Shown piece after piece: positions 1 through 64,000 of a stretch of DNA of 64,000 nucleotides. Each line of letters begins with the position of its first letter. The first letter of the stretch is position 1. This DNA comes from an uncultured Ectothiorhodospiraceae bacterium (lineage in GTDB: Bacteria; Pseudomonadota; Gammaproteobacteria; UBA9214), in NCBI GenBank assembly GCA_947258515.1, contig CAMYIO010000012.1, positions 2,020-66,019 on the forward strand, written 5' to 3'. The notes below the pieces were generated by a model. The model searched no databases and had not been told where the DNA came from. It worked only from the letters and a program-made list of their open reading frames with translations. A program made the translations under genes and the position numbers.

Positions 1-1
1 C

Positions 2-376
2 AAACACGGGCCATCCTTCCTGCAGCGCTACCTGCCCTTCTGGACCGCCAACCTGCTTGACCGCATGAAGGTCATGCTGATCCCGCTACTGACGCTGCTG
101 ATACCGCTGATCAAGATCATGCCGCCCACCTACCGCTGGCAGGCACGCAAGAAGGTCTATCGCTGGTACCGGGAACTGAAGGTCCTCGATTATGAACACC
201 CGGACCAACTGCCGACGGACGCGCTGCTGACCACGATTAGCAAGCTAGATGATATGCAGGAGGAGGCCCGTAAGGTCACCATCCCCCTGTCCTACTCGGA
301 CGAACTTTACAACCTGCGCCTGCACATCGACCTGGTACGCCGCAAGCTGAAGAAAGGACTGGCTGACAGGGTATAA
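2..376 (+). CDS. TAXI-family TRAP solute receptor, C-terminal part (5'-partial)
   Basis: Frame open from the window edge: GPSFLQRYLPFW..LLIPLIKIMPPTYRW..YRWYREL..ELYNLRLHIDLVR, the typical membrane-anchored C-terminal extension of TAXI proteins. Confidence 0.7.
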   Translation, partial: KHGPSFLQRYLPFWTANLLDRMKVMLIPLLTLLIPLIKIMPPTYRWQARKKVYRWYRELKVLDYEHPDQLPTDALLTTISKLDDMQEEARKVTIPLSYSDELYNLRLHIDLVRRKLKKGLADRV

Positions 377-477
377 GCTATAAATATTTTAGTGAACTCC
401 CGGACTGACTGCGGGAATTGGCTGCGCACCCTGCAAGATTAGCGGATATTCCAGCGCCCAAAGCGGGTGGCTTCCGG

Positions 478-864
478 TTACGGCTTCCTGCCCAGTAGCT
501 CGATTTGATAACCATCGGGATCTTCGATGAAGGCGATAATGGTGGTACCCGCATTCATCGGGCCCGCCTCTCGTACAATCCTGCCGCCGCGGTGCTTCAC
601 TTCTGCCGTCGCCATGTAGACGTCATCGACCTCTATCGCGATGTGGCCGTAACCTTCGCCCGGATCGTAGTGATCCGTGCCCCAGTTATGCGTGAGTTCG
701 ATGACGGTATGCTCCGCCTCATCACCGTAACCGACGAAGGCCAGGGTAAACTCGCCTTCCGGGTATTCCTTGCTGCGCAGCAGTTTCATGCCCAGGACAT
801 GGGTATAGAACTTGATAGACCTGTCGAGGTCACCGACGCGCAGCATGGTATGGAGTAGTCGCAT
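478..864 (-). CDS. gloA: Lactoylglutathione lyase (glyoxalase I)
   Basis: [26 protein letters not shown] and DPDGYQIEL motifs. Confidence 0.96.
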
Positions 865-971
865 GATAGTCGTCCCTTTTTAGTTACAAGAGAAAGAAAC
901 CGTAGTTACCCCGCTCCCCGGCCCCTTTATACCCCGAGGGGGCTCCCGGAGGAAGGGCAGACCCGCGGAAA

Positions 972-2201
972 TTATTTTTTCCTGCGGTCCGTTGTTTTCT
1001 GGCGAGCGGCAACACGCATGCGCAGGGCATTGAGTTTAATAAAACCTTCTGCATCCTTCTGGTTATAGGCACCTTCGTCATCCTCGAAGGTCGCAATGCG
1101 CTCATCAAACAGGCTGTCTGAATCGGACTTTCTGCCCACCACGATGACATTGCCCTTGTAGAGTTTCAGGCGCACCGTGCCATTGACGTGTTCCTGCGAG
1201 GCATCGATCAGTTGCTGCAGCATGCGCCGCTCCGGGCTCCACCAGTAACCGTTGTAAATCAGGGTCGCATAGCGCGGCATGAGTTCATCTTTCAGATGTG
1301 CGGCCTCACGGTCCAGCGTCAGGGATTCCATGGCACGATGTGCCTTCAGCAGGATAGTGCCTGCGGGCGTTTCGTAACAACCACGCGACTTCATGCCGAC
1401 GTAGCGGTTCTCGACAATGTCGGAACGTCCGATACCGTTCTCGCCACCGATCCTGTTGAGCGTTTCCATGATCTGGCCGGGGCTGTGCGACTTGCCGTCG
1501 ATCGCCACCGCATCACCCTGCTCAAAGGTCAGTTCAATACAGGTGGGCGTATCCGGTGCATTTTCCGGCGATACCGTCCACAACCACATCGCCTCTTCCG
1601 GCTCTGCCCAGGGGTCTTCAAGCACATCTCCTTCATAGGAAATGTGCAACGAATTGGCGTCCATGGAATACGGCGACTTGTTGCCCTTCATTTTATCAAC
1701 CGGGATGCCGTGCTTGTCAGCATAGGCCATCAGGGTCTCGCGTGAAGTCAGGTCCCATTCGCGCCAGGGAGCAATCACCTTGATATCCGGGTTCAGAGCA
1801 TAGGCGCCCAGTTCGAAGCGCACCTGGTCATTGCCCTTGCCGGTCGCACCGTGCGCGATGGCATCCGCCCCGGTCTCTTTGGCGATCTCGACCAGGCGTT
1901 TGGCAATCAGGGGACGGGCAATCGAGGTACCCAGCAGGTATTCGCCTTCGTAGATGGCATTGGCGCGAAACATGGGGAACACGAAGTCACGGGCAAATTC
2001 CTCTTTCAGTGACTCGATATAGACTTCCTTGACACCCATGGCATAGGCCTTTTCACGCGCCGGTTCGATTTCCTCTCCCTGGCCAACATCCGCGGTGAAG
2101 GTGACGACCTCGCAGTTGTAGACTTCCTCGAGCCACTTGAGAATGATGGAGGTATCGAGTCCTCCGGAATAGGCCAATACGACTTTCCTGATCTCTGACA
2201 T
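972..2201 (-). CDS. argG: Argininosuccinate synthase
   Basis: [24 protein letters not shown] and [16 protein letters not shown] motifs. Confidence 0.98.
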
Positions 2202-2203
2202 AG

Positions 2204-4814
2204 TTACGCCCTGGTAGTTTTTCTGCTGCGCCGCAAGCGTGACAGCAAGCGCCGCGCCATATCGCCAAACAGTTCCGTCTGGGTCGGATGCGGATGGATG
2301 GCCCCGGCGACCTGTTCCAGCGTCATGTTACCCGACACCATCATCACGGCCTCACCGATAAGCGTGTCCGCATGATCCGCAAGAAAATGCACGCCGACAA
2401 TGCGGTGCGTTGCCTTGTCTGCAACGATCTTGATCATGCCGTGGGTCTCGTTATTGATCATGGCCTTGGCATCGATGCTCATGGGCACCTTCACCTCGAC
2501 CGCATCCATGCCGTTCGCTTTGGCCTGTTCAACCGACACACCGACAAACGCCGCCTGTGGACGGGAAAAGATGACGCCGCAATCCTTGTCCTGATCATAG
2601 CGCATGTTTTCGCCAAGAATGGTCGCTGCCGTCACCCGCCCCTGCTGGCCGGCGGTGTGTGCCAGCATCAAACCACCGATGACGTCGCCAACGGCAAAGA
2701 TGTGCGGCACGCTGCTACGGCAACGGCTGTCCACGGCAATCACGCTGCGCTCGTGGGCAACGCCGGCAGACTCAAGATTCAGGCCGTCCAGCACCGGTCG
2801 CTTGCCCGTGGCCATGATGACGTAATCCACGGTGAGGTTGCGTTTCTTGCCCTCGCTGTCGGTGTAGGCCAGTTTCATGCTCCCCGGCACACCGCTGATC
2901 TTACTGACCGCCGCCGCGGTGTGAACATCCAGCCGCGGTTCGTCCGCCAGGATAGTCGACAACGTTTTTGCAATTTCGGGCTCGACCTCGGCCAGGATAC
3001 GGTCCTGTGCTTCCAGCAGTGTGACCTTGCTGCCGAAGTCCTGAAAGATCTGCGCCATTTCCACGCCTATGGCACCCGCGCCGACCACGGCCAGCTTCTT
3101 CGGCGGTGCGCTCAGCGCCCACACCGTGTCGGAGGTCAGCACGCCGCCGTTCTCAAGCCCCTCGGCCGCACCGGGAATCGGCGGAATGAAGGGGGGGGCA
3201 CCAGTGGCCACCACGGCACAACCGAAGGTCAGTGTTTTCTGTGCACTACCCACCGGTATTGCAGCACGGCTGTGCGGATCGTCCTGGTTGGTAGAGGTAT
3301 GTACCGCCAGTGTGTGCGCATCGATAAACTGGCCAAAGCCCTGCAGGTAGTCAATACGCACGCCCTTGTCCGTCTTCAATGCCATTTCGCCACGGGTTTC
3401 CAGTACCTGTCGACGGTGTGCCTCGAGGTCTTTCCATACCAGTCTGGCCTTGTGGGTACCGGTGACACCGAGGTGTGCGTCTTGCGCCCGGTCGCGTATG
3501 CGATCAGCGGCGGCGCGCCACGCCTTGGAGGGAATACAGCCCCGCCACAGGCATTCGCCGCCGGGAAACGGTGAATCATTGATCAGCGCAACCTTCAGCT
3601 TGTGCGCCACCAGGTCGCGGGCACAGTCCTCACCACCCGGGCCACCGCCAATGACGACCACATCGTAATCCCAGTCGCCCTCGGGGATCGCCGGCCCACC
3701 CGGCCCCATCCAGTCGGCGGGACGTTCCAGCAGTGACTTCAGTGTGCGCAGGAACAGCGCCACATCCGCGCCATTGACGACGCGATGGTCCGCGGTAATG
3801 GTGAAGGCGCTGCCTTTTTCGGTATTCGAGGAAATCGCCAGTATCGCCGCCAGCCCGGGGGTCGCGATGGCATCGAAGTAACTGACATCGAACATGCCCA
3901 TGTTGGAGATCTGAAAACTGGCGCCGCTGAATTCTTCCGGATTCAGGTGACGGGTGCGCGCACGTGCCACCAGGTCTTTCCAGTCAGTGTTCAGTTCGGA
4001 CAACTCGCGCGACTCGCAGGCACGCAATATCGGCACCACCAGCCCGCCGTCGTCGGCGGCCACGGCCATACCGATATCGGCCTGGCTGCGTTCAATCAAC
4101 TTGTCATCCGGCTGGTAACACCAGTTCATTTTCGGATGTTGCAGCATGGCCAGGCCACAGGCCTTGGCGATCGCCACGGTCACCGAGACGCCGGCCGACT
4201 TGGCCGCGCTCATCAGATACTCAAGATGAATGTGGCTCGTGACGCGGAAGGTCGGCATGGAGATGGACGAGGCCATGGCCCTGGAGATGGCCTTCTCCAT
4301 CGATTTCATCGCTCTGCCATCACCGGCGACCGCGACTTCGAAGGGTGCGGGTGCGCGTTGAATATCACTCGCGGTAACCACACCGCCCGGTCCGGAGCCG
4401 CTGATGCGATCGATATCGGTACCCTGCTGTGCCGCCAGCTTGCGTGCCAGTGGCGATGCCTTGCTGCCCTGCGGACGCGGCGTCGGAGCGACACCCGGTG
4501 CGCCCGATGGCGTTGCCCTGGCTGTCGCGGCCGGCGCAGCTGCCAGCGGTGCAGCACCGGCTGCGGGCGCGGCTGTTACCCCGGACTGGCTGTCAACGAC
4601 ATCATCCCTGGAATCCACCAGGTAGCCAATCGGGTGTGTGACCGCCACCACCGAGTCAACCGCTGCGATCCATGACGGCCTTGTCGGTTTCCACCGTGGC
4701 GACAATATCGCCACGCTTGATTTCATCGCCGATATTCTTTTCCCAACTGACCACGACACCTTCGGTCATGGTGTCGGACAGTTGCGGCATTTTTATTACG
4801 TAGGGTTCAGACAT
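2204..4814 (-). CDS. Fused dihydrolipoamide acetyltransferase (E2) / dihydrolipoamide dehydrogenase (E3); frameshifted in the lipoyl domain near 4668
   Basis: ATG at 4814 reads [28 protein letters not shown] (lipoyl domain), then shifts frame into the long ORF: E3-binding [10 protein letters not shown]2 catalytic DHRVVNG, then GGGPGG, CLWRGC disulfide, GAGAIG and HPHPTQTE of E3. Confidence 0.88.
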
Positions 4815-4889
4815 TCAGTAATTGTCCAGTTAGTGGGCAAGCAAACTCTTTATGCTCATATTCGAATGACGCTTACTCCTGAGAGACTT

Positions 4890-4970
4890 GCCACGGAAGC
4901 ACACGGAAAAACACGGAAATATTTCTGTAATACAATTTATTCTTGTGTGTTTTCCGTGTGCTTCCGTGGC
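4890..4970. repeat. Inverted repeat built from CACGGAA units
   Basis: GCCACGGAAGCACACGGAAAA (4890-4910) is the exact reverse complement of 4950-4970; AT-rich spacer. Confidence 0.85.
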
Positions 4971-5017
4971 CATTTGAATATTTTATAAAGAGGTCACTCA
5001 AGCAAGCATCATTATTT

Positions 5018-5998
5018 TCACACACCAAAAATTCCGCGTACGGCTGCAACCACGTCACCGGGGTTCGGCAGGGCCGCCTTTTCCAGGGCATGGTTGTAGG
5101 GAATCGGCACGTTCAGCGCGGACACGCGCAGCGGCGCGGCATCCAGTTCGAAGAAACATTCTTCATTGATGATTGCCATCACCTCGGCGCCGACACCGAC
5201 GGCCGGCTCCGCTTCCTCGACAATCACCGCACGATGGGTCTTGCTGACCGAGTTGCGAATCCCGGCACGATCCAGCGGACTGAGCGCATACAGGTCGATC
5301 ACCTCTGCCTCGATGCCATGATGCTTCGATAACTGTTCTGCCGCCTGCAGGCACCAGTGCACGGAGATGTTATAGCCGAACAGGGTAACGTCGCGGCCCT
5401 CGCGGGCAATCTCGGAGCCTTCCAGGGGATGAAAGTATTCTTCCCCGGGGACCTCGCCCTTCATGTTGTACATCAGCTCGTGTTCGTTGATAAACACGGG
5501 ATCGTTGCAACGCACCGCGGATTTCAACAGGCCATAGGCCTGGCGCGGACTGGACGGCGTCACGACACGCAGGCCGGCGACACCCATAAAGACTTTCTCC
5601 ATGCGCGCGGAGTGCTGCGAGCCCAACTGGTGGGCGGTGCCGCCCGGGGAACGAATCACCACCGGCGCCGTCAGCTGACCACCGGACATGTAACGTACCT
5701 TGGCGGCGGTATTGAAGATCTGGTCCATGGCGAGCCAGGCAAAGTTCACAGACATGATCTCGATAATCGGGCGCACGCCGAGGAAGGAGGCACCGATACC
5801 GAGGCCGGTATAACCATTCTCCGATATCGGTGTATCGATGACGCGCGCCTCGCCGTACTTGTCGTAGAGGCCCGAGGTCGCCTTGTAGGTTCCGCCGACG
5901 ACACCGATGTCCTCACCCATGCAAATCACCATCGGGTCATTCGCCATCTCTTCATCGTGGGCGCGCATGATCGCCTCCCAGTACATGATCTCGGCCAT
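5018..5998 (-). CDS. pdhB: Pyruvate dehydrogenase E1 beta subunit
   Basis: GEDIG, DTPISE and QHS motifs; follows E1 alpha and precedes E2::E3. Confidence 0.92.
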   Translation of the reverse strand: MAEIMYWEAIMRAHDEEMANDPMVICMGEDIGVVGGTYKATSGLYDKYGEARVIDTPISENGYTGLGIGASFLGVRPIIEIMSVNFAWLAMDQIFNTAAKVRYMSGGQLTAPVVIRSPGGTAHQLGSQHSARMEKVFMGVAGLRVVTPSSPRQAYGLLKSAVRCNDPVFINEHELMYNMKGEVPGEEYFHPLEGSEIAREGRDVTLFGYNISVHWCLQAAEQLSKHHGIEAEVIDLYALSPLDRAGIRNSVSKTHRAVIVEEAEPAVGVGAEVMAIINEECFFELDAAPLRVSALNVPIPYNHALEKAALPNPGDVVAAVRGIFGV

Positions 5999-6990
5999 TA
6001 CTGCACCCCGCCCCTGACCCAGGGGTCATTCTCGGCAAGGACGTATTTCTCCACGTCCGCTACCTTTGGTTCGGGTGATTCCGTCGCAAAGCGAATCACC
6101 TCATCCTCGATCTCGTCGAGCACGGCTGTATCCATATCGGTGTATTCGTCCAGTGTCAGTACACCCGCATCGATGAGGCGATCACGCAACATGATGACCG
6201 GATCACGGCCACTCCACATGCGTTCTTCCTTCTTCGCCCGGTAGGCATTGGAGTCCGACATCGAATGCCCGCGATAGCGGTAGGTCATGAGTTCAAGAAA
6301 GTATGGCCCCTTGCCGGAACGGACATGTTCGACGGCCTTCGTCGCCGCCTTGTGCACCAGATCAAAGTCCTGCCCGTCTTCCTGGGCCGACGGGATGTTA
6401 TAGGCAGACACGCGCTGGTACTGGTCGAGCACGGCCGTGGAGCGGTCGATGCGGGTACCGATGCCGTAGAGGTTGTTTTCACAGACGTACAGCACCGGCA
6501 GATTCCACAGCGCGGCCATGTTGAGTGACTCGTGAAAGGTACCCTGGTTGTTGGCGGCATCACCGAGAAAACAGATACAGATTTCATTACCGCCCTGCAT
6601 CTGGATACCCTTGGCAATGCCGGCGGCAAGCGGGAACGGCCCGCCGACCAGTGCGTAGCCACCCATGAAGCGGTGCGCCACATCGAATATGTGCATGGAA
6701 CCGCCGCGGCCCTTGCTGACGCCGGTCTCCCTGGCAAACAGCTCGGCCATGATATGACGCGGGTCGGAACCTGCCTTGATGGCATGCACATGGTCACGGT
6801 AACTGGTGATCACGTAGTCATGGCCCGGCTGTGCCGCTTCCAGCACACCGAAGGCACAGGCCTCTTCACCGGGATAGAGGTGCAGGAAGCCGCCAATGTT
6901 GCGTTCCACGTACGCCTCGTAGCAGCGTTCTTCAAAGCGGCGCGCGAACAGCATCTCGCGCAACACGCGTTTTTTGTCAGTGTTTTTCAT
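5998..6990 (-). CDS. pdhA: Pyruvate dehydrogenase E1 alpha subunit
   Basis: GFLHLY, GRGGSMH, GDAA..NN TPP motif, TYRYRGHSMSD. Confidence 0.94.
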   Translation of the reverse strand: MKNTDKKRVLREMLFARRFEERCYEAYVERNIGGFLHLYPGEEACAFGVLEAAQPGHDYVITSYRDHVHAIKAGSDPRHIMAELFARETGVSKGRGGSMHIFDVAHRFMGGYALVGGPFPLAAGIAKGIQMQGGNEICICFLGDAANNQGTFHESLNMAALWNLPVLYVCENNLYGIGTRIDRSTAVLDQYQRVSAYNIPSAQEDGQDFDLVHKAATKAVEHVRSGKGPYFLELMTYRYRGHSMSDSNAYRAKKEERMWSGRDPVIMLRDRLIDAGVLTLDEYTDMDTAVLDEIEDEVIRFATESPEPKVADVEKYVLAENDPWVRGGVQ

Positions 6991-7071
6991 AGTTTAGAGA
7001 AACAGCGGTATCCGAATTACAGCAAGCGCGATATGATCAGCGTTTTGCGTTAACAGGTCAAGGCAAAAAGC

Positions 7072-8604
7072 ATGCAGATACCCTATGATCACAGTGAAAA
7101 AGTCAAGTTAAATCAACACACAACCCGCCCCGGGAACAGGCAGCTGGATGCCAGCCGGGTCGCCCTGGTGATAATCCCGGAACAGCCGGGCAAGGCCGTC
7201 TGGGAACAAATAGCCTGCGCCGACACCCTGAAATCACGCTACCTGCGGCACACGCGCCAACACAAGGACGACAAGCGTCTGGGCACCGACCTGCCGAACA
7301 GGAACGGCACGCATGTGATCCTGCAAACCCTGGATGTTAACGCCAGTACCTTTGAGTTGCTGACCACGGCCCGTGAACTGGCGGCAGCGATCCATCGCAT
7401 TGATCCACCGTCAGTGCTGCTGCAACTGGCAGGCTTTGACCAGGCAACGGGGGCCCGCCTGCTGGAAACGCTGATAGCCGCACTGCTGGCATCAACGTGC
7501 CCGATGCCGAGTTATAAAACCGACAAACAGGCTGCGGTCACGCTGCGGCGTATCGATGTCTATGGCCTGGCAGAAAAGGTCGACCTTGCACAGGTCAGCG
7601 CCGAGATTACCGGCAACCACCTGGCACGCTGGCTGGCGGCGTTGCCGGCGAATGAACTCACGCCCGGCCGTTACCGGCAGTTTGTCAGCAAGCTGGCAAC
7701 CGCCGAAGGCTGGAAAATGGACTTCCTCGATACGCGTGCACTGGCACGCAAAAAGGCGGGAGCCTTTCTGGCCGTTTGCCAGGGCAGCCCGACCCGTGAC
7801 GCCGGTATCGTTCACCTCACCTATAAACCGAAAAAACGTGGCCCGGCGAAAGACAACACCCGCAAGCTGGCACTGGTCGGCAAGGGCATTTGCTTCGACA
7901 CCGGCGGTGTCAATTTAAAACCGGCGAAGTACATGAACGGCATGCACGAAGACATGCAGGGCAGCGCCGTGGCCCTGGGGACGCTACTGGCATTGAGCCG
8001 GCTACGGGTCGATTACCGCATTGACTGCTGGCTGGCACTCGCCGAGAACCACGTCGGCAACAAGGCCTACAAACCCAACGATGTCGTGATTGCCAGCAAT
8101 GGCACCAGCATCGAGGTCAAACATACCGACGCCGAGGGCCGCATGGTACTGGCCGACACACTGGCGCTGGCCAGCAAGACCAAACCCTATTTGCTGATCG
8201 ACTATGCGACGCTGACCGGCGCCTGCATCTATTCACTGTCCTCGCGCTACAGCGGCGTATTCAGCAACCGGCAAACCTTAAATGACACCTTGACCACGGC
8301 CGGGCGTGACAGCGGCGAACGGGTGTGGCCCTTCCCGCTGGACAAGGATTTTGATGAATCCCTGAAGTCGACCATTGCCGACACCCTGCAATGCACGCTG
8401 GAGGGCGATGCCGACCACATACTGGCCGCGCGCTTTCTGCAGCGCTTTATCAATGAGGACATTAACTGGGTGCACGTTGACCTGGCCGCCAGCAATCACA
8501 AGGGCGGGCTGGCCCATATCCCGACCGATACAACCGGCTTCGGGGTACGCTACACACTGAACCTTTTGCAGCAACAATCGGTGCTGGAACATACATGGAA
8601 CTGA
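7072..8604 (+). CDS. M17 leucyl aminopeptidase family protein
   Basis: GKGICFDTGG, DMQG and TDAEGR metal-binding motifs. Confidence 0.92.
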   Translation: MQIPYDHSEKVKLNQHTTRPGNRQLDASRVALVIIPEQPGKAVWEQIACADTLKSRYLRHTRQHKDDKRLGTDLPNRNGTHVILQTLDVNASTFELLTTARELAAAIHRIDPPSVLLQLAGFDQATGARLLETLIAALLASTCPMPSYKTDKQAAVTLRRIDVYGLAEKVDLAQVSAEITGNHLARWLAALPANELTPGRYRQFVSKLATAEGWKMDFLDTRALARKKAGAFLAVCQGSPTRDAGIVHLTYKPKKRGPAKDNTRKLALVGKGICFDTGGVNLKPAKYMNGMHEDMQGSAVALGTLLALSRLRVDYRIDCWLALAENHVGNKAYKPNDVVIASNGTSIEVKHTDAEGRMVLADTLALASKTKPYLLIDYATLTGACIYSLSSRYSGVFSNRQTLNDTLTTAGRDSGERVWPFPLDKDFDESLKSTIADTLQCTLEGDADHILAARFLQRFINEDINWVHVDLAASNHKGGLAHIPTDTTGFGVRYTLNLLQQQSVLEHTWN

Positions 8605-9632
8605 CCCTGACACGACCGGATGACTGGCACCTGCATGTGCGTGATGGCGCCGCACTGGCAGCGGTGCTGCCGCACACTGCCGGCCAGTTTGGACGCGCAA
8701 TCATCATGCCGAACCTGCAACCGGCAGTCACCACGACCGAACAGGCCCGCGCCTACCGCAAGCGCATCCTCTCGGCCATACCGGTCGATGCCGACTTCAG
8801 TCCCCTGATGACCCTGTACCTGACCGACAACACCACGCCGGACGACATTATCGAGGCGCATGCCAGCCAGCTGGTAACCGCGGTAAAACTCTATCCGGCC
8901 GGCGCCACCACGCATTCCGCTGCCGGCGTCACCGAAATCAGCAATACCTATGCGGTGCTGGAAGTCATGGAGAAACTTGGCATGCCGCTGCTGGTCCATG
9001 CGGAAGTGACCGACGCGGGCGTTGATGTCTTTGATCGCGAGCAGGCCTTCATCGGCCGCTACCTGGAACCGCTAACCGTGCGCTACCCGGCGCTCAAGGT
9101 GGTGCTGGAACATGTGACCACGCGCGACGGCGTGGATTTTGTAGCCAATGCCGCCGACAGCGTTGCCGCCACCATTACCGCGCATCACCTGCTGTTGAAC
9201 CGTAACGCCATGTTCAGGGGCGGCCTGCAGCCACACGCCTACTGCCTGCCGGTACTGAAACGGGAACGACACCGCACGGCACTGGTCGAAGCCGCCATCA
9301 GCGGCAGCCGCAAGTTTTTCCTTGGCACTGACAGTGCGCCACACGCAAAAGAGCGCAAGGAAACCGCCTGTGGCTGTGCCGGCATCTACACGGCACACGC
9401 CGCAATGGAACTCTATGCACAGGCATTTGAGGACGCTGGTGCACTCGACAAGCTGGAAGATTTCGCCAGTCATTTCGGCGCGGATTTCTACGGCCTGCCA
9501 CGCAACACGACGAGCATCACCCTGGAAAAACACGACTGGCAGGTACCGGACAGCTACCCGCTGGGCGATTCGTCAGTGGTGCCGATGTTTGCCGGTGAGA
9601 CATTGCACTGGCGGATAAAAGAACAGGTCTGA
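8595..9632 (+). CDS. pyrC: Dihydroorotase
   Basis: PDDWHLHVRDG, KLYPAGATT, FLGTDSAPH. Confidence 0.97.
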   Translation: MELTLTRPDDWHLHVRDGAALAAVLPHTAGQFGRAIIMPNLQPAVTTTEQARAYRKRILSAIPVDADFSPLMTLYLTDNTTPDDIIEAHASQLVTAVKLYPAGATTHSAAGVTEISNTYAVLEVMEKLGMPLLVHAEVTDAGVDVFDREQAFIGRYLEPLTVRYPALKVVLEHVTTRDGVDFVANAADSVAATITAHHLLLNRNAMFRGGLQPHAYCLPVLKRERHRTALVEAAISGSRKFFLGTDSAPHAKERKETACGCAGIYTAHAAMELYAQAFEDAGALDKLEDFASHFGADFYGLPRNTTSITLEKHDWQVPDSYPLGDSSVVPMFAGETLHWRIKEQV

Positions 9633-9659
9633 AATTATCACGGCTGCTCCCTGCCCGAA

Positions 9660-9837
9660 TCGCGCATGCGATGCGCTCCTACAATAATCGATACATCTGC
9701 GGGAGGTGAGGGGCGTGAGCAGGACGCGCAAGCTTCTCGCCGCGATAGACGCCGTACGATGGCTCTTCCCGATTCGCGCCGGGGACGGCGCTCCTACAGG
9801 TGCATCTATCATTGTAGGAGCGCCGTCCCCGGCGCGA
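9660..9837. repeat. Cluster of GTAG-type REP palindromes
   Basis: TGTAGGAGCG-palindrome-CGCGA units at 9660-9683 (-), 9774-9798 (-) and 9813-9837 (+) between convergent genes. Confidence 0.85.
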
Positions 9838-9845
9838 TTGTCCGG

Positions 9846-10748
9846 TTAATAGACTCGCGTGATGGTATAACCCTGCTGCTGCAGACGTTCCAGCAGACCG
9901 GTCTTGCCTGGCAAGTGCAGGGCACCGACCGCCACGAAGGCCTTGCCCTGCCGCAGATACGGTTGTACCCGCTCGGCCATGTGCTGATTGCGATCATCAA
10001 CGAGACGCCGCTGGAAGTCGTCGGCAAGCCGCTGGTCACCTGCCTGCATCGAGGCTTCACTGATCGCCAGCAAACGGCCCAGGTCACGTTGCTTGTAAGC
10101 GGCCAGCAACTCTGCCTGCATGCTATCCAGCACCTCGAGATTCTCAACCGCATCCCTCAGCAGGGTAACCTGGTCGGCCTCGGGCATGCTGTCAAACAGC
10201 TGCAGCTGCTCCTGCATGGTTTCCAGTCCGTATACCGCCTTACCCTGCTGCACAGCATCCTGGTACAGCACCCGATCCAGTACCTCGCCCGTTTCAAGCG
10301 CCGGCGTCGACAGGGTGACCGCCACCGCCCACGGCTTCATGCGGTTCAGCACCAGCTCGGGTATACCGCGTGATGCAATCGCCGCGGATACCTGTGCGTA
10401 CAGTGGCGCACCGATAATATCCGCCAGGGTACGACCATCCAGCATCAGCATGGCGCTACTTGAATACTTCATGGCATCTGCATCCATCAGTATTTCCAGC
10501 ACGACACTGTTCGAAGCATCGAATGCCTGCCTGACCGGTGCCGGCAGATTCAGCACGCCGGGGTCTTCCGAATGGATAGTACCCAACAGCCAGGACGATG
10601 GCTGACCTGGCTTGCCGATCTCCCATAACAGGCCATGACTTTTATCAGTGTCAGCCCGGGTAATGGTCGCCAGCAAAAGCAGCAGCATCACGGCCAGCCA
10701 TCGCGCCGCATCGAATGGACGCTTCGTCACTGCAATCTGGTTAGGCAT
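9846..10748 (-). CDS. TraB/GumN (TIKI) family protein, secreted
   Basis: Signal peptide; LLWEI..LLGTIH, GLET, RN and VAVGALHL motifs. Confidence 0.9.
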   Translation of the reverse strand: MPNQIAVTKRPFDAARWLAVMLLLLLATITRADTDKSHGLLWEIGKPGQPSSWLLGTIHSEDPGVLNLPAPVRQAFDASNSVVLEILMDADAMKYSSSAMLMLDGRTLADIIGAPLYAQVSAAIASRGIPELVLNRMKPWAVAVTLSTPALETGEVLDRVLYQDAVQQGKAVYGLETMQEQLQLFDSMPEADQVTLLRDAVENLEVLDSMQAELLAAYKQRDLGRLLAISEASMQAGDQRLADDFQRRLVDDRNQHMAERVQPYLRQGKAFVAVGALHLPGKTGLLERLQQQGYTITRVY

Positions 10749-10882
10749 ATTCCGGACTCCCGCTGTCAGTTTGTTGTCTCTGGTAGAAACAGGCCGTTGC
10801 AGACCGCCACACCGGAACCGCCTGTACAGACTTCACATTATGCAGCATCGCCAAACCCGGGGCGATTCGGTATGCTTGATCG

Positions 10883-11548
10883 ATGACCACTGCCGAAGAT
10901 AAAACGTACATCGCGAGGCGATTCCGGGGATTCCTGCCCGTTGTTATCGATGTTGAAACAGCGGGTTTCAATGCGAAACGCGATGCCCTGCTGGAAATTG
11001 CCGCGGTGATCCTGGAAATGGGCGAGAGCGGTATTATTCGTCGCGGCAAAACCATTGCCTGCCACGTGGAACCTTTCCCCGGCGCCAACCTCGACCAGGA
11101 ATCGCTGGAATTTACCGGTATTGACCCCTATCACCCGTTTCGCATGGCCAGGCCGGAGCACGAGGCGCTGGAACATATCTTCAAGCCGGTACGCCGCGCC
11201 GTCAAGGACAGCGGCTGCAACCGTGCCATACTGGTCGGCCACAATGCCGCCTTTGACCTGTCATTCCTGAATGCCGCGGCGACCCGGACCGGCATCAAAC
11301 GCAACCCGTTCCATCCCTTCAGCACCTTTGACACCGTCAGTCTCGCCGCCCTCGCCTACGGCCAAACCGTGCTGGCACGCGCAGTTAAAGCCGCCGGTTT
11401 TGACTGGGATAGTGAAAAAGCGCATTCCGCGGTTTATGATACCGAGCGCACGGCCGACCTGTTTTGCGCGGTTATCAACCGCTGGAATGAATTCAATCCG
11501 CAGCAGTCCGGTAACATAACAGCCATTAAAGCTACAGAAGGTATCTAA
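10883..11548 (+). CDS. rnt: Ribonuclease T
   Basis: [32 protein letters not shown]. Confidence 0.97.
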
Positions 11549-11552
11549 AACC

Positions 11553-12104
11553 ATGCCGCAACCTGAACTACAAGAACAGATCCTGCAAACCCATGCGGGC
11601 CTTATCCACCGTGTCGTCATGCATTGCAACAATCCCGGTTCGGTCCCGGACATGGAGCAGGTGTTGCAAATGGCTGCCGATAATGACTGGACAACCCTGG
11701 TGACCGCCATCCGCGACATCATGTCCGGCAACCGCGAAGAGTCCATGCTGCTGCTACTGGATGATGAAGACCGCGTGATTGTGGAATCGATCCTCAGAGG
11801 CCTGCAGGATCCGGGCACCCTGCCCAGCCTGGAGACCGACATCGATTCCAGCATGGCGGCACCCGGCATAGCCGGCCTGATACATGCATCCCGCAACGGT
11901 AATGCGCAGGCGCTGCAAATCATTGGCAACATGGCGTCACAAATGCTGGAGGCCGGCGGTGACATGGGCATCCTGGCAGGGCGCATCCGCCCGCTGGTCG
12001 AGGGTGAACGCGATGCCGACAAGCTCACGGAAAAGATGGGCGATAAGGGTCAGAAGCTGATGCTGGAAATTATTGAAGAACTGCTTAAGCTTGAAGCGAA
12101 CTGA
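11553..12104 (+). CDS. Hypothetical helical protein with an internal duplication
   Basis: Starts 4 nt after rnt, host-like codon usage; two I..G.R(E/D) segments. Confidence 0.75.
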   Translation: MPQPELQEQILQTHAGLIHRVVMHCNNPGSVPDMEQVLQMAADNDWTTLVTAIRDIMSGNREESMLLLLDDEDRVIVESILRGLQDPGTLPSLETDIDSSMAAPGIAGLIHASRNGNAQALQIIGNMASQMLEAGGDMGILAGRIRPLVEGERDADKLTEKMGDKGQKLMLEIIEELLKLEAN

Positions 12105-12122
12105 AACCTGATTAATATTACC

Positions 12123-12192
12123 TGTAGGAGCGGATCGCATCCGCGAAGGTTTTTTTCATCAAAGCCCTTCGCGGATGCGATCCGCTCCTACA
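12123..12192. repeat. Inverted REP pair (GTAG-type)
   Basis: TGTAGGAGCGGATCGCATCCGCGAA and its reverse complement at 12168-12192. Confidence 0.88.
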
Positions 12193-12209
12193 CCAAATCT
12201 TACTAGAAA

Positions 12210-12530
12210 CTAGGCGTTATCGACGGCCTGCTGGACCATCTTTTGCAAATCACCCTTCTGGTAAAGCTCCAGGGTGATATCACAACCACCGATCAGCTCG
12301 CCATTGATGTACACCTGGGGAAAGGTTGGCCAATTGGCGTAGCGTGGCAGATTCTGGAAAACTTCAGGATCCGCCAGTACGTTCACATGGGCAAACTCCT
12401 GACCACAGGCGGCCAGTGCCTGTGCGGTACGGCTGGAATAGCCACACTGCGGCAGCTGCGGCGTTCCCTTCATGAAAATCACGACCGGGTTTTCCTTCAC
12501 GGTAGTATCGATCCTTTCCATTACATCCAT
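12210..12530 (-). CDS. grxD: Monothiol glutaredoxin Grx4
   Basis: FMKGTP..PQCGYS, WPTFPQ, GGCD. Confidence 0.95.
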   Translation of the reverse strand: MDVMERIDTTVKENPVVIFMKGTPQLPQCGYSSRTAQALAACGQEFAHVNVLADPEVFQNLPRYANWPTFPQVYINGELIGGCDITLELYQKGDLQKMVQQAVDNA

Positions 12531-12617
12531 TCATCTGTCCTCGGTTAAGTACGTTGAATACAGCTTTCAGTATTCAGGTCATTGTAGCCCTGGCCTGGCA
12601 CGATAAAAAGCAACCAT

Positions 12618-14399
12618 TCAAGGGGATTTATCAACATTTCTCTGCAACCAGAACTCCAGCAGGGCGAGGTGCCATAACTTGCTGCCCAACAGCGGCGTAT
12701 GCGCCTCTTCAGGATAATCCAGCAAGGCTCGCACATACGCACGCTGGAACAGTCCACGTTCCCTGCAGGCCCGTGACTCCAGCACCTCGCGCATGAATTC
12801 CAGTACCTTGCCACGCACAAACTTCAGCGAAGGCACCGGAAAATACCCCTTGGGACGATCGATGATCCTGTCAGGCAGCAGGTCACGTGCAATCATCTTC
12901 AATGGATATTTGCCACCGGATTTAAGCTTTATTGCAGACGGCATACGCGCCGCCAGCTGCACCAGTTCCTGGTCCAGGAACGGCACCCGTGATTCCAGCC
13001 CCCAGGCCATGGTCATGTTATCAACGCGCTTTACCGGGTCGTCCACGATCAGTGTGGTCACATCATAGGCCAGCACGCGGTTTATAAACTCTTTTGACTG
13101 AAACCGCGACAGGCCGTGTGCAACACGCGGCGACGTGTAGTCGATCCCATGGTGACCGGAGGTGACCATTGACCTGTATTCTTCATGGGTGCGATCGAAA
13201 TACAGCGGTCGAAAGCGTTCGATGTCAGTGCCGCTCGCTGCCTGCATCTGCTGGTACCAGAAATAACCCGCGAACACCTCGTCGGCGCCCTGCCCGCTCT
13301 GCACCACCTTGACCTGCTGCGAGACACGTTCGCCAAGCAGGTAAAAGGCCACGGCATCCTGACCCACCATGGGTTCTGCCATATTGTCAATGGCCTCCGG
13401 CAAGCGCGAGAGCACCTCCTCGTTGGGCACGGTAAAACGGTGGTGTTGCGTGCCATACAAATCGGCGACCAGATCGGAGCATTCAAACTCGTTGCCCTTC
13501 TCTTCCGGCTCATCTTCAAAACCGACAGAGAAGGTCAGCAGCTCACCGCCTCCGGCTTCTGCCAGCAAGGCAACCAGCAGGCTGGAATCAAGCCCGCCCG
13601 ATAACAGGATACCGACCGGCACATCCGCAATGGCGCGTCGTTTTGTAACCGCCTTCCGCAGGGCATCATGAATCGCATCGATCCATTCCCATTCACTCAT
13701 GTCCCTGTCCAGCGGGGTGGTATCAAGCTGCCAGTAGCGCCTCAGGGTGCGTTCGCCACGCAGACTGAATGTCTGGCTATGGCCGGGGCGCAACTTGCGC
13801 AGCCCCTGCAGCAGGGTTCGCGGTGCCGGGACCACCGCATGCAGGGAGAAATGATGATGCAGCGCAACCGGGTCAATCGCGGTATCAAGATTACCACCGG
13901 CCAGCAAGGCCTGGCTGGTGGACGCAAAGCGCACACCCTGACGGGTAATACTGTAATAGAGTGGTTTAATACCAAAGCGATCACGCGCCATGAACAGTTG
14001 CTGCGTGTTGCTGTTCCAGATAGCGAAGGCAAACATCCCTTGCAGATGCTGCGTGCAGTCCTCTCCCCATTCCGCATAGGCCTTCAGGATAACCTCGCTA
14101 TCGCCGTCTGAAAAAAAACGGTATCCCTTGTGCCGCAACTGTTCACGCAGTTCCGGGTAATTATAAATCGTGCCGTTGAACACCAGCACCAGTCCCAGCA
14201 CGTCATCCACCATGGGCTGACCCGAACGCTCGGAAAGATCAATCACCGCGAGGCGTCGATGACCGAACGCCAGCGGCCCGGAAAAATACTCGCCACTCGC
14301 ATCCGGGCCACGACGTGCCAGTGTCGCGGCCATTCGCCTTAATGCCGCCCTGTCAGGCGCCGTACCGTCAAAACGAAGTTCGCCGCATATTCCGCACAT
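12618..14399 (-). CDS. Asparagine-synthase-family amidotransferase (N-acetylglutaminylglutamine amidotransferase-like)
   Basis: N-terminal MCGICGE Ntn nucleophile, LSGGLDSS, SGQGADE, DDPVKRVDNMTMAWGLE. Confidence 0.88.
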   Translation of the reverse strand: MCGICGELRFDGTAPDRAALRRMAATLARRGPDASGEYFSGPLAFGHRRLAVIDLSERSGQPMVDDVLGLVLVFNGTIYNYPELREQLRHKGYRFFSDGDSEVILKAYAEWGEDCTQHLQGMFAFAIWNSNTQQLFMARDRFGIKPLYYSITRQGVRFASTSQALLAGGNLDTAIDPVALHHHFSLHAVVPAPRTLLQGLRKLRPGHSQTFSLRGERTLRRYWQLDTTPLDRDMSEWEWIDAIHDALRKAVTKRRAIADVPVGILLSGGLDSSLLVALLAEAGGGELLTFSVGFEDEPEEKGNEFECSDLVADLYGTQHHRFTVPNEEVLSRLPEAIDNMAEPMVGQDAVAFYLLGERVSQQVKVVQSGQGADEVFAGYFWYQQMQAASGTDIERFRPLYFDRTHEEYRSMVTSGHHGIDYTSPRVAHGLSRFQSKEFINRVLAYDVTTLIVDDPVKRVDNMTMAWGLESRVPFLDQELVQLAARMPSAIKLKSGGKYPLKMIARDLLPDRIIDRPKGYFPVPSLKFVRGKVLEFMREVLESRACRERGLFQRAYVRALLDYPEEAHTPLLGSKLWHLALLEFWLQRNVDKSP

Positions 14400-14405
14400 G
14401 GGTTG

Positions 14406-15983
14406 TTAATCCTGTTTCAGTTCGCTGGCGCTGGAGTCAGCAGTCACGGCTCCCCAGCCGCCACCACCCGGGGTCGACACGGTGAGGCGCTCACCCGTGG
14501 AAAATTCGGCACTGATCTTACCCGGCAACAGCACCCCGTTGCGACGGTTTTCGCCGCATTGACCGGGCGCGCCCGCCTGCAAGCCCCAGGGAGGGTGGCG
14601 TCGGCGCTCGGTCAGCAGGGTCACCGTGGCCGGGGCCAGGAATTCAAACTCTCTCAGCAGGCCGTCACCGCCGCGGTGTTTGCCGGCGCCTCCCGATCCG
14701 CTGCGTATCTGGTAGCGATGAACCCGCAGCGGGAATTCCATCTCCAGCACCTCGATCGGCGTGTTCAGTGTATTGGTCATGTGCGACTGGGTTGCATCAA
14801 GTCCCGCCTCGCGGCTGCCAGCACCCGTGCCACCGCCCATGGTTTCGTAATAGTCCCAGCTGTGCTCTCCCGCACGCGCACCCATGGCAAGGTTATTCAT
14901 GGTTCCCTGGCTGGCAGCGGGAATACGCCCTGGCAGTGCCTGCGCCAGCGCGCCCATGACCACGTCCACGATGCGGCTGCTGGTTTCCACATTACCGGCC
15001 GCCACCGCGGCAGGGCGTTGCGCATTCACCAGGCAAGCGGGTGGCGCAGACAGGTGGATCATGCGAAAGCTGCCGGCGCAGGCGGGGGTGTGAGCCGGCA
15101 TCAGGCAACGAAATACATAAAAGACGGCGGCCGCGGCAACAGACAGCGGACAATTGATATTACCGGCCACCTGCGCGGCCGTACCGGCAAAATCGACGTT
15201 GATCTCGCCTCGATTGACCCACAGCGTCACTTCAATGGGAATGTCCACCGCACCAAGCCCGTCATCGTCCATGACATCCCGAAAGCGATAGCAACCATCG
15301 GGTATGACACGCATCTCACTGGCCGCGAGCCGTTCGGCATAATCATTCACGGCTGCCAGACCCGTGCAATAGCTGTCGATCCCCATGCCGCGGGCCAGTT
15401 CCAGCAACCGCTCTGCTCCGGCCCGGTTGGCGCTCAACTGCGCGGCCAGATCACCCTCCATCTGCGACGGCCTGGCCGTGGCAGCGACAATATCCCGCAG
15501 CGTGTCGCCGTGCAACACGCCAGCACGCACCAGCAGAACCGGTGAAATAACCAGTCCCTCTTCATCGAGGTGCGTTGATATGGGCATGGAACCCGGTGAA
15601 TCCGCACCGATATCGGCGTGGTGTGCGCGGTTGGCCACGAAGCCAAGGCAGCTATCGCCCAGGAACACCGGTGCAATCAGGGTAATATCGGGCAGGTGTG
15701 TCCCCCCCAGATAGGGGTCGTTCACAATCAGCACATCTCCCGGCGACCACGACGTCCCCGCTACCAGGCCCTGCATGGCAAACGCCATGCTGCCAAGATG
15801 GACCGGGATGTGCGCCGCCTGGGCACAGAGTTGACCCGCGGTATCGAATACGGCGCAGGAGTAATCCAGCCGGTCCTTGATATTGGTGGAAAAGGCCGCG
15901 CGCCGCAGCACGGCACCCATCTCGTCACATACGGCGGTCAGGCGACTGGAAAACAGGCTCAGTTCAATCGAATTCAATGTCAT
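14406..15983 (-). CDS. Hydantoinase B / 5-oxoprolinase family protein
   Basis: FSTNIKDRLDYSCA, HIPVHLGSM, NDPYLGGTHLPD, TPGGGG. Confidence 0.92.
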   Translation of the reverse strand: MTLNSIELSLFSSRLTAVCDEMGAVLRRAAFSTNIKDRLDYSCAVFDTAGQLCAQAAHIPVHLGSMAFAMQGLVAGTSWSPGDVLIVNDPYLGGTHLPDITLIAPVFLGDSCLGFVANRAHHADIGADSPGSMPISTHLDEEGLVISPVLLVRAGVLHGDTLRDIVAATARPSQMEGDLAAQLSANRAGAERLLELARGMGIDSYCTGLAAVNDYAERLAASEMRVIPDGCYRFRDVMDDDGLGAVDIPIEVTLWVNRGEINVDFAGTAAQVAGNINCPLSVAAAAVFYVFRCLMPAHTPACAGSFRMIHLSAPPACLVNAQRPAAVAAGNVETSSRIVDVVMGALAQALPGRIPAASQGTMNNLAMGARAGEHSWDYYETMGGGTGAGSREAGLDATQSHMTNTLNTPIEVLEMEFPLRVHRYQIRSGSGGAGKHRGGDGLLREFEFLAPATVTLLTERRRHPPWGLQAGAPGQCGENRRNGVLLPGKISAEFSTGERLTVSTPGGGGWGAVTADSSASELKQD

Positions 15984-16187
15984 GTGTTTTAGACCGGGCA
16001 AGGCTTCACCTCGCCACAGGGATGTTATTTTAAAGCCATATCTATCAGAGTGTTATCACGAAAGGCAAGTACAATACGGCATATTGCATTGTCACCATGG
16101 CTGCCGTATCCTCCCATTCCCGAGTAATTTAGTCACCTATTTCATTTCCCGCGGGCATAGCCTCTGCGGTCTACCAAGGAGTAAACA

Positions 16188-16772
16188 ATGAATCCGTTAA
16201 CATCTGTACTGGGCACTATTCTTTCAGGCTTCATACTGGCCATACTGATCGTCATGGGCCTTGGCATGTCAGGCCTCAACCTGTGGGCGCTGGAAGTCTG
16301 GTTCCACGTGCTGGCAGGCGTCGTCTGGATCGGCCTGCTGTACTACTTCAACTTCGTACAGGTACCCGCCGTGGGCGAGGCACTGGGCGATGAAGGTGGC
16401 CCGGGTCCTGCCGCAATCAACAAGTATGTGGCCCCGCGTGCCTTGCTGTGGTTCCGCTGGAGCGCCGTTGCCACCTGGGTGACCGGTGCCGCTGCACTGG
16501 AAACCATGGGTATTGGTCTCGTCAATGCCTTCACCCTGCAGGAAGGCGCCGCGGTCATCGGCATTGGTGCCTGGCTGGGGACCATCATGTTGTTCAACGT
16601 CTGGGTACTGATCTGGCCGAACCAGAAGAAGATCCTCGGTATCGTCGATGCCAGCGCAGACCAGATTGCCGCGGCCAAGAAGGTCGCTCTGATGGCCTCG
16701 CGTACCAACACCCTGCTGTCCATTCCCATGCTGATGTGCATGATTGGCCACGGTCACGGTCTTCCCTTTTAA
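16188..16772 (+). CDS. PuuD-family (urate hydroxylase-like) membrane protein, no cytochrome c domain
   Basis: WFHVLAGVVWIGLLYYFNFVQ, WFRW, NVW..IWPNQKK, SRTN. Confidence 0.82.
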   Translation: MNPLTSVLGTILSGFILAILIVMGLGMSGLNLWALEVWFHVLAGVVWIGLLYYFNFVQVPAVGEALGDEGGPGPAAINKYVAPRALLWFRWSAVATWVTGAAALETMGIGLVNAFTLQEGAAVIGIGAWLGTIMLFNVWVLIWPNQKKILGIVDASADQIAAAKKVALMASRTNTLLSIPMLMCMIGHGHGLPF

Positions 16773-16838
16773 ACAGGGGCACCCTTAGCCGATACAGGAT
16801 CATCTCGGTACAAGCAGGTCTGATTGACAGCTGTCATG

Positions 16839-16875
16839 AAGCGCAAACCCGGTCACTGGCCGGGTTTGCGCTTTT
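16839..16875 (+). terminator. Probable intrinsic terminator
   Basis: AAGCGCAAACCCGG-loop-CCGGGTTTGCGCTT followed by T residues. Confidence 0.6.
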
Positions 16876-16957
16876 CAGGCAAGTGGCGATAAAATCAGGG
16901 TCAATGAATGCTGGCAGTCTGTAACGGACTGCCTTTTCTATTTTGGACAAGGTAAAA

Positions 16958-18133
16958 ATGGCAGATCACATCATGTCGACCTACAAGCGTCTTCCGATCC
17001 AGTTTCAACGGGGTGAAGGCATCTGGCTGTGGGATAACGAAAACAGACAATACCTCGATGCACTGAGTGGCATCGCCGTCTGCGGCCTCGGTCACGCCCA
17101 CCCTGCCGTGACGCGGGCGATTTCGGAGCAGGCCGGCCTGCTGGTACATACCTCGAACCTTTACGGCATCGCGTTGCAGGAACAGCTGGCGGACACACTG
17201 TGCGAGCTATCCGCCATGGACCGGGTGTTCTTTTCCAACTCGGGCGCAGAAGCCAATGAAGCGGCCATCAAGATTGCACGCCTCTATGGCCATAGCCGGG
17301 GTATCGATAACCCGGCCATTATCGTCATGGAAAAAAGCTTCCACGGCCGCACGCTGGCGACCCTGACCGCCACCGGCAATCGCAAGGTGCAGGCCGGCTT
17401 TGAACCGCTGGTGCAGGGGTTTATCCGCGTACCCTACAATGACCTGGACGCCATCCGCACCGTGGCTGCAAACAGCAACAACGTGGTTGCAGTACTGGTT
17501 GAACCGATACAGGGTGAAGGTGGCATCAATATTCCGGATGATGATTACCTGCAGGGCATCCGCCGTCTGTGTGATGACAACCACTGGCTGATGATGCTGG
17601 ATGAAATCCAGTCGGGCATGGGGCGCACCGGAAAATGGTTTGCCTGGCAGCACAGCACTGTGCTGCCCGATGTCGCCACCCTGGCGAAGGCACTGGGTAA
17701 CGGTGTCCCCATCGGTGCCTGCCTCGCCAGCGGCCAGGCCGCCTTGATGATGCAGCCGGGCAACCATGGCAGCACCTTCGGCGGTAACCCGCTGGCGTGC
17801 CGCGCGGCCATCGCCGTGCTGGAGGCCCTGAAACAGGAACAACTCGTCACCCATGCCGCCGCACTCGGCACGCATCTACTCGATGGCTTTAACACCGCCC
17901 TGTCCGGCCTCGAGGGGGTCACAGCCATCCGTGGCCGTGGCCTGATGATCGGCATCGAACTGGATCGCCCCTGTGCTGAACTGGTGGGCAGGGCCATGGA
18001 ACAGGGCCTGTTGATCAATGTCACTGCAGAACGCGTTGTACGCCTGCTGCCGCCCCTGATCACCACGGTCAAACAGGCTGATATAATCATCGAACAGGTC
18101 GGTGAACTGATACGCGAATTCCTTACCCCTTGA
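16958..18133 (+). CDS. argD: Acetylornithine aminotransferase
   Basis: [37 protein letters not shown]; directly upstream of argF. Confidence 0.94.
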
Positions 18134-18135
18134 TT

Positions 18136-19038
18136 ATGAGCCACCAGAATTTTCTTACACTGCTTGACCTCGAGCCGGAGACACTCCGTGGCCTGGTTAG
18201 ACGTGCGATCGAGCTTAAAAAACTGCAACAGGCCGGCACTCCGCACGAGACGCTGAAGCACAAGATACTCGCCATGGTGTTCGAGAAATCCTCGACCCGG
18301 ACGCGCATGTCATTCGAGGCCGGTATGGCACAACTGGGCGGCCATGCCATCTTCCTGTCGCCGCGCGACACCCAGCTGGGGCGCGGCGAAACCGTCGAGG
18401 ATTCTGCGCGCGTACTGTCACGGATGGCGGATGTCATCATGATCAGGACCTTCGAGCACGAAAAGATCGAGCGCTTTTCGGCACATTCCAGGGTGCCCGT
18501 CATTAATGCGCTGACCGATCTGTATCACCCCTGCCAGTTGCTGGCGGACATGCAGACCTACTTTGAACAACGCGGTGATATCAGCGGCAAAACCGTTGCC
18601 TGGATCGGTGACGGCAATAACATGTGCCATTCCTACATCAACGCGGCACGTCAATACGGTTTTACACTGAACATTGCCTGCCCGGAGGGATACGATCCGG
18701 AAGCCGGCATCCTGCAGGCCGCTGGCGCCAGCGCGCTCATCATTCGCGATCCGCTCGATGCCGCCCGCAATGCTGACCTGGTGGTTACCGATGTCTGGGC
18801 CAGTATGGGACAGGAAGAGGAGCAGGCAAAACGCGAGCGCGCCTTTGCCGACTACCAGGTGGATAGCCGCCTCATGCAGGCGGCTGCCGGTGACGCGCTG
18901 TTCATGCACTGTCTGCCGGCACACCGCGGCGAGGAAGTGACTGCCGGGGTCATTGACGGACCACAAAGTGTCGTCTGGGATGAGGCGGAAAATCGCCTGC
19001 ATGCCCAGAAGGCCTTGCTTGAATTTCTGCTTCGCTAG
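18136..19038 (+). CDS. argF: Ornithine carbamoyltransferase
   Basis: SSTRT, HPCQ, HCLP, EAENR. Confidence 0.97.
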
Positions 19039-19063
19039 ACAGGCTTGTCAGATTACCAGGACC

Positions 19064-19843
19064 ATGTGCCGACTCGCCGCCTACATTGGACCTGACATCA
19101 CCCTGCAGCAATTTCTGCTGGATCCCGATCACAGTCTCTATAAACAGTCATGGGAACCACGGGAACTGAAGTATGCAAAGTTCAATGCCGACGGTTACGG
19201 TTTTGGCTGGTTCAGCGAGGAAGGCGTACCTTCGACCTACACCTGTATCCTGCCCATCTGGTCCGACAGGAACCTGCCGGCGCTGGCACGCACACTGACG
19301 AACTCCCTGTGGCTTGCCGAGGTACGCAGTGCCACCGCGGGTAACCCGGTGCACCAGTTCAACACGGCACCGTTCTGTGATGAAGAACGGGTATTTGTTC
19401 ATAATGGATTCATACGGGATTTTCATGCGCAGCTGCTGCCGGAAATCACCACCCTGCTGGCGCCGGCGATCACTGCTGAAATCCACGGCAACACGGACTC
19501 GGAATATCTTTTTGCCTTGCTGCGCCAGATCCTGCTGGACAATGATGACCTCGACCTGGCCGGCGCGCTGCTGCAGTTATTCGAATGGCTGGCTGCACGG
19601 CTGACAAAAAAGGAAGCACTGCTGAATATTATTATCAGCGACGGTGACCGCCTGTATGCAAGCCGCCATGGATATAACCATGAATGCGCGTCACTCTATT
19701 ACACCACCGATGACGAACAGTTCCCCGGCGGGCAGCTGATCGCCTCCGAACGTTTCTCTGAGGACAGCTTCTGGCAACCGGTGCCCGAACACCACCTGTT
19801 GATTCTTGACCGCCGCAACCCGCCCGAGTTACTGCCCTTGTGA
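19064..19843 (+). CDS. egtC: Class II glutamine amidotransferase, EgtC-like
   Basis: MCRLAAY Ntn start, NADGYGFGW, HNG, TDSE, IASE; adjacent to an egtB-like gene. Confidence 0.8.
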   Translation: MCRLAAYIGPDITLQQFLLDPDHSLYKQSWEPRELKYAKFNADGYGFGWFSEEGVPSTYTCILPIWSDRNLPALARTLTNSLWLAEVRSATAGNPVHQFNTAPFCDEERVFVHNGFIRDFHAQLLPEITTLLAPAITAEIHGNTDSEYLFALLRQILLDNDDLDLAGALLQLFEWLAARLTKKEALLNIIISDGDRLYASRHGYNHECASLYYTTDDEQFPGGQLIASERFSEDSFWQPVPEHHLLILDRRNPPELLPL

Positions 19844-20994
19844 GTTCAGCGGCACTCCTCAACGAACTGCAACTGGCGCAGGATCTGGTCACGGCGCTGC
19901 TCGAACCACTGGATGATGACAGCCAGCGACTGCAGTACCACAGTGAATTAAGTCCGCTGGGCTGGCACCTCGGTCATTGCACCTATACCGAGTGTTACTG
20001 GCTGCAGGAAATCGTGCTGCAGGACAATCGCTACACGGCCCCGGTAGAGACGCTCTACACGCCCGCCAGGACACCTAAACCCGAGCGTGGCAGACTACTG
20101 CCGCCACTGGACGCCCTGCTGCAGTGGGTACTCAGCATGCAGGCCATGAATCGGGATATCTTGAGTGCGCCCTCTCCGGATCTGCTGCAACATCCATTGA
20201 TGCAGGATGATTACCTGCTGCATTTTCTGATCCAGCATTACAGCCAGCACTATGAAACCATGCTGTCTGCCCTCACACAGCGCGCCCTGCATGAAGACAG
20301 CGGACCCTTTCGTGTGACGACCCCTTTTACCCCGGTGCAGCCAATCACTGACAGCATCAGCATGCAACCCGGCCACTACCGGGTCGGCGGCCGCGCACCC
20401 GTTGCCTGTGACAACGAATTACCGGCACAGCAGGTCATGCTGGGGCCCTACAGGATTGCACGCAATCCGGTCAGCAATGCCGAGTACCTTGCGTTTATGG
20501 ATGACGCCGGCTACAGCACGCAATCACTGTGGAGTGATGCTGGCTGGCAGTGGCGCACACAGGCCATGGCAGGCAGCCCGGATCACTGGCGCCAGGACGA
20601 CGCCGGCCACTGGTACGGCAGCGGTGTACGCGGTGCCTATGAGCTGGACGGCTCGGATGTTGTGCATGGCCTCTCGCATCACGAGGCCAGCGCCTATGCC
20701 GGCTGGGCGGACGCTCGCCTGCCCCACGAACACCAGTGGGAGGTAGCCTGCCGCCTGCACTACCTCGAGCAGACGGGACGTGCATGGGAGTGGTGTCACA
20801 ACCCGTTTTTCCCCTACCAGGGCTTCCAGGCATTTCCTTACGATGGCTATTCCACGCCATCATTCGACAACAGGCACTACACTCTCCGTGGCGGCAGCTT
20901 TCATACCCGCCCCGCCATCAAGCGGGCCAGCTTCAGGAATTTTCATGAACCCTGCAAACGGCATATTTTCGCGGGACTGCGACTGGTATATTGA
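19840..20994 (+). CDS. egtB: EgtB-family sulfoxide synthase (DinB_2 + FGE-sulfatase domains)
   Basis: SPLGWHLGH and QHYSQHYE iron ligands; RLP.E..WE, G.AWEW, RGGS, FAGLR. Confidence 0.8.
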   Translation: MSSAALLNELQLAQDLVTALLEPLDDDSQRLQYHSELSPLGWHLGHCTYTECYWLQEIVLQDNRYTAPVETLYTPARTPKPERGRLLPPLDALLQWVLSMQAMNRDILSAPSPDLLQHPLMQDDYLLHFLIQHYSQHYETMLSALTQRALHEDSGPFRVTTPFTPVQPITDSISMQPGHYRVGGRAPVACDNELPAQQVMLGPYRIARNPVSNAEYLAFMDDAGYSTQSLWSDAGWQWRTQAMAGSPDHWRQDDAGHWYGSGVRGAYELDGSDVVHGLSHHEASAYAGWADARLPHEHQWEVACRLHYLEQTGRAWEWCHNPFFPYQGFQAFPYDGYSTPSFDNRHYTLRGGSFHTRPAIKRASFRNFHEPCKRHIFAGLRLVY

Positions 20995-21002
20995 TGTATT
21001 GC

Positions 21003-21545
21003 ATGAGTGACCCGGATAAGACAGCGGCATCGACGAACACCATTGGCAGGGGCATGGTCATAGCCGCCTGGGTCATATTGCTGGTGCTGCTGACGGTATT
21101 TTTTAATGGCCGCCTGGACAGACAAAACAACCCCAATCGCCAGCTGGCCACGGTAACGACCGACGGTATCCCGGAAGTCAGATTGCAGCGCAACCGTCAC
21201 GGTCATTATGTCGCAACCGGTTTGATTAACGGCCAGGCCGTGGAATTCATGCTCGACACCGGTGCAACCGATGTCTCCGTACCCGCGTCAATCGCGGCAA
21301 AACTGGGACTGGAACGCGGCCGTGCGATGACCTACCAGACCGCCAATGGCACCATCACCGCGTGGCAGACAACACTCGATACCATCCAGCTCGGACCCCT
21401 GCGACTGGGATCCGTGCGTGCCAGCATCAATCCCAACGACAGCAGCGGTGCGGTGCTACTTGGCATGAGTTTTCTCCGCCACCTGGACTTCAGTCAGCAA
21501 GGCAACACCCTCACGCTCAAATACCCGACCAGGGAGATGCACTGA
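21003..21545 (+). CDS. Clan AA aspartic protease (TIGR02281-like), membrane anchored
   Basis: N-terminal TM helix, GHY..G.ING, FMLDTGAT, TANG, LLGMSFL. Confidence 0.9.
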   Translation: MSDPDKTAASTNTIGRGMVIAAWVILLVLLTVFFNGRLDRQNNPNRQLATVTTDGIPEVRLQRNRHGHYVATGLINGQAVEFMLDTGATDVSVPASIAAKLGLERGRAMTYQTANGTITAWQTTLDTIQLGPLRLGSVRASINPNDSSGAVLLGMSFLRHLDFSQQGNTLTLKYPTREMH

Positions 21546-22927
21546 TGGACCTTTTCACGCGACTGACGGAATGGAGCGGCGAGCTGTCCGGCCTGCTGTG
21601 GGGAAGCCCGCTGACCCTGATCGCCTTGCTGGGTACCGGTCTCTATCTGACGATACGCATGGGCCTGATACAGGTGCGCGGTTTCGGTCATGCCGTTGGC
21701 CTCATCTCGGGAAAATACAGCTGTCGCAGCGACAGCGGTGAAGTTTCGCACTTCCAGGCCCTGTCAACGGCACTGTCAGCCACCATCGGTACCGGTAATA
21801 TCGCCGGTGTCGCAACAGCCATCACCCTCGGCGGGCCGGGGGCACTGTTCTGGATGTGGGTGACGGCCTTCTTCGGCATGGCGACCAAGTTCACGGAATG
21901 TACCCTGGCACTGAAGTTTCGTGAAATATCACCCGATGGCGAGGTTGCCGGCGGTCCCATGTACACGCTGCTGCACGGCCTGAAAATGAAACGCACGGCC
22001 GCTCTGTTTGCCATCTTCGCACTGGTGGCCTCTTTTGGTATTGGCAACATGGTACAGGCCAACTCCGTCATGGATGGACTCGGTTATATATTTCCTGAAC
22101 TGGGAGAATACAAATGGCTGGGAGGTGTCTTGCTGGCAACCCTGGTCGGCATGGTCATCCTCGGTGGCGTCAAGCGTATTGCACGTGTCGCAAGCGCGAT
22201 CGTGCCCTTCATGGCCATCATCTATGTTTCTGCTGCACTCATAGTCCTGTTCAATCATGCCAGTGAAATACCCTCGGCCTTTGCACTGATCTTTGACATG
22301 GCACTGAACCCGTGGTCCGTGGGTGGCGCAGCGGTCGGCGAGGCTATTCGCTGGGGCGTTGCACGTGGCCTGTTTTCCAATGAAGCGGGGCTCGGTTCAT
22401 CGCCCATGGCACATGCGGCAGCGCGCACCAGTGAACCGGTACGCGAGGGACTGGTTGCCATGATGGAACCCTTCATCGATACACTGGTGATCTGCACCCT
22501 GACCGGTCTCGTTATCGTGGTCACGGGTGCCTGGCAGGAAAGCAGCGACTCGCTAATGGGCGCCGCATTAACCGCACATGCCTTCAGCAGTACCATCGGC
22601 GATGCCGGCGCCATGGTTGTCGGCATCGGTCTGTCGCTGTTCGCCTATTCAACCATCATCGCCTGGTCATACTACGGAGACCGCTCGGCCTACTACCTGT
22701 TTGGCGAAAAGGCCGTACTGCCCTACCGGGTCGTCTACACCCTGCTGGTTGTCGTCGGTGCCGCCGTCCCGTTGAAACTGGTGTGGAATATTGCCGATGT
22801 CACCAATATCCTGATGGCCCTGCCCAACCTGCTGGGACTGATATTGCTTGCCGGGCTGGTTAGCCGCATGAAGAACGACTATTTTTCACGGCCCCATGTA
22901 AAATCCGGGGAACCCTCCGCAGGATGA
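21545..22927 (+). CDS. Sodium:alanine/glycine symporter (AGCS family)
   Basis: IGTGNIAGVA, GGPGALFWMW, GGPMY, RGLFSNEAGLGS. Confidence 0.95.
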   Translation: MDLFTRLTEWSGELSGLLWGSPLTLIALLGTGLYLTIRMGLIQVRGFGHAVGLISGKYSCRSDSGEVSHFQALSTALSATIGTGNIAGVATAITLGGPGALFWMWVTAFFGMATKFTECTLALKFREISPDGEVAGGPMYTLLHGLKMKRTAALFAIFALVASFGIGNMVQANSVMDGLGYIFPELGEYKWLGGVLLATLVGMVILGGVKRIARVASAIVPFMAIIYVSAALIVLFNHASEIPSAFALIFDMALNPWSVGGAAVGEAIRWGVARGLFSNEAGLGSSPMAHAAARTSEPVREGLVAMMEPFIDTLVICTLTGLVIVVTGAWQESSDSLMGAALTAHAFSSTIGDAGAMVVGIGLSLFAYSTIIAWSYYGDRSAYYLFGEKAVLPYRVVYTLLVVVGAAVPLKLVWNIADVTNILMALPNLLGLILLAGLVSRMKNDYFSRPHVKSGEPSAG

Positions 22928-22999
22928 ACACACGCTACATTCCCGTTCCAGACCTGCGTAAAATACACCTGAACACACACCAACAAGACAGGAACAACC

Positions 23000-23350
23000 A
23001 TGACAGAGATCACCACAGACACCGGCCTGCGCTATACCGACATCCAGACAGGCAGCGGTGAAACCGCTACCGGCAAGGGTCAGACCGCCATTGTGCACTA
23101 CACCGGCTGGCTGGAGGACGACACCAAGTTTGATTCCAGCCATGACCGTAATGAACCTTTCAGTTTCCCGATTGACTGTGGCTATGTCATTCGCGGCTGG
23201 GATGAAGGCGTCAAGGGTATGCAGGTCGGCGGAATCCGGCGCCTCGTGGTCCCGGCCGAGCTGGGCTACGGTGCACAAGGTGCCGGTGGCGTCATCCCGC
23301 CGAATGCAACCCTGGTGTTTGAAATCGAGCTGCTGGAAATCTCGACCTGA
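23000..23350 (+). CDS. FKBP-type peptidyl-prolyl isomerase
   Basis: VHYTGWL, FDSS, VIRGWDEG, IPPNATLVFEIEL. Confidence 0.95.
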   Translation: MTEITTDTGLRYTDIQTGSGETATGKGQTAIVHYTGWLEDDTKFDSSHDRNEPFSFPIDCGYVIRGWDEGVKGMQVGGIRRLVVPAELGYGAQGAGGVIPPNATLVFEIELLEIST

Positions 23351-24187
23351 ATGTTGCTCGACGTGCTTGATGAGGAACTGCTGCACACGGTGCGCATTGC
23401 ACTGGCTGAAGATATCGGCAGCGGTGACATCACCGCGGCACTGATCCCGGAACAGCAGACCGCGCAGGCCACTGTCATCAGCCGTGAAACCGCCATCGTC
23501 TGCGGCATGGCCTGGTTCAATACCGTCTTCGAAGAACTGGACAGCCGTATCAGGATCGACTGGCTGGTGCAGGATGGTGACCAGGTTCACAGCGATCAGC
23601 CGCTCTGTAAACTCTCGGGTCCCGCCAGGGCACTCCTCAGTGGTGAACGTACGGCACTGAATTTTTTGCAGACCTTGTCTGCGACGGCAACACTCTCGCG
23701 GCGTTATGCCGAAGCCGTGGCCGATCTGCCCGTCATGATCCTGGATACACGAAAAACAATCCCCGGCTTGCGCAATGCCCAGAAATACGCGGTGCGCATC
23801 GGCGGCTGCGACAATCACCGTAGCGGCCTGTATGACGGCATCCTCATCAAGGAGAACCACATTGCGGCCGCGGGATCGATCAAGCGCGCGGTCACGCAGG
23901 CACGTGCCGGGAATCCGGGCATGCCGCTAGAGGTAGAGGTCGAAAATTCATCACAGCTACTGCTGGCACTGGATGCCGGTGCGGATCGACTGCTGCTTGA
24001 TAACCACTCTGTCGCCGAACTGGGCACCGCCGTAAGAACGGTGGCCGGTCGTGCCGGGCTCGAGGCCTCGGGTGGTGTCACCCTCGATAATATCCGCGAA
24101 ATCGCCCTGACAGGTGTTGACTACATCTCCACGGGGAGTCTCACGAAAGACATTAAGGCAATTGATTTATCGATGATATTCAATTAA
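23351..24187 (+). CDS. nadC: Nicotinate-nucleotide diphosphorylase (quinolinate phosphoribosyltransferase)
   Basis: GERTALN, DTRKT.PG, LIKENH, EASGG. Confidence 0.96.
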   Translation: MLLDVLDEELLHTVRIALAEDIGSGDITAALIPEQQTAQATVISRETAIVCGMAWFNTVFEELDSRIRIDWLVQDGDQVHSDQPLCKLSGPARALLSGERTALNFLQTLSATATLSRRYAEAVADLPVMILDTRKTIPGLRNAQKYAVRIGGCDNHRSGLYDGILIKENHIAAAGSIKRAVTQARAGNPGMPLEVEVENSSQLLLALDAGADRLLLDNHSVAELGTAVRTVAGRAGLEASGGVTLDNIREIALTGVDYISTGSLTKDIKAIDLSMIFN

Positions 24188-24332
24188 TTACCTGTACCCT
24201 GCCGGCAGCCGCCCCGACAACAGCGACGGCAAACCGCGGCACTGTCCGTTGAATTTAGAAAACAGCAGCCGCAGTCGATACAGTCTCTGCGAGATTTCTA
24301 ACAGGTTGCCCGGTCACTGGCAGGAAAACGGT

Positions 24333-24899
24333 ATGACACACTATAAAAACACCCGGGGATTCACGCTTCCCGAAATCATGATTACACTGGGAGTGATTGC
24401 GATCGTACTGTCGACCGCCGTCCCGGGCATCGGCTCAATGTTCAAGGACAACGCGCTCGCCAACCAGCTGAATACTGTCGTTACAGCTGTCCATTACGCG
24501 CGTGCAGAGGCCGTTAAACGCGATGTACGTGTCATCCTCTGCAGGAGCGCATCGCCCAATGCAACCTCACCTTCATGTGGCGGCAGTACCCAGATATGGG
24601 AAAGCGGTTATATCGTTTTCGCGGACGACGGCAACAACAGTAATAATGTATACGACGCAGGCACTGATACCCTGTTATTACGCGGGCAAGCTGCAACATC
24701 AGGAGTAAAGATGCGCACCAACTCGACCTGGAACATAAATCTGGAATTCAACCCGGACGGATCAACCAACGAAACCGGATCTACCGCCATCATGGTGCTG
24801 TGTGACGACCGCGGCAACACCCATGGCCGCATGATACAGGTCGCCGCCAACGGCGTAGCCAGAATGTACGCGGACAACATAGCAGACTGTTACCCCTGA
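24333..24899 (+). CDS. FimT/GspH-family minor pilin
   Basis: Prepilin site RG|FTLPE; ARAEAVKR..V.LC; C-terminal Cys pair. Confidence 0.88.
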   Translation: MTHYKNTRGFTLPEIMITLGVIAIVLSTAVPGIGSMFKDNALANQLNTVVTAVHYARAEAVKRDVRVILCRSASPNATSPSCGGSTQIWESGYIVFADDGNNSNNVYDAGTDTLLLRGQAATSGVKMRTNSTWNINLEFNPDGSTNETGSTAIMVLCDDRGNTHGRMIQVAANGVARMYADNIADCYP

Positions 24900-24911
24900 A
24901 CATTCGCTTGC

Positions 24912-24945
24912 AAAAAAAGCCCGCAATGATTTGCGGGCTTTTTTT
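24912..24945. terminator. Bidirectional intrinsic terminator
   Basis: A-tract, GCCCGCAA-loop-TTGCGGGC, T-tract, between convergent fimT and tRNA-Thr. Confidence 0.85.
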
Positions 24946-24949
24946 ATTC

Positions 24950-25025
24950 TGGTGCCGGAGAGAGGAATTGAACCCCCGACCTTCTCATTACGAGTGAGCT
25001 GCTCTACCGACTGAGCTACTCCGGC
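24950..25025 (-). tRNA. tRNA-Thr(CGT)
   Basis: 76-nt cloverleaf GCCGGAGTAGCTCAG..CT-CGT-AA..GGTTCAATT..CCGGCACCA. Confidence 0.96.
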
Positions 25026-25073
25026 GATGCGGAGAGGGACTATAAAGCAGGCGAAGAAATAATTCCACGAAAC

Positions 25074-25490
25074 TCAGTTTGTAGCTGTCTCAGCACGCAC
25101 TCGTATAATGACATCCACACCGGCGGCTACCGTGCCTTCCGGAAGTTCCGGCAGGTCTGAGATCCGCAGATCGGAAGTATCGATATCGAGCAATTCACCC
25201 GTGTCGATATTATAGAAATGATGATGATCACTGGTGTTTGGATCGTAGAACACCCGTGTCGGGTCGACGATCACTTCACGCACCAGGCCATTTCGTGCAA
25301 ACAGGCCCAGGGTATTATAAACAGTCGCCTTTGATACCCGGTCACGGCCGTCGTTCACGGAATTCATGACCTGGTCAGCGGAGTAATGTTGACGACGGGA
25401 AAACAGCACGCGCGCAATCATCAGCCGTTGCTGTGTCGGCAATATCCCGTGAGCACGCAACATACCGGCCACATCCGGATTTTGCGTCAT
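25074..25490 (-). CDS. Fur-family regulator, Irr-like
   Basis: PTQQR, VSKATVYNTL, YDPN..HHHF; no CxxC motifs. Confidence 0.88.
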   Translation of the reverse strand: MTQNPDVAGMLRAHGILPTQQRLMIARVLFSRRQHYSADQVMNSVNDGRDRVSKATVYNTLGLFARNGLVREVIVDPTRVFYDPNTSDHHHFYNIDTGELLDIDTSDLRISDLPELPEGTVAAGVDVIIRVRAETATN

Positions 25491-25647
25491 TTGATTCTCT
25501 TTCAGACTTTCCATAGAGGCTTTCCCGCAAGGCCGTACTGCGCCCATAGATTTTGTCCACAGGTGGAATTATAGGCATGCGAGCGGGTCACCGTCCATGC
25601 CTATCAGGCCTGTTGACGGCTTCGCACAGCCCTCTGAAAGGATTAAT

Positions 25648-26727
25648 TTACAGGGCGTACGGCTCAAAGCCGGTAAAACTTTCCCGCTGCAGCATGCAAT
25701 CAACCAGTAATTGCGCCGATCCCGGCGCCATGACCACACCGTTGCGGAAATGTCCGCTATTCACATATAACCCGGAGATTTGTGGGTGCTCTCCGATATA
25801 AGGGACACCTGCAGCCGTACCCGGGCGGAGACCTGCCCAGTGCCTGATGACAGGGTAACCAGCAAGCGCGGGCACCAGATCCAGCGCCTTTTCAATCAGA
25901 GTCTTGCGTGCAGTTTCTGTGGTTGCCTTGTCATACCCCGCGTATTCGAGGGTGCTGCCAGCCAGCACCAGCCCGTTCTGGCGCGGAATCAGGTAATGAT
26001 CGCCGCACATGGTGATATGGCGCAGCAAGCCCGGTATTGTCTCGAACATAATCATCTGGCCCCGTACCGGCTCTATAGCAAGTTCCAGTCCGGCATGCTG
26101 CATCAACAGGGGACTCCAGGCGCCGCTGGCGATGACCACGCGCGCAGCGGTAAAGTCACCACGATTTGTTTGCACCCCCAGAATCCTGCCCGACTGCAGC
26201 ATAAGGCCAGTGACCCCGGTTTGCTCGTGCACATCAATACCCTGCATCCGGATCGAGCGGGTCAGCGCCGTGCAGAACAACGGGTTGCGGATCTGCGCGA
26301 CAGCCGGCAGCAACACGCTGTCACCCTCTGCCTCTACCAGCTGCGGCTCGTGCCGACGAACCTGCGCTGGATCCAGGGACTGGATGACGCAGTTGAACTT
26401 TTCAGCCCATTGACTGATGTCTGCATCCGGGCGTGTATTCAGAAACAACAGGCCGGACTGCACCCATTCGGGATCGATGCCGGTTTGCATCAGCAGCTCT
26501 TCCACCAGTAGCGGATAGTAACGCTGGCTCCATACCACCAGTTCGGATACGGAATCCGGGTACTGCCAGGGGATCAGGGGTGAAAGTATGCCGCCACCGG
26601 CCCAGGATGCCTCCCTTCCTGCCTCACCCCGTTCCAGAAGGGTGACCGACAACCCTTCATTGCGAAGGGCGCGCGCAGTCAGCATACCGAGCAAGCCGCC
26701 GCCCACCACAATACAATCAACGCTCAT
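25648..26727 (-). CDS. thiO: Glycine oxidase ThiO-like FAD oxidoreductase
   Basis: GGGLLG, ASWAGGGILSPL, PVRGQM, WAGLRP, GHFRNG. Confidence 0.85.
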   Translation of the reverse strand: MSVDCIVVGGGLLGMLTARALRNEGLSVTLLERGEAGREASWAGGGILSPLIPWQYPDSVSELVVWSQRYYPLLVEELLMQTGIDPEWVQSGLLFLNTRPDADISQWAEKFNCVIQSLDPAQVRRHEPQLVEAEGDSVLLPAVAQIRNPLFCTALTRSIRMQGIDVHEQTGVTGLMLQSGRILGVQTNRGDFTAARVVIASGAWSPLLMQHAGLELAIEPVRGQMIMFETIPGLLRHITMCGDHYLIPRQNGLVLAGSTLEYAGYDKATTETARKTLIEKALDLVPALAGYPVIRHWAGLRPGTAAGVPYIGEHPQISGLYVNSGHFRNGVVMAPGSAQLLVDCMLQRESFTGFEPYAL

Positions 26728-26972
26728 ATTATTTCCTGCCCTGCACCAGCCGACCTGCCGGCACTGCTATTTATGAAATCACTATCAAGAAATCACCCGC
26801 TCAGCCGATGATAATTGACTGGGCCTGTAGTCTTTAGATTCCACCACCTTATACTTGCACATCACGAAAACAACCCGACAGACATGATCGCGAACGAATC
26901 AATCCACTCGTCGGGTAATTTAAACCGCTTATCTTATAGCGGATGACATCGATGAGCGAGGTTTGTACAACT

Positions 26973-27515
26973 ATGTATATGCAAAGTAAAAAAGGATTCA
27001 CGCTGGTTGAACTGCTGATCACGATAGTGGTTGTCAGTATATTACTGGCCACGGCAGTACCCAGCGTTATGCAAATGGTCAAGAACAACCGCGTGACCAC
27101 ACAGGCAAACAAGCTGGTTACAGCCATACAACTGGCCCGTAATGAAGCGGTCAAGCGTGGCGCCCGTTCTACCATCTGTGCCGCGAACACCACCCTGGAT
27201 GATTGTGCCGGCAGTACCAACTGGGCCAATGGCTGGATTGTTTTTTCCAACCTGGATGGCGATATGACGGCCGACACCGGCACAGATGCCTGCCTGGTGA
27301 CTGAAGACTGCCTGATGAGGGCATCGGACGGTGCAGGCAAAAGCACCCTGACCGGTGACGACACTGCCATACACTTCCTGCCGACCGGCTATACAGACAA
27401 CGGTCCCGTCACCTTCACCCTCAAGGCCGATAACTGTGAATACGAGCAGGAACGCTCCATCATCGTCACCCTGCAAGGTCATACAACCATTGCCCAGCAG
27501 GCATGCACACCCTGA
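26973..27515 (+). CDS. fimU: FimU/FimT-family minor pilin
   Basis: KG|FTLVELL, ARNEAVKR, W..GWIVF; first gene of the pilVWXY1E operon. Confidence 0.82.
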   Translation: MYMQSKKGFTLVELLITIVVVSILLATAVPSVMQMVKNNRVTTQANKLVTAIQLARNEAVKRGARSTICAANTTLDDCAGSTNWANGWIVFSNLDGDMTADTGTDACLVTEDCLMRASDGAGKSTLTGDDTAIHFLPTGYTDNGPVTFTLKADNCEYEQERSIIVTLQGHTTIAQQACTP

Positions 27516-27532
27516 TCAGGAATTTATCCATC

Positions 27533-28045
27533 ATGTCCCGAACATCAAACCCGTTAGCTAAAAAACAGTGCGGCTTCACATTGCTGGAGGTGCTGATCGC
27601 GCTGCTGATTCTGTCGATCGGACTGCTGGGTCTGGCTTCACTGCAGACCAATGGACTGCGCTCGAACCAGATGGCCAGCATGCGCACCAATGCCACGCAA
27701 CTCGCCTATGACATCGCTGATCGCATGCGCGCCAACCCTGGCGGCGTTGATGCCCAGGATTATGTTATTGCCACCGACGACGCTGACCCGACCATACCCG
27801 GGGGCGAGAATTGTGAAAGCACTACCTGCACATCCGCGCAAATGGCCACCTACGATCTTGCCCAGTGGCGTGGCGCAATCAGGGCCCTGCCCGGTGGCAC
27901 CAGCTCGATTGCAAGGACTGTTACCGGTGCCGTTGTTACGCACACCGTCACCATCTTCTGGGATGAGTATCGTCGGGGGATCTCGGGCACCGACTGCGGT
28001 CCTGACCCCAGCGTCGATCTCCGTTGCATATCACTGACACTGTAA
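27533..28045 (+). CDS. pilV: Type IV pilus minor pilin PilV
   Basis: G|FTLLEVLIA..GLLGLASLQ, DRMRAN, DLAQW..LPGG. Confidence 0.93.
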   Translation: MSRTSNPLAKKQCGFTLLEVLIALLILSIGLLGLASLQTNGLRSNQMASMRTNATQLAYDIADRMRANPGGVDAQDYVIATDDADPTIPGGENCESTTCTSAQMATYDLAQWRGAIRALPGGTSSIARTVTGAVVTHTVTIFWDEYRRGISGTDCGPDPSVDLRCISLTL

Positions 28046-28056
28046 ACGAGGCACAC

Positions 28057-29091
28057 ATGAACCCTACTCGCAACACGACCGTCAAAACGCCTCGACACAA
28101 CCAGGGCTTCAGCATCGTCGAAATGATGGTGGCCATGGTGATCTCCCTGATCCTGCTGGCCGGTATTGCACAAATCTTTATGAGTTCCAGGCAAAGTTTT
28201 ACCCTTCAGAACACGCTGGGCCGGCAACAGGAAAACGGCCGCTATGCATCTGATGTCCTTGCCCAGGACCTGCGCAGAACCGGTTACTGGGGCGGTAATG
28301 CGGATGTCACCGGCGTGACCGGCACGGAACCGCCCGTCGCACCGGCCGCCACCTGCAATAGCGGCGACAATACCTGGGCACGCATGATTGACCGGCGGAT
28401 TTTCGGACTCAACCATACTGAAACCGCCGCACTGGGCGCCTACGCGTGTATCAATGACGGCAACGGACATTCCTCGCGTGACGTACTGGTAATGCGTTTT
28501 GCCTCGCCGTGGCTGGTGTTCCCGACACCCGTCACCAATCAGCGCCCGATTGAAAACAACAGCCGCCTCTATATCCGTTCCTCGCTGACCATCTCGGATC
28601 AGGCCGGACGCATCTTCAAGGGTTCGGCTAAAGCCGATTCCGGCAATGACATGAATGACGGGGCCGCGGCACCGCCATCGGAACGCACTTCCGAGCTGAT
28701 TGCCCGGGCCTACTACATCGGTCCGTCAGGACAGACATGCAACGGCATTGCCGTACCTTCGCTATACCGCGAGGAACTGGACACGGATGGCCGCCCGGTC
28801 GCCGAGGAAGTTGCCTACGGCGTTGATAACCTGCAGGTTCGCTATGGCCTGGATACCAACGGCGACGATTCGGTTGATGCCTATCTCGATGCAGGCAGCA
28901 GCGGACTCAATGAAGACAGCGAGTGGCTACAGGTGATTGCCGTGCGTTACTGGCTGCTGACGCGAGCCGAATGTCCTGAAACCGGATACACCAACAGCAA
29001 TACCTACAGCATGGGTGATCATGACTACACACCCGCCGACAATTTCCGTCGCCAGCTTTATACATCAACCGTACAACTCCGCAATATCTAG
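28057..29091 (+). CDS. pilW: Type IV pilus minor pilin PilW
   Basis: G|FSIVEMMVA, QENGRYA, DLRRTGY, GVDNLQVRYGLD, LRN C-terminus. Confidence 0.92.
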   Translation: MNPTRNTTVKTPRHNQGFSIVEMMVAMVISLILLAGIAQIFMSSRQSFTLQNTLGRQQENGRYASDVLAQDLRRTGYWGGNADVTGVTGTEPPVAPAATCNSGDNTWARMIDRRIFGLNHTETAALGAYACINDGNGHSSRDVLVMRFASPWLVFPTPVTNQRPIENNSRLYIRSSLTISDQAGRIFKGSAKADSGNDMNDGAAAPPSERTSELIARAYYIGPSGQTCNGIAVPSLYREELDTDGRPVAEEVAYGVDNLQVRYGLDTNGDDSVDAYLDAGSSGLNEDSEWLQVIAVRYWLLTRAECPETGYTNSNTYSMGDHDYTPADNFRRQLYTSTVQLRNI

Positions 29092-29119
29092 CCGCGTTGC
29101 AGCGATGAGGACTGACACC

Positions 29120-29677
29120 ATGAACACTTCGACACCGGCAACCGGTCACAAGCAGCGCGGCGCAGCGCTTTTTATGGCCCTGATTTTTCTTCTTATCATG
29201 ACCATCCTGGGTGTCTTTGGCATGAACCTGTCACGCATGGAAAACCTGATGGCAGGTAACAACCAGTTCCAGACACTGGCGCTCAATCAGGCCGAACTGA
29301 TGCTGGAGGCCGGCCTGCGGGATGTCGAGAACAATATCGGCCCACCCTATATAAACCCGGACACCGGTGGTGACCACATCTACCTGAACACGGCCGCATC
29401 GACCCAGACCATCGATCCAACCGCGATCAACTGGACATTCAACACCGTCAGCACGACCCCACCCGGCGGGGATGCCAGGTATGCCTATGATTACGCCATC
29501 GAATACATTGGCGCACTGGACGGTACCGAGAACGCCCTGTGTTCCGCACAAACCGGCACCGGGGGCACCCTCGATGACTGCATTCGTGAAATCTATCTGG
29601 TAAGCAGCCAAAGCGTTACCAGCCGTGGCGCAAAACGCATTATTCAATCGGTTTTCGTATCAGGGGATCAAATGTAG
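29120..29677 (+). CDS. pilX: Type IV pilus minor pilin PilX
   Basis: QRG|AALFMALIFLLIMT (lacks E5, as in PilX), MAGN, IQS. Confidence 0.9.
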   Translation: MNTSTPATGHKQRGAALFMALIFLLIMTILGVFGMNLSRMENLMAGNNQFQTLALNQAELMLEAGLRDVENNIGPPYINPDTGGDHIYLNTAASTQTIDPTAINWTFNTVSTTPPGGDARYAYDYAIEYIGALDGTENALCSAQTGTGGTLDDCIREIYLVSSQSVTSRGAKRIIQSVFVSGDQM

Positions 29678-29712
29678 CAGGCGACACATCCGCACCTGTC
29701 TGGAGAATTATT

Positions 29713-32700
29713 ATGGAATTAACCAAGAAAACACGCTATCTACTTGCCGGTACAGTGCTGACCGTACTGACAGCCTCCCTGTTTGCCGCCATGCGTTTCA
29801 TCCCCTCTACACAACCGGCAGCCGTCATCGGCAAATACGCGTTGAAGGATACCAGCCTGGCAGGCGGAACCATTGCCTACCGGCCGTTCTTCGAAAACGG
29901 CGCCTGGCAGGGAGACATCATTCAGTATGAAATCTCTGCAACCGGTGTACGCACGACTGACGCCAGCGTCGGTTCGAATTCACCGGTAGTCCCGGGCTCT
30001 TCCGGTGGCTGTGGCAAGACCGCACCGGATGGCTGCTGGATGGCACGTGCCACCTTTGAAAGCAAGGTGGCCAGCGTCACTGATTACTGGAAAGAAATCG
30101 ATGGTGGCAGAAACATCTTCACCTATGGTGACACGGATGATGACGGCGTCGCCGATACCCAGGTGGATTTCCTGTGGAGCAACCTGAGCGATATACAACG
30201 CGCCATACTGGACCCGGAAACCGCGGCAGTCCTGAATCCGTCACCGCTGACCGCTGCCTATGACAGTCCCATACTGAACTTTATCCGTGGCGATGACAGC
30301 AACGAAAAGGCCAATGGCGGCACCTACCGCAACCGCTACAGCCTGCTTGGTGACATCATCAATTCCTGGCCGCTCTACATAGGTGCACCCACCGAGAACT
30401 ATACCATATCGGGATTTACCGCCTTCAAAAACGCGCATTCAGGTACCAACCTGCGTGACGGGCGCATTGCCGTCGGCGCCAACGACGGCATGTTGCACGT
30501 CTTCGATGAAGACGATGGCTCCGAGGTCTATGCCTACGTGCCCTCCATGCTGCACGGCAAACTCGATCGCCTGAAGGTCTTGCCCTACGACAGCGTCAAC
30601 CACACCTACTACGTGGATGGCAAACTCACCTCGGTCTCCGCACAGATCAATGGTGCCTGGAAAACCGTATTGACGGGCGGCCTGGGTGCCGGCGGCACCG
30701 GCCTGTTCGCACTGGATGTCACCAACCCGGACCCCAGCAGCGACAAGATACTGTTTGAAGTCACCGGCAGTGATGTCGGTTATATCTACAGCCAGCCCAG
30801 TGTTGTTCGCCTCGACGATGATAACTGGTACATCGTCACCGGCAATGGCTACAACACCGGCGGGGCCGGCAAGCTGCTGCTGATCAGCCTCAACACAGGC
30901 AGCTACACCTCGATATCGACAGGCGTCAACGCCGGTTTGTCAGGGGCAACACTGGTGGATACCAATTCGGATACCTATGCGGATATCGCCTTTGCCGGTG
31001 ACGAAGACGGTAACCTGTGGAAGTTCTACCTGGGCAGCAGTCCGCCGTCACCCAATCCAGAAAGGCTTTACCAACCGCCGTTGGCGATTGGCGACAGCGC
31101 TTGACCAGCATAGTGGACGCCGTGGACCCGAGCTACCCGACACAGGCCCTTTATGGCATCTGGGACAGTGGGCCAGGCGAAGTCATCGTTACCCAGACAC
31201 TGGCCGAGGTCACCGACGCGACGTTCACCTATGGTGCAACCACCACCACGGAATCCATCCGTTATGTCGTGACCAACAACACCATTGACTACAACTGCGT
31301 GGCTGACGACGCCACCTGTGATATTGGCTGGAAGATCAACCTGCCCAACACGGGTGAACGTGTGGTCGGTCCTCCACAGCTGCGCAACAGCCGCATGATC
31401 GTGGTCACCAGCAATCCACTCGGTACCAGCGGCGGCTCCGATCTGGCCGGTGACAGCTGGATGATGTCGGTAAACTATCTCAGCGGTGGCGACAACAACG
31501 TCGTCGTCCTGAACCTGAACGGTGATGCGGATCTGAATGCCGCAGATGTCGTGGATATCGGTAGCGTGGATGACCCCGATCTGCGCGCGCCGGTCGGCCT
31601 GCACCTGGGTGACGGCAATATCTCGCAGCCGACACTGGCCAGTATCACGTCCGGTGTCGATGCCATCTTCATCAATGGCCTGCGCATGCCGCTGCCGATC
31701 ATCCCGCAGGTGAAAGGGCCACTGCTCGCCGGCCACCTCGATGTCGAGACCGACAGCCCGAGTGGCGGCAACATCGCCCCGAACAGCGTCAGCAAACTCA
31801 GTGAAGGCTACAATATCGAGACCAACGACGGCCTTGGCCTTGGCGTTGACGGTCACTTCCATAACTATGACACCAGCAACAACGTCACCTATGTGGATAT
31901 CTTCCAGCTGGAACCGCGTCGCGGCAAGGCCAGCTATGACCCCGTCTCGGCACCCTGCAGTAGTACAGAAAACGAGAAGACCATTGATATCACCGGTGAG
32001 GGAGATTGCCTGCAGGCGCTCGAGGGCGAACTGAACCGCGCCTACGACACCCTGGCAACCGACCGGGACGGCAATACAGATGCGGTCGCATCCGAGGTCT
32101 ATGCCCAGGGGACTGCACTGCCAATGGACAAAGATCAAGAGTTCATCGTGGTGCTTGCGAACGCCGACCTGTCACCGTCCGCCGAGCTGCAGATCGGCTG
32201 CCGCACCTGGAACGCGCAAAAATACCAGGACATGATCAGAGATCAGTTAGAGGATGATGGACTGACACCGTCAGAGCTGCGAGATACCAAACCCGAACAC
32301 GGTAATGCAACACTAATCTTTACGGCAGCCGACATCGCCTCGGGCGCTAGCGACCCGGGCGGCGTCAAATGCCCCGTGGACAGCCCGGACCCGACGTTGC
32401 GCATCTACTTTGCCAACTCGGACATCCTGCAGGGCGGCATCCACGGCACCCGTTCCCAGTGCGTCCTCGGCCTGCACGACTACCGCGACCCGATCAACTA
32501 CTGGGATAACGAGGTGCTCTGCTATGCCCCCAAATATAACAGTGGCGAAACAGTTGACTGCAGCGGTTTCACTAACCGTGACGGTGATCCGCTGCGCGAT
32601 CCCGGTAGCACCTATATCAAGGACCCGGCCGATAGCCTGCACATCACCAAGCTGCCAAGCACTGAGGGTACGGGCTACCGCTGGCGCAACGGCGCCCTGA

Positions 32701-33452
32701 CCGTGCAACTGCTCGAGGTCAACGATGGCAGCGCCGCCTACACCCTGCAGGACCCTGGCTTGCTACCGTCCGCGAACCCGGGTGGACGCTTCGGTGGCAC
32801 CCTTGCACAGGGATTCGAAGAAATCGGCAACGGCGCTACTGCCCGGCCGGCACCGCTGGAAGGCACCGATGAAAATGGCTTGCCAAATGAAAGCGGCCTG
32901 CTGCACGAGACCACTATCTACTGGCACCTCGGCGATCTTTCCGAGGGTGTCCAGCGCGGCGACCCGTCCTCGGTGCCGTGTTACGGCGATTCCAGCTGGA
33001 GCAGTGTCTGGTCCCAGGAAACCCGCGGCCTGACACAGGGCCAGTACCAGGCTCTGTACGATGATATCTTGGACGAGACACTGGCGGCCTATGATGCGGC
33101 GGTACTGGCCTTGCGCGCGGCGCTGGCCGCCGGCGATGAGGCCGCCGCCAACCAGGCACTGCTGGACCTGGGTGAAATGCTTGACCCCGATGTGGATAAG
33201 GACGGCAAACTGGCACGCTACCACCGCTACCGCGATTATGGCCCCGGCGCGGTACCGGAACAGCACCTGCGCAAGATTGACCAGGACCTGACCGATGACC
33301 CGAATGACCCGGATGACGACCCCAGTGTCGATGACGGTACCCCGGGGCAGGTCGATGACCTGACGACCGGACCCGGCACCTCGCTGAACCGCGAAATCCT
33401 TGGCCCGAACTTCGCCATCGGACGCCGCACCTGGATCGACTTGCGGCAATAA
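29713..33452 (+). CDS. pilY1: PilY1/PilC-type pilus tip protein, split by a frameshift near 31075
   Basis: ORF1 (29713-31104): signal peptide, LGDIINS.P, GANDGMLH.F, YYVDG, GLFALDVT, DTNSDTYAD, GNLWKF. ORF2 (to 33452): YGIWD, GWKINL..GERVV, terminal GRRTWIDL. Confidence 0.85.
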
Positions 33453-33458
33453 GGCCCC

Positions 33459-33485
33459 GTACCCGGCAGCCTGGCTGCCGGGTAC
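33459..33485. other. Perfect intercistronic hairpin between pilY1 and pilE
   Basis: GTACCCGGCAGC-CTG-GCTGCCGGGTAC with no U-tract. Confidence 0.6.
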
Positions 33486-33522
33486 CGACAACCCGTTACC
33501 CGGTAACAACAGGACCGTAGTT

Positions 33523-33963
33523 ATGAAAAATTCTGTACGTGGCATGACGCTGATCGAGCTTATGATTGTGGTTGCGATCCTTGGCATCATCACCGCCATT
33601 GGCTATCCCTCCTACCTGGATTATGTGAAGAAGACACGACGTGCTGAAGGCATGGGCGAACTGCTGGAACTGGCCGATCGCATGGAACGGCACTATTCCG
33701 ATATCGGCACCTATGACAAGGTTGTTTCGGGCGTTGTTTCAGATATGACTGCAGCGGATATCTATCGAACGACCACGGCGGGTGGCTACTACACCCTGTC
33801 GATCGCTGCCGGCACCACCAATGTGACCTTCACGGCCAGCGCGGCCCCCACCAGCAAGGGGCAACAGAACACTGACAAGTGCGGCACGTTTACTATCAGG
33901 GCCGATGGGAGAAAAACCGTGAGCGGAGGGTCCCTGTCTGCCACTGACTGCAACTGGCGATAA
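33523..33963 (+). CDS. pilE: Type IV pilus minor pilin PilE
   Basis: RG|MTLIELMIVV, YPSY..YV..RRAE, MER.Y, Q..D.CG. Confidence 0.92.
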   Translation: MKNSVRGMTLIELMIVVAILGIITAIGYPSYLDYVKKTRRAEGMGELLELADRMERHYSDIGTYDKVVSGVVSDMTAADIYRTTTAGGYYTLSIAAGTTNVTFTASAAPTSKGQQNTDKCGTFTIRADGRKTVSGGSLSATDCNWR

Positions 33964-34019
33964 GCAGAACGGCAAACGCCGGCTGGCTGTCGACCCTTGC
34001 TGAGGTTCTGCCACAACCC

Positions 34020-34091
34020 TGTAGGAGCGCCGTCCCCGGCGCGAATCGGGGTATGACCAAAAACAATCGCGCCGGGGACGGCGCTCCTACA
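34020..34091. repeat. Inverted REP pair (GTAG-type)
   Basis: TGTAGGAGCGCCGTCCCCGGCGCGA and its exact reverse complement at 34067-34091; same unit as 9813-9837. Confidence 0.9.
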
Positions 34092-34126
34092 ATCATCTTT
34101 TGATTGCGTTAACTCGGCAAAAAACG

Positions 34127-35089
34127 TCAGGATCGTACTGCCGGCTTTAATTCAGCCGGCAAGGCAAAGGTCACCGGCTCTTTCTTTCCCCGGGATTCCG
34201 GCGCCAGCACGGCACCCCAGTCACACAACTGCTGTACGACCCCGGTCACAATGTCCTCCGGCGCAGACGCACCGGCAGTCACGCCAATGCAGTGTTTGCC
34301 GTTAATCCACGCTTGCCGTATCTGGCTTGCCTCGTCGATCAGATACGAGGGAACGCCCTTGTTTTCACCGAGTTCACGCAGGCGGTTTGAGTTGGAACTG
34401 TTGGGGGAGCCCACCACCAGGATCACATCGCACTGCTGTGCGAGCATCTTGACGGCATCCTGGCGGTTCTGGGTGGCGTAGCAGATATCATCCTTGCGCG
34501 GCCCCTGGATCTTCGGGAAGCGCGCTTTCAGGGCATCGATGACACGCAAAGTATCATCGACCGACAGGGTCGTCTGGGTCACGAAGGCCAGCTCATCAGA
34601 CTGCTTCACCTGCAAGCAGGCAACGTCCGCGGGTGTTTCGACGAGGTACATGCTGCCACCCCTGGACTCATCATACTGTCCCATGGTTCCCTCTAACTCA
34701 GGATGGCCCTTGTGGCCGATGAGGATGCACTCGCGCCCTGCTTCGGCGTGCCGGCTGACCTCCAGATGCACCTTGGTCACCAGTGGACAGGTCGCATCAA
34801 AGACACGCAGGCTGCGGCGTTCGCCTTCTGTATGGACCGCCCGTGACACACCGTGGGCGCTGAAGATGACCGTGCTGCCATCCGGCACCTCGCCCAGTTC
34901 ATCGACAAACACGGTACCGCGCGCGCGCAGGCCTTCAACCACATGACGGTTATGCACGACTTCATGGCGCACGTAGATGGGGGAACCAAACAGTTCCAGC
35001 GCGCGTTCGACGATCTCGATGGCGCGATCGACACCGGCACAAAAACCACGTGGATTGGCAAGAATAATCTTTGCAGGGCTGTTCGTCAT
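34127..35089 (-). CDS. ispH: 4-hydroxy-3-methylbut-2-enyl diphosphate reductase
   Basis: [29 protein letters not shown]. Confidence 0.98.
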
Positions 35090-35130
35090 GTCTGTGATTA
35101 TAGGTGATTAGCGGGTCCGGGTAGCGCCTG

Positions 35131-35574
35131 TCATGCCCCTGCCGGCACGACCGCAAGGATCTCCACCTCGAAGACAACGACCCGGCCTGCCAGGGGATGA
35201 TTAAAATCCACGCTGACGGTTTCATCGTCCAGTGAAACGATGGTACCCGGCAGTTCCTCACCCGACGGGGTATCGAAACCGATGATAACGCCCGGTTGCA
35301 GCTCCAGCTCGGCGGAAAACTCCTTGCGGGCCAACGCATGCAGCTTGTCCGGATCATGCAGACCAAAGGCCTGTTGCGGCTCCAGTACCAGCCGCTGCGT
35401 AGCCCCGGCCCTGAGACCATAGAGTCCCAGCTCCAGTCCCGCGACCAGGGTGCCATCACCCATGGTGAACGTTAGCGGTTCATCCTCAAAGGTACTTTCC
35501 GCGACCGTACCGTCTTCCAGCGCCAGCGACAGGTGCAGGGTAACGGTACTTTCAGGACTGATGGGGTATTTCAC
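35131..35574 (-). CDS. fkpB: FKBP-type PPIase SlpA/FkpB
   Basis: DFNHPLAG motif; conserved position between lspA and ispH. Confidence 0.9.
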   Translation of the reverse strand: MKYPISPESTVTLHLSLALEDGTVAESTFEDEPLTFTMGDGTLVAGLELGLYGLRAGATQRLVLEPQQAFGLHDPDKLHALARKEFSAELELQPGVIIGFDTPSGEELPGTIVSLDDETVSVDFNHPLAGRVVVFEVEILAVVPAGA

Positions 35575-35603
35575 GTAACACTACCTTGATAGTTTGATTA
35601 ATT

Positions 35604-35653
35604 TGTAGGAGCGGCGTCTCGCCGCGATTCGCGCCGGGGACGACGCTCCTACA
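35604..35653. repeat. Inverted REP pair (GTAG-type)
   Basis: TGTAGGAGCGGCGTCTCGCCGCGA followed by TCGCGCCGGGGACGACGCTCCTACA. Confidence 0.85.
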
Positions 35654-35665
35654 ATATCTGCAGCA

Positions 35666-35914
35666 CTAGGCTGCTGGGGATGCTTTGCCTTGGCCCCGGA
35701 AAGCATCCAGTATCAGCAGGAACGCACCCACCGAGATAGCCGAATCGGCGATGTTGAACGTCGGCCAGTGCCAGCTGCCATAGAACACATCGATAAAATC
35801 GATCACGTAACCGTACACCAACCGGTCGATCAGGTTACCGGCAGCCCCGCCGAGGATGAGCACCAGTGCCAGCCGGGCGGTCGTGTCACCCGGCGGCAGG
35901 CTTTGCGCCATCAT
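35666..35914 (-). pseudogene. lspA: Lipoprotein signal peptidase II, C-terminal half only
   Basis: [15 protein letters not shown] and WPTFNIAD are present; the N-terminal ~80 aa are absent and there is no room for them before the ileS stop. Confidence 0.85.
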
Positions 35915-35989
35915 GGTATTAAGGTATCGCACTGTCTGCAGGGTGCACTCCGCGCACCGCATTGATTCACTGGTTCAACCAGAGGCTCC

Positions 35990-38836
35990 CTAGACAAAAT
36001 GGCGCGACTCGCCGGTTGCGGCTATATTCTCGACACAGCGGCCGCATAGCTCCGGATGTTCCGCATGGCTGCCCACATCCTCACGGTGATGCCAGCAGCG
36101 CACACATTTTTCAAAGCCGGACGGGCTGACCTTGATACTGAACGACAGGCCGGGCACGTCGGCCACCACCGCATCACCGGGGCATTCGGCTTCATCATGC
36201 ACGCGCGCATAGGAGGTGATCAGTAAAAACCGCAGTTCATCCTCGATGGCCATCAGCTGGAAGCGTGTCTCGGCATCGGCATACAGGTCCACCTCGGCAT
36301 CCAGTGAGGAACCAATACTGCCATCGGCACGCAGCTTTTCCAGCTCCTTGCTGACGGCCTCACGCACGGCGCCAAGGCGCTCCCAGAAATCAACCCCCAT
36401 GCGCTGCAGGATTTCGCCTTCCGAGTAATAGGCGGGTGGCAGCTCATACCAGCCCGACAGGAATACGGAGTCCTCGCGCGTGCCGGGCAGGTGTTGCCAG
36501 ATTTCCTCGGCCGTGAAGCTCAGGATGGGTGCCAGCCAGCGCACCAGCGCCTCGGCGACATGGTACATGGCCGTCTGTGCCGAGCGCCGCGGGATACTGT
36601 CTGCCTGCGTGGTGTACTGGCGGTCCTTGATGATATCCAGGTAGAAACTGCCCATGTTGACCACGCAAAAGTTATGCACCAGCTGAAAGATGCGGTGAAA
36701 CTCGTACTGTTCGTAGGCGTCCTGCACCTGTTCCTGTAACTTGCGGGTACGCTCCAGTAACCAGTGGTCCAGGCACAACATGTCTTCCGGGTCGAGCAGA
36801 TGCAACGCCGGGTCAAATCCGGCCAGGTTGGCAAGCAGAAACCTGGAGGTATTGCGTAGCCGGCGGTAGGCCTCTGCCGTGCGTTTCAGGATCTCGTCCG
36901 AAACATTCATTTCGCCGCGGTAATCCGTTGCCGCCACCCACAGGCGCAGTATGTCGGCACCCAGCGAATTCACGATCTTCTGTGGCGCGACCACATTGCC
37001 ACGCGACTTGGACATTTTCTGCCCCCTGGCATCCACCGTAAAACCGTGCGTCAACACCGTCCTGTAAGGTGCCGTTCCACGCATCGCGATGGAGCTCAAC
37101 AGTGAAGACTGGAACCAGCCACGGTGCTGATCAGAACCTTCCAGGTACAGGTCAGCCGGCACACCCAGGCTGGCGTTGCGTTCCAGCACGGCAAAATGCG
37201 TCACTCCGGAGTCGAACCAGACATCCAGGGTATCGCCGACCTTTTCATAGGCAGCGGCCTCATCGCCCAGCAGCTCTGCCGCATCGAGTTCAAACCAGGC
37301 ATCGATGCCTGACGCCTCTACGCGCTGCGCAATCTCCTCGATCAGGCGGCCGCTTTCCGGGTGCAATTCACCACTGTGTTTATTGACAAACAGGGCAATC
37401 GGCACACCCCAGGTGCGCTGCCTGGAGATACACCAGTCCGGCCGTCCCTCCACCATGCCCTCTATGCGCGCCTCGCCCCAGTCCGGCAGCCACTGCACGT
37501 CCTTGATAGCCTTCAATGCGGCCTCGCGCAGGCCGTTCTGTCCCATGCTGATAAACCATTGCGGCGTGGCACGAAAGATAATGGGGGTCTTGTGCCGCCA
37601 GCAATGCGGGTAGCTGTGACGCAACATCTGCTCGTGCAGCAAGTTGCCCTTGCCCTTGAGTACCTCGATGACATGGCCATTGGCGGCGAACACATGTTCA
37701 CCGGCAAAAAACTCCGTATCGGGTAAAAAGCAACCGTTACTGTCTACCGGGTTGTCGACCGGCAGGCCATAACGGCTGCCCACCACGAAGTCGTCCTGGC
37801 CATGTCCCGGTGCCGTATGTACCGCACCCGTGCCCGCCTCGGCAGTCACATGATCACCCAGGATCACCGGCACTTCACGGTTGTATAAAGGATGCCCGAG
37901 CAGTTGCCCTTCCAGATCACTGCCCTTGCAGTAAGCAACAACCTGGTATTTTTCAATACCGAAACGCAGCATGACGTCCTTCAGCAGGCACTCTGCCAGC
38001 AGCAGCCTTTCGGCCCCGGCATCGGTATCGCACTGCACCACGGCATATTCAAAGTCCGGATTCAGCGCCACCGCCTGGTTCGCCGGCAAGGTCCAGGGTG
38101 TCGTCGTCCAGATGACAACCGAGATCGGTCCCTCGCCGTCATGACCATTGATGTGATGACAACAGGACAACAGGCCGTCCTCGTTCAATACCCGGAAACG
38201 TACGTCGATGGCGGGGGAATTCTTGTCTTCGTACTCGACCTCGGCCTCCGCGAGCGCCGAACGGCAATCCGTACACCAGTGTACCGGCTTGGAACCCTTG
38301 TGCAGGTGCCCGTTCTCCACGATCCTTCCCAGCGCACGGATGATATCCGCCTCGAAGTGATAATCCATGGTGAGATAGGGAGCCTGCCAGTCACCGAACA
38401 CACCGAGCCGAATGAAATCCTTGCGCTGGCCGTGCACCTGCTTGCCTGCGTAATCACGGCAGGCCTTCCTGAACGTCGCTGCATCGACCTTCACACCCGC
38501 CTTGCCGACCTTCTTCTCGACATTGAGCTCTATCGGCAAACCATGGCAGTCCCAGCCCGGCACATAGGGGGCGTCAAAGCCACTCAGGGTCTTGCTCTTG
38601 ACGATGATGTCCTTCAACACCTTGTTGACGGCATGTCCGATATGGATATCGCCGTTGGCATAGGGTGGACCATCATGCAGTACAAACCGGGGACGGCCCG
38701 CTCCTGACTGCCGCAGCCTGGCGTACAGTGCCATCTCCTCCCAGCGCTGCAGCTGCTGTGGCTCGCGATTGGGCAAATTACCCTTCATCGGGAAAGCCGT
38801 TTTGGGGAGGTTCAGTGTGTCTTTGTAGTCAGTCAT
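35990..38836 (-). CDS. ileS: Isoleucine--tRNA ligase
   Basis: [19 protein letters not shown]-terminal zinc finger. Confidence 0.98.
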
Positions 38837-38934
38837 GTGTACAGCTACCGCCAGCGCGCAGAAGGCGCAAAGTTATAACCCAATAAGCCAGTGAATCCCA
38901 CTTATCTTTAGTAATGGGGGGATAACGGCATCCT

Positions 38935-39870
38935 TCATGCGGCTGTCTCCCTGAAAAATTCACGGGCCTGCTGCGCATCCCGCCGGATTTGCTGTTTCAG
39001 CATCTGGAACGATTCAAACTTGTATTCCGCGCGCAGCTTCTTCAAAAAACTGACCTGTACATGACGCCCGTAAATGTCGCGATCGAAGTCAAACAGGTGC
39101 ACCTCCAGCAACGCACGGGTGCCACCGACGGTTGGCCGGGTACCCACGTTCGCTACCCCCGCTATCGGGCGATTATCGAGTCCGCGCATTTCCACGGCGA
39201 AGACCCCGTCGACGGGGACCGCGGTTCGGTGCAAAAAGATATTCGCCGTCGGAAAGCCGATCGTACGTCCGCGCTTGTCGCCGTGCGCAACCCGGCCGCT
39301 CATCCAGAAAGGCCGGCCCAGCAACGCCGCTGCCGTGTGTAAATCACCCTCCCGCAGGGCCGAGCGAATGCGGGTGCTGCTGACCCGCTGCGTGCCGACA
39401 TTGAAGGTCGGCGTCGTCACGACCGGAAAACCGTGCGTGTTTCCGGCCTGTTCCAGCATCGCATGATTACCGGCACGTTCCCTGCCAAAACGAAAATCGT
39501 CACCGACAACCAGGTATTTCACGGCCAGGCCGTCAAGCAGGATCCTCTGGATAAACTCATCCGCTGTCAGACCCGCGAGGTAGCTGTTGAAACGCAGGCA
39601 CACCACCCGGTCAACCTGACAGTGCCGCAGCACTTCCAGCTTTTCCCGAAATCGCGTCAGCCTTGGCGGTGCCGACTGCGGCGCGAAATACTCGCGCGGC
39701 TGTGGTTCAAAGGTGATCAGCGTCACCGGCAGGCGGCGTTCCCTGCCCTGCTCGGCCAACTGTGCCAGCACGGCCTGATGACCCAGATGGATGCCATCGA
39801 AGCTGCCAATCGTTGCCGCACAACCCAGGTGCACAGGGCGCAGATTGTGTAAACCACGAACCAGTTCCAT
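38935..39870 (-). CDS. ribF: Riboflavin kinase / FAD synthetase
   Basis: FDGIHLGH, VSSTRIR, GRTIGFPTAN, EVH. Confidence 0.97.
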   Translation of the reverse strand: MELVRGLHNLRPVHLGCAATIGSFDGIHLGHQAVLAQLAEQGRERRLPVTLITFEPQPREYFAPQSAPPRLTRFREKLEVLRHCQVDRVVCLRFNSYLAGLTADEFIQRILLDGLAVKYLVVGDDFRFGRERAGNHAMLEQAGNTHGFPVVTTPTFNVGTQRVSSTRIRSALREGDLHTAAALLGRPFWMSGRVAHGDKRGRTIGFPTANIFLHRTAVPVDGVFAVEMRGLDNRPIAGVANVGTRPTVGGTRALLEVHLFDFDRDIYGRHVQVSFLKKLRAEYKFESFQMLKQQIRRDAQQAREFFRETAA

Positions 39871-39924
39871 CAGCGGCAATCCAGCCTCAGTTGCGAAATG
39901 CGCAAGTATAAATCATTCAGGCAC

Positions 39925-41499
39925 CTAACCTTCATCATGGTGCTGCTGCAACAGCGTCTTGATACGCAATCCGCAAAGATGCAAGGCAATGAAGTAGCTG
40001 GCCGCCCCTGCCAGCACCCACACCAGCAGGCCGCTTACACGCGACCAGGCGGACCATTCCAGCCAGGCCTGCAACGCGGGCATGCCCAGCAGCAGGACAG
40101 CGGCAAGCGCTATCGCTGCGCAACCGAGTTGCAGGGACAAGCGCGGCCACCCCGATTCCGGTCGATAGACCTGTTTCTTTTTCAGCATGTGAAACAACAG
40201 TCCGGCGTTGACCCAGGCGGCGAGCGAGGTGGCCAGCGCCAGCCCGGCATGCGGTCCGGGAATATCCAGCAGTACCATGGGCACGACAAACAGCAGGTTC
40301 AGGACGATATTGGTCAATAGCGCAGCAACCGCAATGCGCACAGGTGTCACGGTGTCCTTGCGGGAATAGAACGCCGGCGCCAGCACCTTCACCAGCATGA
40401 AACCCGGCAACCCGACCGCATAGGCCATCAGGCTCAGGCCGGCCATGTCCACGTCAGCGGCACCGAAGTCACCGTAATTGAAGAGCGTCACCAGCATCGG
40501 CCGTGCCAGTAAAAAGAGTCCGACGGCCGAGGGTATACCGATCAGCAGCACCATGCGCAGGGCCCAGTCCACGGTACGCGAGAATTCATCAGCCGACTCA
40601 TTGGCGTGGCTGCGCGACAGGCTCGGCAGGATTACGGTGGAGAGGGCAATGGCAAACACGCCCAGCGGAAACTCCACCAGACGGTCAGAGTAGTACAGCC
40701 AGCTGACGCTGCCGGCTACCAGGAAGGAGGCAATCAGGGTGTCGAACAGCAGGTTGATCTGCGCCACAGAAGAACCCAGGATACCCGGCAGCATCAGTTT
40801 CATGATGCGACGCACACCGCTATCCTGCCAGCCCCAGGAAGGCCGGGGAAACAGGCCGATGCGCTTCAGGGAGGGGACCAGGAACAGCACCTGTACAACG
40901 CCTGCAACGAACACACCGGCAGCCAGTGCCATCTCGGGTTGTGCCAGGTGCGGTGATACCAGGATTGCAGCCCCGATCAATACCACATTCAACCACACCG
41001 ACACGAAGGAAGCGGCGGCAAAGCGGCCATAGGTATTCAGTATCCCTGCCGCAAAAGCGACCAGGGAAATGAACAGCAGGTAGGGAAAGGTCAGTCGCAG
41101 CATCAAGGCCGCGAGCTCAAACTGTGCGGGGTCGCGGTAGAGAAAGCCGGGCGCGAAGAGGGTCACCAGTACCGGGCTCGCCAGCACCCCGATAACGCAC
41201 AGGACAGACAGCACGCCCAGCAGGGTACCGCCCACCTTGTTGACCAGTTGCTGCACCGAGGCGTGGTCACGCTGTTCCCTGTATTCGGAGATGATCGGCA
41301 CGAACGCCTGCGAAAAGGCGCCTTCAGCGAACAGGCGGCGTAAAAAGTTCGGTATCTTGAAGGCCACGAAGAAGGCATCCATGTTCGCATTGGCCCCAAA
41401 CCAGCGCGCCAGCACCATGTCTCTGAGCAGGCCCAACACCCGTGACACCAGCGTCATGCTTCCCACAATCGCTGTGTTTTTCAGTAACTTATGGCGCAT
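39925..41499 (-). CDS. murJ: Lipid II flippase
   Basis: SRVLGLLRD, PNFLRRLFAEGAFSQAFVP, DRLVEFPLG. Confidence 0.97.
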   Translation of the reverse strand: MRHKLLKNTAIVGSMTLVSRVLGLLRDMVLARWFGANANMDAFFVAFKIPNFLRRLFAEGAFSQAFVPIISEYREQRDHASVQQLVNKVGGTLLGVLSVLCVIGVLASPVLVTLFAPGFLYRDPAQFELAALMLRLTFPYLLFISLVAFAAGILNTYGRFAAASFVSVWLNVVLIGAAILVSPHLAQPEMALAAGVFVAGVVQVLFLVPSLKRIGLFPRPSWGWQDSGVRRIMKLMLPGILGSSVAQINLLFDTLIASFLVAGSVSWLYYSDRLVEFPLGVFAIALSTVILPSLSRSHANESADEFSRTVDWALRMVLLIGIPSAVGLFLLARPMLVTLFNYGDFGAADVDMAGLSLMAYAVGLPGFMLVKVLAPAFYSRKDTVTPVRIAVAALLTNIVLNLLFVVPMVLLDIPGPHAGLALATSLAAWVNAGLLFHMLKKKQVYRPESGWPRLSLQLGCAAIALAAVLLLGMPALQAWLEWSAWSRVSGLLVWVLAGAASYFIALHLCGLRIKTLLQQHHDEG

Positions 41500-41680
41500 G
41501 TAACGGATATTTTCCAGACATGGACTGACTTTTCCTTCGCAGCAGTTGAAAAGGTTTCAATTAAAACAGTAGCTTATCAGCAGATTCGGCAAGGCGCACC
41601 GTTTTGATGCCGCTGTTGCATGGCGACACACTAGGTTGCCCCGACTTACCTAAAAAACGCGACCAATGACGTTCGCAGGA

Positions 41681-41709
41681 TTGACAAAGAATACTGAAAT
41701 CCGCATAGT
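41681..41709 (+). promoter_or_regulatory. Sigma70-type promoter of rpsT
   Basis: TTGACA - 17 nt - CATAGT upstream of the TTG start. Confidence 0.65.
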
Positions 41710-41749
41710 ACGCCGTCTTTCGCAGCATGAAATTACTGGAGCAGCTCTT

Positions 41750-42010
41750 TTGGCCAACTCAGCACAAGCAATCAAACGCGCACGTCAGGCGGAAATCCAT
41801 CGCCAGCGTAACGCCAGTCAACGTTCAAACATGCGCACCACGATCAAGAAAGTGCTCGCATCCATTGAAGCCGGCGACCGCGACGCTGCCAGGCAGGCGT
41901 ATGACCAGGCCGTGCCGGTTATCGATCGCGCCGCAGGTAAGGGGCTGATTCATGCCAACAAGGCCGCACGCCACAAGAGCCGTCTTAACCAGCACATAAC
42001 CAAAATGTAA
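41750..42010 (+). CDS. rpsT: 30S ribosomal protein S20 (TTG start)
   Basis: [26 protein letters not shown]; GGAG RBS upstream. Confidence 0.96.
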
Positions 42011-42032
42011 GTAACGGACAATATATTCAACA

Positions 42033-42058
42033 GGAGCCGGTCAGTGACCGGCTTTTTT
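42033..42058 (+). terminator. Intrinsic terminator after rpsT
   Basis: AGCCGGTCA-g-TGACCGGCT followed by a T-tract. Confidence 0.8.
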
Positions 42059-42069
42059 GTGTCCGCCAT

Positions 42070-43197
42070 TCAGCGGCACAGCACCAGGTTATCCCGATGG
42101 ATGAGTTCCATCTCGTCGATGTAGCCCAGCAGTTCCTCGATGCGACTACTGGGTTGTCCAATAATCTGTTTTGACTCGGCGGCATTGTAGTTCACCAGGC
42201 CACGCGCCACCTCCTCTCCTGCCGGATCAAGGCAGACGACAAGGTCACCGCGATCGAATTCACCCTCAACACGGGTGACACCGACCGGTAACAGGCTGCT
42301 GCCGGCACTGCGTAGCACGTTCACCGCACCGTCATCCAGCGTCAGGCGTCCGCGCACCCGTAACTGGCCGGCAAGCCATTGCTTGCGGGCCGCAACTGCA
42401 CCACTCGCCGGCATCAGCCGGGTACCCAGCTTTTCATCCGCCGCCAGCCGCTGCAGGATATTGTGTTCGTTACCGGAGGCAATCAGCGTCATCGTGCCGG
42501 AGCGGGCAGCCCGGGCGGCCGCGCGTACCTTGGTCAACATGCCTCCGCGCCCAAGCGCTCCGCCGCTGCCGAGGGCCATTTTTTCCAGTGCGATATCACC
42601 GGCCAGTGCCTCGGGAATCAGGCGTGCATCCGGATTTGAGCGTGGATCTGCATCCAGCAACCCTTGCTGGTCCGTCAGTAATACCAGCAGGTCCGCTTCG
42701 ACCAGATTTGCGACCAGTGCCGCCAGCGTATCGTTATCTCCGAGACGGATTTCCTCGGTCGCCACCGTATCGTTCTCGTTGACAATGGGGATCACACCCA
42801 GATCAAGCAGGGTGTTGAGGGTGCTCCGGGCGTTCAGATAACGCTGACGGTCAGCCAGGTCCTCATGTGTCAACAACACCTGCGCGGTATGCAGGCCGTA
42901 CTTCTGGAAACGTGACTCGTAGGCCTGCACCAGGCCCATTTGTCCGATGGCCGCTGCCGCCTGCAGTTTATGCAAGGCGTGCGGGCGTCGTGTCCAGCCA
43001 AGGCGGGTCAGACCCTCGGCAACAGCGCCCGAGGAAACCAGCAAGACTTCCCGGCCGCCCTGCCTCAAGGCGGCAATCTGCTCGACCCAGGCATCAATGG
43101 CCTCAACAGCCAGCCCCTGGCCGCCATTGGTCAGGAGTGCGCTGCCGATCTTGATTACCCAGCGCTGGCAATCGCTGATATTTACTGCATTCACCAT
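42070..43197 (-). CDS. proB: Glutamate 5-kinase
   Basis: [26 protein letters not shown]-terminal PUA domain. Confidence 0.97.
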
Positions 43198-43206
43198 AAC
43201 GAAAGG

Positions 43207-44250
<1,044 letters not shown>

Positions 44251-44304
44251 TCACTACCGGCATGGCCCAGGCCAGCCTCTCGACCGGTTCCCGGTCTCAC
44301 CTTC

Positions 44305-44394
44305 TCCCTGCCTCTCGCGACATACCTACGATGTACAAGGACGTACGAGTGTCGCGAGAGGGCAGGGATGCCCGAAGCGACCATCCCTGTAAGT
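44305..44394. repeat. Intergenic palindromic element with alternative stems
   Basis: TCCCTGCCTCTCGCGACA pairs with TGTCGCGAGAGGGCAGGGA; CAGGGATG can alternatively pair with CATCCCTG. Confidence 0.6.
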
Positions 44395-44420
44395 AAAAAA
44401 CCCCGCTCTTGGCGGGGCTT
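44395..44420 (-). terminator. Intrinsic terminator after rpmA
   Basis: Minus strand CCCCGC-loop-GCGGGG followed by a T-tract. Confidence 0.75.
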
Positions 44421-44444
44421 GATAAATCCTGGTGAGCGCCGGGT

Positions 44445-44702
44445 CTAGCCCGTAACAATGTCAATAAACTTGCGCTTCTTGGCACCACGCTGCACAAACT
44501 GCACCACGCCGTCACTCTTGGCGAACAGGGTATGGTCACGGCCACAGCCGACATTTGTGCCCGGATGGAAATGTGTTCCCCGCTGGCGGACCAGTATATT
44601 GCCTGCCAGCACGGTCTCACCGCCGTAGCGCTTCACACCCAGTCGTTTCGATTCTGAATCGCGGCCATTACGGGTACTGCCGCCTGCTTTTTTATGTGCC
44701 AT
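44445..44702 (-). CDS. rpmA: 50S ribosomal protein L27
   Basis: [16 protein letters not shown]. Confidence 0.99.
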
Positions 44703-44726
44703 TGAATAATCCTCTGCAGCGTTTGA

Positions 44727-45038
44727 CTAACCGGTAATAGCGGTTATTTCAACTTCTGTGTAATTCTGACGGTGTCCCATGCGCTTCATGTGGTGTTTGC
44801 GACGACGGAACTTGATGATCTCGACCTTCTTGCCGCGGCCGTGCGCCTTGACAGTGGCAGTTACCTTACCGCCATCCAGCAGCGGGGCGCCAATCCTGAC
44901 GTCTTCGCCTTCACCTACCATCAGCACCTGGTCAAAGTCGACGGAATCACCTTCATTGGCATCCAGCGTTTCAATCCGCAGGGTTTCTCCCTCCGAGACG
45001 CGATACTGCTTACCGCCTGTCTTTATAACTGCATACAT
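44727..45038 (-). CDS. rplU: 50S ribosomal protein L21
   Basis: [16 protein letters not shown]. Confidence 0.99.
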
Positions 45039-45217
45039 TTCAGGAACTCCAGACTACATCCGCTGCATTGTCGAAAAAGGCCGCTAATTCTAATGATTGC
45101 GCACGACAAGGTCAATCAAATCCCTTCTGGCACACAAGACATATCCCCGTTAAACTTGTCGTCATGTCAGTGAGCCGGGCGCAGCACTTTGAGGCGTCAT
45201 CGAACCTGTGTGCAAAA

Positions 45218-46254
45218 ATGCTAAAACTTGTTAATAATCAAAAAGATACAGTTGACCTCGGCGCTATCAGAAATCTGCTTGCCGAAGACATGGACGCCAT
45301 CGACGCACTCATTCAGGAGTGCCTGCACAGCGATGTCGCCCTCATCAACCAGCTGTCACACTATATTATTAACAGCGGCGGCAAGCGTTTACGCCCGATG
45401 CTGGTGCTGTTGTCCGCCAGGGCCTGTCAGTACCGGGGTAATCAGCACATCAACCTCGCCGCCGTCATCGAGTTCATTCACACCGCCACCCTGCTCCACG
45501 ATGATGTCGTCGATGCCTCCCAGTTACGACGCGGCAACATGACTGCCAATGCCGTGTGGGGCAATGAGGCGAGCGTACTGGTCGGTGATTTCCTCTACTC
45601 ACGCGCCTTTGAAATGATGGTCAACGCCAACAACATGCGCATTATGGAGATCATGTCGCATACCACCAACACCATCGCCGAGGGCGAAGTACTGCAATTG
45701 CTGAACTGTCACGATGCCGAGACCACGGAAATTCGCTACATGGACGTGGTCAGCCGCAAGACCGCCCGGCTGTTTGAAGCGGCCGCCCAGATAGGCGCCT
45801 TGCTGGCCCAGCAGCCCGAGCACATCGAAACCGCACTGGCCAACTACGGCCTGCATCTTGGCATTGCCTTCCAGTTGATTGACGATGTGCTCGATTACAG
45901 TGCCTCTCCGCAAGATACCGGCAAGAATGTCGGAGATGATCTGGCCTAAGGGAAACCCACCCTGCCCCTGATACATGCCATCCACAAAGGCACGCCGAAC
46001 CAGGCCCGACTGCCATCCACAAAGGCACGCCGAACCAGGCCCGACTCATTCGCAAGGCGATAGAGAATGGCGGCCATGACAACATGCAGGACGTGTGCGC
46101 CATTATTGAATCGACCGGGGCCATCCCGTACACTGCGCAGGCCGCGCAACGGCAAGCTGATCTGGCCATAGAGGCGCTGAATCCGCTACCGGATTCCGCC
46201 AGCAAGGAAGCGCTGTACGGCCTCGCAGAATTTTCTGTCAGCCGTAGTTACTAA
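45218..46254 (+). pseudogene. ispB: Octaprenyl diphosphate synthase, interrupted by a premature TAA and a 35-bp tandem duplication
   Basis: GGKRLRP, LLHDDVVD, FQLIDD; DDLA*GKPTLPLIH with TAA at 45947; 45976-46010 repeated at 46011-46045; removing one copy restores the C-terminus to the TAA ending at 46254. Confidence 0.9.
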
Positions 46255-46255
46255 A

Positions 46256-46332
<77 letters not shown>

Positions 46333-46441
46333 TTTAATAACAGCCAGATTCCAGACAGGGTTGCTGGGTTGCACCCGGGTCATTTCTCAACCTGTATCAC
46401 TGTTCGGCGCATAATAATCGCCCCGATACTATGGACGCATA

Positions 46442-48211
46442 ATGGCTAATCTTCCTCCAGGTGGTGATCGCAGGAGCCCGCAGGTTTTTGATCGCCGCCG
46501 CACCACCATGGTGTCCGGGCACCTCGAATTACTCTCCAAAATGAGCGGCCACCTGGCCGTCACGCTTAATCTCGATGAAACCATCCAGAAGGCGCTCGAC
46601 CTGATCGTCAAGTTCGTCCAGGCCGAGGGTGGCGCCCTGTTCCTGCTCGAGGAGAAATACGGCACCCTGCTCTGCAAGGCGAGTGCCGGCCCGGTAGATA
46701 TACGCGGCATCCGGGTAAAAATCGGCGAGGGCATCGTCGGCCATTGTGTCACGGAAAATACCAGCCGCATCGTCAGGGATGTACAGCAGGACGCCGACTT
46801 CGATCACACCATTGATGAATCCACCGGTTTTCAGACACGTTCGATAGTGTGCACCCCGATGATCGTCAACGGGCAGAAAATCGGTGCCATTGAACTGGTC
46901 AACAAGCACACGGACGACGGGCTGTTTTCCGATACCGACCTGTTAATGCTGCAGACACTGGCCTCTGCCGCCGCACTGGCAATTAACAACGCCCACATGG
47001 CGGAAGAACTGGTCGAACAGGAGCGCGTCAGCCGCGAGCTGGAACTTGCCACGGAAATGCAGCGCAGCCTGTTGCCGGTCACACCGACGGACAGGTTTCC
47101 CGTCGCGGGGATCAACCTGCCTGCCAACGAGATGTCGGGTGACTTTTACGATTTTTTTGTACTTGAAGACGGCCGCATATACTTCAGCCTGGGCGACGTC
47201 TCCGGGAAGGGTATGGATGCCGCCCTGCTGATGTCAAAAACCGCCAGCCTGTTTCGCTGCCTCGGCAAGACCATACTCGAACCGAATGTGCTGCTGGCCA
47301 CCATCAACAGGGAACTCTGCGAGACGGCCATTCATGGTATGTTCGTCACCATGGCCTGTGGTCTGCTGGATCCGAAAACAGGCATTGTGGAGCTGGCGAA
47401 TGCCGGCCATGAACCGCCCCTGATACATGCCCGGGACGGCACGTTTACAGCGCTGCCAGCAAGCGCACCACCACTCGGCATCATGTCACTGCAGGCCGGA
47501 GACAACGGCATCAGGGAGGAGACATTCAATCTGGATGGCGGCACGCTGTACATTTTTACTGACGGCGTCACCGAGGGCTGCCTCGAGGATGGCAGCCGTC
47601 TGGAACAGACGGGCTTCCAGGATATCATGCGGGAACGCTGTGACCTGCCGATAGCGGCACGCATCAAGGCAGTGGTGTCGATTCTCAGCGACACCGGACG
47701 CAAGCGTCATGATGACATTACCTTGCTGGCGATTGAAGACACCCGGCCTGAACTGCGTCACCATGCCTCCGGGGATTGGCCGCGAATGGTTGCCCGCTTC
47801 ACTTTCCCTGCCCGTGCGGATGCACTGCAGTCGGTTCGCGAGGTTGTCAATGATGCCTGCGAGACCTGCGGCTGTGTCACGGAGGATGCCACGGATATAA
47901 TTATCGCCGTCGGGGAAGCCTGCCAGAACATCGTCAGACATGCCTACAAGGGACTCGATGAAGGCGATGCCACATTGGAAATCTACTGCGAAGACGGCAT
48001 ACTTGAGTTTCGCCTGCAGGATTCAGCTCGCCCGATAGACCGGGAGAAAATGCAACCAAAGTGGCCGAAAGAACTGGGGCCCGGCGGTCTCGGTATATGC
48101 CTTATCCATGACATAATGGACAAAGTGGAATACCTGCCGCCCCCCGAAGGCCAGGGGAACCTGTTACGCATGGTAAAATTCATCAAGAGAAAAAACAGCA
48201 ATGAAACATGA
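46442..48211 (+). CDS. GAF - SpoIIE/PP2C phosphatase - RsbW-type HATPase kinase fusion
   Basis: GAF (GEGIVG, TGFQTRSI, IELVNK); PP2C (SGDFYD, GDVSGKG, NAGH, TDGVTE, DDITL); kinase (EACQNIVRHAY, GGLGICLI). Confidence 0.9.
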   Translation: MANLPPGGDRRSPQVFDRRRTTMVSGHLELLSKMSGHLAVTLNLDETIQKALDLIVKFVQAEGGALFLLEEKYGTLLCKASAGPVDIRGIRVKIGEGIVGHCVTENTSRIVRDVQQDADFDHTIDESTGFQTRSIVCTPMIVNGQKIGAIELVNKHTDDGLFSDTDLLMLQTLASAAALAINNAHMAEELVEQERVSRELELATEMQRSLLPVTPTDRFPVAGINLPANEMSGDFYDFFVLEDGRIYFSLGDVSGKGMDAALLMSKTASLFRCLGKTILEPNVLLATINRELCETAIHGMFVTMACGLLDPKTGIVELANAGHEPPLIHARDGTFTALPASAPPLGIMSLQAGDNGIREETFNLDGGTLYIFTDGVTEGCLEDGSRLEQTGFQDIMRERCDLPIAARIKAVVSILSDTGRKRHDDITLLAIEDTRPELRHHASGDWPRMVARFTFPARADALQSVREVVNDACETCGCVTEDATDIIIAVGEACQNIVRHAYKGLDEGDATLEIYCEDGILEFRLQDSARPIDREKMQPKWPKELGPGGLGICLIHDIMDKVEYLPPPEGQGNLLRMVKFIKRKNSNET

Positions 48212-48533
48212 AATCGTGGAAAAACAGGGCGCATCCATCGTGGTTTTCAAAGGCGAGATTGACCTCGACAGTTCACCGGCGGCAAGAAAAACCCTGCTTA
48301 GATGTTCCGATAATACCGGTAACGTGATTGTCGACCTGTCGGGCGTAACCTATATCGACAGTTCCGGCGTTGCTTCACTGGTGGAAGCATTGCAGGCAGC
48401 AAAGAAAAACGGCAGCCTGCTCTCGCTGGCCGCGGTCAGCGAACCCACACGCCGCGTACTTGAACTGGCACGTCTCGACAAGGTATTTACGATATACGGC
48501 AGCGTCGATGAGGCGCTGGCAGGCAAGGGCTAG
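48201..48533 (+). CDS. STAS-domain anti-anti-sigma-type protein (RsbV/SpoIIAA-like)
   Basis: GEIDL, DLSGVTYIDSSGVASL with the conserved phosphoacceptor Ser; overlaps the upstream gene. Confidence 0.92.
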   Translation: MKHEIVEKQGASIVVFKGEIDLDSSPAARKTLLRCSDNTGNVIVDLSGVTYIDSSGVASLVEALQAAKKNGSLLSLAAVSEPTRRVLELARLDKVFTIYGSVDEALAGKG

Positions 48534-48579
48534 ACACCCGGACTCCGCAAACGGCACGAATAACGGATACCACTGGAAT

Positions 48580-49371
48580 ATGCTGAAGCTGGTTGAAAAG
48601 CTCGGGAGCAATTTTCTGTACCTGCTGGAAACAGTCGGCAGGATGGGCATGTTCTTCGGATCAGCCACCGCCAACATCTTCAAACCGCCCTTCTCTCTTT
48701 ATGCCATTGTTCGACAGATCTACTTCTTCGGGGCACGCTCCGTCATCGTTATATTAATTGTCGGCCTGTTCACGGGCATGGTTCTGGGCCTGCAGGGCTA
48801 CCATAACCTGAAGCAATTCGGATCCGAGGAATTGCTCGGTTCCGCCGTTGCCCTCAGCCTGATACAGGAACTGGGTCCGGTACTGACCGCGCTGATGGTC
48901 ATCGGCCGGGCCGGTTCGGCGATCTGTGCCGAAATCGGCATCATGCGCAATTCTGAACAGATTGATGCCCTTGAATGCATGGCCATCAACCCGGTCAAGT
49001 TTCTTGTTGCCCCCAAGTTTGTTGCCGCGCTCATCTCCATGCCGGTGCTGACATTCATCTTTAATATCGTCGGTATATTCGGTGGCTACCTGGCCGGCGT
49101 TGTGTTACTCGATGTTGCCGAAGGCGCGTACTTCCAGGGCATGTATAACAGCGTTGAATGGGTCGATATCCGCCTGTGTCTTATCAAGTCGATGATCTTT
49201 GGCCTGCTGGTCGTGTGGATCACCACCTTCAAGGGGTATTTCCTGCACCTCAATCGAGACGGGGTGTTCGGCGCAGAGGGTGTCAGCCGTATCACCACGG
49301 ATGCCGTGGTCCTGGCCTCGGTTTCGATTCTGGTCTGGGACTACCTGATCGGCTCAATCATACTTTCATAA
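48580..49371 (+). CDS. mlaE: MlaE-family ABC permease
   Basis: GLFTGMVLGLQ, ELGPVLTAL..GRAGSAI.AEIG.M, EQIDAL, GAEGV..TT.AVV. Confidence 0.93.
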   Translation: MLKLVEKLGSNFLYLLETVGRMGMFFGSATANIFKPPFSLYAIVRQIYFFGARSVIVILIVGLFTGMVLGLQGYHNLKQFGSEELLGSAVALSLIQELGPVLTALMVIGRAGSAICAEIGIMRNSEQIDALECMAINPVKFLVAPKFVAALISMPVLTFIFNIVGIFGGYLAGVVLLDVAEGAYFQGMYNSVEWVDIRLCLIKSMIFGLLVVWITTFKGYFLHLNRDGVFGAEGVSRITTDAVVLASVSILVWDYLIGSIILS

Positions 49372-49413
49372 CATGCACAGGACGTACATTGACTGGCACA
49401 ACCGGGGTTAGTA

Positions 49414-49860
49414 ATGAAGAAAATAAATCTTGAAATCATCGTGGGCTCCTTTTTGCTGGCAGGGTTCATCAGCTTTTCCTGGCTGGCCGTGAAAATGGGC
49501 GATATCAATCTGTTCCAGCCTGAAACCTACCCGGTAACGGCGCGCTTTACGTCAATCAGTGGCCTCAAGGAGGGCTCGACCATCGAGCTCGCCGGGGTCG
49601 TTGTCGGCAAGGTCAGCCGCATTGAACTGGATACCGGCGATTATGAAGCGGTTGTGCACATGAATATCAACAAACAGGTCGAGTTGCAGGATGACACCAT
49701 TGCATCCATTCGCACCTCAGGCATAATCGGCGACAAATACATCAAGCTGTCACCCGGAGGGTCGGAGATCATCCTCGCGGCTGGTGATGTCATTGAGGAA
49801 ACCGAACCATCCATCAGCCTTGAAGAGCTGGTCAGCAAATACATTTTTGATAGTGAATAG
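49414..49860 (+). CDS. mlaD: MlaD single-MCE-domain protein
   Basis: N-terminal TM helix, A.F.SISGLK.G, GV.VGKV, IRTSGIIGDKYI.L.PGG. Confidence 0.93.
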   Translation: MKKINLEIIVGSFLLAGFISFSWLAVKMGDINLFQPETYPVTARFTSISGLKEGSTIELAGVVVGKVSRIELDTGDYEAVVHMNINKQVELQDDTIASIRTSGIIGDKYIKLSPGGSEIILAAGDVIEETEPSISLEELVSKYIFDSE

Positions 49861-49878
49861 CCACCGGAAGCGCCAGTC

Positions 49879-50712
49879 ATGATGGAAAAACTCCTGCTCG
49901 CGTTGCTGATCTTTATCTTGCCACTGACGGCACTGGGCGTTGAATCACGCAGGGGCTTTATAGAAACTCATGAGGCACAACCTGAATCCGCTGAAGCGGT
50001 CACGCCGCCGATTCTGGAAGAGATGGAGTCTGACGGTACGGACGACGAAAGCGCGCCGTTCATGGACGATGATGACCTGTCATTCCTCGATGAAGATGAT
50101 GAGTTCATTGAAGTCTATGACCCTTTTGAAACATTCAACCGTGGCGTGTTCTGGTTTAATGACAAGGCCTATATTTATGTAATGAAGCCTGTCGCAAAGG
50201 GCTGGCGCTGGCTTGCCCCGGAACCATTGCGACTCGGCATCAGGAACTTTTTCTCAAACCTGCGGGCACCGATACGCTTCGTCAATGCCGCCTTGCAAGG
50301 CAAGTTTCATGATGCCGGCAATGAACTGACACGCTTTGGCGTCAATTCAACACTGGGTATCGGTGGCCTGTTCGACACAGCGAAAGGGAATTTCGGGATT
50401 GAGAGAAAGACAGAAGATACCGGACAGACCATGGCCCACTACGGTATTGGCCCCGGCCCCTACCTGGTGTTGCCGTTCCTGGGACCCTCAAATGTCAGGG
50501 ACGGTATTGGCCTGCTGGGCGACATTTACTTCAGTCTGGTGCCCGTGCTGTTTGAAAACCGTTACTACTGGATGGCCGTGTCCGGTGATATTATCAACTT
50601 CCTGTCGATCGACAAGGATACCTATGAAGGTATCGTGAAAGATTCACTCGATCCTTACCTGTTCCTGCGAAATGCCTATGGCCAGTATCGCAGAAATCTG
50701 ATACTTCACTAG
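49879..50712 (+). CDS. mlaA: MlaA/VacJ-family protein with acidic N-terminal linker and no lipobox Cys
   Basis: DPFETFNR, NFFSNL, RF.VNSTLGIGGLFD, ED.GQT, YLVLPFLGPS.VRD, DPY. Confidence 0.9.
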   Translation: MMEKLLLALLIFILPLTALGVESRRGFIETHEAQPESAEAVTPPILEEMESDGTDDESAPFMDDDDLSFLDEDDEFIEVYDPFETFNRGVFWFNDKAYIYVMKPVAKGWRWLAPEPLRLGIRNFFSNLRAPIRFVNAALQGKFHDAGNELTRFGVNSTLGIGGLFDTAKGNFGIERKTEDTGQTMAHYGIGPGPYLVLPFLGPSNVRDGIGLLGDIYFSLVPVLFENRYYWMAVSGDIINFLSIDKDTYEGIVKDSLDPYLFLRNAYGQYRRNLILH

Positions 50713-50748
50713 TCACACAAGTACACTTTGATTCAAGAGGTAGCTGCA

Positions 50749-51348
50749 ATGCTAAAAAAAATCTTTCTGACACTCATAACCGGATTTACACTGGCATTTA
50801 CCGCGATGTCACTTGCGGCTAGTTCGCCGACCGATGAGGTACGCATCTCTGTGGATGCTGTTCTTGCCATACTGGACAACGAGCAACTGAATTACGAAGA
50901 CAAGCGCACACAAATAAGCGTCATAGTCCAGGAACGCTTTGATTTTCGGGCCATGTCACAGCGCACGCTTGCCACCAACTGGAGTAAAACCACTGACGAG
51001 GAGAAAGAAAAGTTTGTCGGGCTGTTCTCGCAACTGATCGAAAACAGCTATGTGAGTAAGATCGAGTCGTACACCAACGAGAGAGTGGATTATCCCGGCG
51101 AGAAGGTCAGTGGCAGGAAGGCCGTCGTGGAAACCCTCATCATCACTTCCAGCGCCGACATACCTGTCGACTACAGGCTCTACCAGAAAGGTGACCAGTG
51201 GCTGGTATATGATGTCATCATCGAAGGTGTCAGCCTGATCAGCAACTACCGCAGCTCCTATCAGGAGATAATGAAAAAAGAAGGTTTTGATGGTCTGCTG
51301 GCAAAGATGCGGGCAAAGATCGACGAACTTGCGATTACACCATCATAA
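50749..51348 (+). CDS. mlaC: MlaC/Ttg2D periplasmic lipid-binding protein
   Basis: Signal peptide, FDF..MS, VDYRL, W.VYDV.IEGVSL..NYR. Confidence 0.93.
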   Translation: MLKKIFLTLITGFTLAFTAMSLAASSPTDEVRISVDAVLAILDNEQLNYEDKRTQISVIVQERFDFRAMSQRTLATNWSKTTDEEKEKFVGLFSQLIENSYVSKIESYTNERVDYPGEKVSGRKAVVETLIITSSADIPVDYRLYQKGDQWLVYDVIIEGVSLISNYRSSYQEIMKKEGFDGLLAKMRAKIDELAITPS

Positions 51349-51377
51349 GCTGCCGGCAGCATGGGTGAGCACCTTCA

Positions 51378-52196
51378 CTAGATCCGTTGCTGGCTCCGGT
51401 CAGCCGTCAGGCGCGCGAGGTATTCATCTGCATTGATGGCCTCATCCCTGGGACGGCGGTTGATCATGTCCTGTATTGCCTCGATACCACTGTGCTGGAC
51501 CTCGTCAACAGTGCCGGTCATCAACAAATGCCCGTGTCCGAGTACGGTAATACGGTCGGCGATCTTGAAGGCACTTTCCAGCTCGTGTGTAACCACAATA
51601 ATGGTTACCTTCATCGCCTGCTTGAGACGCAGGATCAACTCGTCGAGTTCGGCAGACACGACCGGATCAAGTCCGGCGGACGGTTCGTCAAAGAATAACA
51701 GGCTCGGATCCATGATAATGGCGCGCGCCAGGGCCGCCCGTTTTAACATGCCGCCCGAGAGTTCCGACGGCATCAGGTTTTCAAAACCCGCCAGGTTAAC
51801 CACCTCGAGTTTCATGCGAGACATGATACGCATGGTGTTTTCATCCAGCTTGGTGTGATGTCTGAGCGGCAATTCTATATTCGCCGCGACAGACATCGAG
51901 CCGAGCAGGGCACCCCCCTGAAAGGCAACGCCTATCTTGCGCCGGATAGCGTACAGCTCGCGACTGCTAATCCTGGTGATATCCTTGCCGAAAATGCAAA
52001 TACTGCCGGAGGTGGGCTTGATCAGACCCAGCAAGTTGCGCATCAGCGTGGTTTTACCGGAACCGCTGCCGCCCATGATCACCATGATCTCCCCTGCACG
52101 GATATCCAGATTGATGCCGCTGAGAACAGCGCGATCACCATAGTGCATGAACAGGTCTCTGACCTCGATCACATTCTCGGGAGTTTTGTCATTCAT
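51378..52196 (-). CDS. mlaF: MlaF/Mkl-type ABC ATPase
   Basis: GGSGSGKT, FQ.GAL, PSELSGGM.KR..LARA, DEP.AGLDP, VTH. Confidence 0.88.
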   Translation of the reverse strand: MNDKTPENVIEVRDLFMHYGDRAVLSGINLDIRAGEIMVIMGGSGSGKTTLMRNLLGLIKPTSGSICIFGKDITRISSRELYAIRRKIGVAFQGGALLGSMSVAANIELPLRHHTKLDENTMRIMSRMKLEVVNLAGFENLMPSELSGGMLKRAALARAIIMDPSLLFFDEPSAGLDPVVSAELDELILRLKQAMKVTIIVVTHELESAFKIADRITVLGHGHLLMTGTVDEVQHSGIEAIQDMINRRPRDEAINADEYLARLTADRSQQRI

Positions 52197-52262
52197 GGCG
52201 AATTACCCTGCGGTTACAACTTGTCAGTTGTACCGGATTGCATAGCCTTTCACAAGAAAAGC

Positions 52263-53066
52263 TCACCGGGACGCTTCCTGTTCCTTGGCCTTTTCCCAGT
52301 AATAGTCGAGCGTGTCCAGATCAGTATCGGAGAGTATCTGCCCGGCATCCTGCAGGAACTTCTCCACCTGTTGAAAACGACGTGTGAATTTACTGTTACC
52401 CTTACGCAGCGCCAGCTCCGGTTGCACACCGGCGTGCCGTACGAGGTTAACGGCCGCGAATAACAGGTCACCGGCTTCATCAGTCAATTTATCGATTCCT
52501 GCATGACTGCTGATCTCCTCGTTCAACTCCTGCAGTTCTTCTTCAACCTTGTCTGACACGCCGTGAATGCTTGGCCAGTCAAAACCGACCCGCGAGGCAC
52601 GTTTTTGCAGTTTGTACGCGCGCGTCAATGCCGGAAGTGACAGTGGAACACCGTGCAGCGCACTGTTCTGTTCACCTCGCTCGCGCTCCTTGTGATGCTC
52701 CCATGCACGGGTCTGTGCCTCTGCGGTCTCGATCACCTCATCGGCAAACACATGCGGATGACGGCGCACCATTTTTTCGCAGATACCTGAAACGACATCG
52801 TTGAAATCGAACCAGCCACGCTCTTGCGCCATTTGTGCGTGAAAAACGACCTGAAACAGCAGGTCACCCAGTTCATCCTGCAGCGCTGTGGAATCATCCC
52901 GCTCAATGGCATCCACCACTTCGTAGGCTTCTTCCAGTGTATAGGGCGCAATTGAACGGAAGTCCTGCTCCAGGTCCCAGGGACACCCCCCCTGTGGATT
53001 ACGCAACCGCGCCATGATTTCCACCAGGGTTTCTATCGTCGCCGGTGAAGCATCATTACTGGCCAT
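52263..53066 (-). CDS. mazG: Nucleoside triphosphate pyrophosphohydrolase
   Basis: GCPWD.EQ, EEAYEV, ELGDLL, RRHPHVF, GFDW. Confidence 0.96.
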   Translation of the reverse strand: MASNDASPATIETLVEIMARLRNPQGGCPWDLEQDFRSIAPYTLEEAYEVVDAIERDDSTALQDELGDLLFQVVFHAQMAQERGWFDFNDVVSGICEKMVRRHPHVFADEVIETAEAQTRAWEHHKERERGEQNSALHGVPLSLPALTRAYKLQKRASRVGFDWPSIHGVSDKVEEELQELNEEISSHAGIDKLTDEAGDLLFAAVNLVRHAGVQPELALRKGNSKFTRRFQQVEKFLQDAGQILSDTDLDTLDYYWEKAKEQEASR

Positions 53067-53240
53067 CAGATTATCTCCATGGATAGTTGCATTCCGCACG
53101 GTCTGTGAGTACAGACACCACACCCCTGTCAACCGGGGTATTTATCTGCTGTGAAGCCAGCGGGGGCCGGCCTGTGCACAAGGCGCTGTTACACCTCCCT
53201 GTGCAGCCGTTTATTCCGGAAATTGAAGTAGTTCCTGAAG

Positions 53241-53696
53241 CTAATGTACGCCACCCGCCATGGCAGATATGACGGCGTCCTCGAGCTGAATGCGTTCGGC
53301 TATACACTCCCCGAGGTTGGATAAATCAACGGCAAGGAATTCAACACTGTTGTCCAGGGACATGGACTCGTATTTGTCGTTAAAGCGCAGAATCTGGTCG
53401 GTGGTTTCTACTATCTTCGGGTAGATCTCATCTGCGACCGAGAGAACCGAAGTGCGCCGTTCGCGGTTATCAGACAAATAGCGGTACAGCTGAAAGTGTG
53501 CGCTGGCGGTGTAGTCGATCAGGGCTTCGCAAAACGCGCGCAGTGCCTTTTCCACAGACGGTTCGGGGTTGAATGGCTGACGACCCGCCAGCTCAGTGAG
53601 CAACGACAGTGTCGCGTTGCGTGATGACACCAGTGCATCCAGCTTCTTGCGTGACCGTTGGCGACGATCGACGCCACCCTGTAAATCTGCTCCCAT
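53241..53696 (-). CDS. rsd: Rsd/AlgQ-family anti-sigma70 factor
   Basis: FC..LIDY.AS.HF.LY, FNDKY, LS.LGE....RI.LED. Confidence 0.85.
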   Translation of the reverse strand: MGADLQGGVDRRQRSRKKLDALVSSRNATLSLLTELAGRQPFNPEPSVEKALRAFCEALIDYTASAHFQLYRYLSDNRERRTSVLSVADEIYPKIVETTDQILRFNDKYESMSLDNSVEFLAVDLSNLGECIAERIQLEDAVISAMAGGVH

Positions 53697-54030
53697 TTTC
53701 TGCTCCTGCCTGATTTTCAATTTAAATTTTTTATGGCTGCGCCGGCCGCGTGCTTATTATCAACCACCATCACCGCTGCAGGCTGGCATTGTAACAAACC
53801 CCCGTTGGATGTCTCCACGTTATCTATTCTTGCCGGGTTCAATGAAGAAACTGGTTCGGTTTTAATCGTTTAGAGCAGCCCGACCAGGCACATACCTTAA
53901 TGCCCGCAAGGATAGTAATGTTATTATCGCTGCCTTCCCCACCTGATATACCCACATCAGGATAGTTTATAATTAAGCCACTGATAAATATTAATTTTTT
54001 GTGCTATTATCACATAACTCAACGGGTATA

Positions 54031-54064
54031 AATCTTGACTAAAAGACTCAACTATTACTATAGT
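54031..54064 (+). promoter_or_regulatory. Sigma70 promoter overlapped by an IscR type-1-like box
   Basis: TTGACT - 18 nt - TATAGT; AATCTTGACTAAAAGACTCAACTATT resembles IscR type-1 sites. Confidence 0.6.
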
Positions 54065-54190
54065 ATGCCCATGATATCGGCTGGTTTCACTTTCATGAAT
54101 CCAGCACCGGAGCACTGGAAAATCTGAATACAGGATACGGACCAGCGCTACCGGCAGCGACACGCGGTACCGTATTCATCGAGGTTAGTT

Positions 54191-54634
54191 ATGAAGTTAT
54201 CAACAAAAGGACGCCATGCCGTCACCGCAATGATGGAATTGGCACTACAGCACAAGAAAGGACCGGTAACGCTGGCTGATATATCCGCGCAGCAGGCCAT
54301 ATCGATTTCTTATCTTGAGCAGCTGTTCGCACGACTGCGTCAACACGGTCTGGTGACAGGCATGCGCGGACCCGGTGGCGGCTACTGCCTTGCCCGTCCG
54401 GCATCTGAAATCACCATTGCCAATATCCTGGCCACGGTTGATGACCTCACGCGGCGCGAAGAGCAGCCGCACACCCAGGGAGAAATCCCTGCCGGTGCCC
54501 AGATGTGGCTGCGTTTGAGTAACCGCATCTATGACTACCTCAATAGCATCACCCTGGAGGAGGCCATTGAGTCTGCCACCAGTGACGCACAAACCTCGCT
54601 GCTTGGATCCGGTTTCCGGCAGACAGCGGCATAG
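54191..54634 (+). CDS. Rrf2-family IscR-like regulator lacking the Fe-S cysteine ligands
   Basis: MKLSTKGR.AV.AM, YLEQLF..LR, RGPGGGY; no C-x5-C-x5-C-x2-H. Confidence 0.88.
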   Translation: MKLSTKGRHAVTAMMELALQHKKGPVTLADISAQQAISISYLEQLFARLRQHGLVTGMRGPGGGYCLARPASEITIANILATVDDLTRREEQPHTQGEIPAGAQMWLRLSNRIYDYLNSITLEEAIESATSDAQTSLLGSGFRQTAA

Positions 54635-54672
54635 CGATACTTTGAAATATTTCAGCTTGCAGGAGAATTGAA

Positions 54673-55077
54673 ATGGCATATAGCGATAAAGTACTGGACC
54701 ACTACGAAAACCCGAGAAATGTCGGTTCATTTGAGAAGGGTGACAAGCAGGTCGGTACCGGCATGGTTGGCGCTCCGGCCTGTGGTGACGTCATGAAACT
54801 GCAAATCAAGGTCGGTGACAACGGCGTCATCGAGGATGCCAGGTTCAAGACCTATGGCTGCGGCTCGGCCATCGCCTCAAGCTCGCTGTTGACGGAATGG
54901 GTAAAAGGCAAGACGCTGGATGAGGCCCGTGAAATCAAGAATACCGACATCGCGGCAGAGCTTGCACTGCCACCTGTCAAGATTCACTGCTCGGTACTGG
55001 CTGAGGATGCCATCAAGGCGGCCATCCAGGATTACCAGGGCAAGAGTGTCGACGTACCGCAGGCAGCTGAAGCCTGA
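54673..55077 (+). CDS. iscU: Fe-S scaffold protein
   Basis: MAYSDKVLDHYENPRNVG, ACGD, GCGS, LPPVKIHC. Confidence 0.98.
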   Translation: MAYSDKVLDHYENPRNVGSFEKGDKQVGTGMVGAPACGDVMKLQIKVGDNGVIEDARFKTYGCGSAIASSSLLTEWVKGKTLDEAREIKNTDIAAELALPPVKIHCSVLAEDAIKAAIQDYQGKSVDVPQAAEA

Positions 55078-55101
55078 TAGCCGTCATTAACAGACACCGA
55101 T

Positions 55102-55130
55102 AACGGGGCCGGAAGGCCCCGTTTTTATTT
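55102..55130 (+). terminator. Intrinsic terminator after iscU
   Basis: AACGGGGCC-GGAA-GGCCCCGTT followed by a T-tract. Confidence 0.85.
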
Positions 55131-55186
55131 ATACCACCGCATTAATCTATCGACGGGATACTGTATATCCCCGGGGACGCATGATC

Positions 55187-56020
55187 ATGCAGACACCGGT
55201 AACCCGGCTCTATCCTGCAGCAGACGGCCCGCAGCCGCTGGAAGGGCTGTACCTGCAGCATCAACTGCATCTGAAAGGACGGCCAGACGCTCCTTATGTC
55301 TACAGCAATTTTATTACTACTCTGGATGGCCGCATTGCCCTTGGCGATAACGACAGCACAACACACACCGTGCCCGGCGCGACCGTCAACCCGCGTGACT
55401 GGCGCCTCTACCAGGAACTGGCCGGGCAGGCTGACCTGCTGATGACCAGTGGCCGCTACTTCAGGCAAAGCCTCATTGGCGAGGCGCAGGACCAGCTGCC
55501 GGTCGCTGCCCAGGCGGCATTTGGCGACATCCGCGAATGGCGCCTGGCACAGGGGTTACGTGAACAGCCGGACATCGCCATTCTCAGCGGCAGCCTGGAC
55601 ATCCCGATTGCGGCACTGGAACCCTACCGAAACCGCCGCATCCTGGTCATGACCGGCGAGACATCAGACCCGGATCGGGCCCAGGCATTACAGGAAGCCG
55701 GCATCGAGGTCGTTCGTGCCGGCGCCGGTTCCCTGGTTGAAGGTGGCCGCATGGTCTCGCACCTGGCGGCACTGGGGTACCGGAGCCTCTACGCGATCGC
55801 CGGACCGGCCGTTTTCCACACCTTGCTTGAGGCGAAGGTGCTTGATCGCCTGTACCTGACCATAGCGCAGCAGCTGCTGGGGGGAGACGTCTTTGACACC
55901 CTGACACGAGGTCCCTTGCTGACACCGCCCCGGGGCATGACATTAGTCAGCCTCTATCACGATCCACACGCCCCCGCCCACGCCGGCCAGCTGCTCGCCG
56001 TGTTTGAGCCACAGGCTTGA
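55187..56020 (+). CDS. RibD C-terminal / dihydrofolate reductase-like protein
   Basis: NFITTLDGRI, LL....LDRLYLTI...L.GG. Confidence 0.75.
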   Translation: MQTPVTRLYPAADGPQPLEGLYLQHQLHLKGRPDAPYVYSNFITTLDGRIALGDNDSTTHTVPGATVNPRDWRLYQELAGQADLLMTSGRYFRQSLIGEAQDQLPVAAQAAFGDIREWRLAQGLREQPDIAILSGSLDIPIAALEPYRNRRILVMTGETSDPDRAQALQEAGIEVVRAGAGSLVEGGRMVSHLAALGYRSLYAIAGPAVFHTLLEAKVLDRLYLTIAQQLLGGDVFDTLTRGPLLTPPRGMTLVSLYHDPHAPAHAGQLLAVFEPQA

Positions 56021-56039
56021 CGCATGCCCCGCAATCTTT

Positions 56040-56465
56040 CTATTCCTGTTGTGCCATGCATTCCCGCAGCGCACGCCGAATAGTCGAGGCTGCCACCACC
56101 CTGCCCTGGTTGATGCCCTCACATCGTCGTGCCTCCCGGTTCCATGCCGCGGCACTGCCAAGCAGCTCCGGCCAGAACGGGTAGGTCCGGCATTGAACGG
56201 GGCGAACGGCGTACACCCGGCACTTGTCTTCGCAATCCAGAAAGATGCAACGCTCGTCGGGTCCGGATGCCAGCACCCGATCGCCATCCCCGAGACGTTG
56301 CAGGTAGCGACGCCGGAACCAGCCGCGCGACAGTTGCAGAAAGGTACGAATCCTTTCGGATTCCTCGTCATTCAGGTACACATAATACTCGCCGGCAGTG
56401 GCGCAGCATTGTCCACACTGCGTACATGAGAACCGCAGCGCCTGTTGCATGTAAAATGGCTGCAT
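56040..56465 (-). CDS. YkgJ-family CxxCxxCC cysteine cluster protein
   Basis: LRFSCTQCGQCC, CIFL, C.VY..RP.QCRTYPFW, CEGI. Confidence 0.9.
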   Translation of the reverse strand: MQPFYMQQALRFSCTQCGQCCATAGEYYVYLNDEESERIRTFLQLSRGWFRRRYLQRLGDGDRVLASGPDERCIFLDCEDKCRVYAVRPVQCRTYPFWPELLGSAAAWNREARRCEGINQGRVVAASTIRRALRECMAQQE

Positions 56466-56495
56466 GGAGTAGCGCCACTGAAGAGGAAAACCGGA

Positions 56496-57017
56496 TTGTC
56501 TCACACTACCAGATCTGTATTCCAAGGCCGGGTTGTGCAACTTGGCATTGAATCCCTGACCCTGCCCAACGGCGAGTCGGTGGAGCTTGAAATAGTGCGT
56601 CACCCGGGCGGAGCCGCCGTGGTGGCACTGGATGAACGCCAGCATGTTTGCCTGCTGCGCCAGTACAGGCATGCCAGCGGCGGCTGGTTGTGGGAACTGC
56701 CGGCGGGCAAACTGGAAGCGCATGAAGGTCCGCTGGCGACAGCAAAACGCGAACTGCTGGAGGAGGCCGGGATAGAGGCTGATCAATGGCAGACGCTCGG
56801 TGACATACTGGTAACACCGGGTTTCTGCGACGAGGTCATTCACCTGTTTGTTGCGCGCGGCTTGACACTTCTTGCCGCACAACCGGAGGCACACGAGGTG
56901 ATAGAGATACACTGGCTACCCTTCGACGAGGCACTGGCGCAGGTATACAACGGCACCCTTCGGGACGCCAAGACCATGCTTGGCCTGACGCTGGCGGAAA
57001 AACACCTCAGACGCTAG
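56496..57017 (+). CDS. Nudix hydrolase (ADP-ribose pyrophosphatase-like)
   Basis: HPG, RQYRH, ELPAG..AKRELLEEAG Nudix box, PGF.DE, DAKT; start uncertain (TTG). Confidence 0.88.
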   Translation: MSHTTRSVFQGRVVQLGIESLTLPNGESVELEIVRHPGGAAVVALDERQHVCLLRQYRHASGGWLWELPAGKLEAHEGPLATAKRELLEEAGIEADQWQTLGDILVTPGFCDEVIHLFVARGLTLLAAQPEAHEVIEIHWLPFDEALAQVYNGTLRDAKTMLGLTLAEKHLRR

Positions 57018-57116
57018 CAGGCTGCTGCGTGCAAACAATGATTCGCCAGGATTTGCAGCGGCATTCTATGCTAATGTCGGACAACACAATAACCACCCGT
57101 TTGTGACCGTACCCCT

Positions 57117-57665
57117 ATGATCTATTGCAGTAATTGCGGTGAACGCGTCATCGAAAAAGTCCCTGCAGGCGACAATCGCACACGCCATGTCTGTGATGCC
57201 TGCCAAACGGTACACTACCAGAATCCGAAAATCGTGGCCGGCTGCCTGCCCGTATGGGATAACCGCATATTGCTGTGCCGCCGTGCCATTGAGCCGCGCT
57301 ATGGTCTGTGGACACTCCCTGCCGGCTTCATGGAAAACGGCGAATCAACCGAACAGGCGGCCGCGCGTGAAACATGGGAAGAAGCCTGCGGCAAGGTCAC
57401 CGATCTGGCACTCTACGGCGTGTTCAGCATTCCACACATTAACCAGGTCTACATGATGTTTCGTGCGCAGCTGGAGTCAGAGGATTACCGGCCTGGAGAT
57501 GAAAGCCTGGAGGTCAGGCTGCACGAGGAACACGAAATACCCTGGCATGAGCTGGCCTTCCCGGTCGTCAGGCTGACGCTTGAACGCTACTATAAGGATA
57601 TCAGGAGCGGCCACTTCCCGGTGCACGTCGAGAATATTGCGCAGCACCCTGCACGCACCAAATAA
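57117..57665 (+). CDS. Zn-ribbon Nudix hydrolase
   Basis: CSNCG..C..C, HYQNP, WTLPAGFMENGE...AARETWEEA. Confidence 0.92.
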   Translation: MIYCSNCGERVIEKVPAGDNRTRHVCDACQTVHYQNPKIVAGCLPVWDNRILLCRRAIEPRYGLWTLPAGFMENGESTEQAAARETWEEACGKVTDLALYGVFSIPHINQVYMMFRAQLESEDYRPGDESLEVRLHEEHEIPWHELAFPVVRLTLERYYKDIRSGHFPVHVENIAQHPARTK

Positions 57666-57691
57666 TGCCACCCGGCTATCGAGGAGAACCC

Positions 57692-58264
57692 ATGTACAGA
57701 CACACCCTGCCCCTTATGCTTGTCCTGTTAATGCACAGCGCACCGACTTACGCACTTGAAATCGAGGGAGTTGCAATTGCGCAGACCACCCCCTCCGGCG
57801 ACAGCAAGACCACACTGCTGCTGAACGGTGCCGGCCTGCGGGAAAAACTCTATATAGACGTCTACGTCGGGGCACTTTACCTGCCGGCGAAAACAACGGA
57901 CGCCGGCGCCATACTCGCTGGCGAGGGACCCGCCAGCGTCCTGATGCACATTCTCTACAAGGAAATCAGCAAGCAAAAGATGACCGATGGCTGGATAGAC
58001 GGGCTGGATGCCAATCTTTCAAGCAGCGAACTGCAGGCAATCCAGCCGCGGCTGGATGCCTTCAACAAACTGTTTACTGCCGCACACAAAGGTGATGTCC
58101 TGAAAATCGAGTACACGCCCGAAAAGGGCACAGAGGTGCGCATCAACGGCGAATGGCGCGGCGCTGTTGCCGGCAATGACTTCTTTCGTGCCCTGCTGAA
58201 GATCTGGCTAGGCCCGAACCCGGTCGACAAGTCCCTCAAGCAGGACATGCTGGGAAGCAGCTAG
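57692..58264 (+). CDS. Chalcone isomerase-like periplasmic protein
   Basis: Signal peptide, LNGAG.R, VYVGALYL, F..ALL.IWLG..P....LK..MLG. Confidence 0.88.
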   Translation: MYRHTLPLMLVLLMHSAPTYALEIEGVAIAQTTPSGDSKTTLLLNGAGLREKLYIDVYVGALYLPAKTTDAGAILAGEGPASVLMHILYKEISKQKMTDGWIDGLDANLSSSELQAIQPRLDAFNKLFTAAHKGDVLKIEYTPEKGTEVRINGEWRGAVAGNDFFRALLKIWLGPNPVDKSLKQDMLGSS

Positions 58265-58270
58265 GACACC

Positions 58271-59227
58271 ATGCGTGGCGTGTTCCTTGATAGTGCGACG
58301 GTAGACCGGCATGACCTCGACCTGGATGCCCTGAAATCCAGCCTGACCGACTGGTCGATACGCAGCGCCACGCCTGTCGACGAGCTCGGAGACGCGCTGC
58401 GGGATAGAGACATTGTCATCAGCAACAAGGTACCGCTGAACCGGGAGACATTACAAAAGGCTAATTCCCTGAAACTGATTTGCGTGGCAGCCACCGGCAC
58501 CAACAATGTAGACCTGACAGCAGCTGCGGAACAGAAAATCACTGTCTGCAATGCCCGCGGTTATGCCACTACATCGGTGGTTGAGCATGTTTTTTCCCTG
58601 ATACTGGCCCTCACCCGTCACCTCAATGACCACCAAACCGCGGTCAATGAAGGCAAGTGGCATGCTGCCGGGTCATTTTGCCTGCTCGACTACCCTATCA
58701 GGGAACTGGCCGGGCAGACCCTGGGTATTATCGGCTATGGAGAACTGGGCAATGCAGTCGCCGCAATGGGCAGGGCATTTGGCATGAACATCCTGGTTGC
58801 ACAGCGGCCGGCAGGAAGCACGCAGGCAGATCGCTGCCCACTGGAGCAGCTGTTATCGCAAGCAGACATTATCAGTCTGCATTGCCCGCTGACCGACACT
58901 ACCCGCAATCTGATCGACCACGCTGAATTTGCACTGATGGGCAAAGATACCCTGCTCATCAACACGGCCCGGGGCGGCATCGTCAACGAAATCGCATTGC
59001 GGCAGGCATTGGCGTCCGGGCAAATTGCCGGCGCCGCAATCGACGTATTGAGCGAAGAGCCACCGCGCAAAGGCAATCCACTGCTGGATGAAATTGTACC
59101 CAACCTGATTGTTACCCCGCACATTGCCTGGGCAAGCATTAATGCACGACAATCACTTATCAATGAACTGACTGATAACATTCATGCCTTCCTGAGAGGC
59201 GAACCGCGCAATGTGGTTCATGCATGA
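58271..59227 (+). CDS. D-2-hydroxyacid dehydrogenase (glycerate dehydrogenase-like)
   Basis: ATGTNNVD, GIIGYGELG, SLHCPL, INTARG, TPHIAW. Confidence 0.9.
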   Translation: MRGVFLDSATVDRHDLDLDALKSSLTDWSIRSATPVDELGDALRDRDIVISNKVPLNRETLQKANSLKLICVAATGTNNVDLTAAAEQKITVCNARGYATTSVVEHVFSLILALTRHLNDHQTAVNEGKWHAAGSFCLLDYPIRELAGQTLGIIGYGELGNAVAAMGRAFGMNILVAQRPAGSTQADRCPLEQLLSQADIISLHCPLTDTTRNLIDHAEFALMGKDTLLINTARGGIVNEIALRQALASGQIAGAAIDVLSEEPPRKGNPLLDEIVPNLIVTPHIAWASINARQSLINELTDNIHAFLRGEPRNVVHA

Positions 59228-59249
59228 GTGACGTATCGATTTGAGCCGC

Positions 59250-59978
59250 ATGTCGCTATTATCCAGCAACATCAAGATCAACCTTGGCAGCATCCGTGAA
59301 CGCATGCAGGACGCGGCGACGCGTGCCGGACGCAACGTCGGCGACATACGTCTGGTCGCGGTTACCAAGTACATGCCAGCCGAATACGTACAGGCAGCCA
59401 TGTCAGCAGGGCAACACTGTTTCGGTGAAAATACCCTGCAGGATGCACTCGGCAAGCAAGCGCTGCTGCATAATCCGCTGAACGAGTGGCACTTTATCGG
59501 ACACCTGCAATCCAACAAGGCAAAATCAATCCCCGAAAACTTTGCGTGGTTGCATACGCTTGACAGTCTCAAACTCGCGAGCAAATTGTCTGCCGGCGCC
59601 ACGCGCTCACAGCGCACGCTGAATGTTCTGCTGCAGGTCAACATCGCCGATGATCCGGACAAATTCGGTCTGCCGGCAGCGTCGGTCTATGCATTTGTTG
59701 AAGACCTGCTGGGCGCCGGACTGTACGGCATCCGCCTGCGCGGCCTGATGGCCATCGGTCGCCGCAATGACAGCCCCGAGGCAACACGCGCGAATTTCGC
59801 CGCCCTGCGGGAACTGGGTGAGGCCTGTGCAGCGCGCTTTGATGCCCGCCATTTCAGTGAACTCTCCATGGGGATGAGCAACGATTTCGAGATTGCCATT
59901 GCCGAGGGCGCCACCATGATTCGTGTCGGCAGTTCTATCTTCGGTCAGCGCCCGACAGCTGCGCCCGATTACTCGTGA
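59250..59978 (+). CDS. yggS: YggS-family PLP homeostasis protein
   Basis: LVAVTK, FGEN, WHFIGHLQSNK, LSMGMSND, RVGS.IFG. Confidence 0.93.
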   Translation: MSLLSSNIKINLGSIRERMQDAATRAGRNVGDIRLVAVTKYMPAEYVQAAMSAGQHCFGENTLQDALGKQALLHNPLNEWHFIGHLQSNKAKSIPENFAWLHTLDSLKLASKLSAGATRSQRTLNVLLQVNIADDPDKFGLPAASVYAFVEDLLGAGLYGIRLRGLMAIGRRNDSPEATRANFAALRELGEACAARFDARHFSELSMGMSNDFEIAIAEGATMIRVGSSIFGQRPTAAPDYS

Positions 59979-60146
59979 AGAGCATTATGAATACTTACTA
60001 CGTCGTTGTTTACATGAAATTATAAGCATCTGCAGTTGCGACAGAGGCCAACCCGGGCCCGAGATTTAATTGCGCGCATTTTCCAGTACAATGTGCCCCG
60101 GAATCACCCGCGCCGCGATGCGCGATCACACTTGCGAGGTCTCACC

Positions 60147-60641
60147 ATGGTAGAGCTGAATGGAACGAGCGCCCTATGGATAATCGGTGCACTGGGCGTC
60201 CTGCTGGGTACTGGACTTGGCAGTATTGTGACTTACACCCTTACCCGCCGAAACAACCGCAACGAGAATCTGCAGACAGAACTGGACCAGCTGGTAGATC
60301 GATTTGCTGAATACCGTGAACAGGTCAGCCAGCACTTCATGCATACATCGGATCTTGTACAGGAGATGACCCGAAGCTATCGGGCGGTTTATGAACACCT
60401 GGCAACCGGCGCCTATCATCTGTGCGCGGAACAAACAGACGCGCCTTCACTTGGACACCAGTCAGCTGATGCACTGGCCACTGATAAGGCCGCCCCGGCG
60501 AGCGATGACCCCGAGTACGATGAGCTGGCTGAACTCTCCAGCATCAGGAATGACATTGATTCATTACTGAATGACTCACCCCGCTTTTCGAAAGTTGATG
60601 TGAGCACCGAGGACGATGAACTCAAGTCGATAAAACATTGA
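60147..60641 (+). CDS. DUF1043/YhcB(ZapG)-family protein
   Basis: N-terminal TM helix, coiled coil, Y...V..HF..TS.L...MT.SY..VYEHLA.GA. Confidence 0.82.
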   Translation: MVELNGTSALWIIGALGVLLGTGLGSIVTYTLTRRNNRNENLQTELDQLVDRFAEYREQVSQHFMHTSDLVQEMTRSYRAVYEHLATGAYHLCAEQTDAPSLGHQSADALATDKAAPASDDPEYDELAELSSIRNDIDSLLNDSPRFSKVDVSTEDDELKSIKH

Positions 60642-60668
60642 GTACACAAACCGGTAACACGGTAACTA

Positions 60669-60872
60669 TCAGTCGTCACCTTTGATTTCATAGGGCGCCA
60701 TGGTGTCCACCAGCTCATCCAGCACCATCTGCCGTTCGTGCACACTCAGATGAGCCACTTCTGCAAACACCTCACCAGCTCTCAGTAACGCAATATACGC
60801 GGAGACACGCACACAACCGTGTTGACACAACGATTCCACGCATTGTTCAACGCTACTGTTTGCCACGGCCAT
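60669..60872 (-). CDS. Small hypothetical protein with a C-x4-C-x3-C (CQHGC) motif
   Basis: MAVANSSVEQCVESLCQHGC..ER..VL.EL...M..Y; fills the intergenic gap. Confidence 0.6.
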   Translation of the reverse strand: MAVANSSVEQCVESLCQHGCVRVSAYIALLRAGEVFAEVAHLSVHERQMVLDELVDTMAPYEIKGDD

Positions 60873-61035
60873 GCAACTGTCCTGAATCCTCGCCAATACC
60901 CTGTAGTTTACAACGTTTTTAGCCTTTAAGTAGCGGATCACAGTTTTATCCCGTCACACATCCTAGGCTGTATGCTGAGAAGCGCGGAACATGCCAGCAA
61001 CCCCTGGCAGCCCGACAGACCCTGGAGAGCGCGAT

Positions 61036-61524
61036 ATGAGGATTCAGGCGGTAACGATCAGTACCTCGACTATCGCCCTGCTGGCACTACAGGGCTGCGC
61101 AACACTCTCCGGCACAAGTTCCCGCACAAATCCTGTCGCCGCCGGCTATATTCCCGCTGCAGATCCGATGCTGGATCACTACATTGCCTGGGTTCCACGA
61201 GACAGGGCGCAGACCGCAACGGTTGCAGCGGCGATGACACACATCTCACTGGTGAATGCCCGGGAAGAAACGGCAAAGCTGCTGTGTCACGGCGAATGGG
61301 TGATGAATGGCGAGGTCACGGACAATATTGGCCCACTCCCCGCCAGCGCACCCGAGTCAGCGGGTGGCTATCCTGCCTGGTACTATCGCATCAGCCATCG
61401 ACCCGGATTGCACGGCTGCCAGAGTGCGGATGCAGGGAAACTCTATCACACGCTGCGGGAGAACCTGCCGGAATGGATGGACATCGAGCCTGCCGGTACG
61501 GCAGCCATCAGCCTGCTTGAATAG
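61036..61524 (+). CDS. Hypothetical lipoprotein
   Basis: GGAG RBS; signal peptide ending in the lipobox LQGC. Confidence 0.65.
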   Translation: MRIQAVTISTSTIALLALQGCATLSGTSSRTNPVAAGYIPAADPMLDHYIAWVPRDRAQTATVAAAMTHISLVNAREETAKLLCHGEWVMNGEVTDNIGPLPASAPESAGGYPAWYYRISHRPGLHGCQSADAGKLYHTLRENLPEWMDIEPAGTAAISLLE

Positions 61525-62898
61525 TCAACGCCCTGCCATCACCTGTACAGCCGCCTCCAGTTCTTCATCAACAGACTGCACCATACTCCTGAGCGTTAGC
61601 TCGCCGAGCGCCGACTGCCGGGCCGTATTCAATTCCACTACAAGCTGCTCGATGGCTTTTACAGGTGTCAAGCGCTGCAGACTCAATACCCGGCTCTCGC
61701 GCGAGCAACGAACATCGGTAATCACATCGATGAGCCGTATATTTTCAATATCATGCAGGGGCAGATAGGCCGGCGTACCGTCGTTGTCTATCTCGATCAG
61801 GTAGCCGGCATCAACAAGTATCCTGATCGTACGAAGCACCGGTTCACCGGGCAGGTCAAGATAGTCGACGAAATGATCGAGTGTCCAGGCTGCCTTGCCA
61901 TGGTAATAGTTATACCCGACCAGGAACATTATCTGCAGCGCAAGCTGCTCACGCATTCGATTGCTGAGCACCATGGGCTCGCGGTGCAGGGTCATGTACT
62001 TCGGGTGCTGTACAAAATAGGCGATCTGTGAACCCACCAGCAGGATCAGCCAGCTCAGGTACATCCAGATCAGCAACATGATCATGATGGCGAAACTCGA
62101 GTAGATCGCCGCATACTTTGTGGATGTAGCGATGAATGCCGCAAATCCCCAGCCGGTTATTTTCCACAAGACACCGGCAATCACACCACCCACCAGGGCC
62201 GCAGTAAACTGCACATGCGTATTAGGGATGAAGATATAGATAAGCGTGAACGCCAGGCATACCAGTATGTAGGGGACCAGCTCGCTGCCGTAAAACATCA
62301 GGGTACCGAATGGCTCGATCGAAACCAGCTGTTGTGCAGTCTCCGTATTCAACACCGTGGCTGTAAAACCAACCGCGCTGAAAATGAGCACCGGGCCGAT
62401 CAGGATCACACTAAGATAGTTGCTGACACGCTGCGAAAGTGACCGCAGATGATCAATCTGCCAGACGAAATTGAAGGCAGACTCGATTTTCTGTATCAAC
62501 GCAATGACCGTGTAGATCAGCAGCACGACACCGATAGAACCGAGCACGCCGACTTTGACATTTTCGACAAAGCCGATAATCCTGTCGGTAATTTCCACAC
62601 CGTTCGGGCCAAGCGGTGTCAGCAGATTATAAAGCAGCGGTTCAATCCTGTTATGCACCCCGAAACCCTTGAGTACGGAAAAACTGACCGCAAGCAATGG
62701 CACAATCGACAGCAGCGTGGTGTAAACGAGACTCATGGCCCGCAGGTTTAACTGGCCACCAATCAGTTCCTTTACCAACAGGTTCAATACACGGGACACG
62801 AACACCAGGTAGCGGTGCAAGCCGGACAGCTCACGCATGTCATCATCCCAGACAAAGGCGTTGAGACGCGCAAGCAAGTTATGAATTCCGTTAACCAT
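61525..62898 (-). CDS. YihY/BrkB-family membrane protein with a C-terminal winged-helix-like domain
   Basis: A.SL.YTTLLS.VP, IE.AFN.VW, IPNT.V, Y..IY.SFA, LLIW.YLSW.I.L.G. Confidence 0.9.
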   Translation of the reverse strand: MVNGIHNLLARLNAFVWDDDMRELSGLHRYLVFVSRVLNLLVKELIGGQLNLRAMSLVYTTLLSIVPLLAVSFSVLKGFGVHNRIEPLLYNLLTPLGPNGVEITDRIIGFVENVKVGVLGSIGVVLLIYTVIALIQKIESAFNFVWQIDHLRSLSQRVSNYLSVILIGPVLIFSAVGFTATVLNTETAQQLVSIEPFGTLMFYGSELVPYILVCLAFTLIYIFIPNTHVQFTAALVGGVIAGVLWKITGWGFAAFIATSTKYAAIYSSFAIMIMLLIWMYLSWLILLVGSQIAYFVQHPKYMTLHREPMVLSNRMREQLALQIMFLVGYNYYHGKAAWTLDHFVDYLDLPGEPVLRTIRILVDAGYLIEIDNDGTPAYLPLHDIENIRLIDVITDVRCSRESRVLSLQRLTPVKAIEQLVVELNTARQSALGELTLRSMVQSVDEELEAAVQVMAGR

Positions 62899-63141
62899 TC
62901 ACTCGACCTGTTCAGCTTACATACGGCCGCTGCCGCTGCCGGGCATCTGGCATATCAGGGTGTACAGATTACACCGCATCGGCTGTCGGCTTGACAGCTT
63001 GACCCGGCCAGATGCCGACTCACTGGTAACACATCATAGCATCAACCATCATGGGCCAACGACCCCCGTGGCAGAGGTTAAAGATAAGACCCCGAAAGCC
63101 GATACGACTGCAAGAATCATCATGTCAGCACAGGCAATGTA

Positions 63142-64000
63142 ATGAGTGAAGAATCAGTCAGGAAACAGCGGTTATTGATTGTTGACGACTCCAAGGTTAT
63201 CCGGGTCACGGCACGAAAAATCCTGCAGGACCATTTCGAGACAGTTGAAGCCATCGATGGTGATAATGCATGGGAACTGCTCAACAATGCCGATCCGTTT
63301 TCCCTGGTTGTCTCTGACCTGACCATGCCAAACCTCGATGGCTATGGTCTTCTGGAACGCATCAGAAAATCCAATCACCCGCAGATACAGGCTATCCCCG
63401 TCATTATCATCACCGGCGCCAATGATTCCGAATCAACCAAGGAGCGGGCCACGCAGGCCGGCGCCACCGATTTTATAGGCAAGCCGTTCGATTCCGTGCA
63501 CTTGCTAGCACGCACACAGGCTCATGCAAGCGCACATACCACGACCCAGGCGCTGGCGGCTGAAAATATCGAGTTTGAGACGCAGGCACTGACAGACCCG
63601 TTGACCGGTTTGGCAAACGAAGCCGCCTTTATGGACCAAAGTTACCAGCAGCTTTCGTATGCTGTACGCCATAAAACCAGCCTGGCTGTTTTCCGTATCG
63701 AGATCGATGACTTCGGCGACCTCTTCAAACGTTATGGCAAGGACGTATCCGAGTCAATAATCAAATCGGTGGCGATGGTACTGCAAGCGGGTATTCGACA
63801 TGAAGACATGGCCGCTCGCATCGGCACCGCCCGTTTTTCGCTGCTGCTGCCGGGCATGAGCACTACCGGAATCCGCAACCTGGCTGACCGGCTAAACCGG
63901 GACATCAGTTCACGCATCCTCAAGCAGGGCGAACACAAGGTTCGTTACACGGTCAGTATCGGTGTTGCGGCGCCCGAGATTCGTCGCGATACCCGCTTTG
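63142..64000 (+). CDS. Response regulator REC + degenerate GGDEF domain (3'-partial)
   Basis: Translated by hand because it is missing from the ORF track: LLIVDDS, VVSDLTMP.LDG, IITG, F.GKPF; TDPLTGLAN, RHED..ARIGTARF. Confidence 0.88.
   Translation, partial: MSEESVRKQRLLIVDDSKVIRVTARKILQDHFETVEAIDGDNAWELLNNADPFSLVVSDLTMPNLDGYGLLERIRKSNHPQIQAIPVIIITGANDSESTKERATQAGATDFIGKPFDSVHLLARTQAHASAHTTTQALAAENIEFETQALTDPLTGLANEAAFMDQSYQQLSYAVRHKTSLAVFRIEIDDFGDLFKRYGKDVSESIIKSVAMVLQAGIRHEDMAARIGTARFSLLLPGMSTTGIRNLADRLNRDISSRILKQGEHKVRYTVSIGVAAPEIRRDTRF

Follow-up and report, generated by a model that had tools for sequence, protein, structure and literature searches.

A partner-switching module encoded directly in front of a set of Mla lipid-transport genes probably has the ATPase of the lipid transporter as its output, and not a sigma factor; all support for this reading is computational. 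The locus occupies positions 46442-52196 of the window, i.e., the whole stretch of 64,000 nucleotides that was analysed, and encodes a three-domain fusion protein, a STAS protein and the genes mlaE-mlaD-mlaA-mlaC, followed by a convergent mlaF gene (Table 1). The presence of a kinase, a phosphatase and a phosphorylatable STAS protein in one conserved operon with a lipid pump suggests that the ATPase of this pump is switched by phosphorylation.

Table 1. Features of the locus, with positions counted in the window
Feature	Position	Strand	Evidence
Three-domain regulator, 589 aa	46442..48211	+	Pfam and translation
GAF sensor domain of the fusion	46565-46984 (residues 42-181)	+	Pfam E 2e-18
PP2C/SpoIIE phosphatase domain of the fusion	47168-47737 (residues 243-432)	+	Pfam E 5e-38
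RsbW-type HATPase_c_2 serine kinase domain of the fusion	47804-48178 (residues 455-579)	+	Pfam E 2e-25
STAS protein, 110 aa	48201..48533	+	Pfam STAS E 5e-22
D53-S54-S55-G56 of the STAS protein	48357-48368	+	S54 codon 48360-48362
STAS-mlaE gap, 46 nt	48534..48579	+	
MlaE permease, 263 aa	48580..49371	+	Pfam MlaE E 2e-74; TIGR00056 233 bits (cut-off 212)
MlaD, single MCE domain, 148 aa	49414..49860	+	TIGR04430 161 bits (cut-off 135)
MlaA-family outer-membrane lipoprotein, 277 aa	49879..50712	+	Pfam MlaA E 1e-67
MlaC-family periplasmic lipid carrier, 206 aa	50728..51348	+	Pfam MlaC E 1.5e-47
MlaF-type ABC ATPase, 272 aa, convergent with mlaC, downstream of mazG	51378..52196	-	

The first-pass annotation of this DNA had described a GAF-PP2C-RsbW fusion gene that overlaps a STAS gene with a DSSG motif, followed 46 nucleotides later by mlaE-mlaD-mlaA-mlaC on the same strand and by a convergent mlaF gene. 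This layout was borne out by the Pfam matches and the motifs GDVSGKG, TDG, DD, EACQN and GGLG in the translation of the fusion, by the Pfam match and translation of the STAS protein together with a gene overlap of 11 nucleotides, and by the family matches and coordinates of the Mla genes. Hence, the parts of a partner switch, i.e., the phosphatase (PP2C), the kinase (HATPase_c_2) and the STAS protein, are all present, and the catalytic motifs are found in the translation. A promoter between the STAS gene and mlaE had been named as an observation that would speak against a functional link; neither a promoter-like nor a terminator-like site was seen in the 46-nucleotide gap. Moreover, contigs assembled from RNA libraries of four metatranscriptome runs extend over the locus, and contigs X11 (48141-48759) and X15 (48480-48982) span the gap. 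As RNA libraries can hold DNA and such contigs are no proof of a single transcript, they indicate only that joint transcription is not contradicted. The mlaF gene, being located on the opposite strand behind mazG, is not co-transcribed with the STAS gene here.

The transporter genes comprise the set of the Mla pathway, with MlaE and MlaD scoring above the NCBIfam cut-offs, MlaA and MlaC above the Pfam cut-offs, and a MlaF-like ATPase. The permease has no N-terminal STAS extension and is 43-47% identical to the canonical MlaE of the same genome and 27% identical to its Mpc-type MlaE3. The best NCBIfam match of the MlaC protein is HpnM, which stays below its cut-off (TIGR03481, 110 versus 160). 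Likewise, the equivalog model of E. coli MlaF is the best match of the ATPase, yet scores below the cut-off (212 versus 441). The ATPase contains Walker A, Q93, LSGGM at residues 146-150, Walker B and H204, and in its family, whose orthologs are 57-74% identical, the LSGGM signature is kept together with a C-terminal extension bearing the invariant residues Y259 and L263. These are comparable to Tyr261 and Leu265 of E. coli MlaF, which dock at the groove between MlaF and MlaB (PMC7367683).

The STAS protein scores above the cut-off of the model for RsbV/SpoIIAA-type anti-sigma-factor antagonists (TIGR00377, 77 bits versus 53.45), whereas the MlaB model NF033618 gives 28.7 bits (cut-off 90) and covers only residues 36-95. 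Its best match of solved structure is TM1442 (E 2e-21), while the solved MlaB chains are matched only at E 8e-5 to 8e-4, and the protein is 24% identical to the MlaB of its own genome. MlaB has a minimal STAS fold without the fifth strand and the last helix (Kolich 2020, PMC7367683); in contrast, the profile of the STAS family covers full-length TM1442 from one end to the other (profile 3-104 versus chain 6-109). Like MlaB, the protein is encoded in an mla/MCE operon, 46 nucleotides upstream of mlaE. Judged from these matches, the STAS protein is RsbV/SpoIIAA-like and stands outside the MlaB family, and its behaviour is predicted to be MlaB-like. Among 58 STAS orthologs S54, S55 and G56 are invariant and D53 is nearly so; S54 is the putative phospho-acceptor.

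We propose that the MlaF-type ATPase encoded at 51378-52196 is the target of the STAS protein. When both proteins were co-folded, the score was 0.78 as compared to 0.35 for the best control; of 80 solved complexes 58 attain the mark applied, as do 2 of 110 mismatched pairs. The pLDDT of the partner was 88, and the runs agreed in at least 98% of the contacts. In the model, the STAS protein touches residues 114-132, 161-163 and 190-196 of MlaF, and residues 53-55 are in contact with MlaF 115-129 and 163. Thus, Ser54 and Ser55 are central in the predicted contact with the helical subdomain of MlaF, at the place where Thr52 of MlaB sits in E. coli. There, MlaB binds the helical subdomain with Thr52 at the centre of the interface, and the T52E exchange weakens binding (PMC7367683). 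Binding of STAS to MlaF, also in the cell, is a prediction, and since MlaF-MlaB complexes have been solved, the model may stem from resemblance to these structures and not from an actual interaction.

The conservation of the arrangement was surveyed in 400 genomes of the class of the source genome, with STAS orthologs defined by a best E of at most 3e-16. An ortholog was found in 75 genomes, about a fifth. There are 73 class loci outside the genus, and in 67 of these the gene immediately after STAS is mlaE or mlaF, on the same strand and at a distance of -20 to 168 nucleotides. Related genomes are not independent counts in these tallies, and domains were mostly called by tblastn identity thresholds, with Pfam applied to representative loci only. 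The arrangement is far above chance because it recurs across many families. Outside the class, a pattern scan matched at least 596 stretches, and in 79 of the best 80 loci, which were examined, MlaE follows STAS, the remaining one being cut by a contig end; these lineages include Rhodospirillales, Myxococcota and Marinimicrobia. The linkage is therefore conserved well beyond the genus.

The usual gene order is a GAF- or HDOD-PP2C protein, kinase, STAS, MlaE, MlaF, MCE and a PqiC-like lipoprotein, with permeases of 261-284 aa (n=62) that carry no fused STAS domain. Variants comprise MlaE-MlaF-MCE-lipoprotein, MlaF-MlaE-MlaD-MlaA-MlaC, both sets in tandem with a single MlaF, and MlaE-MlaD-MlaA-MlaC with a convergent MlaF. 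Hence, what stays constant is the pair of MlaF and STAS, while gene order and permease/MCE set change from locus to locus. STAS and this MlaF subtype occur together in 72 of the 400 genomes, STAS alone in 3, the MlaF subtype alone in 2 and neither in 323. Five near-complete genomes of the genus that lack the fusion also lack the MlaF subtype, their best matches being 42-45% identical. Five STAS loci with at least 5 kb of downstream sequence have no Mla gene there; of five genomes in which the Mla genes lie away from STAS, four encode the MlaF subtype elsewhere, and G108, a genome with such a locus, has no MlaF of this subtype anywhere. Genome G302 (97% complete) encodes MlaE, MlaF (57% identical), MCE and lipoprotein with neither STAS nor kinase nor PP2C, so that the transporter does not require STAS, and in G389 (97% complete) STAS-MlaE-MlaF-MCE-lipoprotein was found and no kinase was detected with the kinase domain of the window as query. 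A contrast set of seven loci with weaker STAS matches (E >1e-13; L130-L136) contained STAS with PP2C and/or kinase and no Mla genes (L130, L132, L133), a lone STAS (L131) and a canonical mlaFEDC-mlaB operon (L134); two of the seven were without a tblastn match.

The upstream enzymes are conserved as well. A kinase match precedes STAS in 69 of the 73 class loci, and PP2C together with kinase, fused or adjacent, in 55 of these and in 75 of the 80 loci from other lineages; 14 class loci have a kinase without a nearby PP2C. The N-box (E..N), D527 and PGGLG of the kinase are kept at 90% or more in 70 sequences, and the fusion carries the only full-length HATPase_c_2 match of the source genome. The fusion itself was considered as the unusual feature and rejected, as fused and split forms are both common.

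The first-pass annotation had stated that there is neither a sigma factor nor a separate mlaB. This holds for the locus and fails for the genome, which contains a canonical mlaFEDCB operon with its own 99-aa MlaB on contig C4 and nine sigma-70-family genes elsewhere. Its reading of the STAS protein as a phosphorylatable MlaB is supported with corrections: the linkage, the uninterrupted gap and the co-fold, which passes its controls with the putative phospho-serine in the predicted interface, lend it computational support, whereas the name does not suit an RsbV/SpoIIAA-type protein in a genome with a canonical MlaB on another contig. A third MCE transporter is encoded on contig C108. The N-terminal extension of its 375-aa MlaE3 was examined as a fused STAS domain and discarded: Pfam STAS_2 matched only at E 0.082, hhalign against the STAS family gave a probability of 5%, and the single-sequence structure model (mean pLDDT 47.8) was too poor for a structure search. 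We therefore make no claim of a fused STAS for the source genome and refer to the Brucella paper for this arrangement.

Could the module be a conventional partner switch on a sigma factor encoded elsewhere, the mla genes merely sharing its operon or regulon? RpoS of Shewanella is under such control, exerted by the RsbW-type domain of CrsR. In line with such an output, the STAS protein and the kinase score best with the anti-sigma antagonist and RsbW models, the STAS proteins are publicly annotated accordingly, and the nine sigma-70-family genes offer candidates. We nevertheless regard it as unlikely, because ORF clustering of the 73 class loci revealed no conserved sigma factor gene near STAS, because STAS is almost one-to-one with a single MlaF subtype that is lost together with the fusion within the genus, and because the module stays directly before mlaE or mlaF despite changes in gene order and permease type.

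The transporter would also be the output if the kinase domain inhibited MlaF or MlaE by binding and unphosphorylated STAS pulled it off, which is the canonical RsbW/RsbV logic of an anti-sigma factor holding its sigma. The kinase is as tightly linked as STAS and has conserved motifs, and the co-occurrence of STAS with MlaF fits a contact by the kinase equally well. Against this, the STAS-MlaF co-fold passes by itself, G389 combines STAS and transporter with no kinase found by the query used, and Mpc-type permeases, as far as the available text of PMC12436622 describes them, carry a fused STAS and not a fused kinase; direct inhibition by the kinase thus appears improbable to us. Still far less probable is that STAS is a constitutive structural subunit like MlaB, with the kinase and phosphatase acting on another substrate or being vestigial. 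The 14 loci without a close PP2C and G389 would fit this notion, as would E. coli MlaB, for which the available text of PMC7367683 reports no evidence of phosphorylation and calls regulation an open question. However, it would leave unexplained the invariance of Ser54, Ser55 and Gly56, the conserved ATP-binding motifs of the kinase and the presence of PP2C and kinase upstream of STAS in the majority of loci. Moreover, the STAS protein, with its overlapping gene, is the obvious substrate for the only RsbW-type kinase domain of the genome.

Returning to the favoured reading, a switch acting on the transporter ATPase through STAS, MlaF would power MlaE-MlaD, and the path to the outer membrane would be completed by MlaC and MlaA. 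Ser54 of the DSSG motif is the expected substrate residue of the RsbW-type kinase domain and, as it is predicted at the centre of the docking surface, we propose that its phosphorylation would disrupt binding of STAS to MlaF. Under the control of the GAF sensor, the PP2C domain would take the phosphate off the STAS protein, and by analogy with E. coli MlaB the unphosphorylated form may keep the transporter active. In this way a cytoplasmic signal, presumably the ligand of the GAF domain, could start or stop lipid transport in a matter of seconds and with no new transcription. A broader proposal, to which we give even weight for and against, is that separately encoded STAS proteins swap between kinase and ATPase and that their reversible serine phosphorylation is a widespread dedicated on/off switch of MCE-family lipid transporters. 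On this view, some of the lineages may have a membrane CHASE2 cyclase at the head of the chain, with the phosphatase sensing the cyclic nucleotide through its GAF domain.

Little is known about the post-translational control of inter-membrane lipid traffic in bacteria. That the STAS subunit might be phosphorylated is raised in the MlaF-MlaB structure paper as an intriguing idea still to be tested (PMC7367683); the operon provides what that idea was missing, a dedicated kinase and phosphatase beside STAS and transporter, so that the question becomes directly testable with four purified proteins. If the proposal is true, it would be the first natural case of a phospho-regulation only hypothesised for MlaB, an ABC transporter would join the few non-sigma outputs that partner-switching modules have, and a widespread annotation would be corrected, as 'anti-sigma B factor antagonist' is the name under which these STAS proteins are listed. 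In the literature searched, we found no partner switch described in connection with a transporter of the Mla, MCE or Mpc type; likewise, the words 'kinase' and 'phosphatase' are absent from the available text of a phylogenomic Mla survey (PMC10665443).

The locus resembles E. coli MlaFEDB in the pairing of a small STAS gene with those of an MlaE/MlaF/MCE transporter, in the predicted contact to the helical subdomain of MlaF via the helical face with the Ser/Thr site, and in the LSGGM signature and C-terminal extension with conserved Tyr and Leu (PMC7367683). Unlike MlaB, the STAS protein is full length, RsbV/SpoIIAA-like and accompanied by a dedicated kinase and phosphatase. In the Mpc system of Brucella abortus (mpcEFDA), MpcE has an N-terminal STAS domain homologous to MlaB, and the available text describes no kinase or phosphatase (PMC12436622). 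Most of the related loci are likewise composed of an MlaE-like permease, an MlaF-like ATPase, an MCE protein of ~315-350 aa and a PqiC-like lipoprotein. In contrast to Mpc, a separate STAS gene precedes a short permease, with kinase and PP2C upstream of STAS. The locus of the window, with its short MlaE, MlaD, MlaA and MlaC in place of the MCE and lipoprotein pair, is not an Mpc system, and the related loci that do have this pair keep STAS as a separate gene.

Like the module, the partner-switching systems RsbU/RsbV/RsbW and SpoIIE/SpoIIAA/SpoIIAB of Bacillus combine a phosphatase of the PP2C family with a serine kinase of the HATPase_c_2 family, and their STAS protein has a conserved serine in DSxG. 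The module differs from them in that no sigma gene is linked in the clustered loci and the conserved partner is an ABC ATPase. Non-sigma outputs have been described for SypE/SypA of Vibrio fischeri and for HenR of Anabaena, which acts with a STAS-glycosyltransferase. The partner-switching-like modules HsbR/HsbA of Pseudomonas and CrsR/CrsA of Shewanella, in both of which PP2C and kinase are fused, also have non-sigma outputs. As in these modules, a phosphorylatable STAS protein would have a target that is not an anti-sigma factor, and phosphatase and kinase can be fused; unlike in SypE/SypA, HenR, HsbR/HsbA and CrsR/CrsA, the sensor is a GAF or HDOD domain instead of a receiver, and the proposed target is a membrane lipid transporter.

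All of the genes named in the first-pass annotation were borne out by Pfam and NCBIfam, and their positions are listed below together with those of the examples from other sequences. On the minus strand, the gene order is rsd, mazG and the MlaF-type ATPase. A consensus scan of the gap between the STAS gene and mlaE revealed no promoter-like or terminator-like site. Metatranscriptome contigs from four runs, which stem from three studies, cover the locus, and those from two runs of a single study bridge this gap, which is compatible with co-transcription of the STAS gene and mlaE but no proof of it. One base is absent in contigs of three RNA-library runs at window position 51377, within the 29 nt that separate the end of mlaC from that of mlaF. 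By comparison with two genus relatives, ispB (window 45940-46050) carries a stop codon at about 45947 (TAA instead of GAA) and a 35-bp tandem duplication at about 45976-46010, and the 35 bp are missing from the contigs of two RNA-library runs. Both lesions in this otherwise essential gene are probably artefacts of the assembly or the strain.

Positions of the features in the window and, where a contig or an extracted locus is named, in that sequence
Feature	Position	Strand	Remarks
tRNA-Pro	46256-46332		Upstream of the fusion gene, as is ispB
Fusion gene, 589 aa	46442-48211	+	GAF (residues 42-181), SpoIIE/PP2C (243-432), HATPase_c_2 (455-579); Pfam
STAS gene, 110 aa	48201-48533	+	D53-S54-S55-G56; 11-nt overlap with the fusion gene
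mlaE	48580-49371	+	46 nt after STAS; Pfam/NCBIfam
mlaD	49414-49860	+	42 nt after mlaE; Pfam/NCBIfam
mlaA	49879-50712	+	18 nt after mlaD; Pfam/NCBIfam
mlaC	50728-51348	+	15 nt after mlaA; Pfam/NCBIfam
MlaF-type ATPase	51378-52196	-	Convergent; 66 nt downstream of mazG
Third MCE transporter, contig C108 of the same genome	3288-6766		Mpc build
STAS-less transporter, locus L217 (genome G302)	5377-9073		DUF1841-MlaE-MlaF-MCE-lipoprotein
CHASE2 cyclase, locus L052	12834-15086
CHASE2 cyclase, locus L061	5705-7939
CHASE2 cyclase, locus L084	3597-5834
Gene of the FHA/PP2C/Hanks-type kinase cluster, locus L081	15016-15765
Gene of the FHA/PP2C/Hanks-type kinase cluster, locus L112	4154-4981
Gene of the FHA/PP2C/Hanks-type kinase cluster, locus L080	82-1749

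The linkage between the STAS gene and the Mla genes is kept in other genomes. When the STAS protein was used as query against 400 scored genomes of the class, 80 genomes gave matches at E ≤1e-8. A tight set of 75 genomes (best E ≤3e-16, 37-79% identity when the window's own match is set aside, mostly single-copy) is delimited by a natural gap, since the next match follows only at 2.6e-13. We extracted 73 non-genus loci with approximately 9 kb on either side and mapped their domains by tblastn, using proteins of the window and of two Pfam-checked loci as queries. In 67 of the 73 loci, the STAS gene is directly followed by mlaE or mlaF on the same strand, with gaps of -20 to 168 nt. Among the six exceptions, one contig stops 600 nt past STAS and five have a roomy, Mla-free downstream region, which in two cases holds a CHASE2 cyclase or FHA gene at that place; four of these five genomes encode the MlaF subtype elsewhere, and genome G108 encodes none.

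The commonest order is [GAF or HDOD]-PP2C, kinase, STAS, MlaE, MlaF, an MCE protein of about 315-350 aa and an ABC_trans_aux lipoprotein, and six loci show the variant STAS-MlaF-MlaE-MlaD-(MlaA)-MlaC. Two loci (L069 and L097) contain STAS-MlaE-MlaF-MCE-lipoprotein followed by a second MlaE-MlaD-MlaA-MlaC set devoid of a second MlaF. Since either genome encodes a single MlaF of the subtype, one ATPase may serve two permeases. The window's arrangement, which also occurs in another family (L085), looks derived from such a tandem.

When the ORFs of the 73 loci were clustered all against all, the analysis recovered STAS in 73, MlaF in 64, PP2C and MlaE in 62 each, the kinase in 56, MCE in 51 and the lipoprotein in 49. 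All non-core clusters present in at least 20 loci are antisense shadows of core genes. The genuine extra neighbours, namely an FHA protein, a eukaryote-type PP2C, a Hanks-type kinase, the CHASE2 cyclase, nth, an Rnf subunit and DUF1841, are each found in at most 19 of the 73 loci, and no sigma factor is among the recurring neighbours in this clustering. The FHA protein, the eukaryote-type PP2C and the Hanks-type Ser/Thr kinase, the last containing a CHASE2 piece, lie downstream on the opposite strand in 11-19 of the loci and form a second signalling cluster.

Within the genus, an ortholog of the fusion is present in 12 of 24 other genomes (64-95% identity). In all ten genomes with enough contig, the whole stretch from the fusion gene through the convergent mlaF is syntenic and lies between ispB and mazG; in the remaining two the locus ends at a contig edge. 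Five near-complete genomes lacking the fusion (G002, G006, G007, G017 and G024) likewise lack the MlaF subtype, their best matches being 42-45% identical. In one genus locus (L051, G022:C2), the fusion, mlaE, mazG and ispB are each split into pieces in different frames; either the assembly has indel errors there or the locus is decaying.

Beyond the class, a pattern scan with the STAS alignment over 185,579 species genomes yielded at least 596 confirmed stretches. By the submitters' labels, the 80 best of these belong to Gammaproteobacteria, Rhodospirillales and other Alphaproteobacteria, Deltaproteobacteria, Myxococcota, Marinimicrobia, Nitrospirae and Magnetococcales. MlaE follows STAS in 79 of these 80 best loci, and the other stops 32 nt past STAS. 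Most of the genomes matched in this work are MAGs. PP2C and kinase are fused in 11 and split in 44 of the 73 class loci, with a kinase match and no PP2C nearby in 14 and no kinase match in four; the corresponding numbers for the 80 best loci of other lineages are 56, 19, three and two. Both forms are thus common. A protein search with STAS returned 3472 clusters at E ≤1e-10, named in the source, where a name is given, 'anti-sigma B factor antagonist', 'anti-sigma factor antagonist' or 'STAS domain-containing protein'.

STAS moreover travels with the ATPase. Of the same 400 class genomes, 74 carry the MlaF subtype, defined by E ≤1e-70 with first matches 57-87% identical. Both genes occur in 72 genomes, STAS alone in three, the MlaF subtype alone in two and neither in 323; these counts are given without statistics because genomes that are kin do not count independently. 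Two of the three STAS-only cases lie at contig ends, as does one of the two MlaF-only cases. The other MlaF-only case is the 97% complete genome G302, in which STAS, kinase and PP2C are absent from the transporter locus. This genome truly contradicts an obligatory STAS, and its regulatory genes seem to have been cleanly lost. DUF1841, which directly precedes MlaE in G302, is found upstream of the module in ten further loci.

The assembly containing the window (3.59 Mb, 98% complete) encodes three MlaE loci. In addition to the window locus, contig C4 carries, ahead of murA, a canonical mlaFEDCB whose own MlaB is 99 aa long, and on C108 an MlaE of 375 aa, extended at its N-terminus, is encoded together with an ATPase, an MCE protein of 315 aa and a PqiC-like lipoprotein. 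A STAS nature of this extension was looked for and not confirmed. Aligned end to end, the window's STAS and the genome's own MlaB share 24% identity. The window's MlaF shares 40% identity with the canonical MlaF and 49% with the C108 ATPase, whereas its MlaE is 43-47% identical to canonical MlaE and 27% to the C108 permease; the window locus is therefore a mosaic.

The first-pass annotation had considered the STAS protein a phosphorylatable MlaB. Its position before mlaE and its predicted contact with MlaF agree with this view, and membership in the MlaB family does not: the protein scores above the TIGR00377 cut-off and below that of the MlaB model, placing it outside the MlaB family. The best solved matches of the STAS family are the anti-sigma antagonists TM1442 (E 2e-21) and SpoIIAA and RsbV (1e-9 to 1e-16), and solved MlaB is matched weakly (E about 1e-4). 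Invariant in 58 STAS orthologs are G18, D21, R29, Y51, S54, S55, G56, A58, L60, E62, L76, L89, L92 and D93; the N-box, D527 and PGGLG of the kinase are conserved across 70 sequences. The ATPase has a full set of ABC motifs, including the LSGGM signature, which Kolich et al. (PMC7367683) describe as typical of Mla and TGD systems, and a C-terminal extension of roughly 35 residues with invariant R247, Y259 and L263.

The proposed STAS-MlaF interaction was recovered as a co-fold. With alignments of 62 MlaF and 58 STAS rows, three runs scored 0.78, 0.79 and 0.78 versus 0.00, 0.35 and 0.00 for three controls, and such a pass indicates likeness rather than proof of binding, since the MlaF-MlaB complex is already solved. 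Of 80 solved complexes, 58 attain this mark, as do two of 110 mismatched pairs; the partner pLDDT is 88, and contacts agree between runs to at least 98%. The predicted interface comprises STAS residues 21-22, 25-26, 29, 53-55, 57-59, 61-62, 82, 85-86 and 88-92 and MlaF residues 114-132, 161-163 and 190-196, of which 114-132 lie in the helical subdomain, between Q-loop and signature motif. S54 and S55 are predicted to contact MlaF residues 115, 117, 121, 125, 128, 129 and 163.

Release of a sigma factor would be the conventional output of such a kinase. The fusion holds the sole full-length RsbW-type kinase domain of the genome, and none of its nine sigma-70-family genes lies in the window locus. 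We somewhat favor a partner switch with the transporter ATPase as output, in which phosphorylation of STAS would govern its contact with MlaF. Alternatively, the kinase domain itself could be the effector by touching MlaF or MlaE. That the module controls the transporter post-translationally in one of these two forms appears rather likely. The sign of the effect of the STAS-MlaF switch would be that of E. coli MlaB, reported in PMC7367683 as needed for MlaF association and activity; given the STAS-less transporter of G302, this sign is tentative.

As to the input, a CHASE2 adenylate/guanylate cyclase is encoded nearby in 12 of 29 GAF-type versus none of 28 HDOD-type class loci. It sits just behind the transporter (in L061, directly behind STAS) in 13 of the 73 loci, whose sensors are GAF in 12, HDOD in none and not detected in one. 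The cyclase may provide a cyclic-nucleotide signal for GAF-PP2C. The pattern hints at such an input, and shared ancestry may explain it instead.

All component parts are known families; the texts returned by a full-text literature search contained no report of a partner-switching module coupled to such a lipid transporter. The finding turns an open question on MlaB into a bench experiment. In E. coli, as described in PMC7367683, the helical face of MlaB binds the MlaF helical subdomain, and Thr52 lies near the interface centre, T52E weakening MlaF binding; S54 and S55 lie in the predicted interface here as Thr52 does centrally in the solved one. The Brucella Mpc transporter has the same build as most of the loci related to the window's, and its permease MpcE, according to PMC12436622, bears an N-terminal STAS domain homologous to MlaB. 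In contrast to this fused domain, STAS is here a separate gene, and the permeases of these loci comprise only 261-284 aa (n=62), leaving no fused STAS. A separate STAS gene ahead of a short permease is what would be expected if STAS fills the role of the fused domain in MpcE.
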